Positions 1-64,000 of a stretch of 64,000 nucleotides of DNA are shown here, in pieces. The position numbers and the translations under genes were made by a program. This DNA is from Escherichia coli. GTDB taxonomy: Bacteria; Pseudomonadota; Gammaproteobacteria; Enterobacterales; Enterobacteriaceae. The notes under the pieces were generated by a model. The model was not told the DNA's origin, did not search any database, and saw only the letters and a program-made list of their open reading frames with translations. Positions within the stretch are counted from its first letter, which is position 1. Each line of letters opens with the position of its first letter. The stretch lies in NCBI RefSeq assembly GCF_048403405.1, contig NZ_CP183129.1; one strand, written 5' to 3'.

Positions 1-1
1 G

Positions 2-387
2 AAAGTGATTACCGATATTGCCGGCAGTTCCGCCTGGTTTGAACGCGGATTTGTCACCTACAGTAACGAAGCGAAAGCGCAAATGATCGGTGTACGCGAA
101 GAGACGCTGGCGCAGCATGGCGCGGTGAGCGAACCTGTCGTGGTGGAAATGGCGATAGGCGCACTGAAAGCGGCTCGTGCTGATTATGCTGTGTCTATTA
201 GTGGTATCGCCGGGCCGGATGGCGGCAGTGAAGAGAAGCCTGTCGGCACCGTCTGGTTTGCTTTTGCCACCGCCCGCGGCGAAGGTATTACCCGGCGGGA
301 ATGCTTCAGCGGTGACCGTGATGCGGTGCGTCGTCAGGCTACTGCGTATGCATTGCAGACCTTGTGGCAACAATTTCTACAAAACAC

Positions 388-391
<4 letters not shown>
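2..391 (+). CDS. pncC: NMN amidohydrolase PncC (CinA-like C-terminal domain), 5'-truncated by window edge
   Basis: Frame runs in from window start and stops at TGA 389-391; translation (..GIAGPDGGSEEKPVGTVWFAF..) looks like CinA/PncC C-terminal domain; lies immediately upstream of recA as in E. coli. Confidence 0.8.
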
Positions 392-1532
<1,141 letters not shown>

Positions 1533-1552
1533 TCGTCTTGTTTGATACACAA

Positions 1553-1582
1553 GGGTCGCATCTGCGGCCCTTTTGCTTTTTT
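1553..1582 (+). terminator. Partial intrinsic terminator between recA and recX
   Basis: GC hairpin gggtcgcatctgcggccc followed by ttttgctttttt directly after recA stop. Confidence 0.5.
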
Positions 1583-1600
1583 AAGTTGTAAGGATATGCC

Positions 1601-2101
1601 ATGACAGAATCAACGTCCCGTCGCCCGGCATATGCTCGCCTGTTGGATCGTGCGGTACGCATTCTGGCGGTGCGCGATCACAGTGAGCAAGAACTGCGAC
1701 GTAAACTCGCGGCACCGATTATGGGCAAAAATGGCCCGGAAGAGATTGATGCCACGGCAGAAGATTACGAGCGCGTTATCGCCTGGTGCCATGAACATGG
1801 CTATCTCGATGACAGCCGATTTGTTGCGCGCTTTATCGCCAGCCGTAGCCGCAAAGGTTATGGACCTGCGCGTATTCGTCAGGAACTGAATCAGAAAGGT
1901 ATTTCCCGCGAAGCGACAGAAAAAGCGATGCGTGAATGTGACATCGACTGGTGCGCACTGGCGCGCGATCAGGCGACGCGAAAATATGGCGAACCTTTGC
2001 CAACTGTCTTTTCAGAAAAAGTTAAGATCCAGCGTTTTCTGCTCTATCGTGGCTATCTGATGGAAGATATCCAGGATATTTGGCGAAATTTTGCCGACTG
2101 A
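1601..2101 (+). CDS. recX: RecA regulator RecX
   Basis: 166-aa ORF immediately downstream of recA; translation [36 protein letters not shown].. typical of RecX. Confidence 0.93.
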
Positions 2102-2228
2102 ACGCATACGGTATTTTACTTCCCAGTCAAGAAAACTTATCTTATTCCCACTTTTCAGTTACCAGCCCGGCGGTTAAGACACGCTGGAGCTGGTGGCGAT
2201 ATTTCGTTAGCTTGATTTCAGGATAATT

Positions 2229-4859
2229 ATGAGCAAGAGCACCGCTGAGATCCGTCAGGCGTTTCTCGACTTTTTCCATAGTAAGGGACATCAGGTAGTT
2301 GCCAGCAGCTCCCTGGTACCCCATAACGACCCAACTTTGTTGTTTACCAACGCCGGGATGAACCAGTTCAAGGATGTGTTCCTTGGGCTCGACAAGCGTA
2401 ATTATTCCCGCGCTACCACTTCCCAACGCTGCGTGCGTGCGGGTGGTAAACACAACGACCTGGAAAACGTCGGTTACACCGCGCGTCATCATACCTTCTT
2501 CGAAATGCTGGGCAACTTCAGCTTCGGCGACTATTTCAAACACGATGCCATTCAGTTTGCATGGGAACTGCTGACCAGTGAAAAATGGTTTGCCCTGCCG
2601 AAAGAGCGTCTGTGGGTTACCGTCTATGAAAGCGACGACGAAGCCTACGAAATCTGGGAAAAAGAAGTAGGGATCCCGCGCGAACGTATTATTCGCATCG
2701 GCGATAACAAAGGTGCGCCATACGCATCTGACAACTTCTGGCAGATGGGTGACACTGGTCCGTGCGGCCCGTGCACCGAAATCTTCTACGATCACGGCGA
2801 CCACATTTGGGGTGGCCCTCCGGGAAGTCCGGAAGAAGACGGCGATCGCTACATTGAGATCTGGAACATCGTCTTCATGCAGTTCAACCGCCAGGCAGAT
2901 GGCACGATGGAACCGCTGCCGAAGCCGTCTGTAGATACCGGTATGGGTCTGGAGCGTATTGCTGCGGTGCTGCAACACGTTAACTCTAACTATGACATCG
3001 ACCTGTTCCGCACGCTGATCCAGGCGGTAGCGAAAGTCACTGGCGCGACCGATCTGAGCAATAAATCGCTGCGCGTAATCGCTGACCACATTCGTTCTTG
3101 TGCGTTCCTGATCGCGGATGGCGTAATGCCGTCCAATGAAAACCGTGGTTATGTACTGCGTCGTATCATTCGTCGCGCAGTGCGTCACGGCAATATGCTG
3201 GGCGCGAAAGAAACCTTCTTCTACAAACTGGTTGGTCCGCTGATCGACGTAATGGGCTCTGCGGGTGAAGACCTGAAACGCCAGCAGGCGCAGGTTGAGC
3301 AGGTGCTGAAGACTGAAGAAGAGCAGTTTGCCCGTACTCTGGAGCGCGGTCTGGCGCTGCTGGATGAAGAGCTGGCAAAACTTTCTGGTGATACGCTGGA
3401 TGGTGAAACGGCTTTCCGTCTGTACGACACCTATGGCTTCCCGGTTGACCTGACGGCTGATGTTTGTCGTGAGCGCAACATCAAAGTTGACGAAGCTGGT
3501 TTCGAAGCAGCAATGGAAGAGCAGCGTCGTCGCGCGCGCGAAGCCAGCGGCTTTGGTGCCGATTACAACGCAATGATCCGTGTTGACAGTGCATCTGAAT
3601 TTAAAGGCTATGACCATCTGGAACTGAACGGCAAAGTGACCGCGCTGTTTGTTGATGGTAAAGCGGTTGATGCCATCAATGCAGGCCAGGAAGCTGTGGT
3701 CGTGCTGGATCAAACGCCATTCTATGCGGAATCCGGCGGTCAGGTTGGCGATAAAGGCGAACTGAAAGGCGCTAACTTCTCCTTTGCGGTGGAAGATACG
3801 CAGAAATACGGCCAGGCGATTGGTCACATCGGTAAACTTGCTGCGGGTTCTCTGAAAGTGGGCGACGCGGTGCAGGCGGATGTTGATGAGGCTCGTCGCG
3901 CCCGTATTCGTCTGAATCACTCCGCAACGCACCTGATGCACGCTGCGCTGCGCCAGGTTCTGGGTACTCATGTATCGCAGAAAGGTTCACTGGTTAACGA
4001 CAAAGTGCTGCGCTTCGACTTCTCACACAACGAAGCGATGAAACCGGAAGAGATTCGTGCGGTCGAAGACCTGGTGAACGCACAGATTCGTCGCAATTTG
4101 CCTATCGAAACCAACATCATGGATCTCGAAGCGGCGAAAGCGAAAGGCGCTATGGCGCTGTTCGGCGAGAAGTATGATGAGCGCGTACGCGTGCTGAGCA
4201 TGGGCGATTTCTCCACCGAGCTGTGTGGCGGTACTCACGCCAGCCGCACTGGTGATATTGGTCTGTTCCGCATCATCTCTGAATCGGGTACTGCTGCAGG
4301 CGTTCGTCGTATCGAAGCGGTAACCGGAGAAGGCGCTATCGCCACCGTTCATGCAGACAGCGATCGCTTAAGCGAAGTCGCACATCTGCTGAAAGGCGAT
4401 AGCAATAATCTGGCTGATAAAGTGCGTTCAGTACTGGAACGTACGCGTCAGCTGGAAAAAGAACTACAACAGCTTAAAGAACAAGCTGCCGCACAGGAGA
4501 GCGCAAATCTTTCCAGTAAGGCAATTGATGTTAATGGTGTTAAGCTGTTGGTTAGCGAGCTTAGCGGTGTTGAGCCGAAAATGTTGCGTACCATGGTTGA
4601 CGATTTAAAAAATCAGCTGGGGTCGACAATTATCGTGCTGGCAACGGTAGCCGAAGGTAAGGTTTCTCTGATTGCAGGCGTATCTAAGGACGTCACAGAT
4701 CGTGTGAAAGCAGGGGAACTGATTGGTATGGTCGCTCAGCAGGTGGGCGGCAAGGGTGGTGGACGTCCTGACATGGCGCAAGCCGGTGGTACGGATGCTG
4801 CGGCCTTACCTGCAGCGTTAGCCAGTGTGAAAGGCTGGGTCAGCGCGAAATTGCAATAA
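2229..4859 (+). CDS. alaS: Alanine--tRNA ligase
   Basis: 876-aa ORF; class II aaRS motifs, translation [24 protein letters not shown]..; conserved position downstream of recX. Confidence 0.97.
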
Positions 4860-5093
4860 TATAAGCGTCAGGCAATGCCGTGGACTCGCTTCACGGCATT
4901 CGCATTAACGCTATCGACAACGATAAAGTCAGGTTGAAGTTGTGTATATCGGCTAAACTTAGGTTTAACAGAATGTAATGCCATGACTGCTTACATGTAA
5001 TGTGTTTGTCATTGCTTACTTTTTGGCGTTATATGATGGATAATGCCGGGATACAGAGAGACCCGACTCTTTTAATCTTTCAAGGAGCAAAGA

Positions 5094-5279
5094 ATGCTGA
5101 TTCTGACTCGTCGAGTTGGTGAGACCCTCATGATTGGGGATGAGGTCACCGTGACAGTTTTAGGGGTAAAGGGCAACCAGGTACGTATTGGCGTAAATGC
5201 CCCGAAGGAAGTTTCTGTTCACCGTGAAGAGATCTACCAGCGTATCCAGGCTGAAAAATCCCAGCAGTCCAGTTACTAA
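5094..5279 (+). CDS. csrA: Carbon storage regulator CsrA (RNA-binding)
   Basis: 61-aa [51 protein letters not shown].. is the canonical CsrA sequence. Confidence 0.96.
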
Positions 5280-5504
5280 TCTTTCCGCGTCTCATCTTTA
5301 TCGGTGAGACGCACCCTCAAAATTTCTCCTTCACTCTATAGTCTTTTCGCTTTACTCCCGTTCATTCAACTTAAGTCTCCATTTTTTTGCATTACTGCTA
5401 TCTGACAGACCTCCGTTTTTCTGTTGATAAAACACTCTTTTTGACGTTTTTACAGACTAATTGAGCGTGAAGTGTGCAAACGATAAAAGTGTGGGAAAAA
5501 TTGT

Positions 5505-5532
5505 TTGACTTATAAGTCTCAGAAAGTAATAT
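5505..5532 (+). promoter_or_regulatory. Candidate sigma70 promoter of the serV-argVYZQ tRNA operon
   Basis: -35 ttgact (5505-5510), 16-nt spacer, -10 taatat (5527-5532), followed by GC-rich discriminator gtgcgcc typical of stringently controlled stable-RNA promoters. Confidence 0.45.
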
Positions 5533-5594
5533 GTGCGCCACGCAGCGACGATGAGCGATAAACAAGTTCTTCGAAGCACTCGTAAGAGGCGTGT

Positions 5595-5687
5595 GGTGAG
5601 GTGGCCGAGAGGCTGAAGGCGCTCCCCTGCTAAGGGAGTATGCGGTCAAAAGCTGCATCCGGGGTTCGAATCCCCGCCTCACCGCCA
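5595..5687 (+). tRNA. serV: tRNA-Ser (anticodon GCU)
   Basis: 93-nt cloverleaf with long variable arm, anticodon loop ctgctaa, ends in CCA; first gene of the cluster. Confidence 0.92.
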
Positions 5688-5690
5688 TTT

Positions 5691-5767
5691 GCATCCGTAG
5701 CTCAGCTGGATAGAGTACTCGGCTACGAACCGAGCGGTCGGAGGTTCGAATCCTCCCGGATGCACCA
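5691..5767 (+). tRNA. argV: tRNA-Arg (anticodon ACG)
   Basis: 77-nt sequence gcatccgtagctcagctggatagagtactcggctacgaaccgagcggtcggaggttcgaatcctcccggatgcacca; anticodon loop ctacgaa; copy name assigned by position. Confidence 0.9.
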
Positions 5768-5901
5768 TATTCTACGTACTTTCAGCGATGAAGGTATGGA
5801 AGAGGTGGCGGTAATAACCGCAGGCACCAGGGAGGATAACGTTGCTTTAGCAACGGCCCGAAGGGCGAGCCGCAAGGCGAGTAATCCTCCCGGATGCACC
5901 A
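5768..5901 (+). repeat. tRNA-Arg 3'-end-bearing paralogous element, copy A
   Basis: 134-nt element after the first tRNA-Arg, ending in a second copy of the tRNA-Arg 3' end (..tcctcccggatgcacca); paralogous to copy B at 6323-6455. Confidence 0.6.
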
Positions 5902-5965
5902 TCTCTTACTTGATACGGCTTTAGTAGCGGTATCAAAAAATCTGCAGTAAAGTAAGTTTCCCGAT

Positions 5966-6042
5966 GCATCCGTAGCTCAGCTGGATAGAGTACTCGGCTA
6001 CGAACCGAGCGGTCGGAGGTTCGAATCCTCCCGGATGCACCA
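5966..6042 (+). tRNA. argY: tRNA-Arg (anticodon ACG)
   Basis: Identical 77-nt tRNA-Arg sequence; copy name assigned by position. Confidence 0.88.
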
Positions 6043-6105
6043 TCTCTTACTTGATATGGCTTTAGTAGCGGTATCAATATCAGCAGTAAAATAAATTTTC
6101 CCGAT

Positions 6106-6182
6106 GCATCCGTAGCTCAGCTGGATAGAGTACTCGGCTACGAACCGAGCGGTCGGAGGTTCGAATCCTCCCGGATGCACCA
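6106..6182 (+). tRNA. argZ: tRNA-Arg (anticodon ACG)
   Basis: Identical 77-nt tRNA-Arg sequence; copy name assigned by position. Confidence 0.88.
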
Positions 6183-6245
6183 TCTCTTACTTGATATGGC
6201 TTTAGTAGCGATATCAATATCAGCAGTAAAATAAGTTTTCCCGAT

Positions 6246-6322
6246 GCATCCGTAGCTCAGCTGGATAGAGTACTCGGCTACGAACCGAGCGGTCGGAGGT
6301 TCGAATCCTCCCGGATGCACCA
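6246..6322 (+). tRNA. argQ: tRNA-Arg (anticodon ACG)
   Basis: Identical 77-nt tRNA-Arg sequence; copy name assigned by position. Confidence 0.88.
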
Positions 6323-6455
6323 TATTCTCCGTAATCTTCAGCAATGAAGGTATCGAAGAGGTAGCGGTATTAACCGCAGGCACCAGGGAGGATAACGTTG
6401 CGCCAGCAACGGCCCGAAGGGCGAACGCCAGTGAGTCATCCTCCCGGATGCACCA
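6323..6455 (+). repeat. tRNA-Arg 3'-end-bearing paralogous element, copy B
   Basis: 133-nt element after the last tRNA-Arg, about 85 percent identical to copy A and likewise ending in tcctcccggatgcacca. Confidence 0.6.
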
Positions 6456-6602
6456 TCATCTCCAAAAAATTTCCTTCAAAAATATCTCATTTCTAAATAA
6501 CTACTTTATCCATTTCCTGAATTTTCTTCTCCTTCGCCATCAGCGACAAAATCAAGCAATTACGCTAAAGTAGCGTCATATTTTTCGACTTGCGAGAAGA
6601 CC

Positions 6603-7169
6603 ATGTACGAGCGTTATGCAGGTTTAATTTTTGATATGGATGGCACAATCCTGGATACGGAGCCTACGCACCGTAAAGCGTGGCGCGAAGTATTAGGGCA
6701 CTACGGTCTTCAGTACGATGTTCAGGCGATGATTGCGCTTAATGGCTCGCCCACCTGGCGTATTGCTCAGGCAATTATTGAGCTGAATCAGGCCGATCTC
6801 GACCCGCATGCGTTAGCGCGTGAAAAAACAGAAGCAGTAAGAAGTATGCTGCTGGATAGTGTCGAGCCGCTTCCTCTTGTTGAAGTGGTGAAAAGTTGGC
6901 ATGGTCGTCGCCCAATGGCTGTAGGAACGGGGAGTGAAAGCGTCATCGCTGAGGCATTGCTGGCGCACCTGGGATTACGCCGTTATTTTGACGCTGTCGT
7001 CGCTGCTGATCACGTCAAACACCATAAACCCGCGCCAGACACATTTTTGTTGTGCGCGCAGCGTATGGGCGTGCAACCGACACAGTGTGTGGTCTTTGAA
7101 GATGCCGATTTCGGTATTCAGGCGGCCCGTGCAGCAGGCATGGACGCTGTGGATGTTCGCTTGCTGTGA
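6603..7169 (+). CDS. yqaB: HAD-family sugar phosphatase (fructose-1-phosphate phosphatase)
   Basis: 188-aa ORF with HAD motif I FDMDGTILDTE near the N-terminus; conserved position. Confidence 0.9.
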   Translation: MYERYAGLIFDMDGTILDTEPTHRKAWREVLGHYGLQYDVQAMIALNGSPTWRIAQAIIELNQADLDPHALAREKTEAVRSMLLDSVEPLPLVEVVKSWHGRRPMAVGTGSESVIAEALLAHLGLRRYFDAVVAADHVKHHKPAPDTFLLCAQRMGVQPTQCVVFEDADFGIQAARAAGMDAVDVRLL

Positions 7170-7594
7170 GTGAAGCGTTATCGCTTTTCTCGTTGTTTGC
7201 CAGTAGTTTTCTCAGCGCTACACTATTACCCGGCAACTCCGAAGTCGTGCTGGTGGCAATGTTGCTTTCCGGGATCAGTCATCCCTGGGTTTTAGTTTTA
7301 ACAGCAACAATGGGTAATAGCCTTGGAGGGTTAACTAACGTTATCCTTGGGCGTTTCTTTCCATTGCGTAAAACATCGCGCTGGCAAGAGAAAGCTACCG
7401 GCTGGCTGAAACGCTATGGTGCAGTCACGCTATTATTAAGCTGGATGCCCGTGGTTGGCGATTTACTGTGTCTGTTAGCGGGATGGATGCGCATCTCGTG
7501 GGGACCGGTAATCTTTTTTTTGTGCCTTGGTAAAGCGTTACGCTATGTTGCAGTTGCAGCAGCTACCGTTCAGGGCATGATGTGGTGGCACTAA
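7166..7594 (+). CDS. yqaA: DedA/SNARE-associated family inner membrane protein
   Basis: 142-aa hydrophobic ORF overlapping yqaB stop by 4 nt; conserved position. Confidence 0.88.
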   Translation: MSEALSLFSLFASSFLSATLLPGNSEVVLVAMLLSGISHPWVLVLTATMGNSLGGLTNVILGRFFPLRKTSRWQEKATGWLKRYGAVTLLLSWMPVVGDLLCLLAGWMRISWGPVIFFLCLGKALRYVAVAAATVQGMMWWH

Positions 7595-7639
7595 TTGTAG
7601 GCCTGCACATATGGTCACCATTACAGTTATGCTAATTAA

Positions 7640-9223
<1,584 letters not shown>

Positions 9224-9231
9224 CAGAAAAG

Positions 9232-9304
9232 AAAAAGGCCACTCGTGAGTGGCCAAAATTTCATCTCTGAATTCAGGGATGATGATAACAAATGCGCGTC
9301 TTTC
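9232..9304 (-). ncRNA. micA: MicA (SraD) small regulatory RNA
   Basis: Reverse complement of 9232-9304 reads gaaagacgcgcatttgttatcatcatccctgaattcagagatgaaattttggccactcacgagtggccttttt, which matches my recollection of the E. coli MicA sequence; lies in the gshA-luxS gap and ends in a terminator hairpin. Confidence 0.88.
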
Positions 9305-9310
9305 ATATAC

Positions 9311-9338
9311 TCAGACTCGCCTGGGAAGAAAGAGTTCA
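9311..9338 (-). promoter_or_regulatory. SigmaE-type promoter of micA
   Basis: On the minus strand gaactc (-35), 16-nt spacer, tctga (-10), 6 nt before the MicA 5' end; close to sigmaE consensus GGAACTT / TCTGA. Confidence 0.55.
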
Positions 9339-9372
9339 GAAAATTTTTAAAAAAATTACCGGAGGTGGCTAA

Positions 9373-9888
9373 ATGCCGTTGTTAGATAGCTTCACAGTCG
9401 ATCATACCCGGATGGAAGCGCCTGCAGTTCGGGTGGCGAAAACAATGAACACCCCGCATGGCGACGCAATCACCGTGTTCGATCTGCGCTTCTGCGTGCC
9501 GAACAAAGAAGTGATGCCAGAAAGAGGGATCCATACCCTGGAGCACCTGTTTGCTGGTTTTATGCGTAACCATCTTAACGGTAATGGCGTAGAGATTATC
9601 GATATCTCGCCAATGGGCTGCCGCACCGGTTTTTATATGAGTCTGATTGGTACGCCAGATGAGCAGCGTGTCGCTGATGCCTGGAAAGCGGCAATGGAGG
9701 ACGTGCTGAAAGTGCAGGATCAGAATCAGATCCCGGAACTGAACGTCTACCAGTGTGGCACTTACCAGATGCACTCGTTGCAGGAAGCACAGGATATTGC
9801 GCGTAGCATTCTGGAACGTGACGTGCGCATCAACAGCAACGAAGAACTGGCGCTGCCGAAAGAGAAGTTGCAGGAACTGCACATCTAG
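9373..9888 (+). CDS. luxS: S-ribosylhomocysteine lyase (autoinducer-2 synthase)
   Basis: 171-aa [24 protein letters not shown].. with HTLEH metal-binding motif. Confidence 0.96.
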
Positions 9889-9914
9889 TCAGTAAACTAT
9901 CTTCACAATTAATT

Positions 9915-9945
9915 GAAAAAAGCCAGTTCAAATGAACTGGCTTAG
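9915..9945. terminator. Bidirectional intrinsic terminator between convergent luxS and emrB
   Basis: Perfect 9-bp stem agccagttc/gaactggct with 4-nt loop, preceded by an A-run and followed by T-rich sequence. Confidence 0.6.
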
Positions 9946-9951
9946 TTGTAC

Positions 9952-11490
9952 TTAGTGCGCACCACCTCCGCCGCCACCTGCGCCAAATGGCGGTTTAGCA
10001 AACCACACCAGCCCCAGCAAGACGAGGAATATCCCGGCTGACATCCAGAAGATCTCATTGGCGGAAATAATCAGCCCCTGATTGGTGATCTGCTGGGCAA
10101 TCCAGCCTGATGCCTGCTGTTGCGTCATCCCAAGCCCTTCCAGTTGACTATACATCGCCTGGGCATTCGGGTTGAACGGGTTTACCGACTCAGTCAACTG
10201 CGCATGGTGCATCGACTCGCGGTTGGTCCACATGGTAGTGGTTATCGAGGTGCCGATAGACCCCGCCAGCGTTCGCGTAAAGTTGGAGAGGCTCGATGCT
10301 GCCGCCAGTCGTTCCGGTGGCAAACCAGACAGCGTAATGGTGGTCAGCGGCATAAAGAAGCAGGCCACCGCAAAACCCTGGATAAACTGCGGCCAGGCCG
10401 ACGCGCCAAAATCCATACCAGGTTCAAAGGTATAGGCACGCCAGTAAAAGCAGACGGCATACATAATAAAGCTGAAGGTTACCAGCCGCCGCATATCCAG
10501 TTTATGCGCGAAGCGGCCAATAATCGGCGACAGGATCACCGGAATAATCCCTACCGGCGCAGAGGCCAAACCTGCCCAGGTCGCCGTGTAACCGTAGACC
10601 TCCTGCAACAACTGCGGCAGCAGAACAATCGCGCCGAAGTAGAGCATATACGCGAGGCTGATACACAAGCAGCCGATGGTGAAGTTGCGCGACTTAAACA
10701 ACGACAGATCGACTATCGGGTTATCGTCGGTCAGCTCCCAGACAATCAGGAAGCAGATAGCCACCACTGCCACCACGGTAAGGATGATAATTTCCTGTGA
10801 TGAAAACCAGTCCAGCTCTTTACCGCGGTCGAGCATAATCTGCAGGCTACCGATACCAATAACCAGCAGTGCCAGCCCCACGGCATCAATCCGCCGCCGT
10901 TCGGTGCGGGTTTCACGTCCGCGCAGGGTTTGCAGTGTCATCAACACCACCGCCACGCCAATCGGTACGTTGATGAAGAATATCCAGCCCCAGTGGTAAT
11001 TGTCACTGATATACCCGCCGAGGATCGGGCCGCAAATTGGCGCAACAATCACCGTCATCGACCACAACGCCAGCGCGATCGAGCGTTTGGCTGGCGGGTA
11101 GTTATTCAGCAATAGACTTTGCGAAAGCGGAATTAACGGCCCGGCGACAATCCCCTGAATCACGCGGAAGAAGATCAGCATATTCAGGCTGCTGGAGACA
11201 CCACACGCCCACGACGCAATAGCAAAGGCGATGGTGGACCAGAGGAACAGTTTCACTTCCCCGACGCGCTTTGCCAGCCAGCCGGTAAGCGGGATCGAGA
11301 TGGCATTCGCCACCCCGAAAGAAGTGATTACCCACGTTCCCTGGCTGAGCGATGAGCCCAGATTCCCGGCGATAGTGGGGATCGCCACGTTAGCAATGGT
11401 GGAGTCCAGCACCTGCATGAATGTCGCCAGTGACAGCGCAATCGTCATAATGACCAGTTGCGCGCCTTCCAGCGGTTTTTGCTGTTGCAT
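9952..11490 (-). CDS. emrB: Multidrug efflux MFS transporter EmrB
   Basis: ORF track 9952-11499; likely ATG at 11490 (MQQQKPLEGAQLVIMTIALSLATFMQVLDST..); multi-TM MFS protein downstream of emrA. Confidence 0.94.
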   Translation of the reverse strand: MQQQKPLEGAQLVIMTIALSLATFMQVLDSTIANVAIPTIAGNLGSSLSQGTWVITSFGVANAISIPLTGWLAKRVGEVKLFLWSTIAFAIASWACGVSSSLNMLIFFRVIQGIVAGPLIPLSQSLLLNNYPPAKRSIALALWSMTVIVAPICGPILGGYISDNYHWGWIFFINVPIGVAVVLMTLQTLRGRETRTERRRIDAVGLALLVIGIGSLQIMLDRGKELDWFSSQEIIILTVVAVVAICFLIVWELTDDNPIVDLSLFKSRNFTIGCLCISLAYMLYFGAIVLLPQLLQEVYGYTATWAGLASAPVGIIPVILSPIIGRFAHKLDMRRLVTFSFIMYAVCFYWRAYTFEPGMDFGASAWPQFIQGFAVACFFMPLTTITLSGLPPERLAAASSLSNFTRTLAGSIGTSITTTMWTNRESMHHAQLTESVNPFNPNAQAMYSQLEGLGMTQQQASGWIAQQITNQGLIISANEIFWMSAGIFLVLLGLVWFAKPPFGAGGGGGGAH

Positions 11491-11506
11491 CACACGCACC
11501 TCTGGA

Positions 11507-12679
11507 TTAGCCAGCGTTAGCTTTTACGATATCGTCGATCAGTTTATTGACAGGTGCCAGGCTGATTTCACGCGCGGTGCTTACCGCTACCGGTGTGGAA
11601 CGTACTTTATTTGCCAGTACCTGACCGTCACGGTTAGTGGTATTGACGCTCACCAGCGTGGACAAACCGATACGCAGCGGGTATTGCTCGAGCTGTTTCT
11701 GGTCCAGTTCAATACGAACAGGCAGACGCTGAACGACTTTGATCCAGTTACCGGTAGCATTTTGCGCCGGAAGCAGTGAGAACGCGCTACCTGTGCCCAT
11801 ATCCAGACCAACCACTTTACCGGTGTATTTCACATCATCGCCGTAAATATCGGTGGTGATAGTGACCGGCTGACCGATACGCATATTGGCAATCTGCGTC
11901 TCTTTAAAGTTGGCATCCACCCACATATTGGTGGCTGGAACGACCGCCATCAGCGGCGTCGTTGGGCTAATTTGTGCCCCAGGCTGTACCGCGCGGCGGG
12001 AGACATAACCGGTCATCGGACTGACAATACGAGTACGCTCCAGCGCCAGCCAGGCGTTACGTACTTCGGTGGCAGCCTGTTGCACGGCAGGCTGATCTTC
12101 CAGTTTAGTCCCCAGAATCATCGCCTGATTGGCATTGTATTGTTGAATAGCGACGTCCAGTTGTGCCTGGGCACTGGTGACGGCGTCGCGGGCGTGTTGC
12201 AGCTCTTCGCGACCAATCAGGTTGGCATTGCCCAGCGGCACACGGCGGTTGTAGTCGCTTTGTGCTTTCGCGAGGGCGATTTTTTGCACCTCAATATTCG
12301 CCTGCAACTGTTTGCTGTTAATCATCAGCTGGTGGGTTTGGCGAACGCTTGAAGCCAGTGCAGTTTTGGCTTTTTCAAACGCCTGGCGAGCATCTGTCGG
12401 GTCGAGAGTGACCAGCACGTCGCCTTCTTTTACAAAATCGGTGTTATCGGCCCAGACTTTCGTCACGCTGCCAGACACCTGAGACATAATTTGAATCTGA
12501 TTCCCTGCCACGTATGCGTCATCGGTTTCTTCGAAATGACGCAGTACTAAAAACCAATAAATCCCTATCGCTACGGCAATAATTATAAAGAGCAAGGTGA
12601 GAAGGAGGAGCAGACGCTTACGTTTGCCGCTCTTCTTTACCGGTTGCTGCGGGGTTTGAGTCTCCGCATTTGCGCTCAT
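11507..12679 (-). CDS. emrA: Multidrug efflux membrane fusion protein EmrA
   Basis: ORF track 11507-12691 (GTG); ATG at 12679 preceded by ggagaa SD; single N-terminal TM then coiled-coil/HlyD-like domain. Confidence 0.94.
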   Translation of the reverse strand: MSANAETQTPQQPVKKSGKRKRLLLLLTLLFIIIAVAIGIYWFLVLRHFEETDDAYVAGNQIQIMSQVSGSVTKVWADNTDFVKEGDVLVTLDPTDARQAFEKAKTALASSVRQTHQLMINSKQLQANIEVQKIALAKAQSDYNRRVPLGNANLIGREELQHARDAVTSAQAQLDVAIQQYNANQAMILGTKLEDQPAVQQAATEVRNAWLALERTRIVSPMTGYVSRRAVQPGAQISPTTPLMAVVPATNMWVDANFKETQIANMRIGQPVTITTDIYGDDVKYTGKVVGLDMGTGSAFSLLPAQNATGNWIKVVQRLPVRIELDQKQLEQYPLRIGLSTLVSVNTTNRDGQVLANKVRSTPVAVSTAREISLAPVNKLIDDIVKANAG

Positions 12680-12805
12680 ATTGTTCTCCACGATCTTCTT
12701 AACTCATCGGCTGAGCCGACCTGCTTGCCAAAAAGGCCAGCATGTTGCGATGCTGGCCAGTCATTTTTTCTTTTATAAATCTGGATTTTTGAGCGAGATG
12801 ACGCG

Positions 12806-13336
12806 TTAGCTCATCGCTTCGAGAACCACACCGTCTTGTTCCATCTGGTCGAGACGGGAGAGCAATTTGCGGGTGATTTGCTCGAGCTGATCTTTTTCTG
12901 TTGTGCTGAGCGCGGACCAGAGTTGATGCAGGCAGTTATGCTGCGGTGGTAAAACCTCGCGCAAAAACTCGTGACCTTTTTCCGTTAATTGCAGATGCAG
13001 GCAGCGGCGATCGTTATCGCTTTCACGACGTTCGATCCAACCGCGTTTTTCCAGTTCATCGGCAATACGCGTCGCGTTGGTACGGGATGATCCAAGAGCA
13101 CAACTCAATTCAGAAGGCTGAATACTGTGGTTTTCCTGAGACTCCAGCGTAATCAACGCCATAAACAACGTCTCGTTAATCCCCTGAGCCTTCAGCATTT
13201 TATTGCGGTTCTCCAGCAGCTTGCTTTGCATGTGCATGCAAAGACGAGTCAGAAGGATCTCCTGATAAGGAAAATCTTCGTGGCGGCTGGCGCGAAATTT
13301 TAGCATTTGTTCAATGGGCGTAAACGAACTATCCAT
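12806..13336 (-). CDS. mprA: MarR-family transcriptional repressor EmrR (MprA)
   Basis: 176-aa ORF with winged-helix MarR fold, first gene of the emrRAB operon. Confidence 0.93.
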
Positions 13337-13426
13337 TTGGGTATGACCTCATTAATTTCAGCCGATATAGTAACGACAGTGACAAATAAAGTAAATGTAT
13401 TGTTTTAGAAAAATGATTCTTGTGGG

Positions 13427-13762
13427 TTATATAATCGCCATCACTTTCCAGGCGAGCCCATAGGCCAGCGCACTAAGCAGTGTTGGGATGATAATGCTGC
13501 GTGTTTTATAGAAACTGGCACCCAGTACCGCGAAGCCGACCAGCGTGGGCACGAAACGGCGTGTATCGTGCATCACTTCTGGTGCGGTAGAGACAACCAG
13601 CAGAGCGCATATCGAGGCGATGCCAATGGTGTCGAGCAATATGCCTATCGCGCCACGTTTGGTTGGGCGGGCATTACCCACACGCAGGCGCAGCGGCAAA
13701 TAGCGGAAGCAATAATTCGCCGCGCCAATCAGTAACCCAAGCAGCAGAACCTCATAGCTCAT
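13427..13762 (-). CDS. ygaH: Branched-chain amino acid (valine) exporter small subunit (AzlD family)
   Basis: 111-aa hydrophobic ORF overlapping the ygaZ stop by 11 nt. Confidence 0.9.
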
Positions 13763-14489
13763 CGGGCGCTCCTTGCCAGAATGCCTGGATTAACGCAGTG
13801 AGGCAGCCACAGACAATGCCTGCCAGAATGGCGACGGGAATAGAAAATAGCGTTACGCCTGCAAGGGCACCAACTAACGCTGCGGTAACGCAAAGAGATT
13901 GTTTGCGCTGGAAAGAGGCGAGCAGGAAACTCATAAAGAGTGCCGGAAGCATAAAACCTAATGCAGCTTCAACGGCGGGATAACCTTGCAGCAAGCCGCT
14001 GCCGGAGAATGCCCCTATTACCGTACCAAATACCCACGATGACCATGAACTGAAGGCAATGCCGATCATCCAGTTCTCGCTCCAGCGGCGATTATTGCGT
14101 ACCAGTTTTGCGGTTGCGGCGGCAAAAACCTCATCCGTCAGGCCAAATGCCCACAGGGCGGTTTTCGATTTTTGCAGACGCTGGATAATACGGCTACGCA
14201 GTGACGGGCCATACAAAACATGGCGAACATCCATTGCCATGACGGTCAGTGCAGCAACCCACAAACTACTCCCGGCTGCCAGCATCGCGGTAATGACGAA
14301 CTGGCTCGCGCCTGCATAAATGATGCAGGAGAAAAAAACGCTTTCGAGAGGAGAGAATCCCAGACGGGTCGCATTCAGACCGAACGCAAAGGCCACCGGA
14401 ATATAACTAATAACAATCGGTAAACTGTCTTTGCATCCTTCCATGAAGGTCGCCGAACCAGGAGCAGGCTGTGGAGTAGGGCTTTCCAT
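13752..14489 (-). CDS. ygaZ: Branched-chain amino acid exporter large subunit (AzlC family)
   Basis: 245-aa polytopic membrane ORF upstream of ygaH. Confidence 0.9.
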
Positions 14490-14612
14490 AGAGTGTACGC
14501 TTAACGATTGTTAATATTATAAATAGACTGAATGAATATCTTAACCTTATCAGACTGATGGGCTTCTTAACACCCTTATAAGTGTAAAGCCACGAAAACG
14601 GTTGCTGATTGC

Positions 14613-15797
14613 TTAATTTGCAGCTTCCTGACGATGAAAACCTCGCCACCAGACCAGTAAGTTAACCAGGGCAATCGTCGCGCCAGCCAGACAAACGCCA
14701 GCCCAACCGCCATGTTGCCAGGCTGAGGCTGAAATTAGCGAACCGGCGGCACCGCCAATAAAGTAGCTGGTCATGTATCCTGCGGTCAGGCGATTACGCG
14801 CATCAGGATGTATTCGATAAATTACCGTCTGGTTAGTGATATGCACGCCCTGTACGGTGAGATCCAGCACCAGGATGCCGATAATCAAGGCCAGTACGGA
14901 AGTGTGGCCAAACCAGATCGCCAGCCATGAAAGTAATAGCAGCAGCAGACCGAAAGTAGTGGTGTGGTGCGATTTACCCTTATCGGCAAAACCGCCCGCC
15001 GGACGAGCACCCAACGCTCCGGCAGCTCCCGCAAGTCCAAACAGACCAATTACACCATCGCTGTAGTTAAAAGGTGGAGCGGCAAGCAAAAAGGCCATTG
15101 AGGTCCAGAGAATGCTGAAGTTGGCAAAGGTCAGGCAGCCCAGCAACGCGCGGGTGCGCAGAATTTTATCGCTGATAAACATGCTGAAAACGGAACCAAG
15201 CAACTGTGGGTAGTTGAGGTGGGTTTCTGATTTCATTTGTGGCAGACCACGCCATAATGCCAGCGCCATCAGTGCCATTAACACCGAGGCAACCCAAAAG
15301 ACGGTGCGCCAGCCGCCGAGGTTTGCCAGCAACCCGGCAACGGTTCGTGCCAGCAAGATCCCCAACAGCAGCCCGCTCATAATGGTGCCGACCACTTTGC
15401 CGCGTTTATCCGGTGAAGCCAGCGTCGCTGCCAGCGGAACCAGAATTTGTGCCACGACTGAGAATAAACCGGTTAATGCCGTACCGAGGATCATCATCGC
15501 CAGTGACTGACTGCTGGCAGTAATTAACATGCCGCCTGCCGCCAGTAAGGTCATCGAGACAATCAGGCGGCGACGTTCAAACATATCACCGAGGGGAACA
15601 AGAAACAGCAGACCTGCGGCATAGCCCAACTGTGCGGCGGTAACAATAAAGCCTGCCGAACTGGCGGAAAGGGAAAAGTTACGCGCGATGGTGTCGAGCA
15701 ATGGCTGGGCGTAATAGTTACTGGCTACCGCCAGACCGGTGGCGATAGACATCAGCACGATCAGCGCCGGGCTAAGCTCATGATTAGGTTTAGTCAT
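14613..15797 (-). CDS. ygaY: MFS transporter (intact here)
   Basis: 394-aa uninterrupted ORF with 12-TM MFS architecture between ygaZ and proX. Confidence 0.85.
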   Translation of the reverse strand: MTKPNHELSPALIVLMSIATGLAVASNYYAQPLLDTIARNFSLSASSAGFIVTAAQLGYAAGLLFLVPLGDMFERRRLIVSMTLLAAGGMLITASSQSLAMMILGTALTGLFSVVAQILVPLAATLASPDKRGKVVGTIMSGLLLGILLARTVAGLLANLGGWRTVFWVASVLMALMALALWRGLPQMKSETHLNYPQLLGSVFSMFISDKILRTRALLGCLTFANFSILWTSMAFLLAAPPFNYSDGVIGLFGLAGAAGALGARPAGGFADKGKSHHTTTFGLLLLLLSWLAIWFGHTSVLALIIGILVLDLTVQGVHITNQTVIYRIHPDARNRLTAGYMTSYFIGGAAGSLISASAWQHGGWAGVCLAGATIALVNLLVWWRGFHRQEAAN

Positions 15798-16249
15798 TAT
15801 TTTTGTTCATCAGGTGATGATTAAGCTGGAAATCAATAATAGCGGATGTTGATGAATGTGGGGCGAAAGATAGATTGTTAAAATGTGCGGGTAATGGGGA
15901 GAGGGTATTTGAAGGTGAAATATGCCACTAAGGCAAATGTTACGTTCACTTCCAGACTATAGCTACTTTGTCACTATTTTGCTGGTGAACGTGCCAGGGT
16001 GGCTCAGTCGCCACCACCCTGGCGACCCAGGCTTTTGGCACAAAATCGCCGCTACGCGGTACATTCGACTTATTTCTTACGGCTATCGGGTACGGGCGCG
16101 AGGTAACATCCCTGTAAGACGCGCCCTCGCCGCGCATCCCTGCGCGTCGCCCCGGCCTTCAGAAAACGTCTCATCGATTTTCAGCCGGATTAAAACCATC
16201 GCTGCAATTGTTTTACTCACATGAGCATTATCTGCGCGGTTATCAATAT

Positions 16250-17242
16250 TTACTTCTGCGCTGCCAGCGCCTCATTCACCCAGCCATCGAACTGCTGCTG
16301 GTGGGCTTTGATCCAACCATCAACGTGGCCCTGAATATCGCCTTCTGAGGCTTTGCCTTCATGCATAATGGCGTTCTGGGCGTTAATATCTGCCACTGGC
16401 AACTGCATAATGGCAAACAGTTTGGCTGCCGCCGGATTTTTCTCGGCCCAGGCTTTGTTGGCAACGATATGCATGGTGCTGACCGGGAAGCCGTAATTCG
16501 CGCCATTCGGCAGTTTGGTATCGGCATTTTTATCGCCCGGCAGTGCGGAGAACGGCACCTGCAACCAGACCACATCTTTCCCCGGTTTCAGTTCGTTACT
16601 CACCCAGTACGGCGTCCAGGTGTAGTAAAACACCGGCTTACCCTCTTTGTAACGACTGATGGTGTCAGCCATCATCGCTGCGTAGTTCCCCTGATTATGC
16701 GTCACGGTATTGGTCAGTTCATACGCAGCAAGCTGGTGGTTGATCGCACCTTCGCAGCCCCAGCCTGGGTTACAGCCGGTTAAATCCGCTTTACCGTCGC
16801 CGTTGGTATCGAACAGTTTGGCGATCTTCGGATCTTTAAGTTGCGCGATGTTGGTAATTTTGTACTGGTCGGCAGTTTTCTTATCGATCAGGTAACCTTG
16901 TGCCGCGCCGTTAACAAATACCCCTTCACGATAAAATTTCTTATCGCCACCGGCAGCTTCGTACATGTTGTCATGCAGCGGCGTCCAGTTTACGGCGGTA
17001 AAGGTCGCATCGCCGGAAGCAAGCGAGGTGTAGCCAACGTTGTAATCCACTTCGCTGGGTTTATTGACGGTATAACCTAATTTCTCCAGTGCACGACTGA
17101 CCAGCAGCGTCTGGAAGGTTTCTTCAGTGATGGTGCTCTGAACTGGATTAACAGTAATGCCTTTGCCCGGCAGATCGGCGGCAAAAGTTTGTGTAGAGAT
17201 AAGCGTGGCAAACGCTGTCGCAAAAAGTACGCTATGTCGCAT
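16250..17242 (-). CDS. proX: Glycine betaine/proline ABC transporter periplasmic binding protein
   Basis: ORF track 16250-17284; ATG at 17242 gives signal peptide [21 protein letters not shown]; last gene of proVWX. Confidence 0.94.
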
Positions 17243-17299
17243 TGTTATTCCTTTTTTTGGCAGGGTGATAATGCCCGGCGTCACCGGGCAAGTGCAGAG

Positions 17300-18364
17300 T
17301 TACTTAATGAATGGGCGGGTCAGCAGACCGACAGGGCCAGTGGTGTACCAGCGACGGTTGCCGCGACTGCGTGAGTCGCGCCCAACGGCCTGCGTCAGGC
17401 GGTCGAGGATAATGGCGAGGATCACAATCCCGACGCCGCCAACGGTGGCAAGCCCCATATCCAGACGACCGATACCGCGCAGAACCATCTGACCCAGCCC
17501 GCCGACGGCAATCATCGAGGCGATGACTACCATAGAAAGAGCCAGCATCAGCGTCTGGTTAACGCCCGCCATAATGGTCGGCATCGCCAGCGGTAACTGA
17601 ACTTTGAACAGCATCTGGCGCGGGCTGGCACCGAATGAGCGCGAGGCTTCAATCAGATCCGCCGGAACCTGGTTAATCCCCAGAATCGTCAGACGGATAA
17701 TCGGCGGCAGAGCAAAGATGATCGTCACCACCACGCCCGGCACGTTACCGATACCAAACAGCATGACGATTGGTACCAGATAAACAAACGCTGGCGTGGT
17801 CTGCATGGCATCAAGCAGTGGACGAATAATTTTCGCCGCTCGCGGACTTCTCGCCAGCCAGATCCCCAACGGCAAACCGATGACGATACAGAACAGCAGG
17901 GCGGTTAACACCAGCGCCAGGGTAACCATGGCCTGCGACCAGGCACCGATTGCGCCGATGGCAATCAGCGAAACCAGAGTCGCCACGCCCATTCCGACCC
18001 CGGAAATCTGCCAGGCGATGAGAGCGAAAACGATAATCGCCACTGGCGCTGGCATACCCAGCAGCAATTGCTGGAAACCGTTGAGGATATAATCAACCGG
18101 AACGCGCACGCCCTGGAAGACGGGACGGAAATGGGTAACGACCCAGTCGATCCCTTCAGTGACCCAACTGTCGAGCGGGATCAGCGTTTTATGGAACGGA
18201 TCGAGAATATTAAAATGCTCGACGTTTGGCGCAGGCGTACTGGTCAGCCAGTCAGCACCACCGCCGTCAGTCGGTGCAGCAGCCGGTGTACCCCAGGCGT
18301 CTGCGGACTGTGCGGCACTGTCCGCCGCTGGCGTGGTATCCCACGGATTATTTTGATCAGCCAT
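17300..18364 (-). CDS. proW: Glycine betaine/proline ABC transporter permease
   Basis: 354-aa ORF with ABC permease TM core; overlaps proV stop by 8 nt. Confidence 0.94.
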
Positions 18365-19559
18365 TATTTACCCCCTCACGATCTAAAGCGCGCAGCAGCA
18401 TTCCTTTCGAAATGATGCCGACATACTGTTGGTCCTCGTCGACCACGGGCACCGCACAGGGTGCCTGTCCGACATGAGAGAGCAACTCGCTAAGAGGCGT
18501 TTGTGCATCGACCGCTAACGGCGCATCAATCAGCGCCGCATCAAGACCTTGCTGCTGCGTTAACGCGGCTTTAAGCGAATCGATAGACACAGCGCCGACA
18601 AACTTATTACCGCGTTCGATGACGTAGCCATATTCGCGATCTTCATCCTGCAATAATTTCAGTGCCGAACGCGGGCCGAAGCCGGGGGTTTTACGAATTA
18701 AGCCGTTCGGTGTACGACGGGCAATATCTTTCGCACTGAACACCTGGCTAATATCGACGCCACGGAAGAAGGTACGGACATAATCATTCGCCGGATTATT
18801 GAGAATTTCATCCGGTGTGCCGACCTGTACCACTTCACCATTTTGCATAATGGCAATTCGGTCGCCAATACGCATAGCTTCATCGAGATCGTGGGAAATA
18901 AAGACAATTGTGCGCTGATGTTTCGCCTGTAATTTTACCAGCTCATCCTGCATCTCGGTGCGAATTAATGGATCGAGTGCTGAGAAGGCTTCGTCCATTA
19001 ATAATATATCCGGATTAATCGCTAACGCGCGGGCTAATCCCACACGTTGACGCATCCCGCCAGAGAGTTCATCCGGGTAGCTGTGGGCATAATTTTCCAG
19101 CCCGACCTGACGCAGTGCATCAAGGGCTTTTTCCCGGCGTTCTTCGGCATTAATTCCGGCCAATTCCATACCGAATGCAGTATTGTCCAGCACGGTCATA
19201 TGCGGCATTAAGGCAAAGGACTGGAAGACCATCGCAATCTTTTTTCTGCGCACCTCACGGAGTTCGGCGTCGGATATTTTGGCAATATCCACACCATCAA
19301 TCAGCACTTGCCCGCGGGTGGGTTCAATCAGGCGATTGAGAAGGCGTACCATTGTGGATTTACCCGAACCGGATAATCCCATGATGACAAATATCTCGCC
19401 TTCTTCAATGGCCAGACTGGCGTCTTTTACGCCAAGCGATAGCCCAGTTTTTTCCAGAATTTGTTCTTTTGAAAGTCCTTGTTCGATATATTTGAAAGCT
19501 CGCTGTGGATGCTCACCAAATATTTTATAAAGATTTTTAATTTCTAATTTAATTGCCAT
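18357..19559 (-). CDS. proV: Glycine betaine/proline ABC transporter ATPase (with C-terminal CBS domains)
   Basis: 400-aa ORF with Walker [10 protein letters not shown] and ABC signature LSGGMRQR. Confidence 0.95.
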
Positions 19560-19915
19560 GCAATAGAAAGATTCCTGTTATTTGTTTATGTCGATACATT
19601 ACCCAATGGAAATAGTCACTTTTTTCTACCCTAACATACTGAGAATCTGAGGCAACCCCTGATGGCAAATGTGGCATGAATATTGATGTGAGCAAATCGC
19701 CGGAATTTCCCATGATATAAGGGCTGAGAGCAAATCGAGAAAAGTTGATATTTTTTGTCAAAGATAGCGAAAAAACGCCTGAATATTGTGGTTTCAGGCG
19801 AATAATGCAACAGAGTGTCAGTGTAGATCACCACAAAATATTTGCGTGATAAAAAGCTATTTGGTGGGAATTATTTCCCTGCTGCGGGTAGTGATATTTT
19901 TGAAAAATAACACCC
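19560..19915 (-). promoter_or_regulatory. proU (proVWX) osmoregulated promoter region
   Basis: 356-bp AT-rich region upstream of proV; the proU promoter and H-NS-bound regulatory elements are expected here from E. coli knowledge. Confidence 0.5.
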
Positions 19916-20884
<969 letters not shown>

Positions 20885-23029
20885 TTAAAGTGCACAGGAG
20901 ACGCAGCCTTCAATTTCAGTGCCTTCCAGCGCCATCTGACGCAGGCGGATGTAGTAGAGCGTTTTGATACCCTTGCGCCAGGCGTAAATCTGCGCTTTGT
21001 TGATATCGCGAGTGGTGGCGGTATCGGGGAAAAACAGCGTCAGCGACAGCCCCTGATCGACATGGCGAGTCGCTTCCGCGTAGGTGTCGATGATCTTTTC
21101 TGCGCCAATTTCGTAAGCGTCCTGATACAGCGCCAGATTTTCGTTAGTCATAAATGGGGCAGGGTAGTAAACGCGTCCTGTTTTGCCCTCTTTGCGTATC
21201 TCTACTTTCGCCACAATCGGATGAATACTCGACGTGGCATGGTTGATATAAGAGATAGAACCGGTTGGCGGCACCGCCTGAAGATTCTGGTTGTAAATGC
21301 CGTAGCGCATCACGTCGTCGCGCAGCTGCGCCCACATCTCACGGGTAGGTAACGTAATACCGCTACGGGTAAACAGTTCGCCAACTTTCGCCGTTTTCGG
21401 CTGCCAGTTCCCTTGCAGATATTGGCTAAAATATTCACCACTGGCATAGCGTGACTGTTTGAACCCGGCGAAGGTTTCACCGCGTTCGCGCGCCAGCAAC
21501 ATCGAGGTACGCAGTGCGTGCCAGGTGATGGTATAGAAATAGAGATTGGTGAAATCCAGTGCTTCCGGCGAACCATAAGCGATGCCTTCTCGCGCCAGAT
21601 AGCCGTGTAAATTCATCTGCCCCAGTCCGATGGCGTGTGAGGCGGCATTTCCGGCTTCGATGGACGGCACGCTGCGGATATGACTCATATCTGACACCGC
21701 CGTTAAACCGCGCACGGCAGTCTCTACCGTGCGGGCAAAGTCGGGGGAATCCATGGTGTGGGCAATATTCAACGAACCTAAATTGCAGGAAATATCATGG
21801 CCTGTGCGGGCATAGTCGAGATTCTCGTCATACTCTGAGGCGCTGTTAACCTGCAAAATTTCTGAGCAGAGATTGCTCATATTTATGCGCCCGGCGATAG
21901 GGTTAGCACGGTTAACCGTGTCTTCATACATGATGTAGGGATAGCCGGACTCAAACTGGATTTCTGCCAGTCGCTGGAAGAAATCACGGGCGTTGATGTA
22001 TTTTTTGCGGATGCGTTCATTGGCAACCAGTTCGGCATAGTGTTCACTGATGGCGATATCAGCAAACGGCTTGCCATAAACCCGCTCAACGTCATAAGGC
22101 GAAAACAGTGCCATCTGCGCATTCTCTTTTGCCAGATGGAAAGTGATATCCGGGATCACCACGCCCAGCGACAGTGTTTTAATGCGGATTTTCTCGTCGG
22201 CATTTTCCCGTTTCGTATCGAGAAAACGCAGAATATCGGGATGATGGGCATGTAAATAGACTGCCCCAGCCCCCTGACGCGCGCCGAGCTGGTTGGCATA
22301 GGAAAATGCGTCCTCCAGCATTTTCATCACCGGAATCACGCCAGATGATTGATTTTCAATACGTTTAATTGGCGCGCCCGCTTCTCGCAGATTCGACAGC
22401 AAAAATGCCACGCCGCCGCCGCGTTTCGACAGTTGCAGTGCGGAATTTACCGCCCGGCCAATCGACTCCATGTTGTCTTCAATACGCAGCAAAAAACAGG
22501 AAACCAGTTCGCCGCGCTGCTGCTTACCACAGTTGAGGAATGTCGGTGTTGCAGGCTGAAAGCGTCCTGACAGCATCTCATCGGTCAGTTGCGTCGCCAG
22601 TGTTTCATCGCCTTGTGCCAGCATCAGCGCCACCATCGTGACTCGATCGGCAAAATCTTCCAGATAACGCTTACCGTCGAATGTCTTCAACGTATAGCTG
22701 GTGTAAAACTTCCATGCTCCGAGGAATGTCTGAAAACGAAAACCGCTGGCGTGTGCGTGGGCAAACAGCGTAATGACAAAATCGCGAGAGTAGCGGTTGA
22801 GGACGTTTTCATCATAGTAACCTTCGTTGACTAGCCAGTTCAGGCGCTGCTGCTGGCTACTGAAGGTCACACTGTTCGGACGCACATGTGTCGCCATAAA
22901 GGCGTCAACGGCCTGGCGATCTTTATCGAACTGAATGCGACCTGCGCTATCGTAAAGGTTAAGCATCGCATTCAGCGCGTGGTAATCCATCGTTTCCTGC
23001 GTCAGGCGTTCTGCGGTTGTCGTTGCCAA
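20885..23029 (-). CDS. nrdE: Class Ib ribonucleotide reductase alpha subunit
   Basis: 714-aa ORF with RNR large-subunit motifs (NLCSEI, C-terminal CVSC-type tail). Confidence 0.95.
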
Positions 23030-23412
23030 AATTCGGTTACTCCTTTACGAACGTTTTCGATATCGCTTTGCGTACCCATGAGTTCAAAGCGGTACAGCCA
23101 CGGCACGCCGCATTTCCGGGCTATCACATCTCCGGCGCGGCCATACGCCTCACCAAAGTTGCGATTACCCGAAGCAATAACGCCGCGCAGCAACACCCGG
23201 TTGTGCTCGTTGTTTAAAAAGCGAATGACCTGTCGTGGCACTGCGCCAGCCGTACCGCCGCCGCCGTAAGAGGGCACGATCAGGATGTAAGGCTCGTCTA
23301 CCTGAATCCGTTCCCGCTCATTGAGCGGGATGCGCACCGCGGGCAGACCTAAACGTTCGATAAAACGCTGCGTGTTTTCGGAGCTACTGGAAAAGTAGAC
23401 GAGCTGGCTCAT
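23002..23412 (-). CDS. nrdI: Flavodoxin-like protein NrdI
   Basis: 136-aa [24 protein letters not shown]..; overlaps nrdE start by 28 nt. Confidence 0.94.
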
Positions 23413-23654
23413 GCACTGGCCGCGTGTGGCGCTGGATGCAGACGATTGATCATGTCCGGGCGGAAACCAGACCAGCTAAGATCGCCAGCAATCACTACCG
23501 GCAACTGACGAAAGCCCTGAGCACGCAGCGCTTCCGCCGCTTCAGGAACGCGATCGACATTAATCATTTCAAAGTCAAAGCCCCGGTTTTCCATCGCCCG
23601 TTTGGTGGCGTGGCACTGAACGCAATCGTTACGAGTGTAAATAGTAATGCGCAT
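23409..23654 (-). CDS. nrdH: Glutaredoxin-like protein NrdH
   Basis: 81-aa ORF with CVQC redox motif ([22 protein letters not shown]..). Confidence 0.94.
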
Positions 23655-23727
23655 GATTCGTATTTCCGTTTAAAATGAAGATACGGCGCGATGATACGCG
23701 TCGGGTTGTCTCTCTGTTGATACAGAG

Positions 23728-23772
23728 ATACTAGATGTAGTTGAAAAAATATTCAACCATACAAGATATGGG
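23728..23772 (-). promoter_or_regulatory. Candidate tandem NrdR boxes upstream of nrdHIEF
   Basis: Minus-strand reading gives cccatatcttgtatgg and caactacatctagtat, two 16-bp palindrome-like boxes 29 bp apart, 74-118 bp upstream of nrdH; resembles the NrdR box consensus but is imperfect. Confidence 0.3.
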
Positions 23773-23862
23773 AATTTTAGATTGATTACGCCACCGATGA
23801 ATGGCTCAACGGGGTAGGGGATTTTGTGTTTTTTTGCCGGGCGAATACCCGGCATCAAGAAG

Positions 23863-24294
23863 TTACATCCGCATGGAAACGGCCAGACGGTTAAAACAAT
23901 TCATCAGCCCGATGGCAAACGTTAAGTCGCTGATCTCTGCTGCGCTGAAATGCTCAAGCAAAGGCTGATAAACCTCGTCTTCCGCATGGGTTCTGGCAAT
24001 TTCGGTTACCGATTCCGCCCATGCCAGCGCCGCCCGCTCGCGTTCATCAAAATGATGGCTTACGCGCCAACCTGCCAGGGCGTCCAGTTTGTGCTGTGGC
24101 ACGCCGGATTTGCGCAATGCTTTGCTGTGCATCTCCAGACAAAATGCGCAGCCGTTGATTTGCGAGACGCGCAAATAAACTAACTCCATCAACGTGGTAT
24201 CCAGCGTGCTATTTTCCAGTGCCGTTTTGGCCTGCACTAGTGCGTTATACACTGCCGGGCTAAGTTCGTAGTAAGGCTGACGTAATGTAGTCAT
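23863..24294 (-). CDS. AhpD-like / carboxymuconolactone decarboxylase family protein
   Basis: 143-aa ORF with aggaga SD; contains CxxCxxxH (GCAFCLEMH), the AhpD-type redox motif. Confidence 0.8.
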   Translation of the reverse strand: MTTLRQPYYELSPAVYNALVQAKTALENSTLDTTLMELVYLRVSQINGCAFCLEMHSKALRKSGVPQHKLDALAGWRVSHHFDERERAALAWAESVTEIARTHAEDEVYQPLLEHFSAAEISDLTFAIGLMNCFNRLAVSMRM

Positions 24295-24381
24295 ACAGTT
24301 TCTCCTCTTATTAACGCCCGCAATGTAGCACTATAATGGACTGCTAAAGAGAGCCATAAATTACCTAAAAAAGCAGACCAT

Positions 24382-25716
24382 ATGCCGCGCTATCAGGATA
24401 TCGCCCGTCAGTTAAAAACGGCTATTGAGCAAGGGGAACTGAAACCCGGCGCAAGGCTGCCTTCAAGTCGTACCTGGTCGCAGGAGCTGGGGGTGTCTCG
24501 ATCCACTGTCGAAAATGCGTATGCTGAGCTGGTGGCGCAAGGATGGCTGATCAGGCGGGGACAGGCTGGCACATTTGTCAGTGAGCGGATATATCCGCAA
24601 CAATCTACTGTACAAGTTGTAGCTTTTGCCGGTGAAAGTCAGCAACCGTTGCCATTTCAAATGGGATTACCCGCACTCGATCTCTTTCCGCGAGAGCTGT
24701 GGGCGCGGGTGATGGGGCGTCGCCTTCGTACCCAGACGCGCTTTGATTTGGCGTTAGGCGATGTCTGCGGTGAGGTGGCGTTGCGCGAGGCAATAGTTGA
24801 TTACTTACGCGTTTCACGTGGGATTGATTGTCAGCCAGAGCAGGTCTTTATCACTCACGGTTATGCGGCCTCAATAGCTTTAATTCTGCACGCGCTGGCG
24901 AAACCGGGAAACGGGATGTGGATAGAAGATCCCGGCTTTCCACTGATTCGCCCGATTGTCACTCGCCATGATGTGGAAATTTTGCCTGTGCCGGTTGATG
25001 ACAATGGACTGGATATCACAAGCGGAATACAAAATTATCCTGATGCGCGTTTTGCCCTGATAACACCAGCACACCAAAGTCCGCTGGGTGTGGCGCTCTC
25101 TTTAGCGCGCAGGCATCAGATACTGGAATGGGCAGATCGTAGTCAGGCATGGATTATTGAAGATGATTATGACAGTGAGTTTCGCTATCACGGTAAGCCG
25201 TTACCGGCGTTAAAAAGTCTCGACGCACCGCAGCGGGTAATTTATGCCGGAACATTCAGCAAAGCGCTATTTCCTGCATTGCGCTGTGCGTGGCTGGTGT
25301 TGCCGGTGAAGCAAATTGCACAATTCCGCCACCAGGCGTCACTGGCTCCATGTGCGGTACCTGTTCTATGGCAGAACACACTGGCAGACTTTCTTCGCGA
25401 GGGGCATTTCTGGCGGCATCTGAAGAAAATGCGTCAGCATTATGCTCAACGTCGGCAATGGATTGAGCAAGCGTTGACGCAGCAAGGATTTCAGGTTGTG
25501 CCGCAGAAAGGTGGTATCCAGATGGTGATCAGAATGATAGGCGATGATATTGCCCATGCGCGTAAAGCCAATGCTGCAGGCCTTGCGGTGCAGGCACTTA
25601 GCGACTGGCGTATCCGTTCAAGTGGGGAAGGTGGATTACTGCTCTCGTTTACTAATATCGTTAACGAAGGTATGGCGCGACAGGTAGCACAACAATTACG
25701 TAAAGCCTTAAGCTAA
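24382..25716 (+). CDS. MocR/GabR-type transcriptional regulator (GntR HTH fused to PLP-dependent aminotransferase-like domain)
   Basis: 444-aa ORF; N-terminal GntR-family wHTH (..SSRTWSQELGVSRSTVENAYAELVAQGW..) and large C-terminal aminotransferase-fold domain (..IYAGTFSKALFPALR.. with the expected Lys); divergent from the AhpD-like gene. Confidence 0.82.
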   Translation: MPRYQDIARQLKTAIEQGELKPGARLPSSRTWSQELGVSRSTVENAYAELVAQGWLIRRGQAGTFVSERIYPQQSTVQVVAFAGESQQPLPFQMGLPALDLFPRELWARVMGRRLRTQTRFDLALGDVCGEVALREAIVDYLRVSRGIDCQPEQVFITHGYAASIALILHALAKPGNGMWIEDPGFPLIRPIVTRHDVEILPVPVDDNGLDITSGIQNYPDARFALITPAHQSPLGVALSLARRHQILEWADRSQAWIIEDDYDSEFRYHGKPLPALKSLDAPQRVIYAGTFSKALFPALRCAWLVLPVKQIAQFRHQASLAPCAVPVLWQNTLADFLREGHFWRHLKKMRQHYAQRRQWIEQALTQQGFQVVPQKGGIQMVIRMIGDDIAHARKANAAGLAVQALSDWRIRSSGEGGLLLSFTNIVNEGMARQVAQQLRKALS

Positions 25717-25743
25717 AAAACCCCGAAGCCAGGCTTCGGGGTT
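25715..25743. terminator. Bidirectional terminator between the MocR-type gene and ygaM
   Basis: aaaaaa-ccccgaagcc-a-ggcttcgggg-tt hairpin between convergent genes. Confidence 0.6.
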
Positions 25744-25772
25744 AAAGACGCGTATTTATTATCATTTTTGCA

Positions 25773-26102
25773 CTACGATTTGCGCATGCTTAACAGTGCG
25801 CCGATAAAAATACCTACCGCAGCTGCTGTACCCACGCTACACCAGGGTCTTTCACGAACAAAAGAATCCGCGCAGCCAACGGCATCGCGCGCGGCTTGCT
25901 GGACGCGAGTACGACCATGCATTCGCGCCCTGGTTTCTTTCAGTAGAGCCTGCGCTTTACTGCGTGCGGCTTCAGCTTCCCCTTTAGCGTCGCTGCCCCA
26001 GGACTTCAATACAGATTCGAGGCTATCAGCTAATTGATTGACATCATTCTGGATATCCTGCACGCCATCATCAACGTCGTTGCGGTTCGGTCGGTTAAAC
26101 AT
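25773..26102 (-). CDS. ygaM: DUF883/ElaB-family membrane-anchored protein
   Basis: ORF track 25773-26114; ATG at 26102 has a gggga SD; C-terminal TM anchor (..VGTAAAVGIFIGALLSMRKS). Confidence 0.85.
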   Translation of the reverse strand: MFNRPNRNDVDDGVQDIQNDVNQLADSLESVLKSWGSDAKGEAEAARSKAQALLKETRARMHGRTRVQQAARDAVGCADSFVRERPWCSVGTAAAVGIFIGALLSMRKS

Positions 26103-26253
26103 ATGATCCCCCATTAGAATTCGATGTAATTTTCAGTGTAGACCATAATTTTCTTAACTGAGGTTCATCGCGGCTTTATGGACTTTTCTGAAAGCGTTGT
26201 GAATGCGCAATCAGGTAAGGTAGGCCCGCGGTTGATAATAACGAGGATCAAAT

Positions 26254-26598
26254 ATGTATTTACGACCAGACGAGGTGGCGCGCGTACTTGAAAAAGTCGG
26301 TTTTACTGTCGATGTGGTAACCCAGAAGGCTTATGGTTACCGCCGTGGGGAAAACTATGTCTATGTTAATCGCGAAGCGCGAATGGGACGTACCGCCCTG
26401 GTGATTCATCCAACATTAAAAGAACGTAGTTCAACACTGGCTGAACCCGCTTCCGATATTAAAACTTGCGATCATTATCAACAATTTCCGCTCTATTTAG
26501 CAGGCGAGCGACACGAGCATTACGGTATCCCCCATGGCTTTAGTTCGCGTGTTGCGCTTGAACGTTATTTGAATGGTTTATTTGGCGAAGCCAGTTAA
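26254..26598 (+). CDS. ygaC: DUF2002 family protein
   Basis: 114-aa [25 protein letters not shown].. in the conserved position between ygaM and alaE. Confidence 0.85.
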
Positions 26599-26634
26599 AG
26601 ACGCGACTGGCGATGCCAGTCGCGAAAAGAAGGG

Positions 26635-27084
26635 TCAGGCTTTTACCTGCTGGTAACGGCTGACTTTAAACAGTCGGCGGCAATAATCGAGGAAGTAGCC
26701 ATAAACCGCCCCCATCAACATCGAAACAACGATGTTTGAACTGACCGCCGCCATAATCTGATGCCAGTCTGCGCCCACCACTAACAAGATCGCCACATAC
26801 ACCGGTGACTGGAACGTCACATAAGCCATGATATCCGCCAGATTTTTTATCCAGCCCGACGGGCTAACTTTGCGTGCTGCGCGCATAAACAGATCGCGGT
26901 ACATACCGTATGGCCATGCAATTAAGATGTTCACCGGAATCGCTACCAATCTGGAATAAAAAGACTGTTCGAAGCTCATTCCGGAGAGGAAAACTTCAAT
27001 ACACATGTTCACGACAGAACAGTAAACAACCATCGCGAACGTATCTGCAACTGCATGACGCAAGCGTGACTGCGGTGAGAACAT
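26635..27084 (-). CDS. alaE: L-alanine exporter AlaE
   Basis: ORF track 26635-27195; ATG at 27084 has an aaggag SD and gives a 149-aa membrane protein [21 protein letters not shown].. Confidence 0.88.
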
Positions 27085-27195
27085 GCTAATGCTCCTTAAT
27101 AAAAGCGTAATGGGATGTGAATGGAGATGAAAGCAGTGGATCTCATTGCCATCTGCATTTTCGCATAGCGTATATCGCTGGCTATGACTAATCAA

Positions 27196-27751
27196 TTAGT
27201 GAAAAATTTTTATTTAAACTGTTTTTGTAGATAAAATATTCCGTAACGGCGCGTTTTTTGTACATTGTGGATTTTTACATGCCGATATGGTTTATTTTAA
27301 ATTGAATCAATTAGATATGATCCTGCCTTTAATTACACTAATGAAAGTTTGGGGGTGAGATAACGCTATAAGCGTAGAGAATTCGGTGTATGTCGTGACC
27401 GGGTCATTTTCAGCATTTTTTATGCCAGAAAATGTACATTGACAGCAGAAAGCACCAGTGAGGGGTGTTTTCATTTATTCGGTTAAATTGCATTTTTATT
27501 CACTTTGGTTTTGTCAGGCTTGCGGAATTAGCGAGCAGAGAGCGCCGCTCTGTTCACCAATAACCGAAATTACTCATCAAAATGGCTAATATATAATCTT
27601 GAAATTATTCTGAGAGTTTCAGAAAATAACAGCTGAAATAATCTCGTGCAGGACTGTAAATAGATTAAATTTTGTGGAAATATAATAAGTGATCGCTTAC
27701 ACTACGCGACGAAATACTTTTTTGTTTTGGCGTTAAAAGGTTTTCTTTATT
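27196..27751 (+). promoter_or_regulatory. AT-rich stpA upstream regulatory region (divergent from alaE)
   Basis: 556-bp AT-rich non-coding stretch with many A/T tracts upstream of stpA; a silencing/curved-DNA regulatory region is expected for an H-NS paralogue. Confidence 0.45.
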
Positions 27752-28156
27752 ATGTCCGTAATGTTACAAAGTTTAAATAACATTCGCACTCTCCGTGCGA
27801 TGGCTCGCGAATTCTCCATTGACGTTCTTGAAGAAATGCTCGAAAAATTCAGGGTTGTCACTAAAGAAAGACGTGAAGAAGAAGAACAGCAGCAGCGTGA
27901 ACTGGCAGAGCGCCAGGAAAAAATTAGCACCTGGCTGGAGTTGATGAAAGCTGACGGAATTAACCCGGAAGAGTTATTGGGTAATAGCTCTGCTGCTGCA
28001 CCACGCGCTGGTAAAAAACGCCAGCCGCGTCCGGCGAAATATAAATTCACCGATGTTAACGGTGAAACTAAAACCTGGACCGGTCAGGGTCGTACACCGA
28101 AGCCAATCGCTCAGGCGCTGGCAGAAGGTAAATCTCTCGACGATTTCCTGATCTAA
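27752..28156 (+). CDS. stpA: H-NS paralogue StpA (DNA-binding nucleoid protein)
   Basis: 134-aa [36 protein letters not shown].. with C-terminal [12 protein letters not shown]-binding motif. Confidence 0.95.
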
Positions 28157-28202
28157 TTACTGAGGCCGGATGCCGCCGCTATGGCGCGTCCGGCGTCGCT
28201 TC

Positions 28203-28727
28203 TCAAGCTCGTTGGTTCCACGGCATCTTACCTAACAACCTTGCCATACCACAAAAACCGCTAATTCCTGCAAACAGTAACCCGGCACCAACAAAGCCGC
28301 TTAATAAGAAGAAACCGCTATTTACGGTATAACCTAGTATAACTCCGATTAATATTAAACCACCCGCAGCGATCTGCACCTGGCGCATTAACGGCAAGGG
28401 TTGAGATTTATTTACCGCTACTGGTAATCCTGCTTTTTTCCAGCCATCAATCCCATCTTCGAGTAAAAAGATTTCTGCGGGGGCGGCAATCGCTGCTAAT
28501 TTATCGGCGTTATTACTGGTGCGTTTACCTGCCTGGCAGTGGAATATAATTTGCTCGTGACGTAATTTAGCCGGAAGACCTGACTGTTCCAGCTCGGATA
28601 ATGGAGCCAGATCTGCTTCAGGAATATGCTCACGAAGATATTCATCAGCGTCACGAATATCGATTAACTTTGCGCCGCGTGCGATTAATTCTTGTGCATC
28701 ATGCGGCGAAATGGTTGTCAAAGCCAT
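28203..28727 (-). CDS. ygaP: Rhodanese-domain inner membrane sulfurtransferase
   Basis: 174-aa ORF with rhodanese active-site Cys (FHCQAGKRT) and C-terminal TM helices. Confidence 0.88.
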
Positions 28728-28736
28728 AGTGACTCC

Positions 28737-29036
28737 TTACGGACAATAGACATTTTTCAGGGTGGCGATAATGGCATTTACCGCCTCATTTTTAATGGAA
28801 TATAGAATGCGTTGGGCATCCCGTTGGCTGTCGATAAGCCCTTCGTCCCGCATACGAGCGAGATGCTGTGATGTCGCAGAGGCACTCAGTCCGGTAATGC
28901 GCGTCAGCTCTCCCGCACTGGTGCCGGGGGAACCGCTAAGCATGCACAGAATCAGCAACCGTTTAGGGTGGCTCATTGCTTTCAATAAGGCCGCTGCCTG
29001 TTCGGCACTGGCCTGTAATTGCGCGAGTTCAGTCAT
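28737..29036 (-). CDS. ygaV: ArsR/SmtB-family transcriptional regulator
   Basis: 99-aa wHTH ORF immediately upstream of ygaP. Confidence 0.88.
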   Translation of the reverse strand: MTELAQLQASAEQAAALLKAMSHPKRLLILCMLSGSPGTSAGELTRITGLSASATSQHLARMRDEGLIDSQRDAQRILYSIKNEAVNAIIATLKNVYCP

Positions 29037-29218
29037 ATTTATTTAAGTATTTTCTAAATTAAGCAAACTCTAAACTAAAAATGCAACATATACCAGCCTC
29101 AGCAGCGTAAATGAGAGTAAAAGCGTAAGCTGAAACTGGCAGGCTCCGCTAAAATTACTACGCTTAAGAGATAAAATCTCTTTTTAAACAATGAGTAATT
29201 TTCTTATAGGGAGTACAT

Positions 29219-29377
29219 ATGGGTTTCTGGAGAATCGTCATCACCATCATTCTGCCGCCGCTCGGCGTGCTGCTCGGTAAAGGGTTCGGTTGGGCGTTCA
29301 TTATTAATATTCTGCTGACACTGCTTGGGTATATCCCCGGTTTGATTCACGCTTTCTGGGTGCAAACCCGCGATTAA
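29219..29377 (+). CDS. yqaE: Pmp3/UPF0057 family small membrane protein
   Basis: 52-aa ORF (MGFWRIVITIILPPLGVLLGKGFGWAFIINILLTLLGYIPGLIHAFWVQTRD), ATG at 29219; below the ORF-track size cutoff, found by reading. Confidence 0.8.
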   Translation: MGFWRIVITIILPPLGVLLGKGFGWAFIINILLTLLGYIPGLIHAFWVQTRD

Positions 29378-29460
29378 ACCTGTCCTCACCCCCGCGGCGT
29401 TAACGCGCCGCGTTCCTCTGCTACACTTTCTGAGTGTTTCCGTTAACGAATGAGGTAGCT

Positions 29461-29910
29461 ATGGGTCTGTTCAATTTTGTGAAAGATGCCGGAGAAAAAC
29501 TCTGGGACGCGGTTACAGGTCAGCACGATAAAGACGATCAGGCGAAGAAGGTGCAGGAGCATCTGAACAAAACCGGTATACCTGATGCCGATAAAGTGAA
29601 TATTCAAATTGCCGACGGCAAAGCGACGGTCACGGGTGATGGCCTGAGTCAGGAGGCGAAGGAGAAAATCCTTGTTGCGGTGGGGAATATTTCCGGTATT
29701 GCCAGTGTCGATGATCAGGTGAAAACGGCGACACCAGCCACTGCCAGCCAGTTTTATACCGTTAAGTCTGGCGACACTCTGAGTGCCATTTCCAAACAGG
29801 TCTACGGTAACGCTAATCTGTACAATAAAATCTTCGAAGCGAATAAACCGATGCTAAAAAGCCCGGATAAAATTTACCCGGGGCAAGTGTTGCGTATTCC
29901 TGAAGAGTAG
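29461..29910 (+). CDS. kbp: Potassium-binding protein Kbp (BON + LysM domains)
   Basis: ORF track 29434-29910; ATG at 29461 with gaggtag SD; [18 protein letters not shown].. and C-terminal LysM ([30 protein letters not shown]). Confidence 0.9.
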
Positions 29911-30573
29911 TTAATTGCCAGCCATCGCCTGCTGAATAATGGGAATTGGCGTCAGTAAATGCTGGCGCATTAACTCACTGGCGCGCGCGGTATCTCGCGC
30001 CAGTACCGCCGCAGTCAGGGTCTGGTGCTGATCGTGTTTATCTTCCAGCATTTCCACGGAAAGCACCGTTCGCCGCAACCAGATGAAGCGATAGCGCGCC
30101 GCCAGATCAAACAACCGTTCACGCATTTGCAGCAAATAGTGAGAACCACAGCCTGCCACAATTGCAGTATGAAATGCCTGATGACGCAGATCCCACTCAT
30201 CAAGCATTTTCTCACTGGCGTCACAGGCCTCCAGCTTACTGAGCAGATGCGCTTTTGCGAGAACGTCTGCCTCCCATTCATCGCCACCGCGGGCAATCGC
30301 CAGACTGACCAGCATCGCTTCCATATTGGCGCGGGCGTCGAAAATATCGAGCAGCTCCTGCTCTGACATAGACGCCACCCGATACCCTTTTTGATTCACC
30401 ACCGTGACCAGTCGTTCTGCTACCAGTTGCGAAAGCGCTTCCCGCAACGGCCCAACGCCAAGTGCATAACGCGATGTCAGCAAACTCATCCGTAATTTTT
30501 CATCCGGTTGAAAGTTTCCGCGAATAATATCGTTCTTCAGCCAGCGATAGCCATCCAGAGACGTAATGGTCAT
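29911..30573 (-). CDS. csiR: GntR/FadR-family repressor CsiR
   Basis: ORF track 29911-30591; ATG at 30573 with aggag SD gives 220 aa; directly downstream of gabP. Confidence 0.88.
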   Translation of the reverse strand: MTITSLDGYRWLKNDIIRGNFQPDEKLRMSLLTSRYALGVGPLREALSQLVAERLVTVVNQKGYRVASMSEQELLDIFDARANMEAMLVSLAIARGGDEWEADVLAKAHLLSKLEACDASEKMLDEWDLRHQAFHTAIVAGCGSHYLLQMRERLFDLAARYRFIWLRRTVLSVEMLEDKHDQHQTLTAAVLARDTARASELMRQHLLTPIPIIQQAMAGN

Positions 30574-30593
30574 GGTGTGACTCCTGATCATTA

Positions 30594-31994
30594 TTAGCGC
30601 GTATTATGAACGGGTGTTTTTTGCCACAATACCAGCTTTTTCCAGCGAGCCATAATTGGCACGGTACAGATAATCCCTATCGCTAATAAGCCGGTGGAGA
30701 TCACTTCTAACTGTTGCGCCGGGCGGAATAGCATCACTACCAACACAAAGGTAATAAAGCCGATGACCAGCCAGGTGAGCCACGGATAAAGCCACATCCG
30801 CAGGCGAATTTCGCTTCCTTCTGCTCGCAGAATTTTGCGCATCCGCAATTGTGAAACGGCGATGACTAAATAAACCAGCAGGGCGATAGCGCCGGAGCTG
30901 TCGATCAGAAATTTAAACACTTTCGCAGGCGCGTAATAATTCACCACCACCGTTAAAAATGCCGCACCGGTCGAGAGTAATACCGCCACATACGGGGTTT
31001 TACTGCGGTTGATTTTACCCATTACCGCGGGAGCATCACCGCGACGGCTTAAGGAGTAGAGCATTCTGGAAGCGGTATACAGCGCCGAGTTCAGGCAACT
31101 GGTTACGGAAAGTAATATCACGCAGTCCATGATTAATTTCGCATGGGGAATATTGAGCAACTCCAGAACCGAGCGATAAGATCCAACGGCTTTCAGCCCC
31201 GGCATATTCCACGGTATTAATGCCACAACGACAAAAATAGAACACAAATAGAAAATAGAGATACGCCAGATAACCGAGTTGGTGGCGCGGACAATATGTT
31301 TTTCCGGCGTGTCGGATTCCGCGGCGGCAATGGTGACAATTTCTGCGCCCATAAACGAGAACATAGTGATCAACATCGCGCTTAATACCGCGCCGAAGCC
31401 GTTGGGCATAAAGCCGCCGCTATCCCACAATCTTGAGATCCCGCTCACTTCGGCATAAGGGTAAAAACCGCTAATTGCGACTGCACCAAGGAAAATAAAG
31501 GCCAGGATAGCGATGACTTTGCACAGCGCCAGCCAGAACTCAAATTCGCCGTAGTTTTTAACGCTTAATAAATTACTGCCAGTTAAGGCGAGGGTAATGA
31601 CGAGGGAAAATAACCAGATGGGAATGCCTGGAACCCACGAGTGCAGGATCATGGCGGCGATGTTGGCTTCCAGCGGGATAACCAGTACCCAAAACCACCA
31701 GTACAACCAGCCGATGGTATAGCCCGCCCAACGACCAATAGCTTTATCTGCATAGGTGGAAAACGAACCCGTGTCGGGCGTGGCAACCGCCATTTCCGCC
31801 AACATCCGCATAATCATAACCACCAGTAATCCGGCGAACAGATAGGCCAGTAATACCGCCGGGCCCGCTTCGGCGATGGCGACGCTGGAACCGACAAACA
31901 GACTTGCGCCGATAACACCGGCAATAGACAACATGGTGACGTGGCGTGACTTCAGCCCGCCGCCTAACTCATGTGGTTGCGATGATTGCCCCAT
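30594..31994 (-). CDS. gabP: GABA permease (APC family)
   Basis: ORF track 30594-32057; ATG at 31994 (MGQSSQPHELGGGLKSRHVTMLSIAGVIGASLF..) gives a 466-aa APC transporter. Confidence 0.94.
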   Translation of the reverse strand: MGQSSQPHELGGGLKSRHVTMLSIAGVIGASLFVGSSVAIAEAGPAVLLAYLFAGLLVVMIMRMLAEMAVATPDTGSFSTYADKAIGRWAGYTIGWLYWWFWVLVIPLEANIAAMILHSWVPGIPIWLFSLVITLALTGSNLLSVKNYGEFEFWLALCKVIAILAFIFLGAVAISGFYPYAEVSGISRLWDSGGFMPNGFGAVLSAMLITMFSFMGAEIVTIAAAESDTPEKHIVRATNSVIWRISIFYLCSIFVVVALIPWNMPGLKAVGSYRSVLELLNIPHAKLIMDCVILLSVTSCLNSALYTASRMLYSLSRRGDAPAVMGKINRSKTPYVAVLLSTGAAFLTVVVNYYAPAKVFKFLIDSSGAIALLVYLVIAVSQLRMRKILRAEGSEIRLRMWLYPWLTWLVIGFITFVLVVMLFRPAQQLEVISTGLLAIGIICTVPIMARWKKLVLWQKTPVHNTR

Positions 31995-32082
31995 CCTGAA
32001 TCCTCTCGAAAGTGTGTCACTTGGGAGAGCGCCCCGACATTTCCCGCGTCGGGTCACGCGTGTAATTGTTATTGATTCTTTT

Positions 32083-32246
32083 TGCCGGAGAGCGGCTCCG
32101 CCTTACCCGACCTGGATTCTCGTAGGCCGGACAAGACGCAAAGCGTCGCCTCCGGCATGGTGCGCCGAATGTCGGATGCGGCGTAAACGCCTTATCCGAC
32201 CTACATTTTCGTGGGCCGGACAAGACGCGCAGCGTCGCCTCCGGCA
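32083..32246. repeat. REP/BIME cluster in the gabT-gabP intergenic region
   Basis: Four REP-like palindromic units in alternating orientation (e.g. gccggacaagacgcaaagcgtcgcctccggcatgg and gtcggatgcggcgtaaacgccttatccgacctac). Confidence 0.8.
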
Positions 32247-32257
32247 TGGGTACGGAT

Positions 32258-33538
32258 CTACTGCTTCGCCTCAGCAAAACACTGGCTGATGATCTCCAGA
32301 CCCTGACGGATCTGAGCGTCTTCAATGGTGAGCGGTACAAGGATGCGCAGCACGTTGTAATACGGGCCGCAGGAGAGAAGAATCAAGCCCTTATCGCGAG
32401 CACGCGCCACGATCTCGGCGGTGAGTTTTGCGTCTGGTTTGCTGTGATCGCCATCTTCAAACAGCTCGATGGCAATCATCGCTCCCAGCCCGCGTACGTC
32501 GCCGATCTCAGTATGTTTTTCGGCTATCGCCAGCAATCCGTCTTTCAGTTTCTGCCCCAGATCGTTGGCTTTTTGCAGCAGATTTTCCTGCTCAAACACC
32601 TTCAACACTTCCAGCGCAGCCACGCAGGCAATCGGGTTACCCGCATAGGTGCCGCCCAGACCGCCTGGAGCGACGGCATCCATCACTTCCGCGCGCCCGG
32701 TGACGCCCGCCAGCGGGAAGCCGCCTGCGATCGATTTCGCAAAGGTGGTAAGATCCGGCGCAACGCCCATCTGCTCCATCGCAAACAGCGTGCCGGTACG
32801 CCCCGCGCCGCTCTGCACTTCATCGGCAATCAGCATGATCCCGTGCTCGTCACACAACGCGCGTAAACGCTGCATAAAGGCTGGCGTCGCGGCGTAGAAA
32901 CCGCCTTCGCCCTGAACCGGCTCAATCACGATGGCGGCGATATCTTCCGGCGCGGCGTCATTTTTAAAGATCCGGTGGATGCTGGCGATAGCGTCATCTT
33001 CACTGATGCCGTGCAGCGGGCAAGGATAAAGCGCGCGATAAACATGGCCTGGCATCAGCCCCATACCCGCAGAGTACGGATTTACCTTGCCGGTCAGCGC
33101 CAACGTGTAGTGCGTACGCCCGTGATATGCACCGCTAAAGGCGATGGTCCCGCTGCGTTTGGTGGCGGCGCGGGCGATTTTCACCGCGTTTTCCACCGCT
33201 TCGGAACCGGTCGTAACCAGCAGCGTTTTCTTGGCAAAATCGCCCGGCACCTTCTGATTCATAATCTCGCACAGCTCCAGATACGGCTCGTAGGCCAGCA
33301 CCTGGAAACAGGTGTGCGACAGTTTTTTCAACTGCGCTTCCACCGCCGCAACCACTTTCGGATGCAGGTGCCCGGTATTGAGCACCGCAATGCCGCCCGC
33401 GAAATCAAGATACTCACGGCCTTCAACGTCCCACACCCGGCAGTTTTCCGCGCGGTCAGCGAAAATGGGGTGAATTTGCCCAACGCCACGGGGAATCGCC
33501 TGACTGCGGCGCTGCATTAACTCTTTATTGCTGCTCAT
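32258..33538 (-). CDS. gabT: 4-aminobutyrate aminotransferase
   Basis: 426-aa class III PLP aminotransferase ORF. Confidence 0.95.
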   Translation of the reverse strand: MSSNKELMQRRSQAIPRGVGQIHPIFADRAENCRVWDVEGREYLDFAGGIAVLNTGHLHPKVVAAVEAQLKKLSHTCFQVLAYEPYLELCEIMNQKVPGDFAKKTLLVTTGSEAVENAVKIARAATKRSGTIAFSGAYHGRTHYTLALTGKVNPYSAGMGLMPGHVYRALYPCPLHGISEDDAIASIHRIFKNDAAPEDIAAIVIEPVQGEGGFYAATPAFMQRLRALCDEHGIMLIADEVQSGAGRTGTLFAMEQMGVAPDLTTFAKSIAGGFPLAGVTGRAEVMDAVAPGGLGGTYAGNPIACVAALEVLKVFEQENLLQKANDLGQKLKDGLLAIAEKHTEIGDVRGLGAMIAIELFEDGDHSKPDAKLTAEIVARARDKGLILLSCGPYYNVLRILVPLTIEDAQIRQGLEIISQCFAEAKQ

Positions 33539-33551
33539 TCGCGTTCTCCAG

Positions 33552-43658: not shown

Positions 43659-46600
43659 ATGAACAGGACCAGTCCCCATTATTGTCGCCGCTCAGTACTT
43701 TCCTTATTGATATCTGCCTTGATATATGCTCCGCCCGTGATGGCGGCCTTTACTACTAATGTTATTGGTGTGGTAAACGATGAGACTGTAGATGGCAGTC
43801 AAAAAGTAGATGAACGAGGTACAACAAATAATACTCATATTATCAACCATGGCCAGCAGGATGTTTATGGTGGGATATCTAACGGAAGTATTATTGAATC
43901 TGGTGGATATCAAGATGTAGGAAGGCATAACAATTATATGGGGCAGTCTAATAATACAACCATTAACGGGGGCAGACAGTCAATTCATGACGGAGGGATT
44001 TCCACAGGTACAATAATTGAGAGTGGCAATCAGGACGTTTATACAGGTGGTATCAGCAATGGAACGACAATTAAGGGTGGTAATTCACACATAAGTGGGG
44101 GGACTGCGAATGGAACCATCATTGATGGTGGAGGGCAGACAGTAACAACTCAGGGGCATGTTGATGGTACAACGATAAATAAGTCCGGTTATCAGGACAT
44201 CACGCAAGGAAGTCTGGCGACGAACACAACCATAAATGGTGGTCGACAGTATGTTGAACAGAGCACAGTAGAAACAACCACCATTAAAAATGGCGGTGAG
44301 CAAAGAGTATATGAGAGCCGTGCGCTGGACACGACGATTGAAGGCGGAACTCAGTCTCTGAATAGTAAGTCAACGGCAAAAAATACTCAGATCTATTCTG
44401 GTGGTACGCAAATTGTTGATTACACCAGCACCTCGGATGTTATTGAAGTTTATTCCGGTGGCGTGCTTGATGTTAGTGGTGGTACGGCAACAAATGTTAC
44501 CCAGCACGATGGTGCAATTTTAAAAACAAACACTAACGGTACGACGGTGAGCGGTACGAATAGTGAAGGGGCATTCTCCATCCACAATACCGTGGCAGAG
44601 AATGTGTTGCTGGAAAACGGTGGTCATTTAGACATAAACGCATATGGTTCGGCAAATAAGACGATTATTAAAGATAAAGGAACAATATCAGTTTTAACGA
44701 ATGCTAAAGCTGATGCGACCCGAATAGATAATGGCGGCGTTATGGATGTTGCCGGAAACGCGACAAATACCATAATTAATGGTGGCACACAGAATATTAA
44801 TAATTATGGTATTGCCACGGGCACCAATATCAACAGCGGAACACAAAATATCAAGAGCGGCGGGAAAGCTGACACGACAAATATATCCTCTGGGAGCCGG
44901 CAGGTTGTTGAGAAAGATGGTACGGCAACTGGCAGCAATATTAGCGCCGGAGGCTCGCTGATTGTCTATACCGGCGGTATTGCACATGGGGTTAACCAGG
45001 AGACGGGCAGTGCTTTAGTTGCCAACACGGGCGCAGGGACTGATATCGAAGGATACAATAAGCTCTCTCACTTCACTATTACCGGAGGTGAGGCTAATTA
45101 TGTTGTGCTGGAAAATACCGGCGAACTGACGGTAATGGCTAAAACCTCGGCGAAAAATACTACCATTGATGCTGGCGGTAAGCTGATTGTCCAGAAGGAG
45201 GCTAAAACAGATAGCACCAGACTTAATAATGGTGGCGTTCTGGAGGTTCAGGACGGTGGTGAGGCTAAGCATGTTGAGCAGCAATCCGGCGGCGCATTAA
45301 TTGCTTCCACGACCTCCGGAACACTTATCGAAGGAACCAACAGTTATGGTGATGCTTTCTACATCAGGAATTCAGAAGCTAAAAATGTAGTGCTGGAAAA
45401 CGCTGGCTCATTAACAGTCGTCACTGGTTCCCGGGCAGTTGACACGATTATTAATGCCAACGGCAAAATGGATGTTTATGGAAAAGATGTTGGTACTGTA
45501 CTTAATAGTGCTGGTACCCAAACAATATATGCCAGTGCCACTTCTGAAAAAGCAAATATCAAAGGTGGCAAGCAAACGGTATATGGTTTAGCCACTGAGG
45601 CAAATATCGAAAGTGGTGAACAAATTGTTGATGGTGGGTCAGCAGATAAAACGCACATCAATGGCGGTACGCAAACCGTTCAGAATTATGGTAAGGCGAT
45701 CAATACCGATATCGTCTCTGGCCTACAACAAATTATGGTAAACGGGACAACGGAAGGTTCCATTATTAATGGCGGTTCACAGGTAGTTAATGAGGGCGGT
45801 CTGGCTGAAAACTCGGTGCTTAATGACGGCGGCACTCTCGATGTGCGGGAGAAAGGCAGCGCAACGGGGATACAGCAAAGTAGCCAGGGCGCGTTGGTTG
45901 CAACCACCAGAGCGACGCGGGTCACAGGGACACGCGCTGATGGCGTCGCGTTCAGCATTGAGCAGGATGCGGCGAACAATATCCTGCTGGCAAATGGCGG
46001 CGTGTTAACCGTGGAGTCAGACACCACTTCCGCCAAAACACAGGTCAATGCGGGCGGGCGGGAGATCGTCAAAACAAAAGCCACTGCGACAGGCACGACG
46101 CTCACCGGCGGCGAACAAATCGTCGAGGGGGTGGCGAATGAGACAACGATTAACGACGGCGGAATACAAACAGTTTCGGCTAACGGTGAGGCAGTAAAAA
46201 CAACGATTAATGAAGGCGGTACGCTGACAGTCAACGATAATGGCAAAGCGACAGATATCATCCAGAACAGCGGTGCCGCTCTCCAGACGAGCACGGCTAA
46301 CGGTATTGAAATCAGCGGTACTCACCAGTACGGCACCTTTTCCATTGCCGGAAATTTAGCGACCAATGCGTTGCTGGAAAATGGCGGTAATTTATTGGTA
46401 TTAGCAGGTACCGAAGCCCGTGACTCCACGGTTGGCAAGGGTGGTGCAATACAAAACCTGGGTCAGGACTTCGCCACAAAGGTTAATTCTGGTGGACAAT
46501 ATACCCTCGGTCGGTCAAAAGATGAGTTTCAGGCTTTGGCCCGGGCAGAAGATCTACAGATCGCTGGCGGGACGGCAATCGTCTACGCAGGTACGCTGGC

Positions 46601-48233
46601 GGATGCATCGGTCAGTGGCGCGACAGGAAGCCTGTCGTTAATGACGCCACGGGATAATGTTACGCCAGTTAAACTTGAAGGGGTGGTCCGGATTACCGAT
46701 AGCGCGACATTAACTATCGGAAATGGCGTCGATACGACGCTTGCCGACCTGACGGCTGCCAGTCGGGGCAGTGTCTGGCTTAACAGCAATAATTCCTGTG
46801 CAGGCACCAGCAACTGCGAATATAGAGTAAACAGTTTACTCCTCAACGACGGTGATGTTTATTTATCAGCACAAACAGCAGCGCCTGCCACAACTAACGG
46901 TATCTACAATACGCTGACCACCAGTGAACTTTCCGGCAGCGGTAATTTCTACCTGCATACCAACGTTGCAGGCTCCCGGGGCGATCAACTGGTCGTCAAC
47001 AACAACGCCACTGGCAATTTTAAAATCTTTGTTCAGGATACCGGCGTCAGCCCTCAGTCTGACGACGCGATGACGCTGGTGAAAACAGGGGGAGGGGATG
47101 CTTCGTTTACGCTGGGTAATACCGGCGGTTTCGTTGATCTTGGGACCTATGAGTATGTCCTGAAAAGCGACGGCAACAGCAACTGGAACCTGACCAATGA
47201 TGTCAAACCCAACCCGGACCCCAACCCAAATCCGAAACCGGATCCAAAACCAGACCCAAAACCGGATCCGAAACCAGACCCGACTCCCGATCCAACGCCG
47301 ACACCCGTCCCGGAGAAACGCATCACGCCTTCTACGGCAGCCGTACTCAATATGGCAGCAACATTACCGTTGGTCTTTGATGCTGAGCTAAACAGTATTC
47401 GCGAGCGGTTGAACATAATGAAAGCGAGTCCACACAACAATAATGTCTGGGGGACGACGTATAACACCCGTAATAATGTCACCACCGATGCGGGTGCCGG
47501 GTTTGAGCAGACGCTGACCGGAATGACGGTGGGGATCGATAGCCGTAATGATATTCCTGAGGGGATTGCGACGCTGGGCGCTTTTATGGGTTATTCCCAT
47601 TCACATATTGGTTTTGATCGTGGAGGGCATGGCAGTGTGGGCAGTTATTCTCTGGGGGGCTATGCCAGCTGGGAACATGAAAGTGGTTTCTATCTGGACG
47701 GTATCGTGAAGCTGAACCGCTTTGAAAGTAACGTAGCCGGTAAAATGAGCAGCGGTGGAGCCGCCAACGGCAGTTATCGCAGCAACGGGCTGGGCGGTCA
47801 CATTGAAACCGGGATGCGATTTACCGATGGTAACTGGAACCTGACGCCGTATGCATCGTTAACGGGGTTCACCGCTGATAACCCCGAATATCATTTATCC
47901 AATGGCATGGAATCGAAATCAGTCGATACCCGTAGTATATATCGTGAACTGGGCGCAACGCTGAGTTACAACATGCGTCTGGGGAACGGCATGGAAGTTG
48001 AGCCGTGGCTGAAGGCGGCTGTGCGCAAAGAATTTGTCGATGATAACCGGGTGAAAGTGAATAATGACGGTAATTTTGTCAATGATTTGTCGGGCAGACG
48101 TGGAATATACCAGGCAGGTATTAAAGCCTCATTCAGCAGTACGTTAAGCGGACATCTCGGGGTGGGGTATAGCCATGGTGCCGGTGTGGAATCCCCGTGG
48201 AACGCGGTGGCTGGTGCGAACTGGTCGTTCTGA
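43659..48233 (+). CDS. ypjA: Adhesin-like autotransporter (type Va secretion) with repetitive passenger domain
   Basis: ORF track 43530-48233; likely start ATG 43659 (or 43650) giving signal peptide MNRTSPHYCRRSVLSLLISALIYAPPVMA; Gly/Thr/Asn-rich repetitive passenger, Pro-rich PNPDPNPNPKPDPKPDP linker (about 47200-47310) and C-terminal beta-barrel ending ..AGANWSF. Confidence 0.75.
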   Translation: MNRTSPHYCRRSVLSLLISALIYAPPVMAAFTTNVIGVVNDETVDGSQKVDERGTTNNTHIINHGQQDVYGGISNGSIIESGGYQDVGRHNNYMGQSNNTTINGGRQSIHDGGISTGTIIESGNQDVYTGGISNGTTIKGGNSHISGGTANGTIIDGGGQTVTTQGHVDGTTINKSGYQDITQGSLATNTTINGGRQYVEQSTVETTTIKNGGEQRVYESRALDTTIEGGTQSLNSKSTAKNTQIYSGGTQIVDYTSTSDVIEVYSGGVLDVSGGTATNVTQHDGAILKTNTNGTTVSGTNSEGAFSIHNTVAENVLLENGGHLDINAYGSANKTIIKDKGTISVLTNAKADATRIDNGGVMDVAGNATNTIINGGTQNINNYGIATGTNINSGTQNIKSGGKADTTNISSGSRQVVEKDGTATGSNISAGGSLIVYTGGIAHGVNQETGSALVANTGAGTDIEGYNKLSHFTITGGEANYVVLENTGELTVMAKTSAKNTTIDAGGKLIVQKEAKTDSTRLNNGGVLEVQDGGEAKHVEQQSGGALIASTTSGTLIEGTNSYGDAFYIRNSEAKNVVLENAGSLTVVTGSRAVDTIINANGKMDVYGKDVGTVLNSAGTQTIYASATSEKANIKGGKQTVYGLATEANIESGEQIVDGGSADKTHINGGTQTVQNYGKAINTDIVSGLQQIMVNGTTEGSIINGGSQVVNEGGLAENSVLNDGGTLDVREKGSATGIQQSSQGALVATTRATRVTGTRADGVAFSIEQDAANNILLANGGVLTVESDTTSAKTQVNAGGREIVKTKATATGTTLTGGEQIVEGVANETTINDGGIQTVSANGEAVKTTINEGGTLTVNDNGKATDIIQNSGAALQTSTANGIEISGTHQYGTFSIAGNLATNALLENGGNLLVLAGTEARDSTVGKGGAIQNLGQDFATKVNSGGQYTLGRSKDEFQALARAEDLQIAGGTAIVYAGTLADASVSGATGSLSLMTPRDNVTPVKLEGVVRITDSATLTIGNGVDTTLADLTAASRGSVWLNSNNSCAGTSNCEYRVNSLLLNDGDVYLSAQTAAPATTNGIYNTLTTSELSGSGNFYLHTNVAGSRGDQLVVNNNATGNFKIFVQDTGVSPQSDDAMTLVKTGGGDASFTLGNTGGFVDLGTYEYVLKSDGNSNWNLTNDVKPNPDPNPNPKPDPKPDPKPDPKPDPTPDPTPTPVPEKRITPSTAAVLNMAATLPLVFDAELNSIRERLNIMKASPHNNNVWGTTYNTRNNVTTDAGAGFEQTLTGMTVGIDSRNDIPEGIATLGAFMGYSHSHIGFDRGGHGSVGSYSLGGYASWEHESGFYLDGIVKLNRFESNVAGKMSSGGAANGSYRSNGLGGHIETGMRFTDGNWNLTPYASLTGFTADNPEYHLSNGMESKSVDTRSIYRELGATLSYNMRLGNGMEVEPWLKAAVRKEFVDDNRVKVNNDGNFVNDLSGRRGIYQAGIKASFSSTLSGHLGVGYSHGAGVESPWNAVAGANWSF

Positions 48234-48244
48234 CCATCAACGAA

Positions 48245-48267
48245 AAAGCCCACATCTGTGGGCTTTC
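48245..48267 (+). terminator. Candidate intrinsic terminator after ypjA
   Basis: aaaaagcccacatctgtgggcttt hairpin (8-bp stem) 12 nt after the ypjA stop. Confidence 0.45.
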
Positions 48268-48393
48268 ATATCACCAAGAGCCGCGGCTCCTTTGCGTATC
48301 CTTTTATGTCTCCTCACCGTCTGGTCGGTGTCTTGCTGAGACTTCTAACTTCCTGTTTTTGTTGGTGTTGTCCTTGCACCGTCCAATCATGAT

Positions 48394-48756
48394 TGGTGGA
48401 GCTGGCGGGAGTTGAACCCGCGTCCGAAATTCCTACGTCCTCGGTACTACATGCTTAGTCAGTCTTTACATTCGCTTGCCAGCTGCGGACGGACACGCCA
48501 CTAACAAACTAGCCTGATTAAGTTTTAACGCTTCAACCCCAGGCAGGGCTTCCACGCGATCTCTTTTGGGTTTGACCTCTCTTGATCCCCGTCCTAAGAG
48601 CGGAGGCTAGGGAGAGAGGGCTCTAAGCAGGTTATTAAGCTGCTAAAGCGTAGTTTTCGTCGTTTGCGACTATTTTTTGCGGCTTTTTACGAGGCCAACC
48701 GCCCCTCGGCATGCACCTTGGGTTTCGCAAATCCCGTCGAATCCAGAATCAGCCCC
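48394..48756 (-). ncRNA. ssrA: tmRNA (SsrA, 10Sa RNA)
   Basis: 363 nt; minus-strand sequence begins ggggctgattctggattcgacggg and ends ..ctcccgccagctccacca; contains the tag ORF gcaaacgacgaaaactacgctttagcagcttaa (ANDENYALAA). Confidence 0.97.
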
Positions 48757-48970
48757 AATGTGTAACGGTAAGTATACCAGATTCATGAGTGCCATGACCA
48801 GCCTCAATGGCGTTATCGTTAAAGATTTATCACCCATGTAGCCTGATTTTTATTCGATTAAGCAATGGGATGGCAACATTTGGGTCGGATGTGATAGCCA
48901 ATAAGATGTGCATTCGCGCCGCCGGAGAGGGAGGCGCGGTGAGGAGCGGATCAATAATTGCAGTGCAGGT

Positions 48971-49453
48971 TTAACGGTGGGCGTTTTTCATGATACGCGC
49001 TTTATCCACCTGCCATTCGCGTTCTTTGATATCTGAACGTTTATCATGCTGTTTCTTACCTTTGGCGACGCCGATTTTCACTTTGCACCAGGCATTTTTC
49101 CAGTACAGGGAGAGCGCCACTACGGTATAGCCTTCTCGATTGACGCGACCGTACAATGAGTCCAGTTCGCGCTGGTTGAGAAGTAACTTGCGGGTACGGG
49201 TAGGATCGCACACCACATGCGTGGAGGCCACAGCCATTGGCGTGATGTTAGCTCCAAACAGAAATGCCTCTCCGTCACGCAGAAGGACGTAGCTGTCGCT
49301 GATATTGGCTTTTCCTGCGCGCAGGGATTTAACCTCCCAGCCTTGCAGGGCAAGTCCCGCCTCGAACTCTTCTTCGATAAAGTATTCGTGACGGGCGCGC
49401 TTGTTAAGCGCGATGGTCGCTGAACCAGGTTTATGTGCTTTTTTCTTCGTCAT
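48971..49453 (-). CDS. smpB: SsrA-binding protein SmpB
   Basis: 160-aa [50 protein letters not shown]..; immediately upstream of ssrA. Confidence 0.96.
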
Positions 49454-49584
49454 AAGCGTCGTGAATCATCGGTAATCTGAAATCGAAAACACCCCATATC
49501 AATCCTGCGGGGGACAAGGCTCTATCTTAGCATGAACCCGATGTTACCCAGCGCCGGGATAGCGTTTTTTTTACAGCAGGATAA

Positions 49585-50061
49585 ATGATATTATTTGTTG
49601 GATTTTTGTTGATGGAAATTGTTATGCCTCAGATTAGCCGGACCGCACTGGTACCCTACAGCGCGGAGCAAATGTATCAGTTAGTGAATGACGTTCAGTC
49701 TTATCCTCAGTTTTTGCCGGGTTGTACCGGAAGTCGGATTCTGGAGTCCACTCCTGGGCAGATGACTGCGGCGGTAGATGTCTCTAAGGCTGGGATCAGC
49801 AAAACGTTTACTACCCGCAACCAGTTGACCAGTAACCAAAGTATTCTTATGAATCTGGTGGATGGGCCGTTCAAGAAATTGATCGGTGGATGGAAGTTTA
49901 CGCCGCTGAGCCAGGAGGCGTGTCGTATCGAGTTTCATCTCGATTTTGAGTTTACCAATAAGTTGATTGAACTCGCCTTTGGTCGCGTGTTTAAAGAGCT
50001 GGCGGCTAATATGGTCCAGGCTTTTACGGTTCGTGCGAAAGAGGTTTACAGTGCCAGGTAA
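49585..50061 (+). CDS. ratA: Ribosome association toxin RatA (SRPBCC/polyketide cyclase-like)
   Basis: 158-aa ORF; conserved core from [21 protein letters not shown].. (alternative ATG at 49624); divergent from smpB as in E. coli. Confidence 0.85.
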
Positions 50062-50341
50062 AATTGCCGTTGAGGTGGCTTATGCGCTACCTGAGAAGCA
50101 GTACCTGCAGCGCGTGACGCTGCAGGAGGGAGCGACGGTTGAAGAAGCTATTCGCGCCAGTGGTTTGCTGGAATTGCGTACCGATATCGATTTAACTAAA
50201 AACAAAGTCGGCATTTACAGCCGTCCGGCCAAACTGAGCGATACCGTGCATGATGGCGATAGGGTGGAGATTTATCGTCCTCTCATTGCCGATCCGAAAG
50301 AGCTGCGCAGGCAACGAGCAGAAAAATCAGCGAATAAATAA
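50051..50341 (+). CDS. ratB: UPF0125 protein RatB (YfjF)
   Basis: GTG start at 50051 overlapping the ratA 3' end gives 96 aa (V/M)[21 protein letters not shown]..; ORF track lists a longer 49967-50341 frame. Confidence 0.75.
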
Positions 50342-50348
50342 CAGACAG

Positions 50349-50377
50349 AAAAAAGGTGCTCATTGAGCACCTTTTTT
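50349..50377. terminator. Bidirectional intrinsic terminator between ratB and bamE
   Basis: aaaaa-ggtgctca-t-tgagcacc-tttttt: GC stem flanked by an A-run and a T-run. Confidence 0.7.
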
Positions 50378-50402
50378 AACGTCTTTGAGAGCAACTTTAT
50401 TA

Positions 50403-50744
50403 TTAGTTACCACTCAGCGCAGGTTTATTATCAATATTGGTCAACACCCCGCTACTATTAAAGGTCAGCGTCAGCGTTTGCTGCGTTACACCTTCATGAC
50501 CTGGTTGCTGGCGGAAGACATAGAACCAGGTATTCGTACCAAATGGATCGGACATCAGCGGTGTACCCAATGCGTACGCAACTTGTTGTTGCGTCATGCC
50601 AACGCGTATTTTGGATACGTCGTTAGCGGTCAGATAGTTCCCCTGGTTGATGTCAGGACGGTAAACCACTCGCTCCAGAGTGGAACAGCCTGCGGTCAAC
50701 ATCAATAGTACTGCTGCTGCAGCAGTCAGCGTTTTACAGCGCAT
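50403..50744 (-). CDS. bamE: Outer membrane protein assembly factor BamE (SmpA/OmlA lipoprotein)
   Basis: 113-aa ORF with lipoprotein signal and lipobox LTAGC. Confidence 0.93.
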
Positions 50745-50892
50745 AGTGATTTGATTCCTTTTCGGGCCCGAGCAGTACGTGGCTCATCTGTAATATGCCG
50801 ATGATAATAGACCTTTCATCACTTTAAAACCTTTTGCTTTCCGGTCTTACGGCGTTTTGCTGTTTACTCTGACCGTGAAGCAGGAAAAAAGT

Positions 50893-52554
50893 TTACGCCG
50901 CAAGTAGTTCTTTCGCATTCGCCAGTGTGTTACGTGTGACTTCACTGCCACCAAGCAGGCGCGCCAGCTCTTGTAACCGCGCTTTTTTATCCAGGGATTG
51001 CATATGCGTTTCTGTCATCGCACCATCGGTTTCTTTGCTGACAAAATAGTGTTGATGACCACATCCCGCGACTTGTGGCAAGTGGGTAACACACATCACC
51101 TGAGTTGATTCGCCAAGTTGACGCAGCAGTTTGCCGACAACTGCCGCTGTTGGACCGCTAATCCCTACATCCACTTCATCAAAAATCAGTGCCGGGGTTT
51201 CCATTTTACGCGCCGTGATGACCTGAATTGCCAATGCGATGCGTGACAATTCACCACCGGATGCGACTTTGGCAATAGGCTGCATTGGCTGACCTGGGTT
51301 GGTGGTTACCCGAAATTCAATACGATCAGCGCCGTCAGCGCCCAGGTGATGCTCGTCAAATTTAACATCAATCGTAAACTGCCCATGCGGCATAGAGAGT
51401 GCATGCATACTGTCGGTGATCAGCTGTGCAAGTTCTTCTGCATAGTGCTGGCGTTGCTGGTGTAATGCGTGCGCGGTTTCCAGTGCCTGCTGATGATGTT
51501 TCGTTACCGCCAGCGCGAGCGTTTCTTGTGAGTCGGCCTGATCGTCCAGTTGCTGCTGTTCTTCCAGTAGCGACTGGTAATACTGTGGCAATGCCTCAGG
51601 GCTGACGTGATGTTTACGTGCCAGCGAAATCTGTTTTGAGATGCGCTGTTCAAGTTCAAACAGTCGGTTGGGATCGAGATCCAGACGATCGCAGTAGTGG
51701 CGCAGTTCATCGCTGGCTTCAGCAATCTGGATGGTAGCTTCTTCCAGCATATCAAGTACGCCGGACAGTTTGCTGTCCATGCCAATCAATTCGCTCACCA
51801 GTTGTTTAGCCGTGTAAAGCTGACTTTGCAGGTTTGCGTCTTCACCGTCGGCCATTACTGCCAATGCATTCTGGCTGGTAGTCAGCAATTGACCGCTGTT
51901 CGCCAGACGTTTGTACTCTTCGTCGATTTGCTCAAACTCTCCGGGCTGCGGATTAAATTCGTTAAGTTCTTTTAATTGGTATTGCAGCAGTTCCGCACGG
52001 GCGGCGCGTTCCTGACTTAACTGTTGATGATGCGCGAGGTCACGGCAGCTTTGATGCCACAACTGATAACGTGCGGTCATTTCCTGGAGCAGAGAGGTTT
52101 CATTGGCATAGCCATCAAGCAGGAATTTTTGGTGCTCGGGTTTGGTGAGTAACTGATGGGCGTGCTGACCATGGATCTGAATCAACAACTGGCCCAGTTC
52201 GCGAAGTTGTGACAGAGGAACAGCTGTACCGTTGATAAAACCTCGTGAGCGACCATCGCTACTGATTACGCGACGAAGCAAACATTCATGACCGTCTTCA
52301 AGCTGGTTTTCTTCCAGCCAGCGCAGGGCCGCTGGCGTATCTTTCAGAGAAAAACGGGCGCACAGGTCGGCACGAGCAGCGCCGGTACGCACCATGTCGG
52401 CTTCAGCGCGACCACCGAGACAAAGGCCGAGGGCATCTATTGCAATAGATTTACCCGCGCCGGTCTCGCCAGTTATTACGGTCATGCCGCTATGAAAATC
52501 AATCTCAAGCTCACGAACGATAGCAAAGTTGCTGATGGTCAGTTGTGCCAACAT
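50893..52554 (-). CDS. recN: DNA repair protein RecN (SMC-like ATPase)
   Basis: 553-aa ORF with Walker A GETGAGKS and coiled-coil middle region. Confidence 0.95.
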
Positions 52555-52580
52555 AGTTGTTTTCCTGTATGAAAAACCAT

Positions 52581-52622
52581 TACTGTTATTGTGTACAGTA
52601 TAAACTGGTTTTATATACAGTA
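52581..52622 (-). promoter_or_regulatory. recN promoter region with two LexA boxes
   Basis: tactgttattgtgtacagta (52581-52600) and aactggttttatatacagta (52603-52622) fit CTGT-N8-ACAG 27-68 bp upstream of recN ATG. Confidence 0.75.
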
Positions 52623-52639
52623 AAGAGGCTGGCGTAAAA

Positions 52640-53518
52640 TTAGAATAATTTTTTTGACCAGCCGAGCTTGGTGCTTAATGTATTGAAATAACTGTAATCT
52701 TTCGGATGAATCAGATTCAGATGGTAATCACAGCGACGAATCAGGACATCTTCACCTTCCTGAATCGGCAGTGCTATCTGGCTGTCGCAACTGATTTCCA
52801 GGTCGTTACGGCGATGCGAAAAACGCAGACGGATCGTGCTGCTGCTGTTTATCACCAGCGGTCGCGCTGACAACGTATGCGGGAACATGGGCACCAGGGT
52901 AATCGCATCCAGAGAGGGTGTCAGAATAGGACCGCCCGCAGAGAGGGAATAGGCGGTGGAGCCTGTTGGCGTCGAAATAATCAGGCCATCAGAACGCTGA
53001 GAAAACGCAAAGATCTCGTCGATATACACTTCGAACTCAATCATATGCGCCACTTTGCCAGGATGAAGTACCACTTCGTTAATCGCCGTGCTGATGCGTT
53101 TCTGGCAATCTTGCTGACAAACTTGCGCTTCCAGCAAAAAACGTTTCTCGCTGATGTAGTGGCCTTCCAGCACATCGGCTAACTGTTGCTGGGCGTTATC
53201 GGGATCAAGGTCGGTCAGGAAACCCAGGTTGCCACGGTTGATTCCAATAACTTTAATATCGTAACGGGCGAGTGTGCGTGCCGCGCCCAGCATATTACCG
53301 TCGCCACCAACGACTACCGCGAGATCAGCCAGTTGCCCAATCTCCGCGAGCGTGCCAGTTTTCACATTCTTCAGTTGCAGTTCGTGAGCGATTTGCTGCT
53401 CAACGATGACCTCGTAACCTTTTGTGCACAGCCAGCGGTAGAGCATTTCATGTGTTGTCAGTGCAGTGGGGTGCCGTGGGTGTCCCACAATGCCAATACA
53501 CTTGAAATGATTATTCAT
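52640..53518 (-). CDS. nadK: NAD kinase
   Basis: 292-aa ORF with GGDG motif (..[16 protein letters not shown]..). Confidence 0.95.
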
Positions 53519-53566
53519 TTTTCCGAGGTCCTTGTTGCGAAGATTGATGACAATGTGAGTGCTTCC

Positions 53567-53596
53567 CTTGAAACCCTGAAACTGATCCCCATAATA
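53567..53596 (+). promoter_or_regulatory. Sigma32 (heat-shock) promoter of grpE
   Basis: cttgaaa (-35) at 53567-53573, 13-nt spacer, ccccataat (-10) about 45 nt upstream of grpE ATG; matches sigma32 consensus CTTGAAA / CCCCATNT. Confidence 0.7.
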
Positions 53597-53607
53597 AGCG
53601 AAGTTAG

Positions 53608-54234
<627 letters not shown>

Positions 54235-54255
54235 TTTCTGTTTTCGTAATAATTC

Positions 54256-54288
54256 ACGGCCCTGCATGCGAATGCAGGGCCGTTTTCG
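54256..54288. terminator. Bidirectional terminator between grpE and yfjD
   Basis: Perfect 12-bp stem acggccctgcat/atgcagggccgt with gcga loop followed by tttcgtt. Confidence 0.7.

Positions 54289-64000: not shown

Follow-up and report, generated by a model that had tools for sequence, protein, structure and literature searches.

The tmRNA gene, ssrA, is reportedly a hotspot at which multiple integrases act. In the genome of E. coli K-12 MG1655, the 22-kb element CP4-57 (annotated at 2755941-2777971, intA to ypjF) parts ssrA from the autotransporter gene ypjA. Its integrase gene intA begins 204 bp after ssrA, and the element ends at psaA, a 14-bp remnant of ssrA situated 160 bp before ypjA. 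Excision of CP4-57 in K-12 has been reported to delete T357 of ssrA, which encodes U357, the wobble partner of G3 in the acceptor stem, and loss of this residue has been reported to inactivate trans-translation (PMC10107115; PMC3105296). The ssrA elements Fels-2, SopE-phi and Ecoc48X of strain CFT073 carry an undamaged distal copy of the gene 3' end (PMC10107115, Table 1), and the tmRNA gene has been described as an integration hotspot for many element types (Bobay et al. 2013, PMC3603311). The locus examined here displays the vacant form of this multi-integrase target and offers nothing new beyond that framework; a vacant tmRNA-gene attachment site with wild-type tmRNA is an ordinary, well-documented polymorphism that is already known.

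We analysed a stretch of E. coli DNA of 64,000 nucleotides (the window). Exactly 160 non-coding bp lie between the ypjA stop codon (48231-48233) and the 3' end of ssrA, consistent with the earlier note, which had estimated about 160 bp. The same note had reported that integrase and phage genes were missing at the junction, and none was present in the 160-bp gap according to the ARAGORN and open reading frame data and the annotation of strain TUM14771. Positions 1-61300 of the window are colinear with TUM14771 with zero gaps and 99.98-99.997% identity. The TUM14771 annotation across this range contains chromosomal genes only and no integrase, with the gene order pncC, recA ... glaH, an amylase-like gene, ileY, ypjCB, a recombinase fragment, ypjA, ssrA, smpB ... 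dgcN.

The junction was then compared with both ends of CP4-57. A three-way alignment revealed that the window unites two halves of K-12 sequence, namely the ssrA side of attL and the ypjA side of attR. In BLAST comparisons, window 41997-48416 corresponded to the attR side and 48393-49849 to the attL side, with the overlap representing the core, and the 160-bp flank differed from the K-12 attR flank by 5 substitutions with no indel. The window thus harbours the exact unoccupied attB of CP4-57, as had been claimed, in the form of a precise join of the two bacterial arms. K-12 shares with the window the ssrA gene, the 160-bp ypjA flank and the genes on both sides. It differs in that CP4-57 lies between the two halves, in that the attR copy of the core is one T short and reads CAGC-CCACCA, and in that prophage DNA would supply the terminator after ssrA, in the form of a different hairpin with a U-run that lies within CP4-57 at a distance of about 75-80 nt from ssrA. 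A search of the 64 kb allowing up to 3 mismatches gave one match, the ssrA 3' end and its trailer each occurring only once, and a low-stringency BLAST of the core and trailer against the window returned only the self match and chance matches. Likewise, attL/attR-type direct repeats of the ssrA 3' terminus were sought across the 64 kb, and none was found. We consider it very probable that the region comprises the tmRNA gene and its resident 3' flank, with no mobile element at the ssrA attachment site.

The tmRNA gene itself was identified with ARAGORN and with Rfam RF00023, which matched over the full model (positions 1-374) with a score of 292.8 bits, the gathering score being 47. A base-by-base comparison with K-12 revealed 1 substitution in 363 nt, a T>C change at position 320 (window 48437). 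The tag peptide is ANDENYALAA, its frame ending in ALAA and a stop (ARAGORN prints two stop symbols after the peptide). The acceptor stem is intact, with the G3-U357 pair and the CCA end, and the 3' end (...CCGCCAGCTCCACCA) is the same as that of K-12. T357 is present at window 48400, where the window reads CAGCTCCACCA. The smpB gene is situated upstream of ssrA on the same strand, and a candidate sigma-70-like promoter is found 15 nt upstream of the ssrA 5' end. The features of the locus are listed in the table.

Table. Features in and around the ssrA-ypjA junction (window coordinates; strand left empty where none is assigned)
Feature	Position	Strand	Description
Variable low-GC segment	37488..48242		10,755 bp; contains the amylase-like gene, ileY, ypjCB, the Pin-type fragment and ypjA
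Amylase-like ORF	37625..39877	-	Intact, 750 aa
ileY	40437..40512	+	tRNA, anticodon CAT; inside the variable segment
ypjCB	41269..42723	+	Single 484-aa ORF, DUF5507+DUF5508
Serine recombinase fragment	43084..43251	+	Pin/Hin invertase type (pinH in K-12); from the annotation of TUM14771 and K-12 and the translation
ypjA/ehaD	43530..48233	+	Autotransporter adhesin gene; AIDA/Ag43-type repeats, C-terminal beta-barrel; convergent with ssrA
160-bp spacer, putative resident ssrA 3' trailer	48234..48393	-	From alignments to K-12, relatives and phages
Hairpin, putative terminator	48243..48267		Stem core GCCCAC/GTGGGC at 48248-48263; from fold and stem compensation
Perfect 14-bp palindrome CCAATCATGATTGG	48383..48396		Spans the mature CCA end of the tmRNA
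44 nt identical to phage-carried segment	48393..48436		Salmonella phages RE2010 and SEN8, Escherichia phage Cartapus, others
ssrA (tmRNA gene)	48394..48756	-	363 nt; from ARAGORN, Rfam RF00023 and base-by-base K-12 comparison
Last 15 nt of ssrA, P4-family IntA-type core	48394..48408	-	Equals the K-12 ssrA overlap with the annotated CP4-57 left end
Equivalent of phage LLS attP core TGAACCCGCGCCCGTAATTC	48413..48432		2 mismatches in the window; T-arm of the tRNA-like domain
Sigma-70-like promoter, candidate	48771..48800	-	TGGTCA-18-TATACT, extended -10 TG; consensus match only
smpB (SsrA-binding protein)	48971..49453	-	NCBIfam NF003843, 222 bits

The 160-bp spacer, from its alignments and folding, appears to be a resident 3' trailer of ssrA with its own terminator. 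A hairpin lying 10 nt past the ypjA stop folds at -15.6 kcal/mol (z -3.8) and is followed on the minus strand by UUUUUCGUU; the whole trailer folds at z -3.4. A consensus terminator scanner did not list the hairpin, probably because the maximal stem absorbs part of the T-run. E. coli B2, E. whittamii and E. albertii all have a conserved copy of the trailer adjoining ssrA. Alignment across relatives showed that conservation extends as far as the T-run and that the sequences past it are unrelated, and a compensatory A-T to G-C change keeps the hairpin stem. In addition, when the window is compared with UPEC 536 and E. whittamii, their homology picks up again precisely at position 48243, which is the hairpin foot. 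The hairpin is likely the intrinsic terminator of ssrA, and the same structure probably also terminates ypjA in a back-to-back arrangement. RNAalifold analysis of the trailers predicted five hairpins with no net covariation signal, and a search of the trailer for Rfam families gave only sub-threshold chance matches. The distance between a 21-mer of the trailer and the tmRNA 3' end is exactly 63 nt in the window and likewise in E. albertii, E. whittamii, Enterobacter hormaechei and Pseudenterobacter. We had taken the copies in Enterobacter and Pseudenterobacter as a sign of deep ancestral conservation, and downgraded this evidence on finding that the phage-family gene phrog_17982 follows there; because of this neighbour, these copies are probably phage-borne.

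Based on these features, ssrA would be transcribed leftwards from the promoter at about 48771-48800. The primary transcript would extend beyond the mature CCA end by approximately 150 nt, covering the structured trailer, and would end at the hairpin, back-to-back with the ypjA stop. The trailer would be trimmed off to give the 363-nt tmRNA. The palindrome CCAATCATGATTGG at the mature end is kept in 7 of the 8 trailers compared, those of phages LLS and CT01 included; E. albertii has one substitution at its centre, and the palindrome is not retained in the divergent prophage copy of strain UTAK-6.

We searched phage genomes for the ssrA 3' end. RE2010, SEN8 and Cartapus share only the last 44 nt of the gene, and RE2010 (Felsduovirus, P2-like) annotates its 44-nt ssrA segment as a terminal repeat. 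Phage 500465-1 and Klebsiella phages match the window through at least 48470, corresponding to 77-78 nt of ssrA. Escherichia phage LLS (PQ299149) carries the last 39 nt of ssrA together with the whole trailer and the hairpin (88.5% identity across 190 nt of query sequence), and this copy is annotated as 'tmRNA pseudogene / attP'. The LLS attP thus resembles the window in the ssrA 3' end, the trailer and the hairpin. It differs in that phage genes, including an integrase and an excisionase, follow the copy, whereas in the window the rest of ssrA lies on one side and ypjA on the other. Parts of the trailer were also found in Ayreon, the PhiR12 series and the Citrobacter phage phiNP. Judging from these matches, the last 15-78 nt or so of ssrA would act as recombination cores for several integrase families, those of the P4/CP4-57 type using the extreme 3' end, RE2010-like phages the last 44 nt, and the LLS type a core in the T-arm. 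As the cores of several integrase families are present, the vacant site would constitute an available landing pad.

As a separate observation, several temperate phages and lambdoid prophages carry a copy of the whole 150-nt trailer and putative terminator (83-88% identical), and not of the ssrA 3' end only. One further example is 'plasmid unnamed3' of strain CT01 (NZ_CP081794.1), a circular molecule of 43.7 kb that is a lambdoid phage genome with a dusA-type integrase, linked to a dusA fragment. This phage retains a degenerate ssrA 3' end and trailer as an attP arm, which suggests a swap of the integration module.

The identity of the window trailer forms a continuum, with 89% to UPEC 536, 89% to E. 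whittamii, 86% to LLS and 83% to CT01. The flanking DNA of the window is 96.7% identical to that of 536, against 89% in the trailer. Taking into account this difference and the 83-86% identity of the phage copies, descent of the chromosomal trailer need not be strictly vertical, and phage copies may occasionally replace it.

To estimate how widespread the vacant form is, 5,426 complete E. coli genomes were surveyed. The contiguous arrangement ypjA-spacer-ssrA-smpB of the window, equivalent to the joined attL and attR flanks of K-12, was present in 1,384 of them. Another 709 genomes had the empty junction of the UPEC 536 type, without ypjA, so that the site is vacant in at least 2,093 genomes, at least 39% of the total. 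In the UPEC 536/ST131 type, about 330 bp separate the end of the trailer, which adjoins ssrA, from glaH. UPEC 536, ST131 and E. whittamii are like the window in having ssrA with the same trailer and putative terminator and no integrated element. They differ in that the trailer is followed by approximately 330-430 bp and glaH, the segment with the amylase-like gene, ileY, ypjCB, the pin fragment and ypjA being absent. A shorter query, consisting of the trailer and half of ssrA, was contiguous in 2,532 of the 5,426 genomes. We rejected this figure as a count of vacant sites, as some of these genomes hold lambdoid prophages with a trailer copy of their own. Such a copy was found adjoining ssrA in 2011C-4315 and UMNF18, the two that were sampled (about 95% identity). 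Because phages and prophages bring a trailer copy with them, lysogens look empty to a short junction query.

With regard to occupied sites, the match to the window ended at the ssrA 3' end (48393/48394) in roughly half of the sampled rows, which were drawn from across the ranking. The occupants seen at ssrA were CP4-57 in K-12, P4-like satellites encoding psu, ogr and an integrase, the P2-like prophage of KL53, and effector-carrying lambdoid prophages such as that of UTAK-6. The P4-like satellite at ssrA in strain 2013C-3277 (psu, ogr/delta, integrase) bears a gene pair for an AAA ATPase and a DUF4435 protein, which we take to resemble the PARIS defence system.

We considered whether the site was once occupied, as the earlier note had left it as a naive or cured attB. 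Cured K-12 derivatives lacking CP4-57, such as the laboratory strain DTU-1, are like the window in their ypjA-160 bp-ssrA architecture, and DTU-1 served as a positive control. The cured derivatives differ in that their ssrA lacks T357 and measures 362 nt, whereas the window keeps T357. The K-12-type excision scar (CGCCAGC-CCACCA, with T357 missing) was not found in the ssrA gene of the window. We also searched the 5,426 genomes for exact matches to the junction lacking T357, represented by two 56-mers carrying the spacer variant of the window or that of K-12. The window variant gave 0 exact matches. The K-12 variant gave 13, with ssrA annotated beneath the match only in DTU-1; the other 12, in natural genomes, had no annotated feature under the match. 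In KL53, the one locus of the 12 that was inspected, the match lies next to ypjA and represents the distal attR remnant belonging to a P2-like prophage; that the 12 matches are not in ssrA is judged from the feature column and this locus. With the two spacer variants queried, the deletion of T357 in a functional ssrA was thus seen only in a laboratory strain. The KL53 remnant also indicates that the damaged core is not restricted to integrases of the CP4-57/P4 type.

With T357 intact, a cure of the CP4-57 type, by a P4 integrase, is excluded at the level of sequence; the site was not vacated in the way that CP4-57 leaves K-12. The unoccupied state described in the earlier note stands, and no observation in this analysis speaks against it. 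A different course would be that an ancestral element at ssrA was later excised precisely, restoring a wild-type tmRNA gene. Site-specific excision is conservative, so that in general a single sequence fits a naive and a precisely cured site alike, and elements with an intact distal 3' copy, such as Fels-2, SopE-phi and Ecoc48X, would leave no scar (PMC10107115). Moreover, over half of the complete E. coli genomes are without a verified empty junction, and gain and loss must consequently be frequent. Against these points, the 64-kb window contains no scar, remnant or repeat, the P4-integrase route is closed by T357, and the scar at a functional ssrA was confined to DTU-1. We regard a past occupation followed by precise excision as unlikely, and favour a tmRNA gene with its resident flank and no element at the site.

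We then turned to the DNA beyond the putative terminator. The segment at 37488-48242 has a GC content of 42.3%, compared with 51.2% elsewhere in the window. An ST131 strain lacks it, as do UPEC 536 and E. whittamii, in which 333 bp and 429 bp, respectively, take its place. The ypjA ORF comprises 1,567 codons, and the PGAP start in the near-identical TUM14771 corresponds to window 43659; the name ypjA/ehaD was taken from the annotation of this strain (99.98% identical). Within ypjA, a repeat with a 12-nt period at 47208-47309 encodes a Pro-rich linker (PNPDPNPNPKPD...) before the beta-barrel. K-12 has ypjCB split into ypjC and ypjB, and its counterpart of the amylase-like ORF, ygaQ, is annotated as a pseudogene. 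The earlier note had viewed ypjA, a recombinase fragment and a pentapeptide ORF as an older degraded islet. A variable low-GC block abutting the putative ssrA terminator does exist, displaying presence/absence polymorphism and a deviant composition. On the other hand, annotation and profile matches revealed no integrase and no phage structural or regulatory gene in the segment, and a repeat search and BLAST found no att repeats of the ssrA or ileY ends in the window. The recombinase fragment is present, but its 56 codons, from translation and annotation, are a piece of a Pin-type serine invertase, which has no relation to ssrA integration. The analysis did not confirm the pentapeptide ORF; YpjCB consists of DUF5507 and DUF5508, and the other small ORFs have no such repeat. 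We see nothing in these data that would tie the segment to integration at ssrA.

The segment could in principle make the site occupied rather than empty, if the trailer and the 10.7-kb ypjA segment were what is left of an old element that, in the manner of LLS, had come with an ssrA 3' end and trailer of its own and had later lost its integrase and distal att. Phages and prophages do carry the trailer copy (83-88%) with their own genes directly after it, the low-GC segment starts exactly where the putative trailer terminator ends (48243), and it holds a recombinase fragment and a tRNA gene. In its trailer, the window is also equally distant from B2 (89%) and from the phage copies. These resemblances are countered by several observations. 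No distal remnant of ssrA or the trailer was found near glaH or elsewhere in the window, the recombinase fragment derives from a serine invertase and not an integrase, and the segment has no phage structural or regulatory gene. In K-12, the trailer lies on the bacterial side of CP4-57 attR and was therefore resident before CP4-57 arrived, and strains without the segment also possess the trailer. A decayed element is thus very unlikely. An assembly artefact, in which a prophage was collapsed or dropped, had been raised as an objection by the earlier note, but no evidence in its favour was found. It is hardly conceivable because 1,384 complete genomes, produced by independent projects, share the identical junction and the window is gap-free against a closed genome.

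A vacant site with its resident flank is of small practical value. The strain provides a wild-type, unoccupied ssrA landing site and could receive CP4-57-like islands, P4-like satellites, and phages of the P2-like or lambdoid type. The prophage-excision switch reported in K-12 does not act on the tmRNA of this strain, and the window can serve as a natural reference for the undisturbed 3' flank and putative terminator of E. coli ssrA. The only slightly unexpected by-product is that several phages copy the trailer and putative terminator in full rather than the gene 3' end alone. A speculative reading of this by-product, which we consider rather improbable, is that the trailer of about 150 nt is a conserved, structured part of the tmRNA precursor, required for proper termination or 3' processing or serving as a 3'-external-spacer RNA, that phages must copy and whose copies are exchanged. 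If this were true, phages using ssrA would copy the trailer into their attP arm so that lysogeny spares the tmRNA. Repeated exchange between chromosome and phage would explain why the trailer divergence among lineages is similar to that between chromosome and phage. Strains like the present one would express the native trailer, and K-12 one supplied by the prophage.

Two further observations concern other parts of the window. ARAGORN predicted a tRNA-Arg(tcg) at 5711-5782 on the minus strand, overlapping argV (5691-5767, plus strand) inside the serV-argVYZQ cluster (5595-6322); this prediction is probably a false positive. Between ygaM and nrdH, at about 23863-25716 as judged from the colinearity with TUM14771, the window contains genes of the PLP-dependent aminotransferase family and the carboxymuconolactone decarboxylase family. 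The two genes are presumably absent from this position in K-12, and are also present in UPEC 536.

Follow-up and report, generated by a model that had tools for sequence, protein, structure and literature searches.

The ratA-ratB locus

The window analysed here is a stretch of 64,000 nucleotides from Escherichia coli, and its region from approximately 48.4 to 50.8 kb is the E. coli ssrA-smpB / ratA-ratB / bamE-recN neighbourhood, in which ratA-ratB is the core-genome operon pasT-pasI (alias yfjG-yfjF). The genes and other large features of the region are the following.

48394..48756, minus strand: ssrA tmRNA (ARAGORN, tag ANDENYALAA; Rfam RF00023, 292.8 bits)
48971..49453, minus strand: smpB (Pfam PF01668), divergent from ratA
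49585-50061, plus strand: ratA open reading frame as listed, 158 aa if read from the first ATG
49585..49623, plus strand: the 13 codons added by the K-12-style annotation of 158 aa, assigned here to non-coding DNA (promoter -10 region and 5' UTR) from stops, frameshifts and absence of codon periodicity
49624..50061, plus strand: ratA/pasT coding sequence, physiological form of 145 aa, a Coq10-like START/Polyketide_cyc protein, with stop codon TAA at 50059-50061
50051..50341, plus strand: ratB/yfjF/pasI coding sequence, a 96-aa RnfH-family ubiquitin-like protein with a GTG start
50051..50061, plus strand: the 11-nt ratA/ratB overlap, GTGCCAGGTAA
50349..50377, no strand assigned: terminator hairpin between the convergent ratB and bamE (terminator scan; 13-bp stem with flanking A/T runs)

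The two genes of the pair share the plus strand in different frames and, as a sequence-only reading of this DNA had described, adjoin smpB and ssrA, which lie immediately upstream on the minus strand. E. coli strain CE0007a matches the 1-kb segment 49400-50400 at 100% identity, and at least 80% of the segment is found in 5424 of 5426 complete E. coli genomes at a median of one copy; the ratA-ratB locus itself is present in 5425 of the 5426, also with a median copy number of 1. The orthologous locus was further collected from 80 Enterobacteriaceae species, with one genome for each, and counts given below out of 81 refer to the resulting 81-sequence set. The order smpB-ratA-ratB-bamE is kept in every untruncated locus of these species, and synteny of smpB with ratA holds for 79 of the 80 species loci.

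Compared with K-12 MG1655, positions 49454-49883 show no nucleotide differences and the RatA protein is identical. Two synonymous differences are found in ratA, and RatB carries one substitution (T65 here, S65 in K-12). Since the promoter region and RatA are identical to those of K-12, the experiments published on the K-12 gene (PMC11988751) apply to this locus. K-12 RatA/PasT (b2619, for which the name UbiM has been proposed) likewise has the same three in-frame ATGs and the same ratB overlap, and nothing material differs.

The hairpin at 50349-50377 has a perfect 13-bp stem with A6/T6 flanks and looks like a bidirectional intrinsic terminator between ratB and bamE. An Rfam scan of 48300-50900 returned nothing above threshold except the tmRNA. 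A sub-threshold match to RmaA at the terminator hairpin (27.4 bits versus a threshold of 57, E = 0.057) was taken as a chance or terminator artefact.

Conservation of the candidate RatA start codons

Read from 49585, the RatA N-terminus is M1-ILFVGFLL-M10-EIV-M14-PQISR. The sequence-only reading had pointed to two in-frame ATGs, at 49585 (M1) and 49624 (M14); both are real, and a third at 49612 (M10) was overlooked. It had also proposed an alignment of orthologues as a way to choose between the two starts. In the alignment of the 80 species, protein-level conservation begins at Met14 and the extension is not conserved, which supports the short form. Viewed from the single sequence the ambiguity is genuine, and it is resolved by the comparison together with published experiments; the predicted anti-Shine-Dalgarno (anti-SD) pairing energy does not separate M1 (-3.4 kcal/mol) from M14 (-3.3 kcal/mol).

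All 81 sequences have the ATG corresponding to 49624. The ATG corresponding to 49585 is also found in all 80 species, whatever its frame, and in 26 of them the long form is not encodable because of a stop or a frameshift. In-frame stops between the Met1 ATG and Met14 occur in 14 species, among them Citrobacter braakii, C. werkmanii, C. portucalensis, Salmonella enterica subsp. arizonae and Kluyvera ascorbata, and the Met1 ATG is out of frame in a further 12 (+1 nt in 11, -1 nt in one). Two loci that had been mis-sorted by pattern match were assigned from per-locus inspection of the extension. No 3-nt indels were found between the Met1 ATG and Met14 in the 80 species, just +1 and -1 changes, a pattern that, judged from the alignment, marks non-coding DNA under a loose constraint on its length.

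The 49585 frame is open in 54 of the 80 species (54 of the 68 with in-frame spacing), including all Escherichia, Klebsiella and many Enterobacter. An open 13-codon frame at this frequency is no more than the chance expectation, since promoter or Shine-Dalgarno (SD) constraint spares just about 7 of the 13 codons and an estimated 70% or so of unconstrained sequences would stay open.

Variability by codon position separates the two parts of the annotated frame. In the body of the open reading frame it is 0.063/0.031/0.346 for the first, second and third positions, which on this alignment is the classical pattern of purifying selection. Extension codons 5-13 show no periodicity (0.266/0.353/0.295), and codons 1-4 (ATG nTA TTA TTT) vary just at the first position (0.217/0.011/0.0), a pattern that fits a TGnTATTAT DNA motif and is the reverse of the coding expectation. 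In species outside Escherichia, the body keeps 90% amino-acid identity to the E. coli protein and extension residues 5-13 keep 33%.

Distant homologues and database entries

Distant homologues were collected by an exhaustive HMMER search with the 158-aa RatA query against 1.84 billion representatives, and the best 150 matches, at 36-65% identity, were examined. In 118 of these 150 the homologue's first residue lies opposite E. coli residue 14, in 131 it lies within one residue of that position, and the median length of the best 150 is 147 aa. Five alignments that reach query residues before 13 were set aside as long-N-terminus gene calls or low-complexity matches rather than conservation of the extension. 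The NCBIfam equivalog NF007999 (304.8 bits, cutoff 258) aligns model positions 1-144 to RatA residues 14-157, and Caulobacter CC1736 (PDB 1T17) is matched by phmmer at E = 2e-19, with chain residues 7-147 against RatA 20-156.

The comparison and the published experiments (PMC11988751) place the real RatA start at 49624, giving a protein of 145 aa, so the N-terminus that had been called uncertain is fixed.

Database entries are divided on this point. The NCBI annotation pipeline PGAP starts ratA at 49624 and ratB at 50051 (in the strain that is 100% identical over 49400-50400), and PGAP-annotated strains carry the 145-aa RatA, yet name it a type II toxin. The hand-curated K-12 MG1655 RefSeq record (NC_000913.3, 2754288-2754764) still has 158 aa and the name 'ribosome association toxin RatA', and long forms of 158 aa make up about half of the 120 close homologues listed (Klebsiella, Salmonella, Kluyvera and others). 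This is a matter of annotation with practical weight, since cloning the 158-aa frame makes an artificial toxic protein, which led to a decade of conflicting literature.

The ratA promoter and the published RatA start

The following elements were assigned upstream of and at the start of ratA.

49565..49572, plus strand: T-run upstream of the -10 element, conserved as TTttTTTa; a possible weak -35 or UP-like region
49586..49594, plus strand: putative extended -10 element TGaTATTAT, whose TG coincides with the final two bases of the Met1 ATG (block GatAAATGnTAtTATTT in a 77-sequence alignment)
49600..49602, plus strand: predicted transcription start, 6-8 nt after the -10 element, giving a 5' UTR of approximately 23 nt
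49614..49617, plus strand: weak SD-like GGAA, 6 nt before the ATG at 49624 (anti-SD pairing -3.3 kcal/mol)

Three conserved islands stand amid free drift upstream of ratA, namely the T-run, the block GatAAATGnTAtTATTT and a gGaA/AGGA motif 6-7 nt before the true ATG. The block can be read as TGnTATTAT, an extended -10 element for sigma-70, with the exact hexamer assignment inferred here. This reading adds a further point, why the false start is so well conserved: the Met1 ATG is retained without serving as a start because its TG belongs to the extended -10 element. A -10 element at 49586-49594 would in turn set the transcription start near 49600-49602 (predicted bases), downstream of the start codon given in the annotation.

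A generic sigma-70 scan reported no plus-strand promoter and no canonical -35/-10 pair upstream of ratA, with AT-rich minus-strand matches alone, and its silence on the plus strand is attributable to the poor -35 region; the ratA promoter was recognised through cross-species conservation and the literature. Folding of the ratA 5' region is no better than that of shuffled sequences (z = 0.10), with no sign in it of a riboregulator or of masking of the ribosome-binding site.

In K-12, a sigma-70 promoter with its -10 box within the annotated ORF has been described by Fasnacht, Schratt and Moll 2025 (PMC11988751), whose primer extension and dRNA-seq data put the ratA transcription start downstream of both Met1 and the -10 box. 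The start base is given there as a figure image, and the exact -10 and transcription start positions used here are sequence-based predictions. In the same study M1S reduces both ratA mRNA and promoter score, and no mRNA is left with silent -10 mutations. M14I abolishes both RatA protein and complementation, whereas M1S does not. Intact-mass LC-MS of the tagged protein showed that short RatA begins at residue 15, with Met14 removed, and short RatA alone was seen in all growth phases (PMC11988751). The short form alone was likewise observed under starvation, oxidative stress and antibiotic stress (bioRxiv 10.64898/2026.05.04.722385). The short start and the promoter-embedded first ATG are thus already known, having been shown in K-12 (PMC11988751) and implemented by PGAP; the present comparison arrives at the same correction independently and brings no new biology for this window.

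Initiation at the middle ATG, 49612 (Met10), would give a RatA of 149 aa. This codon is downstream of the predicted transcription start and hence on the mRNA, and some gene callers pick it, as seen in 149-150-aa entries beginning MEIVMPQ... or MEIAMPQ.... The Met10 codon is nevertheless ATG in just 48 of 81 sequences, with GTG in 10 and non-start codons in 23; it shares bases with the conserved SD-like GGAA of the 49624 start, and the U-rich leader before it would be just about 10 nt long. With the LC-MS start at residue 15 and the loss of protein in M14I (PMC11988751) also against it, a Met10 start is almost certainly wrong.

Another possibility is that the 158-aa form from 49585 is a genuine conditional isoform made from an alternative upstream promoter, so that RatA would act as a toxin under some stress. 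The long frame is open in more than half of the species, the long form is toxic on overexpression, the early papers reported toxin behaviour as far as they are recounted in PMC11988751, and the authors of that study concede a possible upstream promoter. Against this stand the stops and frameshifts in 26 of 80 species (S. enterica subsp. arizonae and several Citrobacter and Kluyvera included), the lack of codon periodicity and the low identity of the extension, and its conservation in no distant homologue among the best 150. The short form alone was found in exponential and stationary phase, anaerobiosis, starvation, and oxidative and antibiotic stress (PMC11988751; bioRxiv 10.64898/2026.05.04.722385), and a physiological long isoform is accordingly rated as highly improbable.

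Identity of RatA

RatA matches Pfam PF03364 (Polyketide_cyc) over residues 23-148 with 132.5 bits against a cutoff of 23.4, which places a START domain in the protein. It also belongs to the curated family NF007999 along its full length and is a homologue of CC1736 (1T17). RatA is a Coq10-like ubiquinone-binding START protein and not a toxin, the homology being established here and the binding taken from the literature. PasT was identified as a Coq10 homologue by Fino et al. (PMC7424257), who concluded that pasTI is no toxin-antitoxin system and found that human COQ10A and CC1736 complement pasT mutants. RatA, for which the name UbiM was proposed, binds ubiquinone-8 (Q8) (bioRxiv 10.64898/2026.05.04.722385), and loss of the K-12 protein impairs aerobic respiration (bioRxiv 10.64898/2026.05.04.722385; PMC7424257).

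With Coq10 and CC1736 (1T17) RatA has in common the PF03364 START-like domain and a near full-length phmmer alignment. It differs from mitochondrial Coq10 in being bacterial and cytosolic, without a mitochondrial targeting peptide, and from both in having an RnfH-like gene as partner in beta- and gammaproteobacteria.

The early reports of a toxin (Zhang and Inouye 2011; Norton and Mulvey 2012, as cited in PMC11988751) are explained by the finding that the toxic species is long RatA, made only by overexpressing the annotated ORF (PMC11988751). The description of RatA as toxin-like, which the sequence-only reading had carried over, is an obsolete label, as toxicity is confined to the artificial long form.

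The ratB start and its relation to ratA

One further element was assigned within ratA.

50041..50044, plus strand: ratB Shine-Dalgarno GAGG within the ratA coding sequence, 6 nt before the GTG (anti-SD pairing -6.5 kcal/mol)

RatB has no internal Met and consequently needs a non-ATG start. The GTG at 50051, which had been proposed from the sequence together with its overlap of the ratA 3' end, proved correct, and this start is well supported and is the same in the PGAP and K-12 annotations. The architecture GAG[G/A]-N6-GTG is found in the last ratA codons of 81 of 81 sequences. The overlap measures 11 nt in 73 of them and 17 nt in the eight from Citrobacter, which have a 6-nt insertion just after the GTG. 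The Glu codon that forms part of the ratB SD is GAG in all 81, compared with 64% GAG and 36% GAA at other ratA Glu codons, and the Val and Tyr codons beside it vary at their third positions. The pairing energy of this SD lies at approximately the 5th percentile among positions within ratA and makes it the sole clear SD of the candidate starts. The next GTG, at 50075, was rejected as the ratB start; it is not conserved, and initiation there would cut the first beta-strand of the RnfH domain, which begins at residue 5.

A start codon and SD lying together inside the upstream ORF, in a conserved arrangement, are what is found in a coupled overlapping pair. Translational coupling of ratB to ratA is plausible from this layout, since a ribosome that reaches the ratA stop at 50059-50061 has only just passed over the SD and start codon of ratB. 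Folding of the ratA/ratB junction gives a minimum free energy (MFE) of -26.6 versus a shuffle mean of -28.7 (z = 0.67), with no structure masking the SD.

A stricter form of coupling would make ratB dependent on ratA translation, through termination-reinitiation or ribosome-dependent unmasking, with no independent initiation at its own SD. Retention of the 11/17-nt overlap and of the SD inside ratA throughout the 81 sequences is in line with such dependence, as is the strong drop of ratB in a ratA deletion (log2FC -6.75, data not shown in bioRxiv 10.64898/2026.05.04.722385). The ratB SD is, however, strong enough for de novo initiation, and no stable structure hides it. The annotated ORF removed in the deletion strain contains the -10 box, and loss of that box can also account for the drop, an explanation put forward here. 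Strict dependence is therefore considered doubtful, though it keeps an appreciable share of the probability.

In the overall explanation, which very probably holds, the first ATG is embedded in the promoter, RatA begins at 49624 and is a Coq10-like non-toxin, and ratB begins at GTG 50051; the exact -10 and transcription start bases and the coupling are predictions within it. Start-codon conservation, disruption of the upstream frame, the conserved promoter block and the ratB start architecture come from the present comparison, and the transcription start, protein N-terminus, non-toxicity and ubiquinone binding from the literature. On this explanation a sigma-70 promoter drives the operon. Its predicted extended -10 element TGaTATTAT (49586-49594) shares bases with the first in-frame ATG, and because of this overlap the mRNA begins downstream of Met1, at a predicted position near 49600. 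Translation from the ATG at 49624 then yields the 145-aa Coq10-like START protein, which binds and shuttles ubiquinone. The 158-aa form arises only by artificial expression, and its hydrophobic 13-residue extension makes it toxic. Co-transcribed ratB initiates at GTG 50051 from the good SD (GAGG, 6-nt spacing) in the last ratA codons, and with ribosomes that finish ratA passing over this initiation site, coupling is likely.

RatB and the toxin-antitoxin designation

RatB matches Pfam PF03658 (Ub-RnfH) over residues 5-87 of 96 with 121.4 bits (1.9e-35), and NCBIfam NF002490 with 154.7 bits against a cutoff of 75, residues 4-96 aligning to model positions 3-95, which assigns it to the RnfH family. 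Matches in the PDB are 2HJ1 (Haemophilus influenzae HI0395, 3.2e-28) and 8AHX_H (1.4e-13).

The database names speak for a genuine type II toxin-antitoxin module, in which RatB would neutralise RatA: NF007999 is titled 'type II toxin-antitoxin system RatA family toxin' and PGAP uses 'type II toxin-antitoxin system toxin RatA'. Like such modules ratAB is a small, compact two-gene operon with overlapping ORFs, and relief of pasT toxicity by pasI was reported by Norton and Mulvey, as relayed in bioRxiv 10.64898/2026.05.04.722385. It departs from them in several respects. Physiological RatA is non-toxic (PMC11988751), and the toxic extension is not a conserved coding sequence in the present alignment. 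Pfam detects the Ub-RnfH domain alone in RatB, with no DNA-binding domain and no antitoxin-type domain. The putative toxin gene comes first and ratB second, although the antitoxin is usually encoded first. The locus is core and single-copy (5425/5426 E. coli genomes) and syntenic from smpB to bamE rather than patchy, mobile or multi-copy. In addition, strains deleted for ratB are viable, and in bacteria other than beta- and gammaproteobacteria ratA commonly stands alone (PMC7424257, PMC11988751). A toxin-antitoxin function, already largely refuted, is very unlikely.

RnfH of the Azotobacter vinelandii RNF1 complex is a cofactor-less, cytoplasmic subunit (PMC12174285), and both RnfH (8AHX chain H) and HI0395 (2HJ1) resemble RatB as small, cofactor-less cytoplasmic beta-grasp proteins. 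RatB differs from RnfH in being encoded beside ratA and not in an rnf/rsx operon; no rnf/rsx genes lie near ratB, the flanking genes being smpB, bamE and recN. Tagged RatB is so far undetected and no E. coli partner or function has been reported for it (bioRxiv 10.64898/2026.05.04.722385). A Legionella RatB-like protein has been predicted and validated to bind an RnfB-like protein (PMC11445079), and this binding makes a role for RatB with redox complexes conceivable. In a speculative and rather unlikely extension, RatB would be produced in a fixed ratio with RatA by way of the overlapping start and would act as an adaptor, linking RatA as ubiquinone shuttle, or the handling of its cargo, to a membrane redox complex of the Rnf/Rsx type or of another kind. 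If that were true, ratAB would be a two-part quinone-delivery module of beta- and gammaproteobacteria and not a toxin-antitoxin pair.

Further observations on the locus

Entries in metagenome and Logan assemblies include E. coli-like RatA-RatB fusions of 217-251 aa (P0003, P0005, P0006, P0022, P0109 and P0114), of which P0006 represents 12 member sequences and P0022 represents 29. A conserved fusion was rejected since the junctions are heterogeneous, arising from frameshifts or deletions near the ratA 3' end, and the entries are probably sporadic mutations or assembly errors.

Beyond ssrA, the stretch 43530-48394 holds a large adhesin-like autotransporter gene, ypjA/ehaD, which ends 160 nt from the ssrA 3' end. 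Its start is ambiguous, with an ORF of up to 1567 aa from a GTG at 43530 and a PGAP call of 1524 aa. The CP4-57 prophage (intA onward), which occupies the ssrA attachment site in K-12, is absent in this strain.

Within the smpB-ratA intergenic region, the segment TATCTTAGCA at 49523-49532 is conserved across the 80 species. On the minus strand it reads TGCTAAGATA and contains TGcTAAGAT, a plausible extended -10 element for the divergent smpB promoter with a leader of approximately 64 nt; if this is true, both divergent promoters (smpB and ratA) would be of the extended -10 type. Positions 49550-49572 on the plus strand, immediately before the ratA -10 element, hold a terminator-like hairpin, AGCGCCGGGATAGCG, followed by T8. 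Most of this hairpin lies in a segment of approximately 16 nt that is absent from most other genera and present in Escherichia, C. sedlakii, C. amalonaticus and Citrobacter sp. R56, with the T-run itself conserved. The hairpin might end antisense-smpB transcription, or it may be no more than the upstream portion of the promoter.

Follow-up and report, generated by a model that had tools for sequence, protein, structure and literature searches.

Promoters that carry more than one LexA operator are familiar from the lexA gene itself, which has two adjacent boxes, and from the colicin genes, in which the boxes overlap, and when a single promoter has at least two LexA dimer sites no further apart than about two helical turns, this is generally read as a sign of cooperative, tighter repression. 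The LexA operator consensus, TACTG(TA)5CAGTA, is an imperfect palindrome of 20 bp, with CTG-N10-CAG as its core and a centre rich in TA, and the established mechanism of control is promoter occlusion by LexA, which is relieved via RecA-stimulated self-cleavage of the repressor (PMC6590174). For recN of Escherichia coli K-12, three SOS boxes are stated in PMC10714372, with reference to Rostas et al. 1987 and Courcelle et al. 2001. EcoCyc annotates LexA sites at the K-12 recN promoter, and the mutational information footprints of this promoter (Reg-Seq) recover the annotated LexA repressor site, which is lost with H2O2 (PMC12133099). The recN gene of Salmonella enterica has three boxes as well, 8, 26 and 48 bp ahead of its ATG, and nalidixic acid raises its expression 39-fold (PMC8072944 Table 1); the third of these boxes was described as a known one that FIMO missed (PMC8072944). 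In expression studies, recN is among the top genes induced by UV and ciprofloxacin (PMC3009722, PMC11002266).

The window, that is, the whole 64-kb stretch of DNA analysed here, is a part of the E. coli chromosome: a 601-bp piece around the nadK-recN spacer was matched in 5425 of the 5426 complete E. coli genomes, in many of them at 100% identity. One copy of the nadK-recN junction is found on an E. coli plasmid record, and the junction is absent from one of the 5426 complete genomes. The genes that frame the spacer are the following.

50893..52554, minus strand: recN coding sequence (553 aa), the regulated gene; open reading frame and RefSeq annotation of identical or near-identical DNA
52640..53518, minus strand: nadK coding sequence, the upstream neighbour of recN on the same strand; open reading frame and annotation
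53641..54234, divergent from nadK and recN: grpE; open reading frames and annotation

The sequence-only reading had named the gene downstream of the spacer recN, and RefSeq indeed annotates 100%-identical DNA as recN. According to both the open reading frames and the annotation, bamE is the next gene after recN, and this context, grpE followed by nadK-recN-bamE, agrees with RefSeq for the 100%-identical DNA and with K-12, in support of recN orthology. Positions 52555..52639 are exactly the 85-bp spacer between nadK and recN, with 68% A+T; recN is on the minus strand, so that "ahead of recN" means higher window coordinates. A terminator scan found no canonical intrinsic terminator between the two genes. 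The nadK stop codon is 15 nt ahead of the predicted -35 hexamer of recN, and around this codon (52626..52663, minus strand) there is a hairpin, GGCUGGU...GCCAGCC plus an inner A/U stem, which ends 2 nt before the -35 hexamer (81-nt fold of -16 kcal/mol, z = -3.0 against shuffles). This hairpin, perhaps a weak terminator of nadK, occurs in E. coli, in E. albertii and, partly, in Brenneria and Pectobacterium; it is not generally kept across Enterobacterales and therefore was left out of the operator element.

The spacer is almost certainly the SOS-regulated promoter/operator of recN, in which a sigma-70 promoter is interleaved with three LexA dimer sites. Its elements are listed below in the order in which they are encountered on the way to recN.

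52619..52624, minus strand: promoter-like -35 hexamer TTTACT, from a consensus scan; the block CTTTACTG is invariant in 51 aligned Enterobacterales
52603..52622, minus strand: distal LexA box TACTGTATATAAAACCAGTT, 48 nt upstream of the recN ATG, overlapping the -35 hexamer and the promoter spacer
52597..52602, minus strand: promoter-like -10 hexamer TATACT, from a consensus scan; TTTATACTGT is nearly invariant in the alignment
52581..52600, minus strand: middle LexA box TACTGTACACAATAACAGTA, 26 nt upstream of the ATG, overlapping the -10 hexamer and the predicted start site
52563..52582, minus strand: proximal, weak LexA box TAATGGTTTTTCATACAGGA, 8 nt upstream of the ATG, with the Shine-Dalgarno AGGA in its right arm
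52563..52566, minus strand: Shine-Dalgarno AGGA of recN, 8 nt before the ATG, read from the sequence; ACAGGA is conserved in the alignment

On the recN strand, the spacer reads ...TAAttttacgccagcctcTT[TACTGTATATAAAACCAGTT]ta[TACTGTACACAATAACAG(TA]ATGGTTTTTCATACAGGA)aaacaactATG, where brackets mark the distal and middle boxes, and parentheses mark the proximal box, which shares 2 bp (TA) with the middle one. The centre-to-centre distances are 22 bp between the distal and middle boxes, and 18 bp between the middle and proximal boxes, so that all three sites fit within 60 bp. Both the CTG and the CAG arms are found in the distal and middle boxes. In the proximal box (ATG...CAG), the right arm alone is intact, with ATGG instead of CTGT on the left, so that this box fits the palindrome by half. 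The 16-bp sequences 52583..52598 and 52605..52620 agree with the two 16-bp boxes, 6 bp apart, that Rostas et al. reportedly described in 1987.

Two operators of the form CTGT-N8-ACAG had been proposed from the sequence at 52581-52600 and 52603-52622. The coordinates hold, and both sites are LexA boxes, but the literal motif fits the middle box only: the distal box is CTGG-N8-ACAG on the plus strand and CTGT-N8-CCAG on the minus strand, still fitting the CTG-N10-CAG core. Exact CTGT-N8-ACAG has only two occurrences in the 64 kb, one in the middle recN box (52583..52598) and one at recA (394..409), a count that is not significant alone (0.53 expected; 11 of 100 shuffles had two or more), and the literal motif misses the strongest box, the distal one of recN. 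The perfect palindrome TACTGTATATATATACAGTA had no match in the window when up to 3 mismatches were allowed; this criterion was too strict, given that even the recA box and the distal box of recN deviate from the consensus in 4 of their central positions, and a weight matrix took its place.

The matrix was symmetrised and built from 15 E. coli LexA sites (PMC3009722 Table 4), with recN and recA left out; the recN motif given in that table is the sequence of the distal box. The distal box scored 25.1 bits, the first of the 63,981 window positions, and the middle box 16.9 bits, the third, both inside the 14.3-27.8 bits spanned by the training sites, so that the scores of the two proposed boxes, which the sequence-only reading had offered as its own check, are not low. 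The same reading had raised the possibility of a third, weaker box, noted as cctgtatgaaaaaccat (plus strand 52564..52580), and this is borne out to the extent that the proximal box is the fourth-best position in the window, with 12.7 bits (12.68), below the weakest training site. The best window position outside the recN boxes and the recA box reached 10.8 bits. Among 300 random 64-kb sequences of the same dinucleotide make-up, a site of at least 16.9 bits was present in 2.3%, one of at least 20.2 bits in none, and one of at least 12.7 bits in 33%, with 0.42 sites as good as the proximal box expected per random 64 kb. Thus, by score alone, the proximal box is unremarkable and near background. 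In 200,000 random 85-mers at 68% A+T, the probability that the maximum reached 12.68 bits was 0.0024, and none had two such sites. Our own approximation of the heterology index, from the 15 sites, is 1.9, 5.7 and 9.2 for the three recN boxes. Fernandez de Henestrosa and colleagues, in 2000, are said to have given indices of about 5.2, 9.4 and 11.5, and the order of the boxes is the same.

The second-ranking position in the window belongs to recA, which, as had been noted from the sequence, lies at the other end of the window with its own SOS box (recA 471..1532, plus strand, within the open reading frame listed as 456..1532).

392..411, plus strand: recA SOS box TACTGTATGAGCATACAGTA, 20.2 bits, rank 2, an exact CTGT-N8-ACAG and an internal positive control

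This box is of the same motif class as those of recN and likewise lies over the promoter region of a recombination gene, but it is single whereas recN has an array of three. The two genes fit into one 64-kb window because the CP4-57 prophage, which K-12 carries at ssrA, is absent at ssrA here: the ssrA tmRNA gene (48394..48756, minus strand) is directly followed by ypjA in the 100%-matching strain 7/2 (compare L122, 24145..29242). Several other RNA genes in the window were identified by Rfam matches at the gathering score and are as expected for this region of E. coli.

5595..6319, plus strand: cluster of five tRNA genes
9233..9304, minus strand: MicA sRNA
32125..32201, minus strand: naRNA4 (nucleoid-associated RNA)
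40437..40509, plus strand: single tRNA gene

The consensus scan on the recN strand predicts a promoter consisting of TTTACT, a 16-nt spacer and TATACT, with 9 of 12 matches. Each hexamer overlaps the left arm of a LexA box, of the distal box in the case of -35 and of the middle box in the case of -10; the final TACT of each is the start of the respective box, and therefore, the promoter and the operators are interleaved. All three boxes overlap the predicted promoter or lie directly downstream of it. Transcription of recN would start at about 52590, 7 nt downstream of the -10 hexamer. Relative to this putative start, the distal box would extend from about -32 to -13, the middle box from about -10 to +10, and the proximal box from about +9 to +28, a span that would include the DNA encoding the Shine-Dalgarno sequence. 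An alternative promoter, TTTACG (52638..52633), 17 nt and TATAAA (52615..52610), is disfavoured, its -35 being in a non-conserved stretch.

With this layout, LexA bound to the array in an undamaged cell would block the access of RNA polymerase to the promoter and keep recN tightly off. Once the DNA is damaged, LexA would be stimulated to cleave itself by RecA on single-stranded DNA, the operators would become empty, and recN would rank with the most strongly induced genes of the SOS response. That recN is repressed and induced in a LexA-dependent manner is taken here from the literature, and we found no evidence that contradicts LexA control through the two strong boxes. The proximal box would be occupied by LexA as well. 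It is plausible that neighbouring LexA dimers aid each other's binding, given the 22-bp spacing, which is about two helical turns, and the abutting third box.

Within E. coli, the element is nearly invariant. All three boxes and both hexamers are identical to those of K-12 MG1655, and among the 121 aligned bases, there is a single difference, window position 52558, A against G in K-12 on the recN strand, which lies between the Shine-Dalgarno sequence and the ATG of recN, 4 nt ahead of the latter and outside the boxes. The 85-bp spacer allele of the window is matched at 99% or more in 1752 complete E. coli genomes, and most of the other 3674 differ from it at about one base. The 60-bp block that contains the three boxes is invariant in 5357 of 5425 complete genomes (about 99%).

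To examine wider conservation, species-representative genomes were scanned with a DNA pattern keyed on the conserved N-terminus of RecN, which yielded at least 120 loci; those listed come from Enterobacterales, Pasteurellales, Aeromonas, Shewanella, Colwellia, Rheinheimera and others. We analysed the 119 loci, among them that of the window itself, for which 100 nt or more of upstream DNA was available, and sought sites within 200 nt upstream of recN. Among the matches listed, a site of 14 bits or more is present in 113 of the 119 loci, and two such sites or more in 78; of the 81 pairs of neighbouring strong sites, 60 have a spacing of exactly 22 bp, from Enterobacterales, Aeromonas and Shewanella; the compared species are related, so that these counts are not independent events. 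In the alignment of 51 Enterobacterales, the sequence from CTTTACTG through ACAGGA is conserved, and the DNA just upstream of the -35 hexamer is not. The distal box reaches 15 bits in all 51 loci, and the middle box reaches 10 bits in 47; the proximal position reaches 8 bits in 44 and 10 bits in 24, compared with 0.02% of 5378 control positions upstream of the array that reach 8 bits. Part of the conservation of the proximal box is owed to the ribosome-binding site.

Several lineages depart from this arrangement. In two Xenorhabdus loci (L072 and L113), the distal/middle pair lies 94 and 172 nt from the ATG, rather than 48, which suggests either that DNA has been inserted downstream of the operator, ahead of the coding sequence, or that another start codon is the true one; the protein predicted there has 557 aa, compared to 553 aa. 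Two Shewanella loci (L004 and L039) have three strong boxes of 21-25 bits, whose distances to the ATG are 21, 41 and 63 nt, and the outermost upstream box resembles a duplicated distal box, being identical to its neighbour in L004. In Rheinheimera, Arsukibacterium, Alishewanella and Alkalimonas (for example, L038, L045, L104 and L117), two recN boxes overlap, at 15 bp centre-to-centre, which is a different tandem geometry in this clade.

The A+T-richness of the spacer and the TA-rich centre of LexA boxes bring up the possibility that these are chance A+T-rich palindromes or sites for a different regulator. This reading, which we consider barely credible, is rejected by the random-sequence nulls (no random 64-kb sequence reached 20 bits, compared to 25.1 for the distal box, and no composition-matched 85-mer had two sites of at least 12.7 bits), by the retention of the site positions over three orders of Gammaproteobacteria, and by the published LexA dependence (PMC8072944, PMC10714372, PMC12133099). 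It also appears highly improbable that the palindromes act mainly as RNA, in the form of a 5'-UTR hairpin controlling the translation of recN or the stability of its mRNA. In the predicted 5' UTR, part of the Shine-Dalgarno region can be hidden in a small hairpin (-7.7 kcal/mol), but this fold is no better than those of shuffled sequences (z = -1.15; 28 of 200 shuffles were at least as good), and the Enterobacterales alignment contains no hairpin-preserving compensatory base changes. Furthermore, the distal box and half of the middle box are upstream of the predicted start and so would not be transcribed from the predicted promoter, the spacer has no match to an Rfam family, and the boxes fit the LexA matrix arm by arm.

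A more substantial alternative, although in our judgement an unlikely one, is that the LexA operators are limited to the two strong boxes, the third being 5'-UTR and ribosome-binding-site sequence that resembles a half site and confers no repression in E. coli. Consistent with this view are the score of the proximal box, below the 14.3 bits of the weakest training site and attained in a third of the random sequences, its ATGG left arm, the score of only 8.9 bits at this position in most Enterobacteriaceae, and the failure of FIMO to detect the third box in Salmonella (PMC8072944); in addition, the conserved ACAGGA of the right arm contains the Shine-Dalgarno sequence and is constrained for another reason. 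However, the conserved right arm ATACAG exceeds the needs of a ribosome-binding site, a score of this size is rare in A+T-matched 85-mers, the position is kept at 8 bits or more in most Enterobacterales, far above the control positions, and a third SOS box is counted in the literature (PMC8072944, PMC10714372). Moreover, Erwinia, Pantoea and Mangrovibacter have a proper CTGT...ACAG at this position, with scores of up to 18.3 bits. In the Erwiniaceae (Mixta, Erwinia and Pantoea; L051, L073, L107, L087, L042, L037, L083, L092, L047 and L108), the middle box is degenerate, TACTGTATGAAAAACCATAT, with CAT in place of CAG and 6-14 bits, and the proximal box is canonical, ATCTGT...ATACAGG, the reverse of the E. 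coli pattern. The canonical proximal site in these bacteria speaks for the position being a LexA site by descent. This pattern resembles a turnover of operators in an array whose three slots are fixed, probably through a single clade-level event; the strengths of the middle and proximal boxes are negatively correlated (Spearman -0.31, p = 0.026), in a comparison that ignores phylogeny and reflects essentially one clade.

Compared with the described systems, the operator in the window is that of K-12: it is the same locus, base-for-base identical over 52563..52660, including the boxes, the hexamers and the flanking nadK/recN sequence, apart from the one substitution at 52558, outside the boxes. 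The geometry of the Salmonella operator is the same as in the window, but the sequences and strengths of the boxes differ, with heterology indices of 12.97, 7.72 and 8.82, so that the middle box is the best there, whereas the distal box is the best in the window (PMC8072944). In contrast to the two sites of the tandem operators of the lexA and colicin type, recN has three, of which the third reaches the ribosome-binding site, and the 22-bp spacing at recN is conserved across Enterobacterales, Aeromonas and Shewanella.

Overall, the three-box operator of recN is already known and is ordinary for this locus; as an instance of textbook tight SOS control by multiple boxes, it carries little weight as a discovery. 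It does serve as a positive control, in that a reading of the raw sequence found the element, the gene, the repressor and the weak third site. The present analysis adds, at the descriptive level, the approximately 99% invariance in E. coli, the exact 22-bp phasing retained in three orders, and the Erwiniaceae pattern, in which strength has moved from the middle box to the proximal one. A speculative reading of the phasing and of the exchange of strength between the middle and proximal boxes, to which we give little credence, is that selection keeps a fixed total cooperative occupancy by LexA while the individual operators turn over. Equally speculative is a roadblock function: as no canonical terminator separates nadK from recN, three bound dimers might also block read-through from nadK. 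If neighbouring dimers do cooperate, the array would provide for tighter repression of recN and a sharper switch than a single box.
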